NCBI GenBank assembly: GCA_002811645.1
Contig: PDIP01000005.1
Span: 259,198-323,197 of the forward strand
Source of the DNA: Corallochytrium limacisporum Hawaii
Taxonomy: Eukaryota; Protista; Pluriformea
Reading direction: 5' to 3'
DNA: 64,000 nt
Shown here: piece after piece, positions 1 to 64,000 of the stretch
Layout of the letters: each line of letters begins with the position of its first letter
Numbering within the stretch: position 1 is the stretch's first letter
Position numbers and translations under genes: made by a program
The notes under the pieces: model-generated
Seen by the model: the letters and a program-made list of their open reading frames with translations, nothing else
Told to the model about the DNA's origin: nothing
The model's database searches: none

Positions 1-2303
1 TTCCGCAACTGTTGTTATCTTTGACATTGTATTGGCCGGCTCTACAATGTACAACTAGGCAATAATCGCAATTGGTCCTGCTTGCACACCTCTGCACTAA
101 ACATTCCACCGACAGGGATCAGTTCCGGAAATTCCCCGACTAGTCCCAGCCAACCTCCCGCAGAAACTTGGTTGTGGGCCAATAGACCGCAGTGGAGGAT
201 CCCTTCTGGTCCTCCCCCACCTGACCTTCTGTACTTTCACTGGGCCATTAGCCGAACGCCCAAGTATCCAGTAAATGACTATAACGAGATCTCATGATGA
301 AAAAGGATGAGACGTGTGAGGGCGGGTCTTAGGCCCCCCCCCCTTCGGCAGACTCCACGACCCCCTTCTTGCGGACAATTCTAATTACACCAATTGGTAT
401 GTTAGGGTAGCAGTTATATTCACCGCCGTTCGAGGTGGGTAACTCATGTTGAAAAACCCCTAAGAGTGCCTGTGGGGTGTTATCTCACCCTTGAAGAAAA
501 AAATTTTGGTAGCCAATGTTCTTTTGTAGCTGCCCTTGTTGGCAGTTGCACTGGCTATGGGCTCAAGAGATTCGGACGCTTCGTTCTTTTTGGTGCAGTA
601 TTATTGGAAAATTGACAAACCTTGGGGCCAGGAGTCTACTCCGCAGTTCGGAAATTCTTGAAGGAAGGGGAGGGGATTGTGGGCAACAGCCAGCGAACCT
701 GAGTGTAGCCCCAACGGCCATAGGAGCAGCCAGTTTCTGAGGCCATTTGTTCTGGCTGTCGTTTCAGGAGAACTCACCCGAACATGAATTTGTTGGGTCC
801 GTCGTACTTGGTGGCCAACGCTTATACCAACGATAGAAGATCCGGGCTCATGCTGAGCGTGTAACGAGGCAATTTCAAAGGCAAACGGTCTGCCACATTC
901 ATATAAATTGTACGCTGAGATTTCGCTGCGCCCGCAAATGCTGCAACCTGGCAGGTGAGGATTGCAATGATGGCTATGCCAGTTTATGAATTTAATGAGT
1001 TGGGTCGCAGATATTTTTTCTTAACATTGTGGTCCATGTGTAGGTCAATGGGCCCACCGTGCCACTCCCATTATCCATGTCACTCATGGAGTGTCTGCCG
1101 CAGCAGAAGGGAGCAACACGGAATGAAACTAACATTCCAGAAGACACCATACACTCAAGCACGTCAGCGAACGAAACATGCCCGTGACATGGTCAAGAAC
1201 GAAGCATAGTGTGTCCACCACTCTCTGCCCTGGCTGCTGCCACGATGTCGCTGTCGTGTCGGTTGGTAAACCCCGGGGCCCCACCCTCCTTGGTCTGGGC
1301 GTGGATGCGAACAAAACGAAAAAAAAAAGGAGGGGGAGAGGAACGTTGGCGATAGATGGGGACGACAAGGGAGGGAGAGGGGGGGGGTGCGCGGTAAAAT
1401 GGCGGGCGATGGATGAACTGACCCGCTAAGACCACCGATGAAATGAGCACCCATATTACGGAAACGACGCGCAATTTTTCAAGCGGGGACGCGGGCAGGA
1501 GACGGAGGGACAGGACTGTAGCGGGGACACGAACGGCTCCCCCGCCTTTCTCGCTTTAGCAAGCTACCAGTATCATACCCGGCAATGGATATATTTTGTA
1601 TTGCACCTGGGCTGGCGGGTTTTGCGAAATCTCCGTCACTACGTTGATGGATTTCACTCTGCTTATAAACGAGAACTGAGGCATAGGGGGATGATAGTCG
1701 CGCAGAATGTACTTTGAAAGTACGGGAAACCGGGGGGGGGGAACGTCATACTTGCAAAACCAAAACTTAAAAAAGGAAACAGGAAGGGAAGGATTTCAAG
1801 CATTTCGGATTGGGTGCCGGGGATGGTAACTGAATGTATGCAAGGGGTAGCCATTTGCGCATTGAGTTTTCCTTCTTATCTCACCGACTGGTTATCTCCC
1901 ACATCTCATACCCCCCCCCCTTGGGCCCTCACGAACCACTATCTGGTGCGAGTCTCCACGGCCCTTCGTCGTGGTACGCGAGCAAGCGGTAGTTTGGCTT
2001 GCAGTGATTTGGATAGGATTGCAAGCCTCTACGACATTCCTTTGGTTTCAAAATGCTGCCAGTAAAACAGGCACATGTAAGGTCGATGGTCGGACGCTCC
2101 ATTTTTATCGAACCAAAGAGTAAAGATACTTAGGAAGCTCGACTATTAAGACTGCAAAGCCCGTGCGCTGCATGTACGTTTGAACATACCTCGTAGCAGG
2201 TAACTTGTCTGTCGTTAGAAGAGTGTCTAATCATTTAGTGTACTACTGACTCCAAGTATGAGGAGGACAAAAAACTTGCCAGGACGCTAAGCAACAGAAC
2301 ACA

Positions 2304-5300
2304 ATGACAGTACCAAACCACCAGTCTACAATGAGCTCAAGGTCTGAGAAATCAGACCTCACTGCTGGTACCCTTACTGAGTCTATGGAGCGGCTTTCAC
2401 AGAACGGCAGGTCACATAGCCGTAAGTGGACCTTAAGACGGGCGCGTAGTAGCAGCAATAGCAAGAGCGCAGACGACATCCTGGAGTGTGGGTTGTCTGA
2501 GCAAGCATGCCAGGAAAGGTCCAATAGTTTGAAACAGGTGCAGTCATCGATTAGTGCCGACATCAGTGAGGTTGAGGAGAAACGTTCCCGCTCAGTTAGT
2601 CGTACGAGAGACCAAAAGCCTGGCTCCTCTGGATTTTGGCAGAAAGACGGATACATTCGATCCACATGGACGAGCACTTCAGTTTTGCTTGGACTCTGCA
2701 TCACGTTCTCATATGTGCTCGGAAGATGGGATGCTCACTGGGCGTTTGCAATTGGATTGGCATGCGCTTGTATGTGGGGAGTATATCGCCGTCGAGTTCG
2801 TCTCATGCGACGTATTGCCATCGATGAAAGACGGAAAGCACGAAGGAAGGCAATTATCACCGACTCGGAAAGCGTGGAATGGTTGAACGTATTCCTTGAA
2901 AAGTACTGGTACTTTTATGAGAGTCAACTGAGCAAAGGCCTTCGGGAAACGCTGGGCGGCACGATGAATGAATTCAAACCAGCCTTTGTGTCGAATTTCA
3001 ACTTCAAGACATTCTCACTCGGCGATATGGCACCACAGATTAAGAACATGCGGTGCATCCAGCGAGACACATTCGGTCAGAGCATCAGCAGAAAGAGAGT
3101 GGTCTTGGATTGTGATGCGTCGTTCTTGGCACCCAGAGCGGATCTGATTCTGCAAATTAAGACAGTAATTGGGTTCACCCTGCCGGTTGCAATCACTGAT
3201 GTTGTATGCACAGGTGTATTAAGGGTCGAGTTGGAGCTGGTGGACGAACCAATCCACATCAAGACAATTTCTGTGTGCTTCAAGGAAGAGGTACCTCCTG
3301 AAATTGACTTTTCTTTGGCCCCACTGTCCAGTATCAATCTCATGGATGTGCCAGGCCTAGCAGGTTGGATTCGTGGATCGATCATGGCGACTGTGGAAGA
3401 CACAATGATTGAGCCAGAACGTCTGACCATACCAATTATGGAAGACAAGGATGCCGCGGAAAATCAGGCTATGTACGCCTTAGGTGTGCTCATTATCAGT
3501 GTGGGCGGGGTCCACTGGAAGCACAGAAATAAGGGCGATAGCGTTTCATATCAACTTCGGCTCAAGCTTGGCCAGCAGAAGTTATATTCGGGATTCAAGC
3601 AAGGTGGTCCAGCAGGAGTACACTTTGACCACACGGAAGAGTTCGGATTCCTCATCAGCAAGACCTCCTTGCGACAGAGCATTGACATTGCCATTCTAGA
3701 AAAACATCGGAAGAGCCCTATTGTGCAGGGTCGGATTACTCTACAGGATCTCATAAAGAATGGGCAACAATCAGTCTCTCGTGATGCTAGGCCACTGATG
3801 GTAGATATGTCCGGTGATTTCCGTCTAAGTTACGAAGTCCTTACTGATCAAGACAAGCGGAAAAGCCAGCAGAGTGTTGAAAGACAGGAGCTTACGCGGC
3901 GATCGACGAATTCTGAGTTTGATCACCAGAATGAGCGGGCAAACGTGTACGACCACTACAACCGGAAGGAAAGAGAGAGTCCACTTGGAGCCATTGCAAC
4001 GCCAATGACACCGAGCGTACCCGCCTCCATCTTTGTTACCATTCACGATGGTGCCCATCTGCCTGCGATGGACCTGAATGGTAAGTCGGATCCGTATGTG
4101 GTGGTGAAGGCCAACCAAAAGATTGTGATGAAGACTAGGACGGTCAAAGAGACCTTATTCCCGAAATTCAACGAATCTTTTGAAATTTTGGCTGACGACT
4201 TAAGCGATGTCACTCTGAACTTTGAATGCTATGATCGGGATGACATTGGCAGTGACGACTTCATGGGAATGGTACATCTCCCGCTGCTGCAGCTTGTTGA
4301 AGAACAGAATTTTGTGTCTGGCCACAGGGTTCTTGAGCTGAAGGTTTCCAGTGACGTGCGTAAGCGGTCCCAGGGAGCCCGCGATCGGCCAACGCTCACC
4401 GTGTCAGTCGTCGTACGTCCGTTCCACCGCGAGAGCCACTTTGCGACCATTATTGATAGCAGGTACACTCACAAAGGATCAAAAAATGCAGGCACGGACG
4501 ACGACCACTCTGGTGCATTCTCCAAGGTTGGACAAGCGGCCAACAAAGTCTCTGCGGGTACTGGTAGAGTCGCTGGCGGGTTTGGAAAGGCAATTTTGAA
4601 GACATTGAGCGTGCCTGGACACCTGGGCAAGAAGCTAGGCAATGTGCTCTCCGGTAATGACGATGCGCGTATCTCCCACGTTGACTCTCCTTTGGAGGTA
4701 GCGGAGAAGATGGACCATAGCGGTATTCTGCACATCACTTATGACTCCCACGAAGTCGGTGAAAACCTGGCGGTACAGACCTATCAGTATTACCTGCAGG
4801 TAATGTGTGATGAGAGCATGATGGGCACGATTTCTTTAGATGAAAAGGCTAAACCAATTACTCTGGTCGTGCCCGACGAGGAGAAATCACAGGTCACACT
4901 CCGGTTATTGGCAAGTAGGGAGAACGCGTCCAAGTTGAACCAGGCGGTCATGTTCTACCCAGCCACCCTGCCCAAGGTGACCCAGTATGGGGGACCCGAT
5001 GGTGGCCAGGAGCAGTTGAACTTCAGCAAATCCAACGCTCTGTCGGCTACGTCATTGACCAACTACCTCGCTGGTAGTGATTTGGACAAAACTGGCGAGC
5101 CCCTAGAAGATTGTGTGACTGTTTCGTTGAATTTGGAGTACACTGCCTGCGTAGATATGGAGGAACACGAAAAGGAAGCCTTGGGCGAGGAAGTGCTGCG
5201 TCTGCTGCCGCGCCGAAGCAGTCTTTATAGCGCAGCTCAGAGCAGCCACAGATCTACGAGTCCACGTAGTCAGATCTCTGGGGAATCCATTGCTGAACGC

Positions 5301-5864
5301 AACGAGGACGACAACGACGGCAAGGACGATGGCAATCACGCAGCCCTGATGGATGTCAACTCCAGGGAAACGAGATCAATTAGCAACAAGTTCAGGCAGA
5401 CTATCTTCCGGAACAAATCTCCGACTAGCAATGGCAAGGTCAAGAGCCCAAAGCGGAAGTCATCCAGCGTTTCGGACCGAGGCATGTACTCAGCTGGGTT
5501 GAGTGAGGAGACCCCGGGAGGGACTCTGATAATACAACGTGGCAAGGAGCTCGTCAAGAAAGAAGGAGATTCGGTTTATCTCAAGATCTTGCAGGGCAAG
5601 AAGACACTACAGAAGAGCATGGTCACCGGCCCGAATCAGAGTGGAGAGTATGTGTTCAACACCAAGGTAAAAATCCCACGCCATGATCACGGCCAGATCA
5701 TGGTCGAGGTTTACAGGCATCACAGTGTGCGACGGGAGGAGCGCATCTGTGGTACACTGGTTGACTTTTTGGAACAAATGATTGAAGACGGTGACAAAGC
5801 TCAAGAGATCAAATTGGACAAGGAAGCTGCATTGCTGATGATGCAGTACATCCCAGACATGTAA
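2304..5864 (+). CDS. Extended synaptotagmin/tricalbin-like ER-PM tether (membrane hairpin, SMP domain, C2 domains)
   Basis: 1186-aa ORF. Hydrophobic hairpin (VLLGLCITFSYVLG...WAFAIGLACACMWGVY), SMP-domain start ESVEWLNVFLEKYW and FSLGDMAPQI, Ca2+-type C2 motif DLNGKSDPYV...YDRDDIGSDDFMG. Confidence 0.88.
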   Translation: MTVPNHQSTMSSRSEKSDLTAGTLTESMERLSQNGRSHSRKWTLRRARSSSNSKSADDILECGLSEQACQERSNSLKQVQSSISADISEVEEKRSRSVSRTRDQKPGSSGFWQKDGYIRSTWTSTSVLLGLCITFSYVLGRWDAHWAFAIGLACACMWGVYRRRVRLMRRIAIDERRKARRKAIITDSESVEWLNVFLEKYWYFYESQLSKGLRETLGGTMNEFKPAFVSNFNFKTFSLGDMAPQIKNMRCIQRDTFGQSISRKRVVLDCDASFLAPRADLILQIKTVIGFTLPVAITDVVCTGVLRVELELVDEPIHIKTISVCFKEEVPPEIDFSLAPLSSINLMDVPGLAGWIRGSIMATVEDTMIEPERLTIPIMEDKDAAENQAMYALGVLIISVGGVHWKHRNKGDSVSYQLRLKLGQQKLYSGFKQGGPAGVHFDHTEEFGFLISKTSLRQSIDIAILEKHRKSPIVQGRITLQDLIKNGQQSVSRDARPLMVDMSGDFRLSYEVLTDQDKRKSQQSVERQELTRRSTNSEFDHQNERANVYDHYNRKERESPLGAIATPMTPSVPASIFVTIHDGAHLPAMDLNGKSDPYVVVKANQKIVMKTRTVKETLFPKFNESFEILADDLSDVTLNFECYDRDDIGSDDFMGMVHLPLLQLVEEQNFVSGHRVLELKVSSDVRKRSQGARDRPTLTVSVVVRPFHRESHFATIIDSRYTHKGSKNAGTDDDHSGAFSKVGQAANKVSAGTGRVAGGFGKAILKTLSVPGHLGKKLGNVLSGNDDARISHVDSPLEVAEKMDHSGILHITYDSHEVGENLAVQTYQYYLQVMCDESMMGTISLDEKAKPITLVVPDEEKSQVTLRLLASRENASKLNQAVMFYPATLPKVTQYGGPDGGQEQLNFSKSNALSATSLTNYLAGSDLDKTGEPLEDCVTVSLNLEYTACVDMEEHEKEALGEEVLRLLPRRSSLYSAAQSSHRSTSPRSQISGESIAERNEDDNDGKDDGNHAALMDVNSRETRSISNKFRQTIFRNKSPTSNGKVKSPKRKSSSVSDRGMYSAGLSEETPGGTLIIQRGKELVKKEGDSVYLKILQGKKTLQKSMVTGPNQSGEYVFNTKVKIPRHDHGQIMVEVYRHHSVRREERICGTLVDFLEQMIEDGDKAQEIKLDKEAALLMMQYIPDM

Positions 5865-6025
5865 TGAATAGAAAATTCCATGTGCATAACTGTTTTGCTT
5901 TCTTTAATCGATGATGTTTGATGGGAGTTCCCGTGTTGCCCTGCATGTGGTATTGCTAATGGATGTTGTCACGCCACATACCAGGGTGACAGGCTTGAAG
6001 CAAGTAGCCGTTACGGTCTAATCAC

Positions 6026-7054
6026 TCAAGACTCACGTTTGGGACCCCGAGGCGGCGTCTGAGGCCTACCCTGCTGTGTTTGATCGTAACCAAACTTGGT
6101 CTTGCGAGTAGCTGGCTTGAGGATCTGGAAAGAACACATCAAGCTCTCATCAATGCTCATCATGGCACCTGCATTGTCGAATTCGCCACAATAATTCGGT
6201 GCGCTGAAGAGCGTTACCAGTTGACGACGGGCAAAGAATTCATACCCATCTTCCACGACCTGATGGGCCCGACAGATCAGGTCCATATCGAACTTGGCCA
6301 AAAATTGTTGCACGACCTTAGGTCCGAAAGTGAAGCTCACACCACGATCATTCTCGCCGTACTCTACTGTATCCTTGTCTGGATCACTCCAGAGGAGATC
6401 ACACAATAGTCCACTGTCGGGAACGTCAGTGGGACGGATGATGCGCTTGATTGCATCCAGGCTCTGCAGATCTGGACTCAGGCCTCCATGACAGCAAAAG
6501 ATCTTTTCATCGATGCTACAGGCAATGGGCAGACAATTGAAGCAGTCGGTGAAGGTCTTCCAAAGCTTAATATTGTACCGCCGCTTACATTCATCGTAGA
6601 ACCCGTAAATTCTGTTGATACTCGCACACTCGTGATTTCCACGAAGCAAGAAAAAGTTTTCCGGGTACTTGATCTTGTAGGCCAACAGGAGGCAGATAGT
6701 CTCCAGACTTTGTTTACCCCGATCAACATAGTCTCCAAGGAATAAGTAATTTGCCTCTGGTGGGAACCCCCCGTACTCAAACAGACGCAGGAGATCGTAG
6801 TATTGTCCATGGATGTCACCACAGACCTTCAAAGGAGCTTCCAGTTCTAAAAAGGCGGGTTGGCTTTGGAAAATTTCCCGTGCCTTCAGGCAGAGCCCCC
6901 TCACTTCTTTCTCCAACAATTGGACTTGTTTACCAGGTCGTGCTCCACGCACCTCAAGCAAACGGGAAATTATGGAATCGACGTCAATATCGAACTCGTT
7001 GGAGGTGCCTTCGGAGCTCTTCTTGCCCTTGTCTGTATCGCTGCTTTCAGACAT
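6026..7054 (-). CDS. PPP1C: Serine/threonine protein phosphatase 1 catalytic subunit
   Basis: PPP motifs GDIHGQ, GDYVDRG, RGNHE and SAPNYC. C-terminal RPQTPPR matches the CDK inhibitory site of PP1. Confidence 0.98.
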
Positions 7055-7940
7055 TGTGTCTTATTTTGTATTGTCTATATGTGATAATCTTCTATGGATG
7101 AATTAGTCACGTTGATTAGCCGATAAAATTCGAACTATGAATGTGCCTCTTGCCTGTGTCAGCAAAACAATAAACTTCCTAATTTGATTCTTTAATTACT
7201 TCCGACCCAAACAGTCAAACTCCCAGAATCAAGTGGCAATACGGTCTTTCTACCTACTTACACACAATTGTAGGGTACCCAACAGCCTCACAGTAATGTG
7301 AAATGCGTGTACTGCGCCGATCCATTCCGGTTCCCTTCTAAAATACCTTCCCGAAGCCGCCTCCTTCGGGGTTGTTACCGGCAATTCTAGTGAACCGTTG
7401 GGCGCCAAACTCAACCAATGGCTGACCACCAGGCGAGCACTGGCAGTGGTGGTAGCTGTGATATGCGGGCCGGAGACGCAGAGAGAGCGCCAAGAACAGA
7501 ACCCCCTTTAGTGTGTCCGCCTTCGACCCTCCTCGAAATATTTTTTTCGTCCTTCTCTGCCAGCGCCGTTGGCCTTGGAAATATTGGCTGTTCGGTAGTG
7601 AAAGTACAGACACAGCGACCCCCACAACATTATTTAGCACTTTCACTATAGAAACCGATTGAGGACTCTGTATTTTGTATACTTACGGTTTTGAAATTGA
7701 GTGGTCTTCCGAACGCTGTAGTTGGCATGAAAGATCTTGCCCAGCCATCGCACAGCCGTAGACAGAAGGCACAAGATGGTAAACAGTAGATTGATGGAAA
7801 CATGTGCTATACGACAGCATACATGGACTTTTAGCCAGGAATATTTTATTATATATATGTGTGATGTATTGTGAAAGTGTTTGCACTGAAGAATAGAACG
7901 ATATAGTTTATGATACCTTGATTGACGGATGCTCTCGCAT

Positions 7941-8558
7941 TTACCTAAGACCGGGCTTATTGTACCAAAGGAAGTTGTTGAGATTGTCATACTTCTCACT
8001 GTCATGATACAGGTAGTCCATCGATGCACGAAGCGAAGGCTGCAGTGTACCGGGCTCAAACTCGAACAGCCACATAACGATGGCCCACACAAGAGATGCG
8101 AAGATGGGGTGCGAGTCGCCGTCTGGGGTGGCAAGAACCCCACGACGTTTCGCGGTCCGGATCAGACCAAAGATAATGCGAGAGAACAAGTACATATTGA
8201 TCTGGTTATTCACGTTGTTGTTCTCGCCGAACACGTAATAGCCTCCGATTAAACCAGCTACGAATGGATGCCACTCCTGCATTTTCTCCACTCCTGTGAC
8301 CTTGCGAAGCGCCAAATTAAGAGTCTTGTAGATAAAGACAAAAGTACCCAGGTTCCTTGCATGCTGTTTGGTAGCCCTGAAGATGCCACGGGCCATCTGC
8401 TGCAAGTTGCCAGACTTGAACAGCAGAGTCATGACCAGGGCATGGGGGAAACGGATCTTAATACCGTAGACCAAACCATTGCGGACACCCTTTACGAGGT
8501 TCAAGATGTCGCGGTAAGGCCCCGGGTTAGCCAGGAGACTATTGAATGCTTCCGCCAT
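7941..8558 (-). CDS. PXMP4: Peroxisomal membrane protein 4 (Tim17-like family)
   Basis: KGVRNGLVYGIKIRFPHALVMT, ATKQHARNL, NQINMYLFSR, TLQPSLRASMDYLYHDS. Confidence 0.93.
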   Translation of the reverse strand: MAEAFNSLLANPGPYRDILNLVKGVRNGLVYGIKIRFPHALVMTLLFKSGNLQQMARGIFRATKQHARNLGTFVFIYKTLNLALRKVTGVEKMQEWHPFVAGLIGGYYVFGENNNVNNQINMYLFSRIIFGLIRTAKRRGVLATPDGDSHPIFASLVWAIVMWLFEFEPGTLQPSLRASMDYLYHDSEKYDNLNNFLWYNKPGLR

Positions 8559-9790
8559 TTTGGTTCAGTTTCTGTTGAGTCGGTTATAAACGGTTTCCTT
8601 ATTTAGATCCCTCACACGTATGCACACCATACAACCTAAACTTTATAGACTAGACCCTGCTCACATACTGTTGCGAAACCAGTTCATCTTAAGTACTGGT
8701 CGAATGCAGTCCTTACCCGGTCCACTATCCAACTGTGAATACAAGTAAACCACTTCACGCCACTGGCTATTACAAGGCAGTAGGGGCCCAGTGGAACCCG
8801 TGCACAGTCCTTTAAAATGGCGTGCGGCAAAAGAGCCACTTTCTTGAGGGTCACGTTGGTGCCGGGCCATTTCACGGCCAGCAAACTTTGCGGAGCGCCG
8901 ACGGGTGCGGCGCCAATAGTTCCGCACGCTAAGCACCGAACCCGGCTCACGGCCGAGGTGAAAGGGGGGACACCAGACCCAGACAATGAAAAATCTGGGA
9001 CGAAATGAATGGCCAGGGGCCACCTATTTTTAGCAAATTGATCCCACGACTGCTTTCCATCAGTTAGAAGGAAGGAACGGTCCGTGAACATGAGATGACC
9101 CGACCCGTCCCTTCTTCCGTGTGTTCACTATGGAGACCTGTCCAAGACGGGGGGTATTTGGGTACATTCACTATGGATTTTAGTGACATACGGAGGACTT
9201 ATATATCTTCCACCAGAAAAAACACACATACACAGGCACACACACAATTTTCCCCACAGCAAAACTTTTGAAAGAAACACCAGCGACAGAATATTACTAA
9301 TTCGGCCTCCTGGCTCTGCCCCTAGTTCATACATTATATATGGATCCGTGTGCCTCCATCGTTTCATACATAATGTTCCCGTTATATAGTAAATGTACCG
9401 CATCCTGGTTCTGTACTGGACGGATTCGCCGTTCCTCGGGCCATTGTCTATAGCAAGAACGCGTGGGGCAGTACTCAGAGGATGGGCCGCTGTGTAACCC
9501 ACAGTACCTGCTATACACAGTCGAGGCAGAATCCAATGCGAATTGGAGTGCAATGCCGACTAGATGGCAGGACTACGCTAGTCTTCCTCGTTACAGTGGT
9601 GATACAGTCATGCAAAGGCCATATTACGGCTTGTCTGACTCACTGTAGTGCTATAAAACTAGTCCTGCGGTGTACATATTCCATAACTTACGATTTGTAT
9701 TTAAGGAAAAGTGCATCATTAGTTTGGTCGGTCCTTAGCGGATACATCCATACTTAACCTTCCTAATTCTTTTTTGAATATCTTTTCAAT

Positions 9791-10581
9791 ATGCCTCCTA
9801 AGTTCGATCCCAATGAGATCAAGGTGAGTAAGTATATAGATAATTGTAACAAAATTATTCAGCGAGAAGGTTTTTATGCAATGAAGAATGGAAAGAGCTC
9901 GGAATGTATGTCAGAACATCAGCTCATATAATCATGGGGTGTTGGACACAAGAAGTACATGGTCATGTATGCATTGTAGACGGGTTGAATTAAACCTACA
10001 CCTCCCATTCGGCTCTGGATGAAGCCTCTCTATTGAATGATAGAATTTAACTCTCGGGTAGCGATCACGATATACTAACATTGGTTTATAATTTCCCCCT
10101 TAATTTTTTCCTTTCTACAGTCTACCTTCGCTGCACTGGTGGTGAAGTTGGTGCCACTTCTGCTCTGGCCCCCAAGATCGGTCCTCTTGGTCTGTCCCCT
10201 AAGAAGGTCGGTGAGGACATCGCCAAGGCCACCAAGGACTGGAAGGGTCTGCGTGTGACCGTCTCTCTGACCATCCAGAATCGTCAGGCTAAGGTTGCCG
10301 TGGTCCCATCTGCCTCTTCTCTGGTCATTCGTGCTCTGAAGGAGCCTGTGCGTGACCGCAAGAAGGAGAAGAACATCCTTCACAACGGTAACATCGCCAT
10401 GGATGATATCTACGACATTGCCCGCACCATGCGCCCCCGCTCCATGGCCCGCGAGTTCAGTGGTACCTGCAAGGAGATCCTTGGTACTGCCCAGTCTGTG
10501 GGCTGCACCGTTGACGGCAAGCACCCCCACGACATCATCGACGCCATTAACTCTGGCGACCATGTGTGCCCCTCCGAGTAA
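9791..10581 (+). CDS. RPL12: 60S ribosomal protein L12 (uL11); two exons, 9791-9827 and 10121-10581 (165 aa)
   Basis: Exon 1 encodes [12 protein letters not shown] plus one base, which joins TC to give [24 protein letters not shown]. Exon lengths 37+461=498 nt restore the full frame. The ORF-track start at 10081 lies in the intron. Confidence 0.97.
9828..10120 (+). other. Spliceosomal intron of RPL12 (293 nt, phase 1)
   Basis: GTAAGT donor at 9828, TACTAAC branch point at 10073-10079, pyrimidine tract, and CTACAG acceptor ending at 10120. Confidence 0.93.
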
Positions 10582-11131
10582 AGAATATCACTCCCCTTGC
10601 GTCAAACATAGTCTTTATTATTACATTCCTACATCTGTACATCCAGCAGTCCGGCTATTGTTGTGATTGTGGCATGCTCCGAATTCAGTCTCCATGTCCC
10701 GTGAACCAAGACCAGATTGCATAGACCGGCATGCCATTGACTAAGTCATTGGGTTCTTCGTTTATCCCCCTTCTTTTGCCCTTGCCTCCTTCCGCCGCCG
10801 CTGCTACTCTCCTCCCCTACTCCGCGCGCAGCTGCGCGGGTTTTTCCTTAGTGGAGTACGGCTACCGATGAGAGCGCCCCGGGTGCTAGGGGAAGACGGG
10901 AACACAGCTTAAGGAAGCTAAGTACTGCGAGTTTGGATGTTTGTTATGGTATTTATTAAATCTACATGGATTGTTTTCTTACATAAGACTCTGCTTGTAC
11001 TGTTTGGTTCATGAAATAGTTCGTGCGAATCAGTATTCTCGTTCAAAGCGTTCGTTGAACTCGTTTATATGGCAACAGTATTAATTGCTCCAATGGTTGG
11101 ATAGCAACAGACACATATCTCTAATACAATC

Positions 11132-11977
11132 ATGTTCCTGTTTGGAAAGAGCAAAAAGTCTGGAAAAGACAGCCTACCGAGGTCAGGCAATAAAGGAAGC
11201 CTATCAAGGTCAAGCAATAAAGGAAGCACTGGTAATGTGTCAAGGCAGGGATCTCAGAAGCATGTACGAGTGGAGAGCAACAGTGGTAACTTCCGCCGTA
11301 AACGAGCTGGCAGCGCTACAGGGACACCAAACGCTATTGAGATTAGTAATCCCATTGCATTCCGTCATATAGAGCACAAAACTATGAAGAAACAGTTTCT
11401 TCTGGCGGCACAGAAACAGCGGGATCTTGCGGAAAGGAAGAAGAACCAACAGATGAGACCAGTGGGCAGTGAGGCACAACTGGCTGGCTTTTTAGAGAAT
11501 TTTGAGGAGGCGATCGAGGGTGCTATGTCGACATCGGTAGCCGAGGACGTCTTTGACGCTGCCCTGAGTCAACCCAGCAGCCCAGCTGTGGCAATCAAGA
11601 CCGTGCGCGGAAGACGCATCCACGACACAGTGCGCAAATTGAAAACGGTGCGCCATGTTCTGTCAGACACTGAAAAGGAGAAATACTTGGATATCAGCGA
11701 AAAAGTGTTCAAAGACAAGTCAAAGGGACTTCCTCATTTCCTTTATACGTATGCAACGTGTTCACCTGGCGAAGAAGGCGGGTGGGACACTCCGGGTCAG
11801 TGGATAGGCATGTACTCCATTGAGGAGCTGCAGTCATTTGATGATTTCTTGCGCGAGTCTCACAAGCTGGAGACAATGCGTTTGGCTACCGATCAGGATC
11901 GGAAGAAAGACGCGATCCTGGCAGAGATGACCCAACTATTGCAGGAGCTTCTGGCTCAGGAGGCGACAAAGGCCTGA
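11132..11977 (+). CDS. CRIB-motif + Salvador-type SARAH-domain protein (putative Cdc42/Rac-Hippo adaptor)
   Basis: CRIB motif ISNPIAFRHIEH (aa 71-82). The C-terminal LPHFLYTYATCSP...W..YSIEELQSFDDFLRESHKLE...KKDAILAEM resembles the SAV1 SARAH domain plus its N-terminal extension (comparison from memory). Confidence 0.75.
   Translation: MFLFGKSKKSGKDSLPRSGNKGSLSRSSNKGSTGNVSRQGSQKHVRVESNSGNFRRKRAGSATGTPNAIEISNPIAFRHIEHKTMKKQFLLAAQKQRDLAERKKNQQMRPVGSEAQLAGFLENFEEAIEGAMSTSVAEDVFDAALSQPSSPAVAIKTVRGRRIHDTVRKLKTVRHVLSDTEKEKYLDISEKVFKDKSKGLPHFLYTYATCSPGEEGGWDTPGQWIGMYSIEELQSFDDFLRESHKLETMRLATDQDRKKDAILAEMTQLLQELLAQEATKA
11171..11224 (+). repeat. 27-nt in-frame tandem duplication (SLPRSGNKG / SLSRSSNKG)
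   Basis: agcctaccgaggtcaggcaataaagga followed by agcctatcaaggtcaagcaataaagga. Confidence 0.85.
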
Positions 11978-12427
11978 AGAGTTTGTATAGGATCATATTT
12001 TATGTCTACTGTACCCTGTTTCGTATGGTCTTGTGTTCGTATTTGTCTTCATCTGTCTTGTGTTTTCATTTATCGTACAGTACCTACAGTGATGATTTCC
12101 AAATCCTTCTGCAAATCAAGACTCTTGGTATCTGCCTTACTCCCCTTTGCAGACGGCTTAGTGGTACTATCTATTGTTTATGATCGGGCCCGGCCCTTCG
12201 GACCAACATGATTGGAACCAAGCGATGCCTGGCTGCCCTCGGGGCCGACTCTTTTCGTCGATCCGCCTTTGCTAGAGGCACCCTTTGCATTGGCCCCGGT
12301 TGGTCTTGTAGACATCACCTTCTCTGTAGGTGTAGCCTAAATTCTATCCTCACGGTATTTTGCTTAATCAGGAGTAAGAGTGAAGGCCTTGAGCACGTCC
12401 GCGAATGACTTGGCTCCAATATGTGCG

Positions 12428-12619
12428 ATGTTCAAATATCAGACGAAGCCGTTCACACCCGTTGCCCTTCCTGCGCCCGAAGTCGGTTGGGAGGACGACG
12501 AGGAAATGGCAGAATTGGAAGATCCTGCTACCGAAGACGAGAAAGCAGTCTTGCCTTGGGAGGAAAGTGAAGGTGAAGAAGGTGAGGATGACGATGAAGA
12601 GGATGAGGATGAGGACTAA
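12428..12619 (+). CDS. Small, highly acidic hypothetical protein (63 aa from first ATG; an upstream exon is possible)
   Basis: MFKYQTKPFTPVALPAPEVGWEDDEE...LPWEESEGEEGEDDDEEDEDED. Coding-like GAR/GAY codons, followed by an AT-rich 3' region converging on the next gene. Confidence 0.55.
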   Translation: MFKYQTKPFTPVALPAPEVGWEDDEEMAELEDPATEDEKAVLPWEESEGEEGEDDDEEDEDED

Positions 12620-12809
12620 GTGATCCTCTTATCTCTTTGTCTTTATGACTACCGTAAGAGAGCATATAGAGGAACGCATCAAGAGTAACGATGGGGGAAG
12701 AAATGAGATTTGTGAAGTCTTCGTATGAGCAACATTTTGGGCCTGTATTTTGCATTGTTTGGTTTTCTTTAACTAATTCGAAATTCTTACATTTAGAACA
12801 TTGTGACAC

Positions 12810-13865
12810 TCACGCCTCCATTCCATTATCGGCTTCTGATGTGTGTGAGTGGTACTCTCCGGAGGCATGCTGCTGACAATGCTGTTCAAAGACTTTCATG
12901 TCTCCAAACATAGCTTGGCATCCTTCCCACTCACACTGGATCATAACGGATCGGACAATTGTATACTTCACTGAAGTATTCAGTGACTCATGCTGTTGCT
13001 GCTGGTTGTGGTTGTACTGCTGAGCACTTTGCTCGGAGACCGAAGTACTGGAGGTATAGGGAGTGGAACGAGCAGAATTAGCGTCGGTACTGGATGCATT
13101 GTCGGAAGATACGACATGGTTGTACTGATACTGATGCTGATGCTGCGGCTGCTGCTCCTGCTGCTCCTGCAGCTGATGATGCTGCGGCTGGTGATACTGT
13201 TGATACTGCTGCCCATGCTGCTGATACTGCTGTTCATGCTGCTGATGGTGGTAGTGATGGTACTGGTGAGGACTCTGCCCATATTCTGAATACTGCTGCT
13301 GCTGCTGTTGTTCAGTCCCATATTGTTGTTTCTGTGGGCTGCCAAAGCCAGCGCTCATTGCCAGGAGAGTACTGGCCGCGGAAGTAGCAATCAACTGAGA
13401 CGCTGTGTGCGGACCATTCTTCCGGCTCATAGCCAAAGGAACGGGCTCTGCATTATCCGTAGAGGTACATTCACCAGCATCGCTTGTGCTGGCGAGGCTA
13501 GTACGGGAGGACACACTGCTTCGGTGGCGATCTAGGACACCAGTCTTGTTATTCCTAGAATTACGACGAATACGTTTCTTTGGGCTCTTACCCCGACTGA
13601 CCCGCTCTTCAGGGCGCTTAGTTCGGAACTTGCCGTCCGGATTGCGGGCTAGGACAGGTTTAGATCCACCACTGCTACGGCGACTAGGGGGTCCGAAGCT
13701 ACTTTTCATACTATCTTCTGGTTGTGTATCGGATTCACTCACCGAACTCGAGGGAACCATGCTAGTGACAGACTTTCCCTGAAGGGCACGGTTCATGAAG
13801 AGACTACCGTTCTGTACCAGTGCCGTCATTGAGGCAATACTGGCCAATTCGCTTTCAATAAACAT
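12810..13865 (-). CDS. Q/H-rich putative transcription regulator with a single C-terminal C2H2 zinc finger
   Basis: Zinc finger CEWEGC...F......HCQQH, basic NLS-like patch KSPKKRIRRNSR, poly-Q/H tract. First ATG is at 13865 (the ORF track starts at a GTG). Confidence 0.75.
   Translation of the reverse strand: MFIESELASIASMTALVQNGSLFMNRALQGKSVTSMVPSSSVSESDTQPEDSMKSSFGPPSRRSSGGSKPVLARNPDGKFRTKRPEERVSRGKSPKKRIRRNSRNNKTGVLDRHRSSVSSRTSLASTSDAGECTSTDNAEPVPLAMSRKNGPHTASQLIATSAASTLLAMSAGFGSPQKQQYGTEQQQQQQYSEYGQSPHQYHHYHHQQHEQQYQQHGQQYQQYHQPQHHQLQEQQEQQPQHQHQYQYNHVVSSDNASSTDANSARSTPYTSSTSVSEQSAQQYNHNQQQQHESLNTSVKYTIVRSVMIQCEWEGCQAMFGDMKVFEQHCQQHASGEYHSHTSEADNGMEA
13125..13311 (-). repeat. Imperfect CAG/CAT/TAT trinucleotide repeat encoding a Q/H/Y-rich tract
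   Basis: Plus strand shows runs of tgc/tga/tgt triplets (ctgatgctgatgctgcggctgctgc...). Confidence 0.8.
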
Positions 13866-16800
13866 TGTTGCTATGTGTTTGGACACTATGTGAGTAAGTT
13901 TCTATGTGGTAAAAGGCTATCTTATTCCACGCTATGCGAACGAACTGTATCTACGCATCAAAGTCCCCAGAAGTGGTCCCGCTCTCTCTCCCGAATAGAG
14001 TGGATCAGGTCTGGTTCAGGACCCGTTTTCAAATAGACTGATATTTTGTTCTCCTACAGCCTTTGACAGGTCAGCAGTGATCTTCCATATACCAAACCGG
14101 ATCAGCCATCGCCTTGCCACCCAGAACTCGATACAGCTTAAACAGGAATGGTCATCGATGTCAATGCCGTGGATTATTGCGATGCAACCCACACCCCGAT
14201 TGTGGGGCACCCATGGAATCCTCTGCTGAGGAGGGGAACGGTGACAAGAGTTGTCTGATGAGAACCCTACTCACTTCTCGTTTCTCCACCACTTGCGAAT
14301 TGGCCGTCATACCGGTATCTTCAGAGAGTGGACGCGTTCTCGTTCTACGAAGGCTAAAACCTCTCTGTCCGCTTGGTCATATTTCTCCCTCCTTTGCCAG
14401 CACAATGCTTCAGGCAACTAGCCCTTTCCCATCCTATTCTTGCAGCGTAATGCAATCCCCAGTGCTCAATTCTCCCATGCATAGCCTCCAACCAACCGTG
14501 GAGCTGACAGAAGAGCAACCAAAATCTTTCCGATATTTTTCCTTAGTTTTTTTTTCACTTCGGCATTCCGAACGCAGCTGCTCTTGCCTGTCATTCTGAC
14601 TGCGCACGGCCATGCGACACTCCCTTCTTCCCCTGGTTCCAGTTCTGAAACTAAGTTCACCGGCGACGGTTGGGCCAGCCGTGCATGTGAACAAGACATT
14701 CAACACGCCACTCTGACTGAGCACAAAGTTCCTGAATGCCTGGCGGGGCCGGTGGTGGCGAAACCAAAGTCCACTCCTTCGTTCCCGTTCTGCTGACGGA
14801 GATTTCGCCTCCGCACTTTAGCAAATATTTGGGACCGAAAAGGGCGGGAGGGGGAGAGTGAACGGGTTGGCCTTGGAAACCCACAAATGAAGCAACCACC
14901 GCCCACCCCACTTCGACACACCACCACCTGCTGTTCTGCCGAAATCTGTCGATGAAATTCTCTGATTACTCTCCCCCCTTTTTTTTTTTGTGTGTCGCCC
15001 TGGAGAAGCCTCAGAAAATTGATCCGCTCCATTGTCATAGAAAGCTCAACAGGTGCCAACGGGGCCAGGAGTAGGAGACAAGGAAACTCAAGCGTGGGGT
15101 GTGCGCAACGACACCAGCACCGGCCGGTGCCACAGAGACACTGCGGTAAGTCCAGGACACAGGGGTGGTGACACAGGATTATATACGATCAAACACTGAT
15201 TCCACCGTTTGGACACTGTTGGTCGTTTGGAAACTTTTTACGCTCCATAATGAAAATTTCATAGTTTGTCCAGCGGTTGCTGCACTTTCATCGGTGACAA
15301 CGGTATTTCGTAATCAATTACAGTGACAAAGTATGCGCGAAACGCTTGGTCATCATCACCTGGTCATGGTCTGTTTGTTGTATCGATTCATGAAGAAACG
15401 AAACAGTGGTGCATGAGTGGAACCGCACATGTCGCCTTTAAGCAGCAGAGAATAGTTTCCTGCTAGTAGAACGAATTAGAAGGGTTGACCTTAGCTTGAA
15501 CGTGAGCAAGAGGGTTCCAGTGCTTAGATATTACAAGCAGTGTTACGTATACCGAAGCACCCCATCAACGGTGGTCTTTGGAATAAAATGACCTTGCAAA
15601 TTTGTAACAGTTCGCCTTTCCATGGGCGCTATACAATACAGCCATGGCAGTTTAGGTTGAAGTCCTAACCTGCTGTCCAATTTACTATGACCGCCCAACA
15701 AGTATGGTCGGCCTGATTTGATAGGTGGCCGCCATGGCCAACTGTCACACACAGGAACAGCATTTAAATCCCAAGGAAACTATGTGCTGATCTACATGCA
15801 TGCATGCCTTTTCGTTGGGAAGGCGGTATGGTTAGATCGCGATGGTAGTACGAACCGGTCCATGGCCCAAACCTTCTGGCAGAACATGCACAACACGTCA
15901 AAGAGGAGGAATCTCAGCATTGGACTACACACTGAGCCTGCTTGAAAGGACATAACAGAAGTATTGTGAGAGTGGTGTAACAATGGTTTCGGGCATGGTT
16001 CATTCCCCGCCATAGTCGTACACAGCCAGTGTCTATGGTAGCCTGCCATGGCGAAGAGTGGAATTGCTTTGGTCGTATGCGCTTCGCAGCTGAAGATTCC
16101 TTTGCTAGAGTTTCCTTTTGTGGCAATGCTCAATTGGCTATGGATGGCGGCGGTATGGATACTTGGGGAAGTCCAAAGAGGGTAGTGCCTCAGTTTTGTT
16201 TCCCATTTGACGACAAACACTGGAAGTCTACTTCCCAAGTGATTCGCACATTGGTTCGCTGACGGGGTGAGAGGTTGGCAATGGGGTGGGACCCAGATCG
16301 TGATTCCTTCCCTCCCTCCCTTGCTCCCCTCCCTTGTCCCTAACGTCTCTCCCGGGGCAACCCAATTTCCCTTCTAGTAGGAGGCCTTCGTTTCTGTTGC
16401 GTGCACAATGGGATCGAGAGGTGTAGTGACATCGAAACATAGGAGAGCAACTGTTTCATACACGAGACCTGAAGGCTGGTGAAGATGTTTGGGTGTGTCT
16501 TTGTATGTATGAATTGTGTGTAATTGCGCATCTTCCGTTGTTTCTAATGTTTGGGCGATGTACCGAAAGCCTGGCATGCATAAATTGCTTGAGAAGCAAC
16601 AGGAAGGATCATGCTTCCCTTATTGATGTTTGTTGGAAGAAAGCGTGAAACTTACCCTCTGTCACATGCAGATGCATCGCTTGATTGTAGGACAAAAACA
16701 CACTGGAGTGGAGAATGAGATGGTTAAAGATGTTCTGTCGCAGTGATTTAGTACGTAAGCAGCCGACTGATCCCGGAACACATTCCCATCTGAGGGCGTA

Positions 16801-16924
16801 CTCGCAAGGCCTTCCACTTGGGGAGAAATAGCTCGGTAAATCTGTCCATGCATCATGTCCATATAGCAGTGCCATATCATCTAATTCTATTACATGCTTG
16901 CATATTATGACGTGTGATGTGAGT

Positions 16925-18004
16925 TTACTTTTGACCCTCTCTGGCAGCGCCGTCAACGGGAGATGAATGCTGTTCATTGCTGTGTGTGAGCCGTGTGCTG
17001 GAAGTGAAGTTGAAGCGCGTAACCTCCTGCTCCTCGATGGGATCCCATTGATCGTAGTCCTCCTCTTCAAGAGCAGTCTCTTGGACCCTTTTACGGTATT
17101 CGTCGATGCGTTCGTACTGCCTGTCAAAGGCAGCCTTGTCCTGAGCATCATAGTAATCAGATTCTTCGCTTTGGTCCATTTGGAGGATTTCCAGTTTTGT
17201 TTCGATCATCTCACGGCGCATCCAGCGGGTGTTAATGCCATAGTCATAAGGTTTCTGTAGCTTGAGGGCCTTCTCCGGGTCAGCAAGCTGGGCAACATCG
17301 CGCAGAGTTGCCAAATCCTTGTTCCGACGCTCACGCTGTGCATCAAGTTCCTTCCGGGCCTTATGTACAAATCCACGGGGAAGCTTGGGAGGCTTGATGC
17401 GTGTAGGATCCTTCAAAAACTCATCCAAATCCCGTCCACTGCTAAAAACTTCCTTCAGTTGCTCCGGAACCAATGCCAACCGTTCCTCCAACTCAGCCAT
17501 TGCCTGTACACCATGTGCATGTCCTTGATAGCTGGCAGACTTGAGGGCCTTCAGATAAGTTTGCCGCAGGTTGGCAGCCTCCTGGGTTCGTGATGCAACA
17601 TGAAGAACCACCTGAAATGGCAAATCAAATGCTTCGGACAATGTTTTCGCATTGTACATGATGGGATCGTAATTGATAAGCTTATTGATTTTGGCTACCA
17701 AGCTCCGCTGTTCCCGCTTGATCTGAGACACTCGACTCTGCAGCTCCCAAGGGGACATGTATACATTCCAACTTTCCGTGAAGACTCTACCTTCGATTTT
17801 GCCTTCGGAATTCAGCTTACGTTTCGGCTCATGGACTGTCACCAAGCTGTTGTCCGACAATTCCACGAAGCAAAGCTCATTGGTTTTGGAACCACTGTAC
17901 GCTGACCTTTGGGCCAATTTCTTTACTGTTGGGGTACTATAAGTTCGTGCATTGCGGACTATGTTGAACCACATGCCAGACGTCTGAAGTGTTTTACGCA
18001 ACAT
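16925..18004 (-). CDS. Probable mitochondrial protein, possibly MRP-L20 (mL58)/neugrin-like
   Basis: 359-aa ORF with an Arg/Ser-rich, acid-free N-terminal presequence (MLRKTLQTSGMWFNIVRNARTYS). INKLINYDPIMYNAKTLSEAFDLPFQVVLHVA resembles the helix-turn-helix core of fungal MRP-L20 and neugrin. Family call is tentative. Confidence 0.5.
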   Translation of the reverse strand: MLRKTLQTSGMWFNIVRNARTYSTPTVKKLAQRSAYSGSKTNELCFVELSDNSLVTVHEPKRKLNSEGKIEGRVFTESWNVYMSPWELQSRVSQIKREQRSLVAKINKLINYDPIMYNAKTLSEAFDLPFQVVLHVASRTQEAANLRQTYLKALKSASYQGHAHGVQAMAELEERLALVPEQLKEVFSSGRDLDEFLKDPTRIKPPKLPRGFVHKARKELDAQRERRNKDLATLRDVAQLADPEKALKLQKPYDYGINTRWMRREMIETKLEILQMDQSEESDYYDAQDKAAFDRQYERIDEYRKRVQETALEEEDYDQWDPIEEQEVTRFNFTSSTRLTHSNEQHSSPVDGAAREGQK

Positions 18005-18494
18005 TGTCTGGATATCTGGCCAAAATGAATGATTCCTATGTATGCTGACTAGTTGTGCTACATGTTCAGAATAAAACGCTACCCAGGCGCATTTTAAATG
18101 TCAAAAGCCAACTGTTTAAATTACATGCAGACAAGGATGCATGTTTCATAAACCTTACTATGTTGTGGCTCAACAAAGCTAATATCTACAAATGAGGGTT
18201 GGTAAGATCGCTCCTTGTGGCATTGGGTCTCCAAATCTCCCCCTCTCGAAACGGGTCACATGGAGCAGCCAGTTGGGTTCCGGAGGGAAATTGCGCCGAA
18301 GTTAGCAATAGTGACTGTACCGATTTTGAATAAAATAGTGTAAGGGGGAGGGGACAGGTAATATGGTAAAGGCAGATAATTCATAAATAAATTTTGAATC
18401 AAAGAATCCAAGATGGACACCGCTTGCGACGATGTTTTTGCCATGGTGGAGTATGACGAAGTCGCAGCTCCGGTTCTACTAGAGACCCGGTTTA

Positions 18495-18810
18495 TCATGA
18501 GGAAAGTTGCAGACCGTGCCTCTGTAACAGCCTTGAAGGCTGTGTTGTTGCTGCCGGAAGCAGAATTTTTGTCAGGATGGAGGAGTGCAGCCAGCTTCTT
18601 GTACGTGCGAGTAATGTCCCCTACGGTGGCAGTGCGTTCGAATCCAACACCGCTCTGTGCGCTAGCCTCGAAGAAGCAAAGGCCCCGGGATTAGGCCCCG
18701 GGATTTGGCCCAGAGCTTTGCTTCAGCCGTCGTCCCTGGACGTCTGTGTCGCGTTTTCGAGTTTGTTGCCAACAACCACAAGCCGCAGATGATTTAAGCT
18801 TCCACCATGT
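18495..18810 (-). pseudogene. DNAJC27: Degenerate DNAJC27/RBJ (RJL small GTPase + DnaJ) remnant
   Basis: Three frames give HGGSLNHLRLVVVGNKLE (G4), EAKLWAKSRGLCFFEASAQSGVG (G5 region) and FERTATVGDITRTYKKLAALLHPDKNSASGSNNTAFKAVTEARSA (J domain). Disrupted by frameshifts, a 13-nt duplication carrying TAA, an internal deletion and loss of the 5' half. Confidence 0.82.
18680..18705. repeat. Perfect 13-nt tandem duplication AGGCCCCGGGATT x2
   Basis: Seen directly in the sequence. It frameshifts the DNAJC27 remnant. Confidence 0.95.
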
Positions 18811-18957
18811 AGCAGAGGACATTTCGATCGCCGAATTTATGGCAAAATCAGAATATGAAGGGACAGTTCAACTCAAACATTGGTTCTAATGGTAACGAAT
18901 GAATGCAATCTAACAAGGAAATGTAATGGACAAAGAGAAATTGATAATTTACATAGT

Positions 18958-20502
18958 TTACATCATGATCATGTGGAATGCCAGGGCGACAACCATAGCG
19001 CCCGAGGAGAGGAAGGCTGTGCTGGCGCTGCCGCCATCGCCGCCATCGCCGCCGTCGTCGCCGGTGTCATCACCAGGGGTCGTTGGGTCCGCAACATCGT
19101 CATCGTTCCCGTTGTTGTCGTCATCGTCACTAGCAGGAACCTCCCCACAGGTCACGGTCTCGATCTGACGTAACCAGACCTCTTGACCCGCAGACACTTC
19201 ACGGAGGATAGTGTTCTGCTTAGAGGTAGCTGGGAGACCCAAGCTGGTACCGGTTGGGCATGAACTGCCGGCGTTACTATGGTCAGAAGAACTGTCACTG
19301 AGTGTCCAGGACTCCGAATCAGTGTCGCTGACGCAGGCAGAAAGTAGTTCCTGACTACAGTCTCCGTTGTCCCAGCGTCCATCGGCGTTCTGCACAACAC
19401 AGCTGGCGCTGCAGCTGTTGATTGGAGACACATCCTGTACCCAGCTCCAAACGCTCCACTCACTGCGATCTGCGTCCATGTGATCAAAAGCAGTAGTGAA
19501 GCCACATTCCATGACGCTCTGCACATCATCTCGGCTTCTCATAACATCCTCTGCAGAGAAAGCGAAATTCTTGTCATCCAAGGTCAGGTCGGCCTCGAGA
19601 GCAGATTCTCGGACTACTAGACGGCCGCCAGAGTAGCCGTTGCAAGTGGTTGGATCCAGTTGGGTAAAGCCAATGTCTTGGCGGCCATTGACATTGCTGC
19701 TCAGGGTGGTGATGTCGTGGATAACACTGTTGCCAAAGTTGCAAGTCGAGGAAACAAAGACGCGGGCTCCGGAACTCAGCATCTCCCTGATGGTGGGCCA
19801 GACTTTACCAGTGCTTTCAGTGTACTGAGCCAGTTTGTTCGGAGTGTAGATCATGTCGCCGAAGACACTTTCAAAGACATTGTTAAGTTCCTCCACATTA
19901 ACGCAGCCAGTCTCCTCACTGACACGATCCTCAATGTCAATATAGATGAACTCGTCCGCATCGGCACTGCTTAGCCAGTCGGACAGGACGGTTAGCTGGC
20001 TCTTGACGGTGAACGAGGTCGAGGTGCAACCACGGTGGGCTCCGTAGTCAGGGAAGTCCAGGAGAGAACTACAAAGGTCTAGGCGCACCTCGTCCTGCGC
20101 TTGTTGGCAGAACCCATTCAGTTGATTGCTTGCATGACAAACGCGTAGCGGCCCATCGTCTGCCAATTCCGGAACGTAGTGTATATCTAGATTGATATGG
20201 CGAACTCCAAGGTTCATCTGCTCAGACATTGAGATATATTGGTTCTCAGCCACAAGGAAACCCTCAATACACTGACCGAAGAAGCAAACATCGCCATCGT
20301 CTCGGAGATCCTTGACAAAGTCCTGAAACCGGCTGGGGAAGGAGTCTAATGTTGCGTAAGAATTGTGGGTGCCAACCAAGTTCACGTCCCCGAAGTCTGC
20401 ATCCAGGCCTGCCCGGTACTGAGAAGCCAGGGCCGTTTGCGACCAGTCTGTTGCTTGTGCAGCACCCACAAGAGCTAATCCTATCCAAAACGTACTCTTC
20501 AT
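18958..20502 (-). CDS. Secreted, probably GPI-anchored PI-PLC-like phosphodiesterase with a C-terminal C-type-lectin-like (Mtc6-type) module
   Basis: Signal peptide MKSTFWIGLALVGAAQA. PLC-X motifs GTHNSY, QMNLGVRHINLDIH and VCH. Lectin-like WSW...C...DGRWDNGDC...AC...CP.G...P...N...VWL. D/G spacer and hydrophobic C-terminus. Confidence 0.8.
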   Translation of the reverse strand: MKSTFWIGLALVGAAQATDWSQTALASQYRAGLDADFGDVNLVGTHNSYATLDSFPSRFQDFVKDLRDDGDVCFFGQCIEGFLVAENQYISMSEQMNLGVRHINLDIHYVPELADDGPLRVCHASNQLNGFCQQAQDEVRLDLCSSLLDFPDYGAHRGCTSTSFTVKSQLTVLSDWLSSADADEFIYIDIEDRVSEETGCVNVEELNNVFESVFGDMIYTPNKLAQYTESTGKVWPTIREMLSSGARVFVSSTCNFGNSVIHDITTLSSNVNGRQDIGFTQLDPTTCNGYSGGRLVVRESALEADLTLDDKNFAFSAEDVMRSRDDVQSVMECGFTTAFDHMDADRSEWSVWSWVQDVSPINSCSASCVVQNADGRWDNGDCSQELLSACVSDTDSESWTLSDSSSDHSNAGSSCPTGTSLGLPATSKQNTILREVSAGQEVWLRQIETVTCGEVPASDDDDNNGNDDDVADPTTPGDDTGDDGGDGGDGGSASTAFLSSGAMVVALAFHMIMM

Positions 20503-22038
20503 GGTTGCTTATTGCCTTTGTGGTTGAGCTTGTGAATTTTTGGCCCAACGAAGTCGTGTCACAGGTAAATTTAATGTCACACTTTATAGAGTCCGCACAG
20601 AGCAAGGTGAAATAAATACCTGTTGCAACAAATGCAGGATGCGTCATGTTTCATTGAGTATTCGATCCGATACTACCTGTTCACTGAAATACAGTATCGT
20701 CTAAAGCATCAACTGAAAAAAGATTCTTCAGCTGTTTACGAACGCAACGACAGCGATGATGATGGTGGTGGTGATGATTGTGTTTCTGTGTGTACACGGT
20801 TTTCGTATCGCAGGTATGTGTTACCGATGCACACACCAAACACGCGCGTACTACGCACCGATATCTCAGTTCGTCCTTCCCCTCGGCTTTAACGGTTTCA
20901 CTCCTCGCGTGCCCAGTCCGCCCACCTTCTTCACATCGCACATTGGACGGGTATTAAGCCAATGGCCGGGAGGTTGACACCGGCTCACAACACCCAAAAA
21001 AAAAGAAAACTTAGGCATAAATCTACATACCCGATTCCTGGGTGTTTAGTGGCGCACACTACTTTAACCCTGCGGTACCAAGAAAAGCGGGAGACCGGGG
21101 AAGAAGGTGAGTAGTGCAATAAAGAGAAAGAAAAATGAGGTGGGCCACGTTCCCCACAATTAAGCAGATGGGTACCGTACCAAGACAAGTGTGCGTTCGG
21201 TAGAGGAAAAGAAGGGGGGGGGGAACGAGGAAAGGGGGAGGGGGGGGGAACTTTACGGAACCACAGCGCGGCAACCGACTCCGTCGCGGGCGGTCCAAAT
21301 TTGGACAACGATTCAATCATTCTGGCAGGTAAAAGAGGAGGACTTCAGAAGTGGTAATTTTCCATAGTGAATGAATAAGAGAAAAAGGCTTGTGTCCTCC
21401 CCGTGTTTGGGGTAAGCCCCATGGAACATTTAATCCAATTGATAAAAATGAGCTGACGTGTTAGCATCTCAAGAGCTCACCACCGGAACCCAATGGTGGG
21501 AGAGGACAGAATACTTATCGCAACCATCCATATTCATGATTCATTGTCTCATATTTTGATCATATAATTCTATGTAATTCATGTGCGGGTCATAATAGGT
21601 GACCTATATCCCCCATCCGTGCCCACCCATTGTCATACTCAGTCGCGGACCTTCTTTGCTTTGCTACTTTCGTGCTCAGAGTTTTCTCATGCTCGCCCTC
21701 GCGCACCTACCTCCGCCAAGTCCAGCACCGAATCAACCTGCCTTGGAAACCACAAAAAAAAGAAAAGGACAGAGCTTCGGGCCCGGTTAAGAGATGGTTC
21801 TTGGGTGTTACACGTTAGATGCTGAAATCGGTGATGGGGCGGTATTTTCTATTCCTTGCGCTTAATGAGAAGCGTGCGTGGCGAGCTGAGCCGGCCTTTG
21901 GGTATGTAGGCCGAGGAAAGGGCAGAAGGCCATACACGAAGGGCAGTGTGGGCGCCCGCAGCACCAGAGGAGGAAGGCAGGGGGCTGAAACCAGTAGATA
22001 ACCAAGGCAGGGAATTCTAGGGAGCGGGCGCAGCTCGA

Positions 22039-22042
<4 letters not shown>

Positions 22043-22098
<56 letters not shown>
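22043..22098. repeat. (AG)28 microsatellite
   Basis: Perfect dinucleotide run. Confidence 0.98.
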
Positions 22099-22102
<4 letters not shown>

Positions 22103-22899
22103 TTGCCGGTCAGATGGAGCACACGTACCCGAGCCTTCTGCATGGCGAACGCCAGCTCGTACGATACCCAGTGCACCGGTTACCCGAAAGGTTTGCGAAT
22201 TCGGCCGGCAGAGAAGGGTACTGTTGCAATCAGACAGATTGAGGGAAGGAAGTCGGTACACGAAGTAAAATTCGTGGGGGCTGCTAGGACACAGCGCATT
22301 GTTCGACTACCGGGTAAAGAACAATGTTCTACTCGGCGACGTCTGTTTAACTGTGCGCCTCATCACTCCTTATTTCCATTATCCGGAGATAATTTGGGTT
22401 GCGCTATCGCACTTCATATCTTTTCAGCGTAGATGAGTAGTGCATTCAGTATGAAATAGGGAAATCTCTTGCATCGCAGGCCCACACATCACCTATCCAG
22501 TCGCGGCAAAGTCAACGGCAATTGATAAGACTGAGAAAATAAAAGGTTAGGTCCAATGGCGGAGATTTTGGTGTATTCACTACGAGACGACGGCTTGCCA
22601 AATGAAATCACGTTTCCCAGTGGGGTTCCATTTCGTCACGGGTATGTCAAAAAGTTGATATGACCGAACTCGAGTACGGTCCATTGATTACCAGCGGAGA
22701 GAGGGAGGGATTCGCGTCTGCCTAAAATCACCACGGAGCCAATCAAGGCAATCAAAACCAGGGCGAGGGTGACCGATTCGGCCCCGCGGGGGGGTGTCAT
22801 CCGCGATGAGCAAGATACGATCACCGTGTCCGGCAGGATACTATGATGTAAGTGGTAAGTGATGATGACCAGGAATTGCAAACGTAATCACAGTGTTGT

Positions 22900-24924
22900 T
22901 TAATAAATCTTCATCGTCTTGATACGTTGTGATGCCTCCTCCTCACGCTTCATACAGGTGGTGAGGTCTTTGAGCTTTGTGCGCATCTTGTTACAGACCT
23001 CGATGCGGTTCTGTAGTAAGTTGTCCAGCTCCTGCACATAATTCATGATGTCCAAGTCAGGGTTATTGTCGAGTTCGTCCGCAAGTGCCAACTCACGCTG
23101 TAGGATCTTTGAAGTGTTGTCAATGGCTGTGCGGTGTTCCTCAACGAATTCGTCGGCCAGGTTGTCCAAACCAGTGACAGCCCGATTGTACTCGTACATA
23201 TAGTCTGCATCCTCTCCGTTTCCCTGATCCTTGAGCGAGTTTCTGAGCCACTCCAGGTCGTCTTGATCGTTTCCGTCGTTGTAGTTGTCCGCTTCCGCGC
23301 GCCTGACGACTCCGGGCTCGCCACTGCCCCCTTTTGGCAACTCCTTCACGCGATCCGCATAACGCAGAGTGTTCAGGGTGTGTTCACATGACGATGAACC
23401 GGGCGACACGGTCGCGATCATGCAAGTCTTCGAGTTCTCGCCGATGAAGGAATCTCGCAAAATTTGTGTAAGCTTGGAGGCACGGAAGGGCGTATGAGCC
23501 CCCTTACGTCCCAGAGCACGGATACATTCCTTGAGTGCCAGGAGGGACTTGTTGATTTCCGCACCCTCGAGACGAGTCTGGCGATCACTGTCGCGGGTAT
23601 CCACACCACGTTCGTTACCGGCCAAATCAATGAGGGAAAACTTTCCATGCTCCTTTCGTCCTTGTTTGAGCACAATTTGGAAAACAGCATGGGATCGGGA
23701 ACTGTGGTCATTGGCGGACGTTGTACCTGTCGTCCTGGCAGCATTGCCCTCTGCAATGATGTCCAGGACATCTTCCGGACGATTCACGGGCCTAGAGGTC
23801 AAGCCAACAACCTGAACCTGCTGCTTTCCATCTTCCAGAACACGTAACTTCTTACGGCGTTCCAGTAGGTCAAACACCTTGTTTCCGTACACTTCATAAT
23901 ATGCGACTTCAACTTTCAACTTCTCGGATGCATAGTCTCCGTTTGCAAACTTGAACACGTCTTTGGCAGCCAAGAAATAGATACCGTCGGACAGATTGCT
24001 GCTCGCGCCGGCAACCACGCCGCCCATGGTGAAAGTCTTACCAGAACCAGTCTGACCGTAAGCGAAGCATGTGGCCTTCCCCCCGTCGAAAATACATTTC
24101 ACCAGGGGCGCAGCGGTGAAGCGGTAGACAGTGCGATTGTCGACATACTCATCGAATGTATAGTCGAACGTAAAGTTTTGGTTGTCAAGGTATTTGGTCA
24201 AGTCAACTTTGCTTTTAGGTTCGTGGATAAGCACCTGATTTTTAGTCGGAACGGTCGCAACGTCGACATCAAATTTGTTCTTCTCCTTTCGATTCATGGG
24301 CCGCTTTCGCACACATACGCAAATCTTCAGTGTAGCTGCAGGTGCATCATTGGGAGCAATGCCCTTCAGAGGACCAAGATCGTGACGATAGTCATCCACC
24401 ATCCTCTGAAATTCGTAGTTGGGATTGGTCTTATCAGCATTACCTTCACGACGACGCTCCATTTCCAGCCGTTGCTTCTCCCTGCGTTCCTCCCTTTCCC
24501 GTGCAATTCTATCGATCTCTGCCGCTGTTTGGTCTGACCTAGCCCCATTAGCTGGGCGTTGTGCTGCTGGTGAAGCCCCTGATTTTGGTTTCCCATTCAT
24601 AGGAGGACGGACTGCAGGTGCCTGGTCTTCGAACGGGTTCTGAGATTGGGGACGTTGTTGTTGACCCGCCGGGTGAGTGATGGCCTTGTTGCGGTTCACC
24701 GGCGGCTGTACAGGAGGCTGCGTTGGTGCTTTTCCGCTCAAATCTGGATTGAGATCTTTGATCATTTCTACACTGACATCCTTTCCTTTGGTTTCCTCTC
24801 CCTCGAGCCACTCAACGCTGACAACCCCCATACTCTCTTTAATTTCGGAGACGCGTGCACCGTGCACTCTACCATCGGTACGCTTGATATTCACCTTCAC
24901 CCCAATGGCCAATCTGTTCTGCAT
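22900..24924 (-). CDS. KIF2: Kinesin-13 (KIF2/MCAK family) microtubule depolymerase
   Basis: KIF2-type N-terminal domain (VNIKRTDGRVH...VEWLEGEETKGK), neck, KVDLTKY loop, P-loop GQTGSGKT, SSRSH and DLAGNERG. First ATG at 24924. Confidence 0.95.
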   Translation of the reverse strand: MQNRLAIGVKVNIKRTDGRVHGARVSEIKESMGVVSVEWLEGEETKGKDVSVEMIKDLNPDLSGKAPTQPPVQPPVNRNKAITHPAGQQQRPQSQNPFEDQAPAVRPPMNGKPKSGASPAAQRPANGARSDQTAAEIDRIAREREERREKQRLEMERRREGNADKTNPNYEFQRMVDDYRHDLGPLKGIAPNDAPAATLKICVCVRKRPMNRKEKNKFDVDVATVPTKNQVLIHEPKSKVDLTKYLDNQNFTFDYTFDEYVDNRTVYRFTAAPLVKCIFDGGKATCFAYGQTGSGKTFTMGGVVAGASSNLSDGIYFLAAKDVFKFANGDYASEKLKVEVAYYEVYGNKVFDLLERRKKLRVLEDGKQQVQVVGLTSRPVNRPEDVLDIIAEGNAARTTGTTSANDHSSRSHAVFQIVLKQGRKEHGKFSLIDLAGNERGVDTRDSDRQTRLEGAEINKSLLALKECIRALGRKGAHTPFRASKLTQILRDSFIGENSKTCMIATVSPGSSSCEHTLNTLRYADRVKELPKGGSGEPGVVRRAEADNYNDGNDQDDLEWLRNSLKDQGNGEDADYMYEYNRAVTGLDNLADEFVEEHRTAIDNTSKILQRELALADELDNNPDLDIMNYVQELDNLLQNRIEVCNKMRTKLKDLTTCMKREEEASQRIKTMKIY

Positions 24925-25632
24925 TTTGGAGATAATTAGTTCCCAGTTATGCTTGGATGGTGACGAACTACTTCGTATCACATGTCAAGGAACCTTGTCC
25001 TGGGTCCGATTACTTATCCAGCCATGCTTACAGAGATATTCTATTTACAGGGTGGACCAGAGCTACTTTCTCAAAAGTACCATGTCTTCTATATTAGCAG
25101 AGGCTTTCAAAACTCTCCACCACAAATTTAGAAGGAAAATGCATATGTTAGTCCGGGAAGGAGCTGAAATCAACTTCCACTGGACAGTGACAGCGACTGT
25201 GATGGTGGACATGACAAGCGCCGTCTCATGCAATCGGCCCCTTTGCATCGCGGTCCCGCCACCTCCCTCCGTCCGTACGAGACGGAAAGCCAGGCGGGCT
25301 CAGCCCGTTGAATTTTTCCCGCACTTTCAACCCTTCTCCACAGTACTGAGTATGCTGGGATCTACGGGCAGGAGTGTCCACCCCGGTGGCGCCCTCTTCG
25401 TGCAATGGGTACCTGAAACTTGCCGCTGCAACCCAAGACTCCCGCCGCCTTGGTGGGGGGGGGGGGAGAAAGTAAGTCGGTCGGGGGTCTAATATTATGC
25501 ACTGGGTCCCCGGGTCGAACTTGCACGGTCCCGTAGGTTTGGCTTTCGTTGCCTATGGAAAACCAAATACAACATCGTCCCAAGAAGCTTTTTCTCTCCC
25601 GACCCTTGCTCTCCGAGGGGCCGGTCCAGAAA

Positions 25633-25642
25633 TGGCGGGAAA
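25633..25642 (-). promoter_or_regulatory. Putative E2F site TTTCCCGCCA in the KIF2/NCKAP1 divergent intergenic region
   Basis: Plus strand reads TGGCGGGAAA; matches the E2F consensus TTTSSCGC. Function untested. Confidence 0.3.
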
Positions 25643-26008
25643 GAAGCGCTTGGAATACAGAGTACGGTACCGGTGGTACCGTGGTACATTCACTTCTGGA
25701 TCGCGATGGGGAGAGGGGGCTGGGATCTTGTGCTTGTATTGTTGTCCGGGCGGAGGGATCAGTCCGAAGCCGTCCGAACGGAGAGATGCCCTATCCTGTT
25801 TCGCTGGGTCCGGCAATCTCCCAAAGAGCGGTGGCAAGTGGCCCCTGATACTTGAAAGATATAAACATGTAATGAACACTCCGAAGCTAGATTTTGATTG
25901 AAGGTAATTGAGACATAGTGTTCTACAATTTGAACCCTTGTCGCGGAATCCGTGGTTGGATTGGTGTTATAGTCGACCCGGGACGCGATTAGCCGAAGGC
26001 TTCAGACC

Positions 26009-29000
26009 ATGGTAGACGTCGAGATCCGTGGCCGCGTGGCCGAGCGTCTTATTCTGCTCAATGATAGAGCTGAGGGGCTTTTGTGTCGATTCTATCATAG
26101 TGCAAAATTGTACAGTGAGAAGCCCAGTGTTATGCCTGCAGCTTTCAAGGATAAACGTATGATCCCCTTCAACGCGGCCATCGAAAAGGATTTTCCAAAG
26201 ATTCCGTGGACTCTGGCCATTCCACTGGCAACTATGGACCCGGGAGTTCTTGAGGATACATACCAGAAACTTATCCCCTTATACAGGGCCTTTGTTGACA
26301 CATTAGAGGTGCGTAACCAGACGGTAAAGCTATTCCATGAATTGGTTGAGGTGAGTCCGATTGTGCACATGAAGGCAAATTTCACATTAGTTGAGCAGTG
26401 CTTGCAGCTTCTTCGGCGTCTTGCTGCTTTGCTTGTCCTTCAGGCACGCTTTTCACATCGAAAGATGGTTGTCGTGTACGGTTTTATGGCCTTTAAGGAA
26501 TCTCGCGGCAGTCCGGAACCTCATTTCGAACGTCTCATTGCCTTCTTGGATAGGTACACCGTGCCGTTTGGTCAGCTTGCCGATGACCTCAATGAAATGA
26601 AGCAGTGGTTTGGAGATATGGCACAGTCGACGCTGGGGACTGCCAGGAAACGATTTTTCAGTACGGCGGAGCTTCTCAAGGAGCGGACATTCAGCATGTG
26701 TCCATACGTCGAAGATGGCCACCCTGCCCTCCCATACGACCTGTCCTCCCATTCAATCCCACAGCATGACTATCTTGCCATGGTGACTTATGTATACCTG
26801 ATTTGGCCCGACCTCCTGAAAACAGATGGTGGACTCGATTTCGTTTCGGAAGTACTCTCCTCATCGTACACAACTAACATTTTCAGGGATGAAGTGGTCG
26901 GTGGTGCAACAATGTTTACAGCCCTGGTGGCAAAACGGAAGGACACCTTCTCCGACCATGCACCGTTTCGCAAGGCATTCCTTAAGGCAACTGAGCATGC
27001 AGTAAAGCAGGAACCTCAAAAGCGTTTGGCTTTGCGAGCATACCTGCGTCAGGCAATGGAAGACGCCCTGAACTTCATCAGTGAGCAACCATACTTGACA
27101 GCTGTGCATTTGAACCTGCTCTTGCGTTTGTGCGCATCAGTGGTGGACGAGCTACTTTGGCTCTTCGTCCACTTCCAAACGCCTTGTGACACCAAAACAA
27201 AGGCGAAATACGACCAGGATGACTACAGAGATCCCTCTGTGCCGTACATGTTCCATCTGCTGATTGAGATTGTGCGGCGTATTCGCTCTTCAGAAAAGAA
27301 CATCTCACAATACTATATTGAATGGCTCAAGGATACGGATTTGCCGTGGATGCAGAAGGCCATCAAAGACCTTAATCTGGAAGGTACTGTTAATAGCCGG
27401 TTAAATGACATTGCGACAGACCTTGTGTCGTACATTAAGATAGCAGAACGCAAGATTGACAAGGAGACCATGGCCAAGGGGGATGCCTTGCGTCTGGACT
27501 GGGCACGTGTACAGGCAGCTTTTGCTACAGACGATAACTTCATTGTTGCACTACAGAAGCATCTGAAGAAAATGTCGCTCATGAACGATGTAATTCTGCG
27601 AACAATGTGCATCGACGCATTGCCACGATTGCTCGAGAAAATGCTTCGCATTCGGGATCTATGGTGGTACAGGGATACACTACTCGGTGCGCTTGAAAGC
27701 AGTTTAGATGATCTGGCTATGTGCCGATTCGCGCATGTCTACCCATACATGTGCCAGTACTTTGCAGAGAACAGCCACCCTTACGTGGAGGAGGAACGTA
27801 CTCTCTTGGTTGATCAGGTGAAGCTCTTCCTCGGCACATTCAACGATCAGATCGTACGATTCATTGCCAAGACTATCAATGCACTCATCAATCACTTCAA
27901 TGGAATTGAAGATAAGCTTTTGCCAGTTCTGGGTGGCTCGGTTATGTATGCGCGCATGCAGAAAAAGTCAAAGAAAGGAATGAAAGCAATGCTGGATGCT
28001 TTACATGATGGCGACTCGAACATCCCGTCATCCCTTATTAAGAAGACCCGTAAGGACAAGAAAAAGAAGAAGAAGGATGGCGACAGCACCGCTGCAAGGC
28101 CGACAGACGAATCCTTCCTACCGGAGGTCCCGGGCCAGGAGTCAAGCGATCGCCACTCCAAGGCTGCTCAGGCCTTTACGCTAAAGATTCAGAGTCTTGT
28201 GTATTTGTTGAAGTATGTTGATCTTTTGCCGTCGATTGATGTTGGCAGTCAAAGAGTCAACACGCGTGGTCTTTTTGAAGATTCTCTGGAGAAGGGCATT
28301 GAGTTTATGCTATTCCGCATGTGTGAGTATGACGCAGACAAACCCAATGTCCTTCGTCCCACAGTCTTTGCTGCCCGGGTGCAAACACTGCGGCGAGTTC
28401 TCTTGAGGCTTGAGGAAAGCTGCAAGGTTGACACTCTGGCCCTTCTGTCCAAGGGCCTGAGCACACAGAAGTTTGCCCTGCTGCCAAACTCAGGTCGTGA
28501 TGTTGCCACGGTCGGACAGGCATACGTTGCCTTCTACTACCGCCTCCTCACCGGGCACGCAGCCAATGGCACCATAGTTGCTTCACCAAGCATGCACACC
28601 TGGCTCTCCAGCCGGGACTCTCCTGTGCGTTTCGAGGAGTACACAGACATTACAGAACTCCGGGCCCTGGGCGAGTTCATGGGACCAGACGGTATGCGTC
28701 AAATGGACCAACAGCTGGCGAAGGCGCTGGCAGCCTTGAACACAGAGATGAAGGAATGTACAATCAAGAACCATCTTATTCTAGAGCAATTCGAAGCCTG
28801 CTGGGACAGGCCAGATGGTTGTCGTCAGCTACTCTCCAAGCTTCACCCAGAGGTCTACGAGGAGTTCCGACGGCCAGCTGTAACGCTCGGTGTGGTGACA
28901 TGCTTCCGCAATCTCATCACCGAGGCTATTCGCAGCAACCTCCAGCACCACGCCGAGCTGCTGCATCGTTGTGTGCAGGACGCTTTTACTGATTATGCCA

Positions 29001-29716
29001 CAGAGGAGTCTCTAAACGAGAACTCGGACATCCGTCAGGCTGCGTTCATGGCAGGCATCAATCAACACATTGATCCTCTGGTCCGCTTCGGTCTGCGTAA
29101 TCTGGTTTCGCAGCCCGCCCAGGACGTCAAAATCTATCGTCTGCAGCTGGTCTACGCTGCGATGGTTCTGTGGTCCATGTCCCATGCTGCAGAGAGCGAC
29201 TATAACATTTACGCGGACAGTTCCCGGTCGAACGTGGCAGCTTTCATCTCCATGGTCACCGTTTACGGGACCGCTGCTCTGGAACTTGCATCCAACGGTG
29301 ACGATGACATCGTGAAGTCGGGACTTGCTCTGTACAATGAGATAATCAGTACCCTGACAATGCGCACCCGAACGGCCACCATTGAGGCCAAGTTGCCTTT
29401 TGAACGCACCCGCGGAGTTGATGCTATCTTTGTCATGTGTGACCGCTTTACAAAGGAGTGCAATTACCTCACACCGGAAGCTGCTGAACGATGTATGCCG
29501 TACATTCTCAAGCAATTAGCGTACCGTGCTCGCTACACAGAGGCGACACACCATGTACCGACCCCGGGCATTGACGCGCCGGCCATCGGGAATGCTCGCT
29601 ACGGACAGATCCTCGAGAGCGGTATGGGCCATCGGCCATCTGTCGGTGACAGTTACTACGGCTTCTCAACCGACTACACCTCCAAGGCGCACTCAGTGCC
29701 GCTTACTATTGTGTGA
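26009..29716 (+). CDS. NCKAP1: Nck-associated protein 1 / Hem family subunit of the WAVE regulatory complex
   Basis: N-terminal VAERLILLNDRAEGLLCRFY, LRLDWARVQA, PGQES, EEYTDITELRALGEFMGPDGM, HIDPLV, and C-terminal ERCMPYILKQLAY. Confidence 0.9.
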   Translation: MVDVEIRGRVAERLILLNDRAEGLLCRFYHSAKLYSEKPSVMPAAFKDKRMIPFNAAIEKDFPKIPWTLAIPLATMDPGVLEDTYQKLIPLYRAFVDTLEVRNQTVKLFHELVEVSPIVHMKANFTLVEQCLQLLRRLAALLVLQARFSHRKMVVVYGFMAFKESRGSPEPHFERLIAFLDRYTVPFGQLADDLNEMKQWFGDMAQSTLGTARKRFFSTAELLKERTFSMCPYVEDGHPALPYDLSSHSIPQHDYLAMVTYVYLIWPDLLKTDGGLDFVSEVLSSSYTTNIFRDEVVGGATMFTALVAKRKDTFSDHAPFRKAFLKATEHAVKQEPQKRLALRAYLRQAMEDALNFISEQPYLTAVHLNLLLRLCASVVDELLWLFVHFQTPCDTKTKAKYDQDDYRDPSVPYMFHLLIEIVRRIRSSEKNISQYYIEWLKDTDLPWMQKAIKDLNLEGTVNSRLNDIATDLVSYIKIAERKIDKETMAKGDALRLDWARVQAAFATDDNFIVALQKHLKKMSLMNDVILRTMCIDALPRLLEKMLRIRDLWWYRDTLLGALESSLDDLAMCRFAHVYPYMCQYFAENSHPYVEEERTLLVDQVKLFLGTFNDQIVRFIAKTINALINHFNGIEDKLLPVLGGSVMYARMQKKSKKGMKAMLDALHDGDSNIPSSLIKKTRKDKKKKKKDGDSTAARPTDESFLPEVPGQESSDRHSKAAQAFTLKIQSLVYLLKYVDLLPSIDVGSQRVNTRGLFEDSLEKGIEFMLFRMCEYDADKPNVLRPTVFAARVQTLRRVLLRLEESCKVDTLALLSKGLSTQKFALLPNSGRDVATVGQAYVAFYYRLLTGHAANGTIVASPSMHTWLSSRDSPVRFEEYTDITELRALGEFMGPDGMRQMDQQLAKALAALNTEMKECTIKNHLILEQFEACWDRPDGCRQLLSKLHPEVYEEFRRPAVTLGVVTCFRNLITEAIRSNLQHHAELLHRCVQDAFTDYATEESLNENSDIRQAAFMAGINQHIDPLVRFGLRNLVSQPAQDVKIYRLQLVYAAMVLWSMSHAAESDYNIYADSSRSNVAAFISMVTVYGTAALELASNGDDDIVKSGLALYNEIISTLTMRTRTATIEAKLPFERTRGVDAIFVMCDRFTKECNYLTPEAAERCMPYILKQLAYRARYTEATHHVPTPGIDAPAIGNARYGQILESGMGHRPSVGDSYYGFSTDYTSKAHSVPLTIV

Positions 29717-30059
29717 AGCATGTCATTCAGTCAACGAAAATTCTTGTAATCCAAGGTTTTATGGCGACCGTTTAATTAGCATACATAGACCACATCTATT
29801 TTTTTTCACATACTGTCGGGGGTGCTGGTGATGCGTCGGGGCAGGCTCAGATCTTGTTGCGACCAAACACACTGCCAAGCCAACCTTGGATGTCAAAGTA
29901 GTTGGTACATGATGACTAAGGTACGTTCTATTTTCTAGGAATTGCGGTGGGGCAGTGAATGTATAGAGCACGCAGAGGGGTTGCCTCAAGTTTTTCAACG
30001 CTGTCACAATGGTGCCTTCCGACAAAGATGTTCTGGACAAGCCATTGGCGCATTCTATG

Positions 30060-31634
30060 CTACTCCTTTATCCCATTAGAGCCACGACGTATAACCCCGA
30101 GCTCCTCCTCATATGACACAGACGCACGGCTGTAGGAAGCTGCGGCAATGCCACCATGCGCCATGATTTCTTCGTCGGCGCCATGTGTGAGGAGCATCTC
30201 ATTGTCGTCCTCAGTGCGAAGACGTTCGTGGGATCCTTTCTTAACTCCACCAAGCATGAGCTGTTGGTAATTGTCAGGCAGGACGTAGTTCCGGAACACG
30301 ATCAAACCTACTGCTCCGGCCATAGACATGCTGGAGAGTATGAACCACATCGCCTGCGGATTTGGACACTCCGCTGAGGTTGGTCCTGGGCAGAACTCTT
30401 CCAAACAATACCCCCCAATAGGACCTACGGCAAACTTTGCAAGGAACAAGGGGGCGCTAGCTAATTGTGTGTACATTCCTTCCTGTCCGTCTGGGGACAC
30501 CATCATAGTGTAATCATATACACGTGGATTGTAGACTGCTTCTCCAATTGAGAGGACCACCACAAACACGAGAGTGGCCCAAACCGTATTGATGACCAAA
30601 AAGTACATCGACAGGGAGCTTACAAACGAGCCGGTCACAATCATCCTGAAATGATCGCAGTTGACAGTGAGCGTAGAGACGATAGGGACCAAAAAGATAA
30701 TGATGAGCGGGTTTATGCTCAAAATTGTGCCCCAAGCCTCGGAATCGAACTCACGTTTGAAATACTTTGGGAATGTCGAATCCATGTGTCTAAAGACCAT
30801 TCGCACGAGAGTGATACAAGACACAAAGAGCAGAAGACGGTGGAAATTGGATTGCTTGAAAACAGTAATCGCTTGCTCCAGGTCGTTTCGCAAAGTCGTA
30901 GTCTTAGTCCGCTGCTGCACTTCACCGTGGTCATTAACTTCAATCTCCCGGAATGCGAATGCACAAATCACAAGCATGGTCCCTGATGAGACTACTCCGG
31001 TCAAAAAGATCAATCGCCGTGCGCTGAAGTGATGCCCGAAAATATCAATACCTGTGTCCTCCGCATCGCAACTGTTGGTTTCTCCCGGGGGACAGCCAAA
31101 GACTGTCAGCAGAATTGTAGTTAAATTGCCCGACAGGAGGGCCGCTATGTTCATTGTCGCGTAGAACAGACCATAGCTCACTGTGCGAATAGATGTGTGT
31201 GTGTATCGCTTGATTGCAATGGTCAGGACAGGAATTCCAAGTGCTTCGGCAACGGGCAGGAAACCCAAGAGGCCAATCAGCAAACCTGACCTTGTGGTAC
31301 TGAGGAGCACGAAGAGCCTCCCAACAAAACTGCAGATCGCACCTACGGTCAAGGACAACTTCACCCCGAGGTAGTCAATAGCAAAGCCCATGACAAATCC
31401 CTCAATGGATATCACAAGACCCAAGGTTCCATATAGCCACCCCGCATCACTGTCTGAATACCCGAATTCTTCGGAAAGGTAAGAGGTGCAGTTTACACTG
31501 AAGCTAAAGTAGCCGTAGGACCCTAGAAATTTCAGGGCAAACACGAGCCAGAGCTCATGTGGACAGCCTTTTAGCTTGTTGAAAAGGTCAACTTGGGACT
31601 GCCAGCCCTCGCGGACTGCTGTGGCTATCCCCAT
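30060..31634 (-). CDS. Major facilitator superfamily transporter (POT/peptide-transporter-like)
   Basis: About 12 hydrophobic segments, MFS motif A-like GFAIDYLGVK, YGLFYATMNIAAL and SIGEAVYNPR. First in-frame ATG at 31634. Confidence 0.85.
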   Translation of the reverse strand: MGIATAVREGWQSQVDLFNKLKGCPHELWLVFALKFLGSYGYFSFSVNCTSYLSEEFGYSDSDAGWLYGTLGLVISIEGFVMGFAIDYLGVKLSLTVGAICSFVGRLFVLLSTTRSGLLIGLLGFLPVAEALGIPVLTIAIKRYTHTSIRTVSYGLFYATMNIAALLSGNLTTILLTVFGCPPGETNSCDAEDTGIDIFGHHFSARRLIFLTGVVSSGTMLVICAFAFREIEVNDHGEVQQRTKTTTLRNDLEQAITVFKQSNFHRLLLFVSCITLVRMVFRHMDSTFPKYFKREFDSEAWGTILSINPLIIIFLVPIVSTLTVNCDHFRMIVTGSFVSSLSMYFLVINTVWATLVFVVVLSIGEAVYNPRVYDYTMMVSPDGQEGMYTQLASAPLFLAKFAVGPIGGYCLEEFCPGPTSAECPNPQAMWFILSSMSMAGAVGLIVFRNYVLPDNYQQLMLGGVKKGSHERLRTEDDNEMLLTHGADEEIMAHGGIAAASYSRASVSYEEELGVIRRGSNGIKE

Positions 31635-34049
31635 GTCTTCATTTTGCAAATGAGATGTGGTTTGTCTTCAATGGCACCGCGCATCCTCTATTTCTGTTGG
31701 TCTCTGCCTGGACAGCCAATGTATTAAGATCTCACAGTTTTCAAATAGATACCAAACACGTTTAGGTTCTTGGGACTGCGAGTAAGTAAACAAACAACAT
31801 TTTACGCACTCACCGATGGTACGAACCGATTGATGACCGCTTCGGTTGCCCCGTACGGATGCTACCAAGTCTACCCTGTCCCTCTTCCATCGCTGAATCC
31901 TCTGCGACCACGGACGTTCCCTATCAACAAACCCCATCGCCCGCACTGCCCACCTGCACAGCTTGCCTAATCTAGCAACTCACTCGAAAGTATCCCTTCC
32001 TTCGTCGACCCAACATTGGGGGACCGAGGAGGTCGTAGCCAAGTAATGGGGTTCCATTCCACACGAAAGTCTGACCCCTCTCCATATTTTTTTTCTCCTC
32101 TGGGCCTTTGAGGAAAAGCTACACCGCAGAATTTCGCAGTGTAAGGAAAATGCCTGTACCCCTAACAAATAACGATTTCATAATAGCGAATTAGGGACCC
32201 ACCCACTCGGCCTCCCAGAAGGGCCTGCGGACCCGCGCAGGGGGTGGGGGGACTGCACATCAGAGCAATTGTGTGCACGCTTCAAATCGTTGCGTCAAAC
32301 GGTTAGGGCCAGTTACATAATTTCTACAGAACACTAATTTCGTGAATTCAGTTTCGACTTTCTGGCTGCGGAGACACACGGGGTGTGTTCGCCGTGAGTA
32401 GCGAGAACTTCCGGTGTCTGTGAAAACTGTGGACGATGGTACACATCACCGGTATTCAGCACAACTAACTTACAGGATAAGGCAATTGTAGGATGGCTCA
32501 TCCGACCTGCATATGAGTGAGTTGTGGTGGGATTGGTAGGTGTTAGTGAGGGCAATGGCTGCTTCTCCACAGCATGCGTACCCTGGACACTACGAGCGGG
32601 CACGGAGCAAGCCATCCGACCTCCTTTGCGGTACGTCACTGATCGTCGGAACTCTAATTTGTAGTTGGTAACTTCTTGTATGTGAACTTGTTGTTGCGAG
32701 GATGAAAAAGCCACACAAAAAAACTTGCAAATCCTGCTCTGTGGTGGAACCGTCAGCTGGATTTGGTGGAAGAGTAGCTAAACAGAGAGTGGGGTCCTGC
32801 ATACCAATTTCCAGATTGGGAATTTAATTGATGATGAATTATGAGAAATGGATTAGGTGGCTTTCAGGTCAGTTGTTTGGAGTGCAGCCGAAATGCTGAA
32901 TTCCCTCAAATACAGCCTAGCAGTGACCTACTTTGAGGCCGGACCTGGTTGATGAGGCACCGTTGAAGTTCTTTTCTCGGACGAGTATGAGTTCATAACC
33001 TAATGAGAAGGAGCAGCATTCCGCTTGTTGCCGTCCTAACGGAGAGGGCTCGCATAGTCGTGATATAGTCTTTAATTTTTGCGAATAGCGCCGATGGGTT
33101 TGCGCTCTTTGGGAAGGCCGGTACGACGGTGGTAGCGATCCCGCTGCCCAAGCCTGCAAGCATGCGATTTTGTTGTCGTGCGATGCATGCGAGCATTTAC
33201 GTTCACTCTAGGATTGGGATGTGCACAAATAAGAGAAATATGCAGAAGTATTGAGACAAGAGATGCGCACAGAAAGTGAAGACATTATACGAAACAGGGA
33301 CCCGATGACGACGAATGTCGAGAAGGAACCACGTACAGAAAACAGGCTATCAAGTGCCAGCATGGCATAGGTTTGAGTTTTGATGGGCCGGGTCCGGCTG
33401 AACTGGTTCGTTGCATTCTTTTCCGAGCTCAACACGGATTCAACGCAAAAGGTGAACCAAGAGATGGTTGGTACATAATTGGAACTTCACTTCGAACCCG
33501 GATTGAGGAGTTTCGGTCGACATGTGATTGAACTAAGCTTTCTGCGTGAAAAACAGGAGCGTCTGTGGGAAATCGGGTCGGGGCCCTTGGGATGGACATA
33601 TCATCGGTTTCAACTGCATGAGCACGATTATCGATGAAGCCACATTTCAGATCGGCGCGGCTAGGCGTAGCTTTCGACTGCTGTTCTCTGCTCTGATTTC
33701 CTTCGCTTGGTCGACTAGATGATGACGAAAGGGGCACGGATTCCGGACAATATGTCTGTAGCTGGGTTATGCGGATGCTGGTGATCCTGAAGGTACAAGA
33801 GTGCTGACGAGCGGCAACGTGCAGTAACAATAAGACAACTTTGTATCAATAGTCATTGCAAGAACCAACAGTTGTGTGTTTTGACATGGCCATTAGTGCG
33901 TAGGGTACCATTCACAGACTGTCCTTCAAGGGGGGACTCGAGTACTTGTGACCACTGACATTCTGGTGTGAACTTGTACGAGTTGGCAATTCGGTATACG
34001 CCGAAATTCTCATCGTCCTAGTCCCTTGTCAACACACACACACATAGCG

Positions 34050-34973
34050 ATGGAGCAATTCAATCATCAAGTGCAGGCGTACGGGCGGGTCGTGTACCTG
34101 AAGTTTCTAGGCTTGCCGGGCATCAAAAAGGCAGAAGAACTCGGAGTCTTCGACGCCCTCAAGGAAGTCTTCTTCTTTGTCATGCTCCTCAAAGTTTACA
34201 ACTTTGTTCGCAATCAGTACGGTAGCCGCATAGTAGCTGTCGATGTGGCCAAGACACACGCAGACGAGGTCGTAGCCATAGAGAAGTTTCTGAACGTTTT
34301 TGTGGAAGAGAAGATCCAGGCGGCTTTCCTCAATAACGTCTTCTTCATCAAGTTGATGAACACGTTCTATTACACCGCTCATCCTCTTGTCACAATCATA
34401 GGGGCAGTTCTCCTGTACATGTACAATCGATCGAACTTCCCTAAATGGCGCAACGTGTTTCTCATCATGAACTTTATAGCTCTATTTGGCTACGCAGTGT
34501 GGCCTTTGATGCCTCCACGGCTACTAGGCGATTGCGAGACCGAGTACGGCGGGTGCGATCGTCAGTACTTTTTTGTGGATACACTGGAAGGGTATGGCGC
34601 CCAGTGGTCATGGCGCTCAGGTTCAGCATCTGTACTGAGTAACCAGTACGCTGCGATGCCAAGCATGCACATTGGATATGCTCTTTGGAGCACGAATGCC
34701 AGTCTGAGTGTCGTTCAGAACCGGATCGGTCGACTGACGTTCATGGCATACCCTTTCATTGTCGCACTGTGCATTGTGGTCACTGCGAATCATTTTATAT
34801 TGGACATGGTGGGGGGCTTAATCACCTTCTTCATGGGTCACATTCTGACTTTCAAACTCTACGAAGTATTCCGGGGAAAGAGGCCCAACTACTCTAAACT
34901 CAAGGAGGATGTCGACATAGAAGAGGGCCTTTGCTGTGCGTCTACGAATGGAGAGACTACTAGCATGTCCTGA
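34050..34973 (+). CDS. PAP2-superfamily (Aur1/IPC-synthase-like, PAP2_3) membrane protein
   Basis: WPLMPPRL, NQYAAMPSMHIGYALW and TANHFILD catalytic motifs, with several TM helices. First ATG at 34050. Confidence 0.85.
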   Translation: MEQFNHQVQAYGRVVYLKFLGLPGIKKAEELGVFDALKEVFFFVMLLKVYNFVRNQYGSRIVAVDVAKTHADEVVAIEKFLNVFVEEKIQAAFLNNVFFIKLMNTFYYTAHPLVTIIGAVLLYMYNRSNFPKWRNVFLIMNFIALFGYAVWPLMPPRLLGDCETEYGGCDRQYFFVDTLEGYGAQWSWRSGSASVLSNQYAAMPSMHIGYALWSTNASLSVVQNRIGRLTFMAYPFIVALCIVVTANHFILDMVGGLITFFMGHILTFKLYEVFRGKRPNYSKLKEDVDIEEGLCCASTNGETTSMS

Positions 34974-35192
34974 ATCGGAGTCCAATTGACCTCACTTCAA
35001 TGTATATTAGATTCTGATAGGCTTTTTATACTTTATACTTCTAGTTTCTCAGCTTTCAATGTAGGGTCAGTAGTCGAGGGTACGGTTACCTATGTTTACA
35101 TTTGTGCTTGATACAATGAATGATATAAATGAAAGAAATGGATCGGTATCTCTAAAGGTACCAGTACATGATGTGTGCGTGAGAAGTGTAGT

Positions 35193-37283
35193 TTAGAGCT
35201 TCGCACGAGCACCCTGTGCCGCCTTGAACTGGCCGTTGACGGCGCGAACGTTGATAATTGCGTGGCTCTCGCGGCAGGGCTCTTCATGGTTCAGTGGCTC
35301 GCGGCGAGCATATTCGTAGAGACCCTCGTAGCAGTTGCCAGCGTATTGGCCAATGGCAGAGTTCAGACGGAAGTCACTGATGCCAAAAGCATCGCTTAGA
35401 CCAATTGCGTTCGGGCGGACCACGGGCAGGAGTTGTACAACGCGCTCAGCGGCCATCTCGGCCTGATCTGGTGTGAAAAAGCCAGATGCAACAAAGTCAC
35501 CGACATTCTGCTCGAACTGATAGGCGACGAACAGTTCACAGAGCTGAGTCAGGACCGGCACGAGCTGCTTGTTCTGCACGGTCTTCAGACCGTTCACAAA
35601 GTTGGCTACCAGCACAGACATGATGTGAGCGTTGGAGAGCTTGAAGAACTCAACTGTCACATCCTGACGGATCTGCTCCTCGTTCTTGCCCTGCTTGGCC
35701 AGGCGCTGCATCTTGGCGGCAACGCGGGACAGGATGTAGGCAGCACGATGCTGGAAGAAGACAATGGCAGAGTCGAGGTCGGCAGTAATGTCCTCGGGCC
35801 TGCTAGCCTTGGATTTGAGCGGAAGCAGCTTGGGCAGATCGGCAATGTACTCAGCGGCACCGTTGGGTCGGTGGCCCTTCTGGGAAGCCATAAGGCACTT
35901 GATCAGATAGCGGCTGACTTGACCGGTGAGCATGTAATTGTCACCTTCGACGGTACAATTTTGCTGGTAGGTGCCGACCAGATCTGGCAGACCAGAGGTC
36001 TTCAGGTAGCCGGAACCACCACATGCCTTGCGCATGTCCTCAATTCCGTCCGCGGTCAGGCGGGTAACCAAGGATTTCAGACCGGAGCTCACGTTGTGCA
36101 TGTCGGCCATGCCGCTGAAGTCGCCATTGCGTACTTCTTCCATGCCCTTCTCGTAGCGCAAAAGCATTGCATCACCGCTGAAGTGGTAGGCATAGGCAGA
36201 GGCCAGCTGGGTCAGCACGCGGTACTGCTGGATGGGATAGTCCAGGATCTTGACCTCCTCAGTCGTGGAGCCAGGTGCAAAGCCTTGGCGACGCTGGGCC
36301 AGATAACGGGCAGCAATGGTAACTGCCTGGGCCAGGTTCTTGGAGGCACCATAGATGATCATACTGCGCACGTACATCATGGAGACGTAAGAGATCTTAG
36401 AGTGAGCGTCGGGGTTCTTCTTGTAGACACCCTCCGCAGTCACGGTTTGGTATTTGCCAGCCAGGGCACGGCGAGGGGCACGCACCTTGTTGAACAAGAG
36501 ATATCCGTTCTCCTGGGTGTTGTAGCCAATCTTGGGACCAATGTCACCGGAGTACACACCGGGCATCAGCTCCTGGTTGTCCAGACGGCGGATCTGCACC
36601 ATAAAGTTGTGGACACCATAGTCCTTTCCGCGCAGAATCAGACGTGCGTAGACAACAGCGTGGGTGGCGCTGCGACCCAAGGCACCGGGCCACCACTTGG
36701 CAGCAGTTAGGGAAGGAGTGTTGAACTCCCACTCCTCGGTCTCCGGGATATAAGTGGCAGTGGTCTCCAGACCACGAACGTTGGAGCCGTGACCCAGCTC
36801 GGTCTGGGCGTAGCAGCCCAGGATCTCGTAGTCATAAGCCTTCTGGAGCCACCAGCTCTGCTGCTCTTCATCAAACAGTTCCTCGATGTTGGGAATGAAC
36901 ATGATGTGCTGCAGATCGGTGGGGACACCGTCAGGGTTTAGACGACGCAGAAGAATGGAGTCTTCATAGGACAGGTTGTTCTCCCGGCGAATCTGCTCCA
37001 GACGGACGGTCTTGCGGGCAGCCAGACCAGCCAATTCGGCATGGGTCTTGTAGTAGACGTCCTGATGGGTTTCCTTGGAGTTAATCAAAGGATCCTTGAT
37101 CAGCAGACTCTCGAGGAATTCCTTGCGCTCCGTCTCCTTCTTGCCACCGTCCAAAAGGTAAGACATCTCGCGCACGGGGAAAGTGGTTTTGGCACGCTCA
37201 TCGGCGAGTTCCTCGGCTGTGCTCTTGCGGCCCTTCGGCATCACCGGCAGGCGGCGGACCCAAGTGTCATCGGCAGGGGGCAT
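35193..37283 (-). CDS. ACOX1: Peroxisomal acyl-CoA oxidase
   Basis: GCYAQTELGHGSNVRGLETTA, KWWPGALG, GDIGPKIG, RKACGGSGY and TVEGDN. C-terminal PTS1 -AKL. Confidence 0.96.
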   Translation of the reverse strand: MPPADDTWVRRLPVMPKGRKSTAEELADERAKTTFPVREMSYLLDGGKKETERKEFLESLLIKDPLINSKETHQDVYYKTHAELAGLAARKTVRLEQIRRENNLSYEDSILLRRLNPDGVPTDLQHIMFIPNIEELFDEEQQSWWLQKAYDYEILGCYAQTELGHGSNVRGLETTATYIPETEEWEFNTPSLTAAKWWPGALGRSATHAVVYARLILRGKDYGVHNFMVQIRRLDNQELMPGVYSGDIGPKIGYNTQENGYLLFNKVRAPRRALAGKYQTVTAEGVYKKNPDAHSKISYVSMMYVRSMIIYGASKNLAQAVTIAARYLAQRRQGFAPGSTTEEVKILDYPIQQYRVLTQLASAYAYHFSGDAMLLRYEKGMEEVRNGDFSGMADMHNVSSGLKSLVTRLTADGIEDMRKACGGSGYLKTSGLPDLVGTYQQNCTVEGDNYMLTGQVSRYLIKCLMASQKGHRPNGAAEYIADLPKLLPLKSKASRPEDITADLDSAIVFFQHRAAYILSRVAAKMQRLAKQGKNEEQIRQDVTVEFFKLSNAHIMSVLVANFVNGLKTVQNKQLVPVLTQLCELFVAYQFEQNVGDFVASGFFTPDQAEMAAERVVQLLPVVRPNAIGLSDAFGISDFRLNSAIGQYAGNCYEGLYEYARREPLNHEEPCRESHAIINVRAVNGQFKAAQGARAKL

Positions 37284-38524
37284 GGTTGTACTTTTCTTTG
37301 TTTCGTTTCTCAGACCCGATCCAAACTATATGAAACCCTCGTTATGTTGCGAGATCAACTAATAAAGACAAAAACCATAAATACCTACACATCTGACTTT
37401 TCTGTCCATTGGCGCAGTTCCAAACCCATACTAGTGGACAAAAACAAACCAAGCCAGTCGCCACTGATATGAGCTGCCAGACAAAACGCTTTTGAGTGAT
37501 TCAGGCCAAACCCTCTCAATAGATCACACCCCCATTCCCTGGAGCCAGTCCCAGCCCGAAAGACAGAATCATGCGATAGTCAGCCAATACTGCCGAGCCA
37601 TACCTAATGCAAAAATGTCTCCGCTTACAAGTACAGCGACCAAGCCAATCTGCACAAGGGGACGCGTCGACACATATGGAGGAGGAGACGGGCCCCGCTG
37701 TGCACGAGAACCGTCCGCTTTGAGCCACTGATTAACTACCGGGAAAGCGGCACCGCCGGAAGTGATACTGCTGCTGACGATACCACCTCGCCGGTCCTGG
37801 GTACGGGTGTGTCCTCCAACTAAGCCAGAGCTGTTCAGTGGACACAGCTGCTAGATCCTGTACAACCGCGGATCGTTCTGTGAAAAAGGGGGGATGCACC
37901 GGGCGAGGTTCCAGACACAAAGCGTTTAGAACCGCCTACTGCAGCAGGGCGAGCGCTGTTCTATTTTTGGCACAGCATTTAGGTCCCTTCCCTGGGGCAG
38001 TTGCTAGTATACTATGCAATCTGCGACCGGACAACTGTAGTCTGCCAACCATCGAAGGAAAGGGGGCCTATCTTCGCCAATTAATTTCATTGAAGTTCAC
38101 GAGCTTCGCCTCCCCAGGTCGACATGTGAGCTTTCGATACTAAGAGTACTATGTCTTCCATATTTGGCAATTTTCAGCAGACAATAAATAGACCCCAAAT
38201 TAACATTTTGATGATTATGGTCACCGATGAGTTAGGTTATCAGGTATGGCGAAGGAAAACGGGCGCGACTGGCAACGCTAACCTGTCCAAACCAAACTTC
38301 TTGACACCCCTGTTACGGTTTGCGTGTGATCTCTTCAGCAGGTGCGGGATCTATAGGCTCTTCAGCCGTTCATATTTTCATGTATTGCGCTTTCATCAGT
38401 TACAAGACAGAACACGGTTATCATACTAAGCCAGATCGTTGGTACTACACAGAATTCTTGGACTAGTTTACGAAGTGTAATCAAGCAGAGAATAGCCACG
38501 GCTGACCAAATTACGGATTCAAAG

Positions 38525-39466
38525 ATGCCCACTGAGGCTACTCCTGTTGAGGTGGTGAACCGCCTGCAGGAACTTGCGTTACAAGACAAGGCCAACCGAG
38601 AGAAGAATAAGCGTGTACAACAGTTGCTAAAGAAAGAAACCCAGGCTCTTAACAAGTTGATAGAGTCGAGCGGTGACAATGCAATCCAGGCTCTGCATGA
38701 CCGATACATGAAGATGTTCCGGGAGAAGCTAGCATGGGAAGATGAGAAGGCGGTGAACGCCAAAAAATATGACGAACTGGAACTGCAGACCCAGGTATTG
38801 AAGAATGAGAATGGCGTGCTGGACAAACGTGCCGAGACCAGTCAGAAACTCTTCGATGCCGTGAAGGACAAATATGCCCTAGCAGTGAAGGAGAAGGAGC
38901 TTGCCCAGAGTCATTTGAAGGAGACTCTAGAAAAGTACGAAAAAGCGTATTCCAGTATTGCTGAGCAGGCTGAGGGTAAGGATGAGACCTATCAGGAGGC
39001 CATGAAGAAGGTCACAGAACTGCATGAAAACCTGGTGAAGAAGGAAGAGTACCTGAATGCCCAAGCCAAGACCATGGAATTAGAACAGAGGTTGGCAGAA
39101 GCTAAGATTAACGAAGCGCAATCTATTGCTAATCAGGCCAATGAAAAAGCCGCAAAGATGGAGGAGATCATGAAAAGGCTAGTGGAAGAAAGCAACGACC
39201 TAAAGGATAAATATTTGAAGCAGACTGAGGCTCTGGAGGCCTACGAGCAGCTTACTAACGACATGAAGAACGCCATCAACCAAAGCCGAGAGAGCATGGA
39301 CGAATTTGCCAAGGAAATGCGTGGATTACGTAAGACGAACGAAGAGCTTTCCAAGAAATGTGATTCCCAGAAAGTGAATGTATACAAGTACGCTATGGAG
39401 AACAAGGATCTGCAGGAACGGTGCCACAAGCTGGAAGAACTGTACCGCAGTGCGTTAAAGAAGTAA
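38525..39466 (+). CDS. Taxilin-like coiled-coil protein
   Basis: Continuous heptad coiled coil. ELEQRLAEAKI, FAKEM and KLEELYRSA resemble taxilin motifs (LxxAKL, FKxEM, LEKLCRAL). Confidence 0.65.
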   Translation: MPTEATPVEVVNRLQELALQDKANREKNKRVQQLLKKETQALNKLIESSGDNAIQALHDRYMKMFREKLAWEDEKAVNAKKYDELELQTQVLKNENGVLDKRAETSQKLFDAVKDKYALAVKEKELAQSHLKETLEKYEKAYSSIAEQAEGKDETYQEAMKKVTELHENLVKKEEYLNAQAKTMELEQRLAEAKINEAQSIANQANEKAAKMEEIMKRLVEESNDLKDKYLKQTEALEAYEQLTNDMKNAINQSRESMDEFAKEMRGLRKTNEELSKKCDSQKVNVYKYAMENKDLQERCHKLEELYRSALKK

Positions 39467-39567
39467 GCAAGGGAATACTCTAACATGTAGATAAATCGAA
39501 TTTGTGTTTCTAGATAGAAGTCACTTCCATGTAAACGTAACTATTTTAACAGTCTATTCTTTACAAA

Positions 39568-42500
39568 CTACTTGAACATAAGAATACCCCTGACTTCACC
39601 CAGGAACACCTGCAATGCCGCACGGAAGTTCTCCATATTGCGACGCTTAAAGTTGAGCTCAATTTGGCCACCATTCATCATGCTATCGAAGGCCTTGGCC
39701 ACACGATCGCGATCTCCTTGGAACGTCTCGTTTACATTCTGAACCACTTCATGCGCTAGGCGCATAAAGTCATTCTGGCAGCAACACATTGTTGCAAAGA
39801 GGGCCTTCGAAGCATTCCCGATCAGGTCCATGTTGAACGGTTTGAAGAGTAGCAACTCCATGATGTTCTTAAGGAAGTGTCCAGCACTGTTGGGAATAAT
39901 TTTGTTGGCGTGGACGTTGGAGAAGTTCGCCCCATGCTTCTGCATATCGTTGAACACTCCTTCGTATAGGGTTGCGATGCTTTCGAAGGAACGACGGCAC
40001 ACTTCAATAGCACTGGGACTGTTGAGGCCCTTGTCCAGAGAGAGAACAATGGCCTGGGCCGGATCACCCTCCAGCTGGAGAATGTGCTCCACATGGACTT
40101 CAAAGAGTTGTTGCAGAAGAGTGTAGAAAGTTGCAGCAGTCTTGGACAGGTCTTCCAACTCCAAAGCTGCGTTTGCCAGCAACGGCAGGCACTGCACAAC
40201 AGCAACCATTGTGTGCAGATCCTGCGTTCCCGATACTTCGTCACTGAAGTCGACATAGTCTTTAGAGAACAACGCCAGATTCATCTGCAACATGGCACGG
40301 ATGCCATCACCGATGTCCTCCACTTCGTCTACTCGCTTGCGAGAGCGATTGCCTTTGATAAAGTCAGAGTGGAACCGGCGAACCATGTGCAATACGGCAT
40401 CAGCAAAGTGCTTTTCTTGCTCATTTGTAGCATACGGTCCCATGTGCTCCAAGAATACGGCCCAACATTCCAGAATGACACCCTGGACCTGAGCATTTGT
40501 GGTGTAGCACTCCATGATTTGCGGCATGATCATCATTGGATCCCAAACCAACTGAAGCATCTGCTTCTGGTTGTTCGAAACAATGGAATGGAAGCATCCC
40601 GTCAATCCGCTCAGCACACGTCGGAGCTCTGTCTCGACCATCACATTCTGTGCGCTCTTGCGGAAGCTATCAAAGTCAGCTGCAACTTTCTTGAGAGGTG
40701 CGACAAGACTCTCCACCAATTGAATCAGGTACTGCATTTCCTCATTGGATTCATCCGCATCCCAAGATGCGACCGAGAGCGCTGTGTACAAGGAAACAAG
40801 ATGGTCAGGACCCATGTTGGACATAGGGGACTGCCTCTGTTTCACAATGGTAACAAACTCCAGCCACTGTGGTGATAGTTGGGTCATTAGAGCAATGCGG
40901 CATGTTTTCATCTTCACCAATGCCAGCAGAAGACTGCAAGCCTCACTGCACACCCTTTTTTCTGCGCTCATGGAGGAGCAGCAAGCCTGAACAAATTGAA
41001 CCAAAAAGACCAAAATCTGCCCCGAGTGCTCGCTTTGCAAGCCAAAGGCCTGAAGAATTGCAGGATCTGCAGTTTGCTTGTTTGTGAAAAGGTATGTTCG
41101 TGCCCAGCGGTGCAAGAACCACAGCACAGTCTGCATGGCGTACGGGCTCACGGCACCATTGTCACCGTGCTGCTGTAAGATCTGCATACATCCCTGACAA
41201 AATTGGAGCACACCTTGCATCATGGTGCAGACGGCTTGGCTAGCTTCTGCACTTCCGCGCCATCCCTGTGTGAAACATTCTGGTATTTCAGGAATCTCAC
41301 CCGTGTCGCTGTCGGCAATAAGATGCCCAGCAATCAGCAGTAACCAGTGCAAATCTTCCCACAGTAGCATGTCGCCTTGCTGTCCTTGCATTAAGGCGGT
41401 CATGGTGTGCTGCAACTGCCCAATGGTATGAGTGATTGCTCCGCTGACAGTCTGCATGGAGGGTGCTATTGCGTGACGACCAATGACAGCCGTGCTTGTC
41501 AAGATGTCATCGTACACGTCCTTATCATCATCAAAATCTTCATCTTCTTCGTCATCGGCCTCTTGCTCTGCCTTTCTACGACCGTCCTGGAGAGCGGTCT
41601 TCACATATGTGTTAAAGATCTCTTGTGCCGCTTGGCCAGCAGTGTTGCTGTCAACGATGCCGTTCAACATAAGACTGGTCCAAGCCGTGAACAACTGGTC
41701 GATACTGTCACTGTTCCATGGCGAAAACTCGTCGTCACCTAGTCGGGCGTTAAGGCAATCCAGTGTGAATCCAGCTGAAAGCTGTAGGAACTCTTGAAAC
41801 AGTGAAGGATTCACAGTCGACCAAGTCTGCTGATTGAAGCTGGATGTGAGGCGGTTGATGATTACGCTGTGTGCCAGCTTCATCTCCTCCGGCGTCTTGT
41901 TGTTTTGACATTTCATGATGGCAATGAAACCTTGAAGATAAAAGCTAAGGTAATTGACGCGAGCTTCAAGAGTCGGTAGGATGGGTCCCGAAAGAGTCGC
42001 CAGCTGCTGGAGACACTGACTCAAAGAATGCGCAAGCTGTTGCCGGCTGCAGATTCGAGGGTACAAAGTAAACATGACTTGCAACGGTGGGTATCCATGG
42101 CCAACCAGCAATTCTGCCCAATGCTTTGCAGGTCGCAGAATCGGCAAGCTTTCCCCAGCATCAAAAGATTCAGTCATATGCCCGACCCTTCCGAATGGCC
42201 AGCTCAGAACATTTGATGCCACTGTTAGCATGTCCTTGAGGATGATTTCAGACGGCAGCGGAATGTCATCAGTACCGTTCTGGACTTGAGCCGTAGCGCT
42301 CTGCAAAACCTGCAGGGTTAACACAAATGTTCGCTTCAACCCATTGGTTTCAAAGTCTTGCTTGCATCGATGATGAAACTCGTACGACAACCCGATTCCT
42401 GAACTTGAACTTGATGAGCCGAATTCAGTTAAGAGCGCTTGCAACTGTGACGCGGCCACGTGCTGCTGTTGTGGTGATTCTTGCGTAAGTGACCTTTCGA

Positions 42501-42927
42501 CGTGCGCCCATAGCACAGGTTCCAAAGCCTGTTGGCGCTCAGGTTCCAGCCACGCACGCTTGAGAAGGATCGCTGTTGAGTGCACAATCTCCTTCAAAAC
42601 GAATGGGCGCAAGTCCGGCTTGCCCATGGCATAGTTCAACAGCTGGTCAAACATTGTCCCCAATGCATCAGGCGTCATGTCTACTGAAGACCACTCCCGC
42701 AAGCAAGCTTTTGGTATGGCCTTAATTGCAGTCCAGACGACATAGTCTGACTTACTGTTTTCCATCAGGAAAAAGCACAGTTGATATGGTTGCCTTTTTG
42801 ACAAAAGCTCCATGAAGACGCCCTCTGCATTTTGACGCTGTGCCCGATCGGTTCCCTTTTCAACCACTTCTGCAGCCTGTTCAAACTGTACTTGCAGTTG
42901 CGCAAATTGAGCGGAATCATTTGCCAT
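39568..42927 (-). CDS. XPO4: Exportin-4
   Basis: 1119-aa HEAT-like ORF. GLSYEFHHRCKQDFE, LRPAKHW, LWEDLHWLLLIAGHLIAD...GEIPEIP, LHRWARTYL, and C-terminal FLGEVRGILMFK. Confidence 0.92.
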   Translation of the reverse strand: MANDSAQFAQLQVQFEQAAEVVEKGTDRAQRQNAEGVFMELLSKRQPYQLCFFLMENSKSDYVVWTAIKAIPKACLREWSSVDMTPDALGTMFDQLLNYAMGKPDLRPFVLKEIVHSTAILLKRAWLEPERQQALEPVLWAHVERSLTQESPQQQHVAASQLQALLTEFGSSSSSSGIGLSYEFHHRCKQDFETNGLKRTFVLTLQVLQSATAQVQNGTDDIPLPSEIILKDMLTVASNVLSWPFGRVGHMTESFDAGESLPILRPAKHWAELLVGHGYPPLQVMFTLYPRICSRQQLAHSLSQCLQQLATLSGPILPTLEARVNYLSFYLQGFIAIMKCQNNKTPEEMKLAHSVIINRLTSSFNQQTWSTVNPSLFQEFLQLSAGFTLDCLNARLGDDEFSPWNSDSIDQLFTAWTSLMLNGIVDSNTAGQAAQEIFNTYVKTALQDGRRKAEQEADDEEDEDFDDDKDVYDDILTSTAVIGRHAIAPSMQTVSGAITHTIGQLQHTMTALMQGQQGDMLLWEDLHWLLLIAGHLIADSDTGEIPEIPECFTQGWRGSAEASQAVCTMMQGVLQFCQGCMQILQQHGDNGAVSPYAMQTVLWFLHRWARTYLFTNKQTADPAILQAFGLQSEHSGQILVFLVQFVQACCSSMSAEKRVCSEACSLLLALVKMKTCRIALMTQLSPQWLEFVTIVKQRQSPMSNMGPDHLVSLYTALSVASWDADESNEEMQYLIQLVESLVAPLKKVAADFDSFRKSAQNVMVETELRRVLSGLTGCFHSIVSNNQKQMLQLVWDPMMIMPQIMECYTTNAQVQGVILECWAVFLEHMGPYATNEQEKHFADAVLHMVRRFHSDFIKGNRSRKRVDEVEDIGDGIRAMLQMNLALFSKDYVDFSDEVSGTQDLHTMVAVVQCLPLLANAALELEDLSKTAATFYTLLQQLFEVHVEHILQLEGDPAQAIVLSLDKGLNSPSAIEVCRRSFESIATLYEGVFNDMQKHGANFSNVHANKIIPNSAGHFLKNIMELLLFKPFNMDLIGNASKALFATMCCCQNDFMRLAHEVVQNVNETFQGDRDRVAKAFDSMMNGGQIELNFKRRNMENFRAALQVFLGEVRGILMFK

Positions 42928-43242
42928 GATCTTTGTGGTTCTCTGAGCCTAGAGGCTCCTTTAGATCAAATCCTACGATACCATTTCGACTAATCTTCAG
43001 CGCATTCCGTAGACTTCAAACATCCACTTTCCGGACTGACAATGACACTAACTTATGCATTGAATTCTCATTAGATCCAGTCGATAACAATGGTTCAGTA
43101 AATACCATTCAAGCATTTGAATCGGATACCTGAAGGTTTGCAGTCTTTTGGTGTACATGTGGGGCCCTACTAAACTCTCTCACCACCGGATGCGATTCGG
43201 TGGCTAGGGAGCTCGCGCGGCAATGGTGGGTGGAACCCCCCC

Positions 43243-43318
43243 GGGGGCGGGAGTGGAGGGGGGAAAGGGCGGGGCCTGATATGCACGCCACAGGCGCAGC
43301 ACGAACAAAGGCGCGAAA
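43243..43318. promoter_or_regulatory. G-quadruplex-forming/GC-box cluster plus E2F-like site (GGCGCGAAA, 43310-43318) in the XPO4/RNASEH2A divergent promoter
   Basis: GGGGG-C-GGG-AGTGGA-GGGGGG-AAA-GGG-C-GGGG at 43243-43274; TTTCGCGCC on the minus strand. Confidence 0.4.
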
Positions 43319-43495
43319 CTTTGGTGCCTCGAAGATGAGGTGAGAGGGGGCAAGGGAGTAACTAGCGCTATCACTGTACATGATCGTCGGAGGTACTTGC
43401 GAATATCAACTTCGGCACTCCAGCCTGAATACGTTCCATAATTTAGAGAAACGTAAACAGAAAGATTATACCTAAACAGTGAGTACAGTAAGAGA

Positions 43496-44653
43496 ATGGC
43501 CCCAGGGAAGATTGAAGACGCATCAGCATGCAGCCCTCGAGCTCAGCGTGCACGGAAGCGGGCGAAGCTATCAGACGACAGCGTGCCAGAAACGCCAATT
43601 GAAGAGTCGCAAGCAAGTACGGTGGTTATGCAGGATGAGCCTGATACCATTATTCAGACACAAGCAGCAGAGAAAGATGAACATCTGGAACCTGAGCTCT
43701 GTCGCGAGTCTAGAAAGGAAGGAAGCCTACAAATTCCTGAAGCATGCAGGGGTGTGCCATGTATGCTTGGCATTGATGAGGCCGGTCGTGGACCGGTCTT
43801 GGGACCGATGGTTTACGGTGTGTGCTACGCTCCAATGGCACAGATTAACCGTTTGAAGGGCGAAAAGTTTGCTGACTCTAAGGTACTGAAACCATCAGAG
43901 CGTGATGAACTGTTTGATGCTATTTCCAAGGGCGACTGCGCTGATTATATCGGCTGGCGAGTGCACATTTTATCCCCGCAGGAGATTTCAGGATGTATGA
44001 GCCGGATACATAAACACAACCTAAATGCTCTTTCACACGGAACGGCAGCAGGTCTGGTCCGGGACGTCCTGAATTCGGGTGTAAACCTTCGCGAGGTGTA
44101 TGTCGACACAGTAGGACCTGAGCATAAGTATCAAGCCTACCTTGAGAACTTGTTCCCAGACATTGACTTCACAGTCTGTAGCAAAGCCGATGCCAAGTTT
44201 CCCATTGTGTCCGCTGCTTCTATTTGCGCAAAGGTGACACGTGATGAGGTCCTCAGGCGCTGGGGCTTTGACGAACCTGGCCACTGTGCAGCCAACTGCC
44301 GACTGCCCATCGGTCGGGAGGTTGGATCCGGCTACCCTGGTGATCCGAACACAAAGGCATGGATGAAGGCGCACCACGATCCTATCTTTGGCTATCCAGC
44401 ACTTGTTCGCTTCTCATGGCGTACTTGCATAACCGACCTTGAACAGAAGGGTCCAAAAGTGACCTGGCTCGAAGACAGTCTTGAATGGCAAGAGGCACAG
44501 AAAGCGAAGGCACCGGGACAGGTTTCCATTGCCTCAGCGCTCAAGAGCATGCCCAAAGCGGCACAGACAGCTCCACTCACGCCCCATGACAAGGCCCTAA
44601 AGCATCCCAAGAGCTTGACGAGTAGACGAATCAAGGTGGTCACACGATTCTAA
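43496..44653 (+). CDS. RNASEH2A: Ribonuclease H2 catalytic subunit A
   Basis: GIDEAGRGPVLGPMVY, FADSK, VYVDTVG, KADAKFPIVSAASICAKVTRD, GSGYPGDP and VRFSW. Confidence 0.96.
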   Translation: MAPGKIEDASACSPRAQRARKRAKLSDDSVPETPIEESQASTVVMQDEPDTIIQTQAAEKDEHLEPELCRESRKEGSLQIPEACRGVPCMLGIDEAGRGPVLGPMVYGVCYAPMAQINRLKGEKFADSKVLKPSERDELFDAISKGDCADYIGWRVHILSPQEISGCMSRIHKHNLNALSHGTAAGLVRDVLNSGVNLREVYVDTVGPEHKYQAYLENLFPDIDFTVCSKADAKFPIVSAASICAKVTRDEVLRRWGFDEPGHCAANCRLPIGREVGSGYPGDPNTKAWMKAHHDPIFGYPALVRFSWRTCITDLEQKGPKVTWLEDSLEWQEAQKAKAPGQVSIASALKSMPKAAQTAPLTPHDKALKHPKSLTSRRIKVVTRF

Positions 44654-44789
44654 GAAATATACTCTATAATCGTCATATCTGTGATAACTATGCATGTGTG
44701 TGTATTGAGTGTGCACTTAAATGATTTGAAAGTGAGGGGGTATGCGTGAATCTGGTGCGGTACTATTGTGATCAACTAGCACACACTAA

Positions 44790-45947
44790 CTACGACGGCT
44801 TAGAAGGCAGTGGAGGGGGCTGCTGCTGTTGTTGCTGCTGCTGCGGCTGTTGCTGTTGCTGTCCATAACTGTACTGGGCCGGATGAGTGTGGGGCGGGGG
44901 GGGTGGAGGTGCGCCCTGTCCAAATGATCCCGTGCGGGCCGGTGGTGGTGGTCGATAGGCCTGGGTGGTTGGGTGAGGTGGATGGTATGCACTCGGCGGT
45001 GGTGGACCATGGTGATGATGATGCGGCGGTAGAGGGGGCCCACGGGGTCCTTGTGGACCTAGGGGCCGAGGGTGACCCGTTCCGGGTGGTGGGAAGGACA
45101 CATACTGTCCCTGTGCTGTCTGATACACTTGCTGTTGCATTGGTGCTTGCTGCTGTTGTTGCGGTGGCTGCGATTGCTGCGGTTGCTGCTGTGGTTGTGG
45201 CTGTTGCTGTTGCTGTCCCTGTGGCTGCTGCTGTGGCGGCAGCTGGGGTGCTTGCTGTTTCTGAATTGCTTGCTGCTGGGGGACCTGTTGCTCAGACACC
45301 TGTTGCTGCTGCAGTGGTGCCTGCTGAGTTGTTTCCGCAGGCTGTGTACTTGCACTCTCAGCGGCGTTTTCGCTCCGATCGGACGCGGATGCAGCCGCTG
45401 CCTGCAAAGCTGCTGGCTGCTGTTGTTGCTGCCCAAGCCATGCCACCAAATCCTCTTGTGGTAATTGAGTGGTGACAACACCAGTTGCGTCAGAACCAGC
45501 GACTGCTGCAGCAGACATGTGAGGCGTCATGGCAATAGTGTTGGCCACCACTGCAGGATTGAGTGCAGCCATCTGCTGCTGAGCAGTCAAAACAGCCTGC
45601 TCGAGATTCCTTAAAGTTGCCTGAAGCGCCTCTAACTGCTGGCCTGCAGCTCCATCCTGGCTAGCGGAATCTCCAGCCAAGTGCACGTCGACGTACAGAC
45701 GGTGGTCCAGAGTTCTTGCCACGTACAAGTCATCATCGGACTCAAGGTTGATCCAATCACCCTCGTCATCCTTATAATACAATTTCAATTCATCATTGGC
45801 GCCCACGTCTTTAGGATAAAGCCGCTGAACCATCAATAGCAAATCATCGTATGCGACGTCATCGCTATGCAAAATAACTCGCTTGTGCTGTCCATTAAGA
45901 CGAACCTTAATGGCTAACTTTCCTTGCAATGCATTCCCGACCGCCAT
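44790..45947 (-). CDS. TFG: TFG-like protein (PB1 domain, coiled coil, P/Q-rich tail)
   Basis: LQGKLAIKVRL...HSDDVAYDDLLLMVQRLY...NDELKLYYKDDEGDWI closely follows the TFG N-terminal PB1 domain. It is followed by a short coiled coil and a P/Q-rich region. Confidence 0.82.
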   Translation of the reverse strand: MAVGNALQGKLAIKVRLNGQHKRVILHSDDVAYDDLLLMVQRLYPKDVGANDELKLYYKDDEGDWINLESDDDLYVARTLDHRLYVDVHLAGDSASQDGAAGQQLEALQATLRNLEQAVLTAQQQMAALNPAVVANTIAMTPHMSAAAVAGSDATGVVTTQLPQEDLVAWLGQQQQQPAALQAAAASASDRSENAAESASTQPAETTQQAPLQQQQVSEQQVPQQQAIQKQQAPQLPPQQQPQGQQQQQPQPQQQPQQSQPPQQQQQAPMQQQVYQTAQGQYVSFPPPGTGHPRPLGPQGPRGPPLPPHHHHHGPPPPSAYHPPHPTTQAYRPPPPARTGSFGQGAPPPPPPHTHPAQYSYGQQQQQPQQQQQQQQPPPLPSKPS

Positions 45948-47022
45948 GTTGGTAGATCAAGACTAGAAAGTTGTTCCAATTGGCTTACAGGCTTCTGTAC
46001 TCACAGAGGATACTGACTTCCCGTGATGTACCTTACTTTGCCCCGGAAAAGGACCTTCAGGGCTGCACCGAAGATCCCGTCGTTCTAGGGGTGTCCGAGA
46101 TCTTTCGTTGAATGTTTTTAAAAGGCGCTCTCCAACCCTCCCCTTGGAACCTGCAACTTCCAACAAAGCCAGCCTGCAGGTTCAGTACGTTCAATACTAA
46201 GTCCCAACCCACAAAGGGTCCGGACGGGCAATGAAAAGCCACAAGGAACAGAGAACGTAAAGGAAAATCTTAAAAACTCACAAACTGAGAGAGTTGGGCA
46301 TGGTGATATCACTTACATACATTAAATACTGAATGTCTGGGTTTGCAGACAGAATAAACCTCCTACCAAGTCCCCCAGGGGTCTCTTTGTCAAGACTATA
46401 GTCTATTAGGGGTCAGCTAATTCGTGAATATGTACCCAGTGTTCGCGGTTTATTTATAGTGCCAGGAAAGTTTCGCTTTTGCCCCTCTCACTAGTTCCTT
46501 TTCTTTCCCTTTTGGCTTTGCTCTGACAGGTAGGACGGTTTCTTGGGCCTCTCATACTTTTTTCTTGCTCGTGTCCGGGGGCACAGTCGGCCGGTGATCA
46601 ACATTAGTTTTCGGTGCTTTTGAGGAGCATTTCTGATACAGGGTCTTTCGGGTTGGCACTGCGGCTTGCGGTTACGCATGGACACTCGGCAACTGCACAT
46701 AGAACACTCAGGTTCTTCAGGAGTTATGCGAGGGTTCTAGGAAAGAAGGAACGGGTGAAGAATACACAGAAAGGCGATGAATGCTTGGGATAGTGGTGAT
46801 TGCGTGGAAATACGATTGTTTGATCAACAAGATGGTCCGGTGAGAAGTGGAAACTGCAGACGAAGTTATGGGAATACCAGTATATTCCTTGTTATAACAT
46901 AAGTGAAGGCATCAGAATGGCCTGAACTAACTAGTTTGCGAACATGAATTGAAGAACAAAGAGACATACTCTTGAAGTTGTAGACAAATACCAGCATTTG
47001 GTGACGATTGTCACCAGGAAAA

Positions 47023-47976
47023 ATGTTTCGGCCGAGTAGACCAGTCCGACGTGCAGAGAAATTTTTGAATGCAATACGCCAAGCGGGTATGGAAGCAAAC
47101 CGAACACACTTTCAGAGAGTGAACATGAACCGTTTGCATGTGGCAACGTTCAATCTGCTTGCACCTTGTTACAAGCGGATAACTACAGAAGACAAGGGAG
47201 TGCAACGGGAGGCGAAATATCCGGATTTATGGAACGCGCGGCTGGATCGCATCTTTGAATATGTTGAAGTTCCACAGCCACCTCTAGACATTCTCATGCT
47301 GCAAGAGTTCTGGTTCCACAAAGATTCTTGGGCCCGGTTCAAAGACCGGTATGGTGACGACTACACATTTCATAGCATACAGAGAACAGGAAAAAAGGAA
47401 GATGGTCTGGTCACAATGGTGCGAAAAGAGCACAAGATCATGTCAGTGGAGCGTTTGGATCTTGAAGACGTAGGATACCGGGTAGCCTTGTTGGTGCGCT
47501 TAGCTCTCGCAGGATCTGGAGTCGAAGTTTTGACTACGAATATTCACCTGAGTTTCCCGCATAACAATGTCGATCAATTGCTCAGGCTAGATCAAGCACG
47601 TAAGGTTCGGGAAGCGATAGATAGACACATCATCCGAATGAATTCGGTCTATGATATCCCGGTGATTGTGGCAGGGGACTTCAACGGTGTAAATGACGAC
47701 GTCACCGCGCTCTTCAGGAGGCACCATTTCCAGAGTGCGGCGCAGACTTGTAATGGTCGTGAGCCATATGTGACACACCTGAATCATCGCAGAGAAGAAG
47801 TTTGCACCGATATCATATACTACCGAAGCACATCGCAGACATTTATGGAGCCGCGTAATACAATCATCCATCCCGCGCACCTGCCTGATCAGGACTGGCC
47901 TGAGGAGCAGCTGGAGATCAGTGACCACCGCATGGTCACTGCGGATTTTGATGTTTCCACGGTCATAAATCGATAG
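47023..47976 (+). CDS. Exonuclease-endonuclease-phosphatase (EEP) family protein
   Basis: ATFNLLAP, LQEFW, DGL, NIHLSFPH, AGDFNG, VTHLNHR, TDIIY and SDH. Start codon uncertain (several Met). Confidence 0.88.
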   Translation: MFRPSRPVRRAEKFLNAIRQAGMEANRTHFQRVNMNRLHVATFNLLAPCYKRITTEDKGVQREAKYPDLWNARLDRIFEYVEVPQPPLDILMLQEFWFHKDSWARFKDRYGDDYTFHSIQRTGKKEDGLVTMVRKEHKIMSVERLDLEDVGYRVALLVRLALAGSGVEVLTTNIHLSFPHNNVDQLLRLDQARKVREAIDRHIIRMNSVYDIPVIVAGDFNGVNDDVTALFRRHHFQSAAQTCNGREPYVTHLNHRREEVCTDIIYYRSTSQTFMEPRNTIIHPAHLPDQDWPEEQLEISDHRMVTADFDVSTVINR

Positions 47977-48076
47977 ATTTGTAGACAAGTAGAATATCAA
48001 CACGTAAGTCATAAACATGCCGTCGGTTAAATACATATTATCACTAATGCTTAAATACATAAACAGTACTATTGAA

Positions 48077-48694
48077 TTACAAGATACTTTGCTCCAATAA
48101 GATCTCCTGGAATCCAGACGGTGGGTCAAAGTCAAAGTCCCGAAATTGTGCATCCAAGATTGCACCATCGTCCACGTACAACAACGGGAACATAGTTCCC
48201 TTGAAGCGATGTATGGAAACATCCAAATCAACTCCGTTCTTAAAGAATCGCAAAGAGTCATGATCATACGCGATACCAATCACGTCACCTTCGGCAACCC
48301 AGTCTTCACCTAGATCGTGCTCAGTTACACCTTGATGCATTACCTTGCCATCATGCATGATGACCCAGGATGTCGGTTCTGTTCCAAAGCTCTGAATCTT
48401 ACCCAGGGTTGCCTTGTTGGTGGCGACTCCAACACCCCACACTCCGTTGGCCTGCAACTTCACTTCAAAATAGCTCTTATCCTGCACCAGCGGAGCATTC
48501 GCCAGACATCCTCCACTTCCGCAGAGCCGTTTGCCGTTCTTTACAACAATGGCATCAATACCCATCGCCTGCTGATTCAGTTTGATCGGACTTTCTTTGG
48601 GAACATCAGCGTGGCTCCCTCTGTATGATCCCAATGGAATCTCTTGTGAGCCTGGCTCTCCCAGTCCGGGAATACAAGAACAAAGCTGGCCCAT
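48077..48694 (-). CDS. SPRYD7: SPRY domain-containing protein 7
   Basis: IVVKNGKRLCGSGGCLANAPLVQDKSYFEVKLQ, EGDVIGIAYDH, YVDDGAILD, PPSGFQEILLEQSIL. N-terminal MGQLCSC is an acylation motif. Confidence 0.93.
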   Translation of the reverse strand: MGQLCSCIPGLGEPGSQEIPLGSYRGSHADVPKESPIKLNQQAMGIDAIVVKNGKRLCGSGGCLANAPLVQDKSYFEVKLQANGVWGVGVATNKATLGKIQSFGTEPTSWVIMHDGKVMHQGVTEHDLGEDWVAEGDVIGIAYDHDSLRFFKNGVDLDVSIHRFKGTMFPLLYVDDGAILDAQFRDFDFDPPSGFQEILLEQSIL

Positions 48695-49626
48695 TCTTCT
48701 ACGTTGTGTTGAAACAAGGATACAGACACTAGAGTGTCACCAGAACGAAGCGTGGGTATCCTATCCTGCTAGGACATTTCTCAGATGTTCTGCGTCGTTT
48801 TTGTTTCTTTAAGAGGAGCACAAACACACTCCGTAACTAAAACAAAATTGTTCTGACCTTTTCGTACCATCTTCTACCTTCGTAGAGACCATATTCTAAT
48901 CTTCTCAGAATACACAATGGCAGTATCATATCAAAGTCTTACAGTCTACAACACCTGCAAATTGCGCCCCAAAACAGCCCCTCGTCACTGTAGCTATGCC
49001 TGTCATTCACTACCCCCGTCACGCTACCCCTCCGTACGTCCCGACCCGTGTTGTGTCGAAAGCCGGGCAGGGCCAGTCTATCAAACCTAGTCCGACGGGC
49101 ACAGTAGCGGTGGACTGTGAATTTAACGATTCAGCAAGGAAGGCAGGGGTATCCGATGCGTTCAGTATAATATTTCATCTGTCGTCCTTCCCCTGCCCCC
49201 TCGGTCCTTTCGCTCCTAGGTTAGTTGTACAGCTATCGCCCGGAGAAAGAACTCCCGTATGTATTCTTCGGTTTCTTTCTCTCATGCCCATACTTCTTGC
49301 CTCCCCAGCACGGAGGTGGGATCTCCATGGGAAGTCTGGTAGCTGAGCGGACAGCAGCGACAAAGTGTTCAGTACGGTCAGCAAGAACCTCTAAGCCTTG
49401 GCACGTGAGGACTATGGTGCAAGTGGAAATGGAGAGTGGATTCTGTTGGTCAGGAGGGCGGAACATAGAATTCTATGTTGACGGCGGTTCAAATGTCTTT
49501 AGCTGGTACTGGTGTGTGATGGTACTTGAGGACAATTACTAGTGAATGATACATTCCATCAAATTCTGCGCTGTAAACAACTGGCTTGTGTGGGCACAGG
49601 AGAGTGTTTCTTTCGTAGCAATCATC

Positions 49627-50886
49627 ATGGCTGACGCACAGGTGCCCACAGCTGCGCCTGAGGGCAAGGGAGACGAACAAGTCGTTACTCCATGGGATGT
49701 GGAGGCCGCGGACGAGAAAGGTGTTGACTATGACAAACTTATCGAGAAATTCGGATCGCAGCCCATTTCAAAGGAACAATTGGAACGCTTTGAGAAACTC
49801 ACGGGCCACAGACCACATCGCTTCCTGCGCCGTGGTATTTTCTTTAGCCAGAGGGACCTTACGAAGGTCCTGGACACATATGAGAAGGGTAAACCGTTCT
49901 TCTTGTACACGGGTCGTGGACCGTCCTCGGAGTCCATGCATGTGGGGCACCTAATCCCCATGATCTTCACTCAGTGGCTGCAGGAGGTCTTCAACGTGCC
50001 TCTGGTTATTCAAATGACTGACGATGAAAAATTTTTGTGGAAGGATTTGAAACTTGAAGAGTGTTACCGCCTATCATATGAGAACACGAAAGATATCATT
50101 GCCTGTGGGTTCGACCCCAAGAAGACGTTTATTTTCAGCGATTTGGATATTATGGGGGGCAACTTCTACCGGAATGTGTGTAAAATCCGCAAGGCTACCA
50201 CTTTCAGCACTGCCGCAGCCATTTTTGGGTTCACAAATTCGTCAAATATTGGTCAGATCGGCTTTCCTGCTGTGCAGGCCGCTCCCTCATTTTCCTCGTC
50301 GTTCACCACGATGTTCGGAGAGAAGAGCGATCTGTTCTGCCTGATTCCATGTGCCATTGATCAGGACCCATATTTCCGTCTTACTCGGGATGTAGCGCCC
50401 AAATTGAAGCTCAAGAAGCCTGCTCTGCTGCATGCCAAATTTTTCCCTGCCCTTCAGGGTGCGCAGACCAAGATGAGTGCTAGTGTGGACACCAGCAGTA
50501 TCTTCCTCACGGACACTCCCAAGCAGATCAAGACCAAGGTAAACAAATACGCGTTCTCCGGTGGTCAGGTGACGATCGAAGAGCACCGTGAGAAAGGAGC
50601 CAATCTGGAGGTAGACATTGCTTACCAGTACCTCACTTTCTTCATGGAGGATGATGATGAGCTGGCGCGCATTGGCGAGGAGTACAAGGCGGGTAAATTG
50701 CTGACAGGCGAGGTCAAGAAAATACTCATTGAAGTCCTTCAAGAAATGATTGGTGCCCAGCAAGAACGTCGCAAGCACGTGACTGATGAGGTTGTGAAGG
50801 AGTTCATGACCCAAAAGCCGTACACTTTCGAGGCTCCTGAGCATTTGAAGAAGCTTCAGGAGGCTAACGGTGAGGCAAAGAACTAA
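49627..50886 (+). CDS. WARS1: Cytoplasmic tryptophanyl-tRNA synthetase
   Basis: [37 protein letters not shown] and KYAFSGG. An in-frame upstream ATG exists at 49546, but 49627 (ATCATGG) is the likelier start. Confidence 0.97.
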
Positions 50887-50976
50887 GAACCCGATGAGGA
50901 ATAAGTTCACTACCTGTACATAATAAACATTAACTATACCTGTAGATGAGCTACTTTGTTTTGGTGATTAGATGAG

Positions 50977-52191
50977 TCAGTGTTCATAGCGAACAGCGGG
51001 ACGTCCGAAACCAAGAGACGCAAATGGTCCATTCAGAAATCTCAGCCACCAGTCAAGCCATTCAGAACGCTGGCAGCTTCGTAGTTCGAACTTCTCAAGA
51101 TCCTCCTTTTTCTCCGGATCACGAACCAACTTCATAAGCGTATTGGTGATTTTGAAGAAGCGGAGTCCAATGGTGTCATGCCTCTCTGCACTAATGAAGT
51201 GACAGATGCAAAACTTACCGAGCCTGGTGAGCACATCGCACACAAAATTGGTGGTGCGACGAGACTGTGGTAGCAGCCAAGTTGGGTCACTGTACCCGAC
51301 GAGATTGCTCTCAAACGCTACAAAGCTCCACAAGAATTCAGTTCCCATGCCCCCAATCGTGCCGAAGGCTTGGACCACATGGTCTGCCATCTCCATAGAA
51401 GTAGCGTTAGGGGTCATGTATGGCACTAGATCAATGAATTCGCGGTTGGTCTCCATTACACCTTCGAGACCATCCGTGCAGATATTGTACCCTTCTTCAA
51501 TACCGAGGTAGTGTCCGATGATCCGCCAGCGGAACAGGTAATCCTCTTGCTGCTTGATGTCGATCTCACGATTGAACTCCTTCTTGATAATGTCCATGCT
51601 TACACTAGTGAATGCAAGCATAACCAGAGACATATCATACTGTGACAGAGGTTTACCAATGTCACAAATCTTTTCGCTATACTTCCGGGCCATGCTGTGC
51701 ATAGCTCTAACCACGTTGAGGCTGCTTCGAGACACGCCCTCAGGATCCAAGAGGTCATCCGCGAACCAGTCAAAGATGTGCATACTGGTATTCCGGAACC
51801 GATTCCACGTTGCTTGGACCGTAGTGGAGTATCCAGAGTACACGAGTACTTCCGAAAATCTGGTTACTCGGAAACCCTGACACAATGCTGCAAGCAAGCC
51901 AAAATGCAAGAGATGAAGGTTGCGCTTGAACATCTCGGTGCCGTCCATAGCCCGCAAACGCGCACGTTCCATTTCGTGCTGCGCGATCCACGGTGGAGGT
52001 GCCACTGCACTAGGGCATTTCCTCGGGTCGACTTTACCTGAGACCGCTATCTCCCTCAATTCCTTAACAGTCAGTGCATCGAACTCTGGGTCAGCACGGC
52101 TCAAACCGTTCTTGATTCGCCAGTAGGTCAGCGGGTGCTCCCGCTGCGTCGCCGGAGGCGGTTCAAACGCCGATGGCGTCAGCTTCTCCAT
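50977..52191 (-). CDS. MpaB/Lcp-like (DUF2236) ER-bound heme oxygenase-domain protein
   Basis: RFRNT, VRAMHSMAR, PLSQYDM and DYLFRWRIIGHYLGI motifs. First ATG at 52191 (the ORF track starts at a GTG). Confidence 0.78.
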   Translation of the reverse strand: MEKLTPSAFEPPPATQREHPLTYWRIKNGLSRADPEFDALTVKELREIAVSGKVDPRKCPSAVAPPPWIAQHEMERARLRAMDGTEMFKRNLHLLHFGLLAALCQGFRVTRFSEVLVYSGYSTTVQATWNRFRNTSMHIFDWFADDLLDPEGVSRSSLNVVRAMHSMARKYSEKICDIGKPLSQYDMSLVMLAFTSVSMDIIKKEFNREIDIKQQEDYLFRWRIIGHYLGIEEGYNICTDGLEGVMETNREFIDLVPYMTPNATSMEMADHVVQAFGTIGGMGTEFLWSFVAFESNLVGYSDPTWLLPQSRRTTNFVCDVLTRLGKFCICHFISAERHDTIGLRFFKITNTLMKLVRDPEKKEDLEKFELRSCQRSEWLDWWLRFLNGPFASLGFGRPAVRYEH

Positions 52192-53117
52192 ACTGGTCGG
52201 GTTCCAACGATTTGAATCGACTGACAATCCAATTACATGCGCTTGGAAATCATCCGATGCTATAGTTCCGCGCACCTACCAGCGGGTTGAAGTACCCTGT
52301 CACTCTCGTCTGCTTCATCACCGGGAGCGAGTTCGGCCGCAAAGAACAATTCCCTTAGGTTCTTCCCGCACGCCTTGCGGCCCCGACTCGCCCGGGACCT
52401 GGCGGAGGACGGGGGAAGGGGGAAAGCGAGAAAAGGCGTAAGCCCCCCTCCCCTCAGATTTTCGTAGCGAATTGCGCAGCAGACCGGGAGAAAATTATGT
52501 TTCGTAATGGGTGTGGACAATATTCACGATCGCGTATCCAGCACTGTTCCACGTTGACAGGCGGGTCGTGGCGTCGGTGCGCGGGAGGTGTGCCGCCGCT
52601 AATGGAACCCCACGGGGATGAGTCAGGAAGCGGGGTACAATGTTTGTCTTCTTTCTGCCAGAGACACACATGTACTCTCCCTCTCTCTCTGTGTCTGTGT
52701 TTGTGTGAATGTTTATGCGACAGTGCATGTCATTATCTGTCCCTACTTTTCAATACCATGCTAGGATGGGTTCTATTCATAGATGGATGTTGCGGTAAAT
52801 ATTCGTCAGGGGGCTGTTGCTGTGTTAGCAATCTCCTGACATCCGGTGTAAATACGCATTCTACGTGTATGGGGCTGATCCCAGGAAAGTCTCAATGCCC
52901 GTTATTGGCTTTGCATGGCAAGGTGATGCGTTTGAGTCCTAACGAACGGTGCTATGTACTTTACTACTGTAACTATGTCCAAACGGTCAAGGACCGAAAG
53001 AATCGAATTGGCCCGCCGAAGCAACAAAGTCACAGGTCTGCCAATGACAAAATGGCACATGAATGGATGGAACGTAATGAAATGTGTTAAATGCCGGGGC
53101 CCCTACAACGGGCTAGC

Positions 53118-54185
53118 TCATGCTTCCTCCAGAAGCAAGTACATCACATTGACGGCAAAAAGATGGACAATGCGAAGTCTCAGGGCGGGATACAAGGACC
53201 AAATACCTTCTTCTGCGACCATGCGGGACATGCAGTCGAAAAGACCATCGTAGGCCACATGGTCAGGTCGGTATAGCCTCGAATCAGGATCACAGAGCAG
53301 CGCCTGGATCTCCAAGCGGCGCCGGGCCGTCTCAACTGGTGCACGAACCGCCAGATTAGTTAGATTTAGCAGACTGTCTGCAAAGAACCATTGTAGTATT
53401 GAACCATCAAACTCCAAACCTAGAATCAGGGACAGAATCACCTCATTGCTGAAAGAGAAGAAAGCTCCAATGGAATCGCTGACGGCGCTGGCCGTGGCCG
53501 CAGTGAAATACCCGTTGTATCCGTCCTCAAACTCGTAAATTCCCTTCAGTGTTGCCTCCCTGTCAGTTGCCGCATTGCCCAAAATAAAGCGACGCGTCTG
53601 AATGAGTTTCAATGGCGCTAGTACGTAGCCAGTAATGGCATGAGTGAAGACATTCTCAGCCCACAATTCTCCAAAGCTGGAGATATCAATAACCAGGCCA
53701 CCCTCGTCATCCTCCTCTGCGGCTTGCACCAAGCCGCGGCCGTATAAGTACAAGGTGTCCATAGTGTCCTGAATGGTGGGATGTAGGATGCTCAGAAGCA
53801 TCGATGTTTGGAGACCCGCAAAGTGAGCACGCCATCCATTGGCCTTCTGGTTGAAGCCAATGACACGAAACATACCGCCCTGAATCGAAGCCTTCGCGGC
53901 ACCGATGGTAGCCTGCTGCGCGGGCAAATAACTGTCATCATAGCTACCATCAACATCCACATCAGAATCCTGTTGCATGTCTTCCGTCATGTTGGAGTCT
54001 TGGGAGAGGATCTGCTGCTGGCGTCGCTGCATAACAATCGGTCCGCACTGACAGATCGCAAGCGCACGTTCGAATGGTGCGACCATAACCGTGTACGAAC
54101 CCTTCCCGACCGCAATCAGGGTCAATTCGCCCATGATAATACCAAGCATGGACCCCACGCCAGGGCTTGCAGTCGACGCGGACAT
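53118..54185 (-). CDS. SLC25A46/Ugo1-like degenerate mitochondrial carrier (outer membrane)
   Basis: Carrier signatures APFERALAICQ, APLKLIQTR, APVETARRRLEIQ and YDGLFDCMSRMVAEEGIWSLY, with acidic insertions as in SLC25A46/Ugo1. Confidence 0.72.
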   Translation of the reverse strand: MSASTASPGVGSMLGIIMGELTLIAVGKGSYTVMVAPFERALAICQCGPIVMQRRQQQILSQDSNMTEDMQQDSDVDVDGSYDDSYLPAQQATIGAAKASIQGGMFRVIGFNQKANGWRAHFAGLQTSMLLSILHPTIQDTMDTLYLYGRGLVQAAEEDDEGGLVIDISSFGELWAENVFTHAITGYVLAPLKLIQTRRFILGNAATDREATLKGIYEFEDGYNGYFTAATASAVSDSIGAFFSFSNEVILSLILGLEFDGSILQWFFADSLLNLTNLAVRAPVETARRRLEIQALLCDPDSRLYRPDHVAYDGLFDCMSRMVAEEGIWSLYPALRLRIVHLFAVNVMYLLLEEA

Positions 54186-54759
54186 GATTCTTCACGATAG
54201 GGAAAAGTTGAGCTGATCTTGAGCTCCGTGAAAGCTGTGTTTATCTACAGGCGGAAGTCTTTTACTAACTAGTTTCACTGAAATACATCATCGTAACGTT
54301 TCAGTGCACAGATGTATGAATCTCCGTACGACCCCGTGCGTCCATGATTGCTAAGAAGAGAACCATTCTAACAACGTAGAACATCAGGCTGTTTTGGAGT
54401 ACTCGGCCACATTCCTTGTGAGCCACCCGTACCGCGCGGGTGAGAGCTGGAGGGGGATTTAAAGGTCGGGTCTGTAGAAATACTGGAATATACGGAATCA
54501 TGAAATTGATTTTACATCTGAGCTATCCAGTACTTGACTCTTACAAAAATCAGATTTGAGCTGGGGAAAGGGAGATCGGGTGCTGTTCTCTTCTCTCTCG
54601 CTGTGTATGGCCTTCGCGCGCGCTTCAGCAGGGAACGGGGAAAACGTTGCAAGAGATCTTGGTGACCTCGGAACCTGGTATGGATTCCATGAGCCATGGA
54701 AAAAATTGAAGCTATTGAAAGAGTGTGATCAGTATGACGAGATTTTGAAGAGCTAGTGA

Positions 54760-54767
54760 TGACGTCA
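54760..54767. promoter_or_regulatory. Palindromic CRE/ATF element TGACGTCA about 105 bp upstream of the KAT6-like ATG
   Basis: Exact 8-mer palindrome. Function untested. Confidence 0.25.
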
Positions 54768-54871
54768 ACGGACTGTGAATGTAAAGAGGAAGTTGGTATG
54801 GGTACCCAGAGTGCCCCCTTCGCTCAGAACGTCATGAACAACTTTGCATCGACGTAAACCAAAACACAAAG

Positions 54872-57073
54872 ATGGGCCGACCACGGGGAAGACCCCCTAA
54901 ACGAGGCCGGCCGCCGAAAACTGATGCACAGCGAGCCGAACGAGAGGCTGCCAAATTGCAAACTACAAGCTCAAATGGTGTTTTGGGTAGCACTGAGGAG
55001 CTTACCGGCCAGTCTGCATCTCGCTTGAGCGGTCCTGAACTGGACAAAGTGCTGAAGAAGATGGAGATCTGTAGCATTTGCACCAAACTGGGTCCAAGAC
55101 ATCAGAACAAGTACAAGCGCATGGTGTGTTGCAGTGACTGTGCCAACAAGGGCCATGACGAGTGCCTGGAATTCAACCCGTTGCTGGCATACAGAGTCCG
55201 CAATTACGATTGGCAATGCATGGAATGCAAACGCTGTATGGTTTGCAAGGAAAAAGGTGATGAAAATGAATTGCTATTTTGTGATGGTTGCGATCGGGGT
55301 TGGCACTTGAGTTGTATGAACATGTCAGAACTACCAAAAGGTGACTACTTCTGTCGCATCTGCAACGAAGAAGGGATCACTGACCAAGCTAGCCTCCAAG
55401 CAGCGGTACTTGCGCCATCAAAGGCAATTGATGCGCCCACTACTCCGAACCGTGACGCTGGTGATGAAAAAGATGGGACTGGGAGAAAACGAAGAGCTGC
55501 AGCCCTCGCCGTGGGCAAAATGGTCGACAGCCTGCGGACACCGCGCAACGAGGAGGATGATGGTATTCTGAGTCCAAATGGTGAATACGTTGGTCGAACT
55601 CCTCTACTGCAATCACCTAAGTCCAAGCAAAACACGCCAACAACGGAGAAACGCGGCCCCGGAAGGCCTCGGGGTCGTCCTCCATTGGGTCGACCGCGCG
55701 GTAGACCGCGCGGCCGACCCAAACTAAACCAAGGAGGCACAAAGCACACTGATCTCCAGGAGAGGAGCAATTCATTCCTGCAGAAGCTCCTAGCAGCAGA
55801 AGAGAGGAAGCGTAGTCCGGCCTCCGGGTTTCCTGCAGGTCAGGCACCAGTCAAGCGTAAGCGTGGTCGTCCACGTTTGCATAATCCAAGTCCTCGAGAG
55901 GTGCCAGCACCTTCACCAGTCCCGCAGGCGCCACAGGTACAGACATTGGTACAAGCAATTCCCTCCAGTAGTCTGCTAGAGTCCTACTATCAGTCTGCAA
56001 TTCGCCAGGGCATGGAAAGTGGCGCAAATCTCACTAGCATTGTGTCCCTATCAGAGATCAAGAATGAAGCAGCCTTGAAGCATTTGCAGATCTTCAACCC
56101 ATCGGAACAAGACTGGGATATCTTCTGCACTGCAGTGAAGAAGGCAGAGGAAGACGTTTACAAGAAGCAACAGATGCCGGGTGGCAGACCCCTGGGACAC
56201 ATAGTGATGGCGGGATACGAAGTCGAGACTTGGTACAGTTCACCTTATCCTGAAGAGTATGCAAAGTTGTCGACGTTGTACATTTGTGAGTACTGTCTCA
56301 AGTTTATGAAGTCCGCCGACATCCTGGAGCGTCACGCAGGACAGTGTCCGTGGCGATTTCCGCCAGGAGACGAGATTCACAGACAAGACGACCTCAGTGT
56401 GTTTGAGGTCGACGGAAACAAGAGCAAATTGTATTGTCAGAACCTGTGCCTATTTGCAAAGCTGTTCTTGGACCACAAGACACTTTACTACGATGTTGAA
56501 CCGTTCTTGTTCTACGTCCTAACCGAACGCGATGAGAATGGCTTTCACATTGTAGGATACTTCAGTAAGGAGAAACACTCGGTAAATGACTACAATGTGA
56601 GTTGTATCCTTACAATGCCATTTATCCAACGGAAGGGATACGGGAGGTACCTCATAGACTTCAGCTATGCATTGTCCAAGGTGGAAGGCAAGGAAGGCTC
56701 GCCGGAGAAGCCACTGTCTGACCTTGGGTTGATCAGTTATCGTGCGTACTGGCGCAGTGTTCTGTTGGAATATTTGGAAGAGCATGGCATAGAGAACTTT
56801 GACATTCTTGATTTCTGCAAGAAGACCTCCATCACTGCGTATGACATTGTGAGCACACTTCAGGCGTTCGGCATGATCAAGTACTGGGATGGTGAGCACT
56901 ATATTCATCTCAAAGACAGCGTTGTCGAACACTTTCGTGCACAGCAGGCCAGGCGCAAGGTGAAGGTCGACCAGACCAAGCTCCGTTGGAAGCCCTTCCA
57001 GTATCCCAGCGCTATCGGTGACGGCAAGGATGATGGCTCGGGCCAAGTGTCACCGACACAGCATGCTGGATGA
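54872..57073 (+). CDS. KAT6: MYST histone acetyltransferase with double PHD finger and AT-hooks (KAT6A/B-like)
   Basis: DPF (CSIC...CSDC...H..C...WQCMECKRC..C...LLFCDGCDRGWH..C), multiple GRP AT-hooks, and MYST domain (TWYSSPYP, C2HC finger, QRKGYG, GSPEKPLSDLG). Confidence 0.9.
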   Translation: MGRPRGRPPKRGRPPKTDAQRAEREAAKLQTTSSNGVLGSTEELTGQSASRLSGPELDKVLKKMEICSICTKLGPRHQNKYKRMVCCSDCANKGHDECLEFNPLLAYRVRNYDWQCMECKRCMVCKEKGDENELLFCDGCDRGWHLSCMNMSELPKGDYFCRICNEEGITDQASLQAAVLAPSKAIDAPTTPNRDAGDEKDGTGRKRRAAALAVGKMVDSLRTPRNEEDDGILSPNGEYVGRTPLLQSPKSKQNTPTTEKRGPGRPRGRPPLGRPRGRPRGRPKLNQGGTKHTDLQERSNSFLQKLLAAEERKRSPASGFPAGQAPVKRKRGRPRLHNPSPREVPAPSPVPQAPQVQTLVQAIPSSSLLESYYQSAIRQGMESGANLTSIVSLSEIKNEAALKHLQIFNPSEQDWDIFCTAVKKAEEDVYKKQQMPGGRPLGHIVMAGYEVETWYSSPYPEEYAKLSTLYICEYCLKFMKSADILERHAGQCPWRFPPGDEIHRQDDLSVFEVDGNKSKLYCQNLCLFAKLFLDHKTLYYDVEPFLFYVLTERDENGFHIVGYFSKEKHSVNDYNVSCILTMPFIQRKGYGRYLIDFSYALSKVEGKEGSPEKPLSDLGLISYRAYWRSVLLEYLEEHGIENFDILDFCKKTSITAYDIVSTLQAFGMIKYWDGEHYIHLKDSVVEHFRAQQARRKVKVDQTKLRWKPFQYPSAIGDGKDDGSGQVSPTQHAG

Positions 57074-57332
57074 AACAAGAAACACTCAGAAACTTAATAC
57101 ATCCATGTGTCAGTCATTTTAAAGGCGCTTCATTTTCCGCAAATCAGGTTACCTCAGTATCTTACAGGTGGAGGGGGAAAGGCGGTTCCTGCGCCGAGGA
57201 GACGCAAGGTGCACTGTCTTTGGCCTGGAGAGAAGGTCGTTGATGACTCTTTCACTTTCGCACAACTACACGATTTCGAATTCACAACGTTATCAAATTC
57301 TAACACGATGTGTATAGCAACAGTAACAAGAT

Positions 57333-59006
57333 CTATCCTCCCTCAACCAGCTTGTCCTTCTCCAAGGAAGTTACCAAATTCCAGGAAACAATGTTGCCAT
57401 CCAAATCACCGCTCATGAGCACGTTGCGGCCAGAAAGGCTCCATTCGCAGACAGTGACGCTACGCTTGTGCTGGCCCTTTGCGCGCCCGACGAAGCGACC
57501 AGTCTTGGGCTCATACAGGCGAACATTGCGGCTGTCGGTAGCGACAGCCAGGAATGAGCCTCCCGGTTGGAAGCGACAGCGATTGGCTTCACTGCCAATG
57601 GGTTGGCTCCAAACAGGCCTGGCCAGAGAGCGGAAATCCCAGACCTTGACCGTTTTGTCCTCTGACGTAGACGCCAGGTACTTTTGCTTTTGCATGAAAT
57701 CCGTAGATGTTACTCCACCATTGTGTCCCTCAGCGACCTGCATGACCGGCCCAGTGGTCGGGTCTCGGAAATCCCAGATCCGGAACGTCCGATCATAGCC
57801 GGACGTGCAGATCAGTCCGTCTCCTTCGTTGATGCTTAGGTGCGTTATTCCCCGCTCGTGGCCGCGGAGATCAGTAACGACCTTCTGTGCCGTCAGATCC
57901 CACACCTTTGCAAGACAATCCCACGATGCTGTCACCGCAATATTGCGACCGATAAAATCAGCACCGCTGACCACCGACGTATGTCCGGTGAGCTTTGCTA
58001 CCGGCTCTGGACTCTCCTGTTCTACAACACCGCCTTCCTCGTTGACCAAAGAGTACCGTCTCCTGCTTCTATCACCCGGCGATCCTGTCACTGTCGTCAT
58101 GCGCCAATTGGATTCAAAGCCGGAGAAGTTCCAGACGTGGGCCATACCATCACCACTGGCAGTTATTGCAGCTCCGTTGGGGTGGAAGTTGATGCTGTTC
58201 ACCGCTCCGCGGTGATGAGAATAGCGTGCCACTGCTTGCCCACTTTCCCAGTGCCAAATCTTGGCCACACCATCCAGTGAAGCGGTACCAAAGAAGAGCT
58301 GCTCCTTGACCTGACTACCGTTGGTTTGGAAAATGTCATCTACGTCAAGGGTCTGTCCTGGAGTGGATGGTTTCCGCAATGCTCCATCGAATTCCAGTCC
58401 ACCCATGCCTCGAACACTCTTGACATCAAGGATGCCATCGTGGTGAGCAGGCAATGACTTTATCACAGCAATAAGTGGCCTCGACCTCTGTGCACCTTGC
58501 TGCTTGAATCCTTTCACACGATCGCTCAAAAGGGAACCCATTCGAGTCATTCGTGCTTCCACGAGTCCTAGCATGTCCTTCTGATTTCCACTGCTGATAT
58601 TGGCTTCTTTGCGTGCCACTGATCCACTTGCTGTTGGGGATGTATCCATCACATTCTCATTGGTCGGTGTTATTGACTCCCGTTCCATGCCCGATAGTCG
58701 ATTAATCTGTTGCTGTTGGTCGTGCACTTTAAGACGAAGTTGATTATTTTCTTCCATTAAATGCTCAATTTCATTTGTTAGTGACTTTAGCATTCCATTT
58801 AATCGATTCTTTCTGGACGCTACAACCTCTTGGGCAATATATTGATAAGCTTTCGATCCCGGTTTGGCCTTTTCGTGCATCAATGGATCGCTGACTCGTC
58901 TCTTTTCGACGACTCCATCATCAAGATCTAGTCCCTTGTTCATCATAGTTTGGCCACGTGGCCTGCCATCTTGCCATATGGCTCGAGCTCGAGGATCTCC
59001 TTCCAT
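57333..59006 (-). CDS. WDR37: WD repeat-containing protein 37
   Basis: N-terminal coiled coil EIEHLMEENNQLR. HHDGILDV, GTASLDGVAKIW...Y..HRGAVNSINFHP...TASGDGMAHVW, and further WD40 repeats. Confidence 0.85.
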   Translation of the reverse strand: MEGDPRARAIWQDGRPRGQTMMNKGLDLDDGVVEKRRVSDPLMHEKAKPGSKAYQYIAQEVVASRKNRLNGMLKSLTNEIEHLMEENNQLRLKVHDQQQQINRLSGMERESITPTNENVMDTSPTASGSVARKEANISSGNQKDMLGLVEARMTRMGSLLSDRVKGFKQQGAQRSRPLIAVIKSLPAHHDGILDVKSVRGMGGLEFDGALRKPSTPGQTLDVDDIFQTNGSQVKEQLFFGTASLDGVAKIWHWESGQAVARYSHHRGAVNSINFHPNGAAITASGDGMAHVWNFSGFESNWRMTTVTGSPGDRSRRRYSLVNEEGGVVEQESPEPVAKLTGHTSVVSGADFIGRNIAVTASWDCLAKVWDLTAQKVVTDLRGHERGITHLSINEGDGLICTSGYDRTFRIWDFRDPTTGPVMQVAEGHNGGVTSTDFMQKQKYLASTSEDKTVKVWDFRSLARPVWSQPIGSEANRCRFQPGGSFLAVATDSRNVRLYEPKTGRFVGRAKGQHKRSVTVCEWSLSGRNVLMSGDLDGNIVSWNLVTSLEKDKLVEGG

Positions 59007-60821
59007 GATGACTATTGTGTTATCTTTGTTGACTGTTCCCCAGTCAAGTCATCACTGTCCTTTCTTTACGCAAGGCTCTACTAGCCTCAGAGACCAAGAT
59101 TGCTTCGGTACTACATAATGAAGCAAGAGATTCATAGCATAACAAGCTTCACAAACCATGCAAGCATATGAACAACGCTGTCTGACGTACCTGAGGCGGT
59201 ACTTCAAGCACAGGCCCCCGGAGCCGTCCGCGGATGATCAGGCAGCGAGACCCGTCCCGCTCTTTCCTGTTCAAATTCTGTGTATTCGTGGTGTGTGTTA
59301 GGTCTCTATGTGCCCGGGGAACGTTCTGGTTGGTTACCTGCTCGGTCCCAAACCCCACCCAATTTGTTGAAGGGTGGAAGAAAGGAATACCTGCAGGCTG
59401 TGCCTGCCTTTTCGGCTCCCATACACTCCGCTTTCATTCGGACCGTGCCAGGAGCAACCCCATTTGTATAAGGCACAATTAAATTTTTGCGTCGCCCAGC
59501 CTGGTTTTCCAAGAACTATTACAAGTGACTGAGAAATACTCCTCTCTTCCGTAGTCACCTCTTGTTGTTGCTGTAATTTTTGGGTGCTGTCTGTGTGGGT
59601 GCCTCTGCGGCGGATGAAAGTCCAAGGTCCAAGACACCAAATTTGTCGCTATCATCTACTATCATGCTAAATCTGCCAATGCAGAATGGCCGCAACAACA
59701 TATATGGTGCACGAGCCATGGGCCCGATATGAGAGTGGCCCATTGTCGCTGGCTTATCGATGGGTTTGAAGCTCAAAGACGTACGGAGGAGAGGACGTTG
59801 CGAGCAAGGTCCGGAGTGACGTACAAAAGCACTCTCCTGCACCCCTGCTCGCCGCATGTTACCAAAGTTAGAGAAGTCCAAGGCTCTGGCATGGAGCGCG
59901 GGAGATGCCAGAATTTGTAAGCCAGTAGGCAGACGAGTGCTGATCCGATCACTTTGCACGGATCTTGTTGCACTGCGCTCTCTTCGAAAGAAGGATTTAC
60001 TGCCCGACCTCACCCGGGCACCCCGAACCCGATTCTACTACAAATTAGACCCCTATTTCGAGGCCAACTCAAGAAGAGTACTAGACCCGGGCAGCCTCGC
60101 CTGAAAATATAGGTAATGAGGTTATCAGTTCACAACAAACTATGCTATCGGCAATCCAATTCGCCCGTTCTGCTCCCTGCCCCCCTCCCCCTCCCAGGAG
60201 GCAACTGTGTTCCTCTGTTATTATTCTTTTTGTTTGTTGCCTTCAGGTGAAAACGAAGGAAAGAATGTTAGCAGTATAGCGCATTGTGTGCGCTTGCGAT
60301 GTTTGAAACGTGAAACGCTGCGGTGAGTTTTCGTCCTCTTTCGTGTGTGTGCCCTGAGTGTCTCGGGTTCGCTACTAGAAGTACCGAACTCTGTGGGAAA
60401 GGACCAGACGCGCAGCTACCAGTCAGCCAGCAGCAGCCAGTTAAGAAGATAACTACTGGTTGCCCGAAGAAAACCAAAAATCTGTCGCAGCAGTCACACT
60501 CTCTTGCTTATTTGTACACTGCTTGCGTTTGGACGTTGTGGGTCACTTTGTGTTTGTCTTTGCCTTTCACCGTATTATTTTTAGAAACGAAAGCATTGGG
60601 AGTGTAGGAGTAACCGGTTTTTTGTGGTCGAGATCAGTTACTTCAAATGACAGGCCAAGAAAAATACTCAGGTTTGTTTGCCTGGTTTTAGAAGATATAT
60701 TTGGGTTCTAGTTATTAGTACTGCAAGGAATCCTGTTGTTCTACTAAGCATGTAAGCTATAGATATATGCGCATCAAGTAAAGCACCATACAACGAAACC
60801 AATCCATAGTTCGAAAAAACT

Positions 60822-61958
60822 ATGGCACAGCAACGGGAAGGACTCAATTTCCGTGCCCTTGGCACAGGCGGTGGACCCAGAACGCCAGGAAAAACACCAC
60901 CGCCGACCGCACCCCGGAAAGTTGTTCGCCCACAAAGGCTGAACATGAAAAAACTCGATCTTAAGGTACCGCAACGGGCCTACAGAATTACAGAGAATGG
61001 TAGCTTGGTTTACAAAGATACTGTAATTAGCAATAAGCCGACCTTTGAAGTGCGGGGAGAAGAAACCTTCACCTGCGAACCAGGTAGTTTACAGATTGAA
61101 GACTTGATTGGTAAGGGTAGCCATGGAAATGTTTACAAAGTCCGGATAGAATCGAATGAAGGCGATACTCGCCAGAAAGAATTGGTGATTGCTCTGAAGC
61201 AGATTGACCTAAACATTAATGAGGAAACTATGAAAAATATTACTCGGGAACTTGCTGTGTTGACGAAGAGTCGCAACCCCTTCATTGTAGATTTCTATGG
61301 TTCTTATTTCGGCGAAGGGAAATTGAATCTTTGCATGGAGTACATGAACGGAGGTTCCTTGGACGTGCTGTTCACTCTGGACCATCCTATCCCCGAGAAC
61401 ATTATCCAGAAGATCGCATACATGCTATCTAACGCTTTGCGGTATATGAAAGCCAACAACTGGATCCATCGGGACATCAAGCCCTCGAATATGCTGGTCA
61501 ATCGTGCAGGTGTGATGAAGCTGTGTGATTTTGGTGTAAGTGGTGAATTGGAGCGAAGTATGGCAGATACCTACGTGGGATCAAAGAACTATATGGCGCC
61601 TGAAAGGATCAAACCGGGTCTGTCGGGTTATGATATTCGATCCGATGTGTGGAGCGTTGGCATCAGTATGTGGGAAATGGCAGAGGGCAAGTATCCCTAT
61701 CCGCGCAGTGATACCATCTTCGAGCTCTTGCGTTTTATTGTGGAGGAACCATCGCCAAAGCTGTCAGCAGACAAATACTCAGAGGATTTCGTTAGCTTCA
61801 TCAACGACACGTTGGAAAAGGATCCAGTCAACCGTCCGAACCTAGACGAACTCATCAAGCACCCGTGGCTTATCGCTTTGGGTAGCGTTGAAGAGACTGG
61901 TGATGAGAGCCTAGCCGAGTTCGTGAACGAGAGGTTGGAATTGCTTAAGAAGGTCTAA
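60822..61958 (+). CDS. MAP kinase kinase (STE7 family, probably stress-activated type)
   Basis: GKGSHG, HRDIKPSN, DFGVSGELERSMADTYVGSKNYMAPERI and YDIRSDVWS. N-terminal Pro-rich segment and a MAPK docking-like motif KKLDLKV. Confidence 0.93.
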   Translation: MAQQREGLNFRALGTGGGPRTPGKTPPPTAPRKVVRPQRLNMKKLDLKVPQRAYRITENGSLVYKDTVISNKPTFEVRGEETFTCEPGSLQIEDLIGKGSHGNVYKVRIESNEGDTRQKELVIALKQIDLNINEETMKNITRELAVLTKSRNPFIVDFYGSYFGEGKLNLCMEYMNGGSLDVLFTLDHPIPENIIQKIAYMLSNALRYMKANNWIHRDIKPSNMLVNRAGVMKLCDFGVSGELERSMADTYVGSKNYMAPERIKPGLSGYDIRSDVWSVGISMWEMAEGKYPYPRSDTIFELLRFIVEEPSPKLSADKYSEDFVSFINDTLEKDPVNRPNLDELIKHPWLIALGSVEETGDESLAEFVNERLELLKKV

Positions 61959-62136
61959 GTGTTTTGCATGTACCCATAGGTAATTTCGTTTAGCTATATT
62001 TGTATTCGAGCATGTCTTCTAGTGTGCCTGGATAACAACCCAAATCACATAATGTCACTGCATTGAATTAAACACACTCACTTCTACAAAAATGAAAATA
62101 CTACTTCTCATGGTCGCCGCAAACAGGACTGTTAGT

Positions 62137-62712
62137 TTACGCGTTGTCTTTCACGAACTTCAAGACATTCTCGGCAGAAGACTCGGTCAAACCACCACCA
62201 TTCTCCTTAAAAACTTGAATGATCTTGCCATCGTTAATGACCAGGGCGAAACGACTGTAGACTTTGTGACCGAAGACTGGAGGGGCGTCCAGAACTTCCT
62301 CAAGCTGGATGGCACCCTTGGCTTCGGGGTCTGTCACCAGCTTCACCTTCTTGTCAGTATCGTAAAATTTCTGGAACTCGCCGGCAGCGAAAGCGTTGTC
62401 AGCCGTGATGCACACGATCTCAGGGTAGCCGGCAGCGGCGAACTCATCAGCCAGTTTGACGAAACCGGGATAGTGCTGGGCAGTGCAAGTAGGAGTGAAA
62501 GCGCCAGGCATGGCAAAGAGGACACCCTTCTTACCAGCGAACATGTCCGTCAGAGAGACCTTAGAGTCGACCTTGCCGTCCACCTGGACTTCAACAGCAG
62601 GCACTTGATCACCGGCCTTAACCATGGTTGGATTGGTAGTGTGGAGGTTTCTGGTTAAATGACTTGCTACGCGTGGGGCGAAGTTATTCTTTGTGACGAT
62701 GGTGCGGAGCAT
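62137..62712 (-). CDS. PRDX5: Peroxiredoxin-5 family (type II Prx) with mitochondrial presequence
   Basis: Active site PGAFTPTCT..H.PGF, SRFALVINDG, and an Arg-rich presequence before a second Met (MVKAGD). Confidence 0.92.
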   Translation of the reverse strand: MLRTIVTKNNFAPRVASHLTRNLHTTNPTMVKAGDQVPAVEVQVDGKVDSKVSLTDMFAGKKGVLFAMPGAFTPTCTAQHYPGFVKLADEFAAAGYPEIVCITADNAFAAGEFQKFYDTDKKVKLVTDPEAKGAIQLEEVLDAPPVFGHKVYSRFALVINDGKIIQVFKENGGGLTESSAENVLKFVKDNA

Positions 62713-64000
62713 GGTGGAGTTGTTACAAGAACTATACTGGTATAGATACCTGCTCTACGTCACGAAGATCATTGAACAAACATTCGTACAAGCACCTTCG
62801 CAAGCAGGGCATGCACCCATAGAACAACTAAGAGGCTCGAAAGAATACCAACAACAAGCCGGTGTGGGTCGATACCTTTTCCCATAGGAATTGTATGACC
62901 CATAGGAATGTCAGCAGTTGTACGGACAGTGCCCGCCCGTCCATCGAGGCACATAGCTCAGTTCGGAGTGCTACCTTGTGCGGACTGTGATCCGAGCTCG
63001 CGGCGGACGAATGGGACGAGTGAGTCGTGCTAGCTGGGCAAGCTCTATCTTCGTAAACTCGCAAAACTTCGGATGAAAAGGCGTGGTGCCTTCCAGTGAT
63101 GACAGTATCGCTAGGTGCACTTGTGTCAACGGCAGCCATCGTTGTTATCGAGAATCACCCCGCAGTTGTTCACCACAAAAGCTACAAACCATCCCACACC
63201 TTTTTAGGGACCTCACGATCCTTGTTCGTGAGCTCAGACGGAGGAAATCGTCGCCTGCAGTGTTCGTGATACCGGTGTTGCCATCCATGCCCGGCATCTA
63301 AACAAAGGACAAGGTCGTCAGCAAGCCGTTTCGGATTGCTTCTGTGCCCCCAAGGACGATGATGACGAGAATTAGCCAACACGAAACGCGAGGGTCCCCC
63401 GCACGAGAAACAAGGGGCCGGAGATTTTCCATACTGAAAGTATTGAATCACTTTTGTTATGTTTTGTTTGCATGTTACGTAAGCATTCGACACCAAGCAG
63501 GACGGATTTACGACAGTCAGGCGTTTCCTCCCATACGTTCGCTATGGGAAAATTTGGTGTTGTTGCGGTTCCCGAGAGACAACAAGTGCGTTTTCGTAGA
63601 CGTACCAATTTGTTGACAGCCTCGGAGAGTGGCCGCCAAACACAATAAATAGACTCCGTTCTATATAGAAAGCTATACCCTAAATCACATAATTATTTGA
63701 ATTAATTCCCAATCGTTACGCGGGTCGGTCTGGTCAGTTTGATTGCCAATACCAACCTCAACCACACGCGGCCACCATCTTACAGGTCTACAGATGTCTA
63801 TAAGCCAATACTGTAACATCTAATTTGTGATGTCGAACGATGCCATGATACATCATTGCATCTACGACCCGCAGAGAGATGTCAGCAGTGTATAATTTAC
63901 CAAGAAATCCACTTGCTTTCCAACGAGCTCCCCTGTCCGGTTGTAATTTCGGTGTACCCGGTACACGGTTTTCCTGAAACAACCGAGTTCAGCGATCGAG

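What the first reader, a model, noticed from the sequence alone, without database searches (positions are those of the whole stretch)
11132..11977. CRIB-SARAH fusion: a candidate Cdc42/Rac-gated, WW-less Salvador-like adaptor for the Hippo/MST kinase
Seen in sequence: aa 71-82 (nt 11342-11377) ISNPIAFRHIEH fits the CRIB consensus I-S-x-P-x-x-F-x-H-x-x-H. Residues ~200-266 (nt ~11729-11929) read LPHFLYTYATCSP-(GEEGGWDTPGQ)-WIGMYSIEELQSFDDFLRESHKLETMRLATDQDRKKDAILAEM. Established, recalled from memory: human SAV1 ends IPDWLQVYARAP...KWELFQLADLDTYQGMLKLLFMKELEQIVKMYEAYRQALLTEL. The Sav-specific pre-SARAH extension aligns (LPHFLYTYA vs IPDWLQVYA). The helix then aligns without gaps from Y/F through AILAEM/ALLTEL, and SIEELQSF also echoes the RASSF motif SIPELQNF. 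SARAH domains heterodimerise with Hippo/MST kinases. Animal SARAH adaptors carry WW domains (Sav) or Ras-association domains (RASSF); I know of none with a CRIB motif. Inference: this organism may wire Cdc42/Rac directly into a Hippo-type kinase module through a third class of SARAH adaptor, analogous to RASSF for Ras. That would be a previously undescribed branch of premetazoan Hippo signalling.
Basis: partly seen in the sequence, partly recalled or inferred. Interest (0 to 1): 0.9.

Follow-up and report, generated by a model that had tools for sequence, protein, structure and literature searches.

The report
Cdc42-binding Salvador-like Hippo adaptor candidate
A single-celled relative of animals (Corallochytrium) has a small orphan protein that appears to join a Cdc42/Rac-binding motif to a worn but recognisable copy of the Salvador domain that grips the Hippo growth-control kinase, which would be a previously undescribed way of wiring cell-polarity switches into Hippo signalling if binding is confirmed.

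Summary
The 281-aa ORF (11132-11977) in Corallochytrium limacisporum is intact, single-copy and has no detectable homologue. The CRIB core (aa 71-82) is far beyond chance: only it and four Pfam-confirmed CRIBs match in 210 kaa, 0/200,000 shuffles; Pfam PBD misses it and the usual I/V-G after the second His is absent. The C-terminus (aa 200-266) aligns to real Salvador extended-SARAH domains: extension motif plus a gapless 40-residue helix. Standard HMM searches do not detect this (3.6 bits, P 0.003). A full-length two-block Salvador profile gives 57 against a null maximum of 22, 0/100,000 shuffles, proteome-wide expectation about 0.002-0.8 depending on boundaries; the helix alone is not significant. 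It scores better as Salvador than as MST. The genome has a SARAH-bearing Hippo kinase, Cdc42, Rac and TEAD; no WW-Salvador or RASSF was found. WW-less Salvador is already known (hydrozoans); a CRIB-SARAH fusion, or a Salvador-type SARAH this deep in Holozoa, was not found in the literature searched. No binding, complex model or conservation evidence exists. Verdict: probable new architecture of a known adaptor kind; homology about 0.8, full Cdc42/Rac-to-Hippo mechanism about 0.5. Not found before on other DNA by this scan.

The parts
11132..11977 (+). Single-exon ORF, 281 aa, orphan; candidate CRIB + Salvador-type SARAH adaptor
   Evidence: the identical 281-aa protein is in the protein collection and is the only hit; single copy in the genome; two runs guessed to be RNA hold 63% and 44% of the words of 10600-12400
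11132..11308 (+). Disordered, basic Ser/Gly/Lys-rich N-terminus (aa 1-59) ending in a basic cluster at aa 54-59, 12 residues before the CRIB; possible membrane-binding patch
   Evidence: sequence; no structure predicted; role inferred from basic-region+CRIB effectors (own knowledge)
11342..11377 (+). CRIB core motif, aa 71-82 (I71, S72, P74, F77, H79, H82 all kept; followed by K-T instead of I/V-G)
   Evidence: not detected by Pfam PBD or PDB search
11375..11569 (+). Three low-confidence helices (aa 82-146); no family; possible self-association or spacer
   Evidence: AlphaFold single-sequence model, pLDDT under 55
11600..11653 (+). Three T-V-R repeats (aa 157-174) in the linker; possible phosphosites, untested
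   Evidence: sequence; noted earlier as s1-558484
11729..11755 (+). Salvador-type pre-SARAH extension motif, aa 200-208 (L-P-x-F-L-x-x-Y-A against I/L-P-x-W-L-x-x-Y-A/S in human, fly, worm and arthropod Salvador); predicted short helix
   Evidence: Salvador sequences; alignment; helix at aa 200-209
11756..11809 (+). Linker aa 209-226 with W224; five residues longer than in Salvador, lacks the D-H pair as such
   Evidence: spacing 16 against 11
11810..11929 (+). SARAH-like long helix, aa 227-266, gapless against Salvador, MST and RASSF registers
   Evidence: helix 230-280, pLDDT 70-90 in its second half

Best explanation
The protein is a highly diverged Salvador-type adaptor whose C-terminal extended SARAH forms an antiparallel coiled coil with the SARAH of the organism's Hippo/MST kinase, and whose N-terminal basic patch plus CRIB binds GTP-loaded Cdc42 or Rac at a membrane. 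Shown: the motifs, their statistics, and the presence of all partners in the genome. Inferred: active Cdc42/Rac recruits the adaptor-kinase pair to a polarity or division site. Because it lacks the WW domains that dimerise SAV1 into an activating heterotetramer, the free adaptor should behave like RASSF5 (break the kinase homodimer and hold back autoactivation), with activation or substrate access coming from clustering on the GTPase. So it is Salvador by descent of the SARAH and RASSF-like in logic.
For: Two-block Salvador profile (built from arthropod Salvador exons retrieved without using the query, validated on 6BN1_B and 6AO5_B at E 5e-24 and 8e-24): query 57.2, next best 22.3 of 2,194 ORFs, 0 of 100,000 shuffles; per-protein P 1e-7 to 5e-5 and proteome expectation 0.002-0.8 over 50 boundary choices. 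Helix score on the Salvador profile 35.8, against a median of 28.8 for true animal MST SARAHs and 15.0 for the genome's own; on the MST profile 14-17, within the 11-29 range of true Salvador rows. Of the seven SAV1 residues essential for MST2 binding (PMC5663475): E346=E247 identical; I350/L251, R358/K259, L361/I262, L365/M266 conservative; Y357/K258 as in worm Salvador and all MSTs; R368/L269 lost. Domain is C-terminal as in all SARAH proteins. CRIB statistics. Partners present: Hippo with SARAH, Cdc42, Rac, TEAD; no other SARAH partner found.
Against: No hit by Pfam, phmmer on 1.8 billion representatives, PDB, fold or Atlas searches. Local HMM score only 3.6 bits, rank 5 of 2,194; hhalign P 0.06. 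The helix alone is not significant at proteome scale (expectation 1-40) and a NAP1 helix scores 43 on an MST profile, showing how helices can mimic SARAH. The two-block test was designed after seeing the alignment and its tail is extrapolated from about 60,000 sites. The conserved SARAH tyrosine (SAV1 Y354) is Q255, core L342 is S243, L347 is T248. No homologue shows that CRIB and SARAH are conserved together. No binding data or complex model.
Confidence: 0.52

Rival explanations
1. It is a real Salvador-type SARAH partner of Hippo, but the CRIB is weak, vestigial or used for something else, so the adaptor is not gated by Cdc42/Rac (a WW-less Salvador like the hydrozoan ones).
For: The CRIB lacks the I/V-G and downstream hairpin seen in the genome's PAK, WASP and small CRIB proteins and is missed by Pfam PBD; WW-less Salvador exists.
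Against: All six core CRIB positions are kept, expected 0.09 times per proteome by chance; a basic cluster precedes it; the MLK-like own CRIB also lacks the glycine.
Confidence: 0.17
2. It is a Cdc42/Rac effector scaffold (Gic/CEP/SPEC-like) whose C-terminal helix is a generic coiled coil or self-dimerisation helix; the Salvador resemblance is chance.
For: All standard searches negative; fold matches are generic long helices; helix-only score not significant proteome-wide; several core SARAH residues changed.
Against: Extension motif and helix occur together in the right order and near-native spacing, C-terminally, with the same register chosen by all methods; composition-preserving and 7-residue local shuffles never reach the score.
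Confidence: 0.17
3. The SARAH is homologous but no longer binds Hippo (degenerate, or re-used for homodimers or another partner), the protein acting as a Cdc42/Rac effector only.
For: Loss of Y354, L342, L347 and R368 equivalents; the second half of the helix scores weakly.
Against: Six of seven essential interface positions are kept or match natural variants; the own kinase SARAH is itself changed at interface columns, so both partners may have drifted together; no other partner for the kinase was found.
Confidence: 0.14

Closest known systems
Salvador/SAV1 (WW-WW-extended SARAH; PDB 6AO5, 6BN1)
   Same: C-terminal SARAH-like helix preceded by the Salvador extension motif; most MST-binding positions kept; no catalytic domain
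   Different: No WW domains, no FERM-binding motif; a CRIB instead; linker five residues longer; SARAH about 22% identical, below standard detection; outside the reported range (choanoflagellates and animals, PMC7761452, PMC4761220)
Hydrozoan WW-less Salvador (Clytia, Hydra; PMC4761220)
   Same: SARAH adaptor without WW domains
   Different: Their SARAH is canonical; no CRIB is reported for them (their full sequences were not checked here)
C-RASSF proteins (RASSF1-6; RA + SARAH)
   Same: Logic: small-GTPase-binding module joined to a C-terminal SARAH, coupling a GTPase to Hippo (bioRxiv 10.1101/2020.02.05.923433)
   Different: CRIB for Rho-family Cdc42/Rac instead of an RA domain for Ras-family GTPases; carries the Salvador extension that RASSF lacks
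Non-kinase CRIB scaffolds (yeast Gic1/2, CDC42EP/Borg, CDC42SE/SPEC; own knowledge)
   Same: Basic N-terminus, CRIB, largely disordered small protein
   Different: None is known to carry a SARAH; no sequence similarity beyond the motif

Membership tests
Salvador/SAV1 | Pre-SARAH extension motif (I/L-P-x-W-L-x-x-Y-A/S) | tested here: met
   aa 200-208 keep L, P, L, Y, A with W to F; Salvador rows; on its own the motif is not significant (rank 4 in a motif-enriched null; 16 DNA matches genome-wide)
Salvador/SAV1 | C-terminal SARAH helix recognisable by a Salvador profile | tested here: inconclusive
   Local HMM 3.6 bits, P 0.003; gapless full-length score 35.8, top of null but proteome expectation 1-40; with the extension 0.002-0.8
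Salvador/SAV1 | Seven residues essential for MST2 binding (PMC5663475) | tested here: inconclusive
   1 identical, 4 conservative, 1 as in worm Salvador/MST, 1 lost (mapped by hand)
Salvador/SAV1 | Two WW domains | tested here: not met
   None in the protein and none on contig C242; also absent in accepted hydrozoan orthologues
Salvador/SAV1 | Heterodimer with the Hippo/MST SARAH | not testable with these tools
   No multimer prediction or binding assay available; partner kinase exists
Salvador/SAV1 | Orthology by phylogeny | not testable with these tools
   Orphan; 60 twilight-zone columns; only arthropod Salvador rows have references
C-RASSF | RA domain | tested here: not met
C-RASSF | Nore1-type SARAH (PF16517) | tested here: not met
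   the profile-enrichment test was weak (RASSF5 E 0.09 with the query, 0.49 with a decoy)
Hippo/MST kinase | Kinase domain and MST-type SARAH (PF11629) | tested here: not met
   No kinase; MST SARAH HMM score -0.7 bits
CRIB/PBD effectors | Core I-S-x-P-x(2,4)-F-x-H-x-x-H | tested here: met
CRIB/PBD effectors | Pfam PBD above cut-off; I/V-G and hairpin after the core | tested here: not met
CRIB/PBD effectors | GTP-dependent binding to Cdc42/Rac | not testable with these tools
   Cdc42 and Rac genes present

The most novel reading that the evidence does not exclude
A Salvador-type extended SARAH existed at the base of Holozoa, earlier than reported, and in Corallochytrium it is fused to a working CRIB, giving a direct Cdc42/Rac-to-Hippo adaptor that parallels RASSF for Ras; WW-based surveys missed it.
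Probability: 0.5. Interest if true: 0.85.

Novelty: new variant of a known kind. Interest (0 to 1): 0.72.

Why it matters
Salvador is reported only from choanoflagellates and animals and was sought through its WW domains (PMC7035326), so unicellular Hippo kinases with a SARAH have had no known partner in lineages such as this one. If real, this protein dates the Salvador-type SARAH to the holozoan root, shows that SARAH adaptors swap input modules (WW, RA, CRIB), and offers a direct physical link between Cdc42/Rac polarity signalling and Hippo, fitting the cytoskeletal role of the pathway in Capsaspora (PMC10959527). Corallochytrium is transfectable, so the idea can be tested.

Tried and rejected
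No homologues: word search, whole and C-terminal region, full phmmer on representatives, metagenome contigs, encoding contigs, Atlas features twice. PDB sequence searches with four pieces: nothing. Single-sequence AlphaFold models gave only helices; fold searches returned generic coiled coils. MST-type SARAH profile does not score the query, but it also fails to list SAV1 or RASSF5 in its top 60 PDB hits, so that miss is uninformative. Adding the query to MST profiles raised RASSF5, but a decoy did part of the same; rejected as evidence. Human, fly, worm and hydrozoan Salvador sequences seen in papers and PDB alignments have no reference id, so they were compared by eye only and left out of all computations. 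A larger own-genome null could not be fetched. The key papers of Cairns 2018 and Sebe-Pedros 2012 were not held.

Full report
Source and gene. The window is from a compact eukaryotic genome of 24.1 Mb in 286 contigs. Its Hippo kinase is identical to EukProt entry Clim_evm68s88, which identifies the organism as Corallochytrium limacisporum, a unicellular holozoan. The ORF 11132-11977 (+) gives 281 aa without stops, lies 550 bp downstream of a ribosomal protein L12 gene among unrelated housekeeping genes, is single-copy and is present as the identical 281-aa protein in the protein collection, where it is its own only hit. Two public runs guessed to be RNA hold 63% and 44% of the words of the region, which is compatible with expression but does not show it.

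CRIB. All six core positions are present at aa 71-82. The strict pattern matches five sites in 210,421 aa of own-genome ORFs: the query and the four proteins that Pfam PBD had found (PAK, WASP, a small SPEC-like protein, an MLK-like kinase); none of 200,000 shuffles matches, and about 0.09 matches are expected per proteome. Pfam PBD itself misses it because the I/V-G and following hairpin are replaced by a predicted helix. A basic cluster lies 12 residues upstream. Cdc42, Rac and RhoA genes are present. I put real Cdc42/Rac binding at about 0.75 (inference).

SARAH: the negatives. No standard search detects it: Pfam, PDB sequences, 1.8 billion representatives, Atlas, folds. An HMM from 107 MST SARAHs scores it -0.7 bits, but an MST profile also fails to list SAV1 or RASSF5 among its top 60 PDB hits, so this does not discriminate.

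SARAH: the positive test. Pfam has no Salvador SARAH hit to use, so I retrieved real Salvador exons from metagenome contigs with a short consensus DNA pattern that did not use the query (arthropod-like, none human). Scored over full length as two gapless blocks with a flexible spacer, the query reaches 57.2; the next of 2,194 own-genome ORFs, a set enriched for the extension motif, reaches 22.3; none of 100,000 shuffles (whole, C-terminal, 7-residue local) reaches it. Over 50 boundary and spacer choices the extrapolated expectation is 0.002-0.8 per proteome and 1e-7 to 5e-5 per protein of this size. The helix alone is top of the null but not significant at proteome scale (1-40). Caveats: the test was designed after seeing the alignment, the profile is narrow, the tail is extrapolated from about 60,000 sites, and a NAP1 helix scoring 43 on an MST profile shows that helices can imitate SARAH. 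Since only a handful of proteins here carry a CRIB, the per-protein figure is the more relevant one; I put homology to the Salvador extended SARAH at about 0.8.

Class and interface. The helix scores 35.8 on the Salvador profile (animal MST SARAHs median 28.8, own kinase 15.0) and 14-17 on the MST profile, within the range of true Salvador rows; with the extension this makes it Salvador-type. By eye, against sequences displayed by the tools, the first 14 helix residues share 7 identities with fly Salvador, and the extension shares 6 of 11 with worm Salvador; BLOSUM62 sums worked out by hand for the 40-residue helix are 50 (fly), 43 (worm), 30 (human), 26 (Hydra, MST2). These are hand counts, not tool results. 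Of seven SAV1 residues whose mutation abolishes MST2 binding (PMC5663475), one is identical (E247), four conservative (L251, K259, I262, M266), one matches worm Salvador and MST (K258) and one is lost (L269). The conserved tyrosine (SAV1 Y354) and two core leucines are replaced by Q255, S243 and T248. The own kinase SARAH also departs from animal MSTs at two interface columns, so joint drift is possible but untested.

Genomic context of the pathway. The genome has one SARAH-bearing Hippo kinase and TEAD. Seventeen WW matches belong to Nedd4-type ligases, SETD2, Pin1 and other non-Salvador proteins; six RA matches include no RASSF; PF16517 and the Salvador profile find nothing. These scans are exon-wise and filtered, so absence is not proven, but the query is the only SARAH partner candidate seen.

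Mechanism. Shown: motifs, statistics, partners. Inferred: the SARAH pairs with the kinase SARAH, the extension packing on the coiled coil as in 6AO5; the basic patch and CRIB dock on GTP-Cdc42/Rac at a membrane. SAV1 activates MST through WW-mediated heterotetramers, whereas an isolated SARAH partner such as RASSF5 breaks the kinase homodimer and blocks autoactivation (PMC6131212). Without WW domains the free adaptor should therefore restrain the kinase, and GTPase-driven clustering would localise or activate it, unless helices 82-146 dimerise in place of WW. Joint probability about 0.5.

Relation to what is known. WW-less Salvador is known in hydrozoans (PMC4761220), so that part is not new. 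Salvador is reported only for choanoflagellates and animals, RASSF likewise, and a survey that included Corallochytrium defined Salvador by two WW domains. SAV1, RASSF and MST are described as the only SARAH proteins of the pathway. Paper searches found no CRIB+SARAH protein, though the library lacks many subscription papers. It works like a RASSF and descends, probably, from a Salvador-type SARAH; it fails the WW test and is not filed as a Salvador orthologue. As an orphan it cannot yet be called a class.

Verdict. Observation confirmed; interpretation partly supported. New variant of a known kind, interest 0.72.

Noticed in passing
L001:1471-3087 (-), own Hippo kinase: Linker holds a long run of Thr-Met repeats; its SARAH has R-A in place of the animal E-I at interface columns, opposite positions where the candidate partner has also changed.
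   Followed up: partly
whole genome: TEAD is present but no Yorkie-like WW protein appeared among 17 WW matches, although PMC7035326 lists Yorkie for C. limacisporum; may be a miss of the scan.
   Followed up: no
window 12371-12619 (+): Short very acidic ORF downstream of the gene, with two Trp-acidic motifs; coding status unknown.
   Followed up: no
L016:463-3090 (+): HECT ligase with an unusual C1-C2-WW-fibronectin-like-CCCH arrangement before the HECT domain (read from sequence).
   Followed up: no
L005:1390-2313 (+) and L006:1453-3057 (-): A small SPEC/CDC42SE-like CRIB protein with a long acidic tail, and an SH3-kinase-coil-CRIB MLK-like kinase.
   Followed up: no
L002:409-1914 (-): NAP1/SET-family helix that scores as a weak MST SARAH (E 0.016); a false positive useful as a benchmark.
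   Followed up: yes
window 11132-11170: The hydrophobic-then-basic start resembles the starts of worm and Hydra Salvador but lacks the FERM-binding motif; too short to test.
   Followed up: no
window 39568-42927 (-), 18958-20502 (-), 12810-13886 (-): Long ORFs (1119, 514, 358 aa) without any Pfam family.
   Followed up: no
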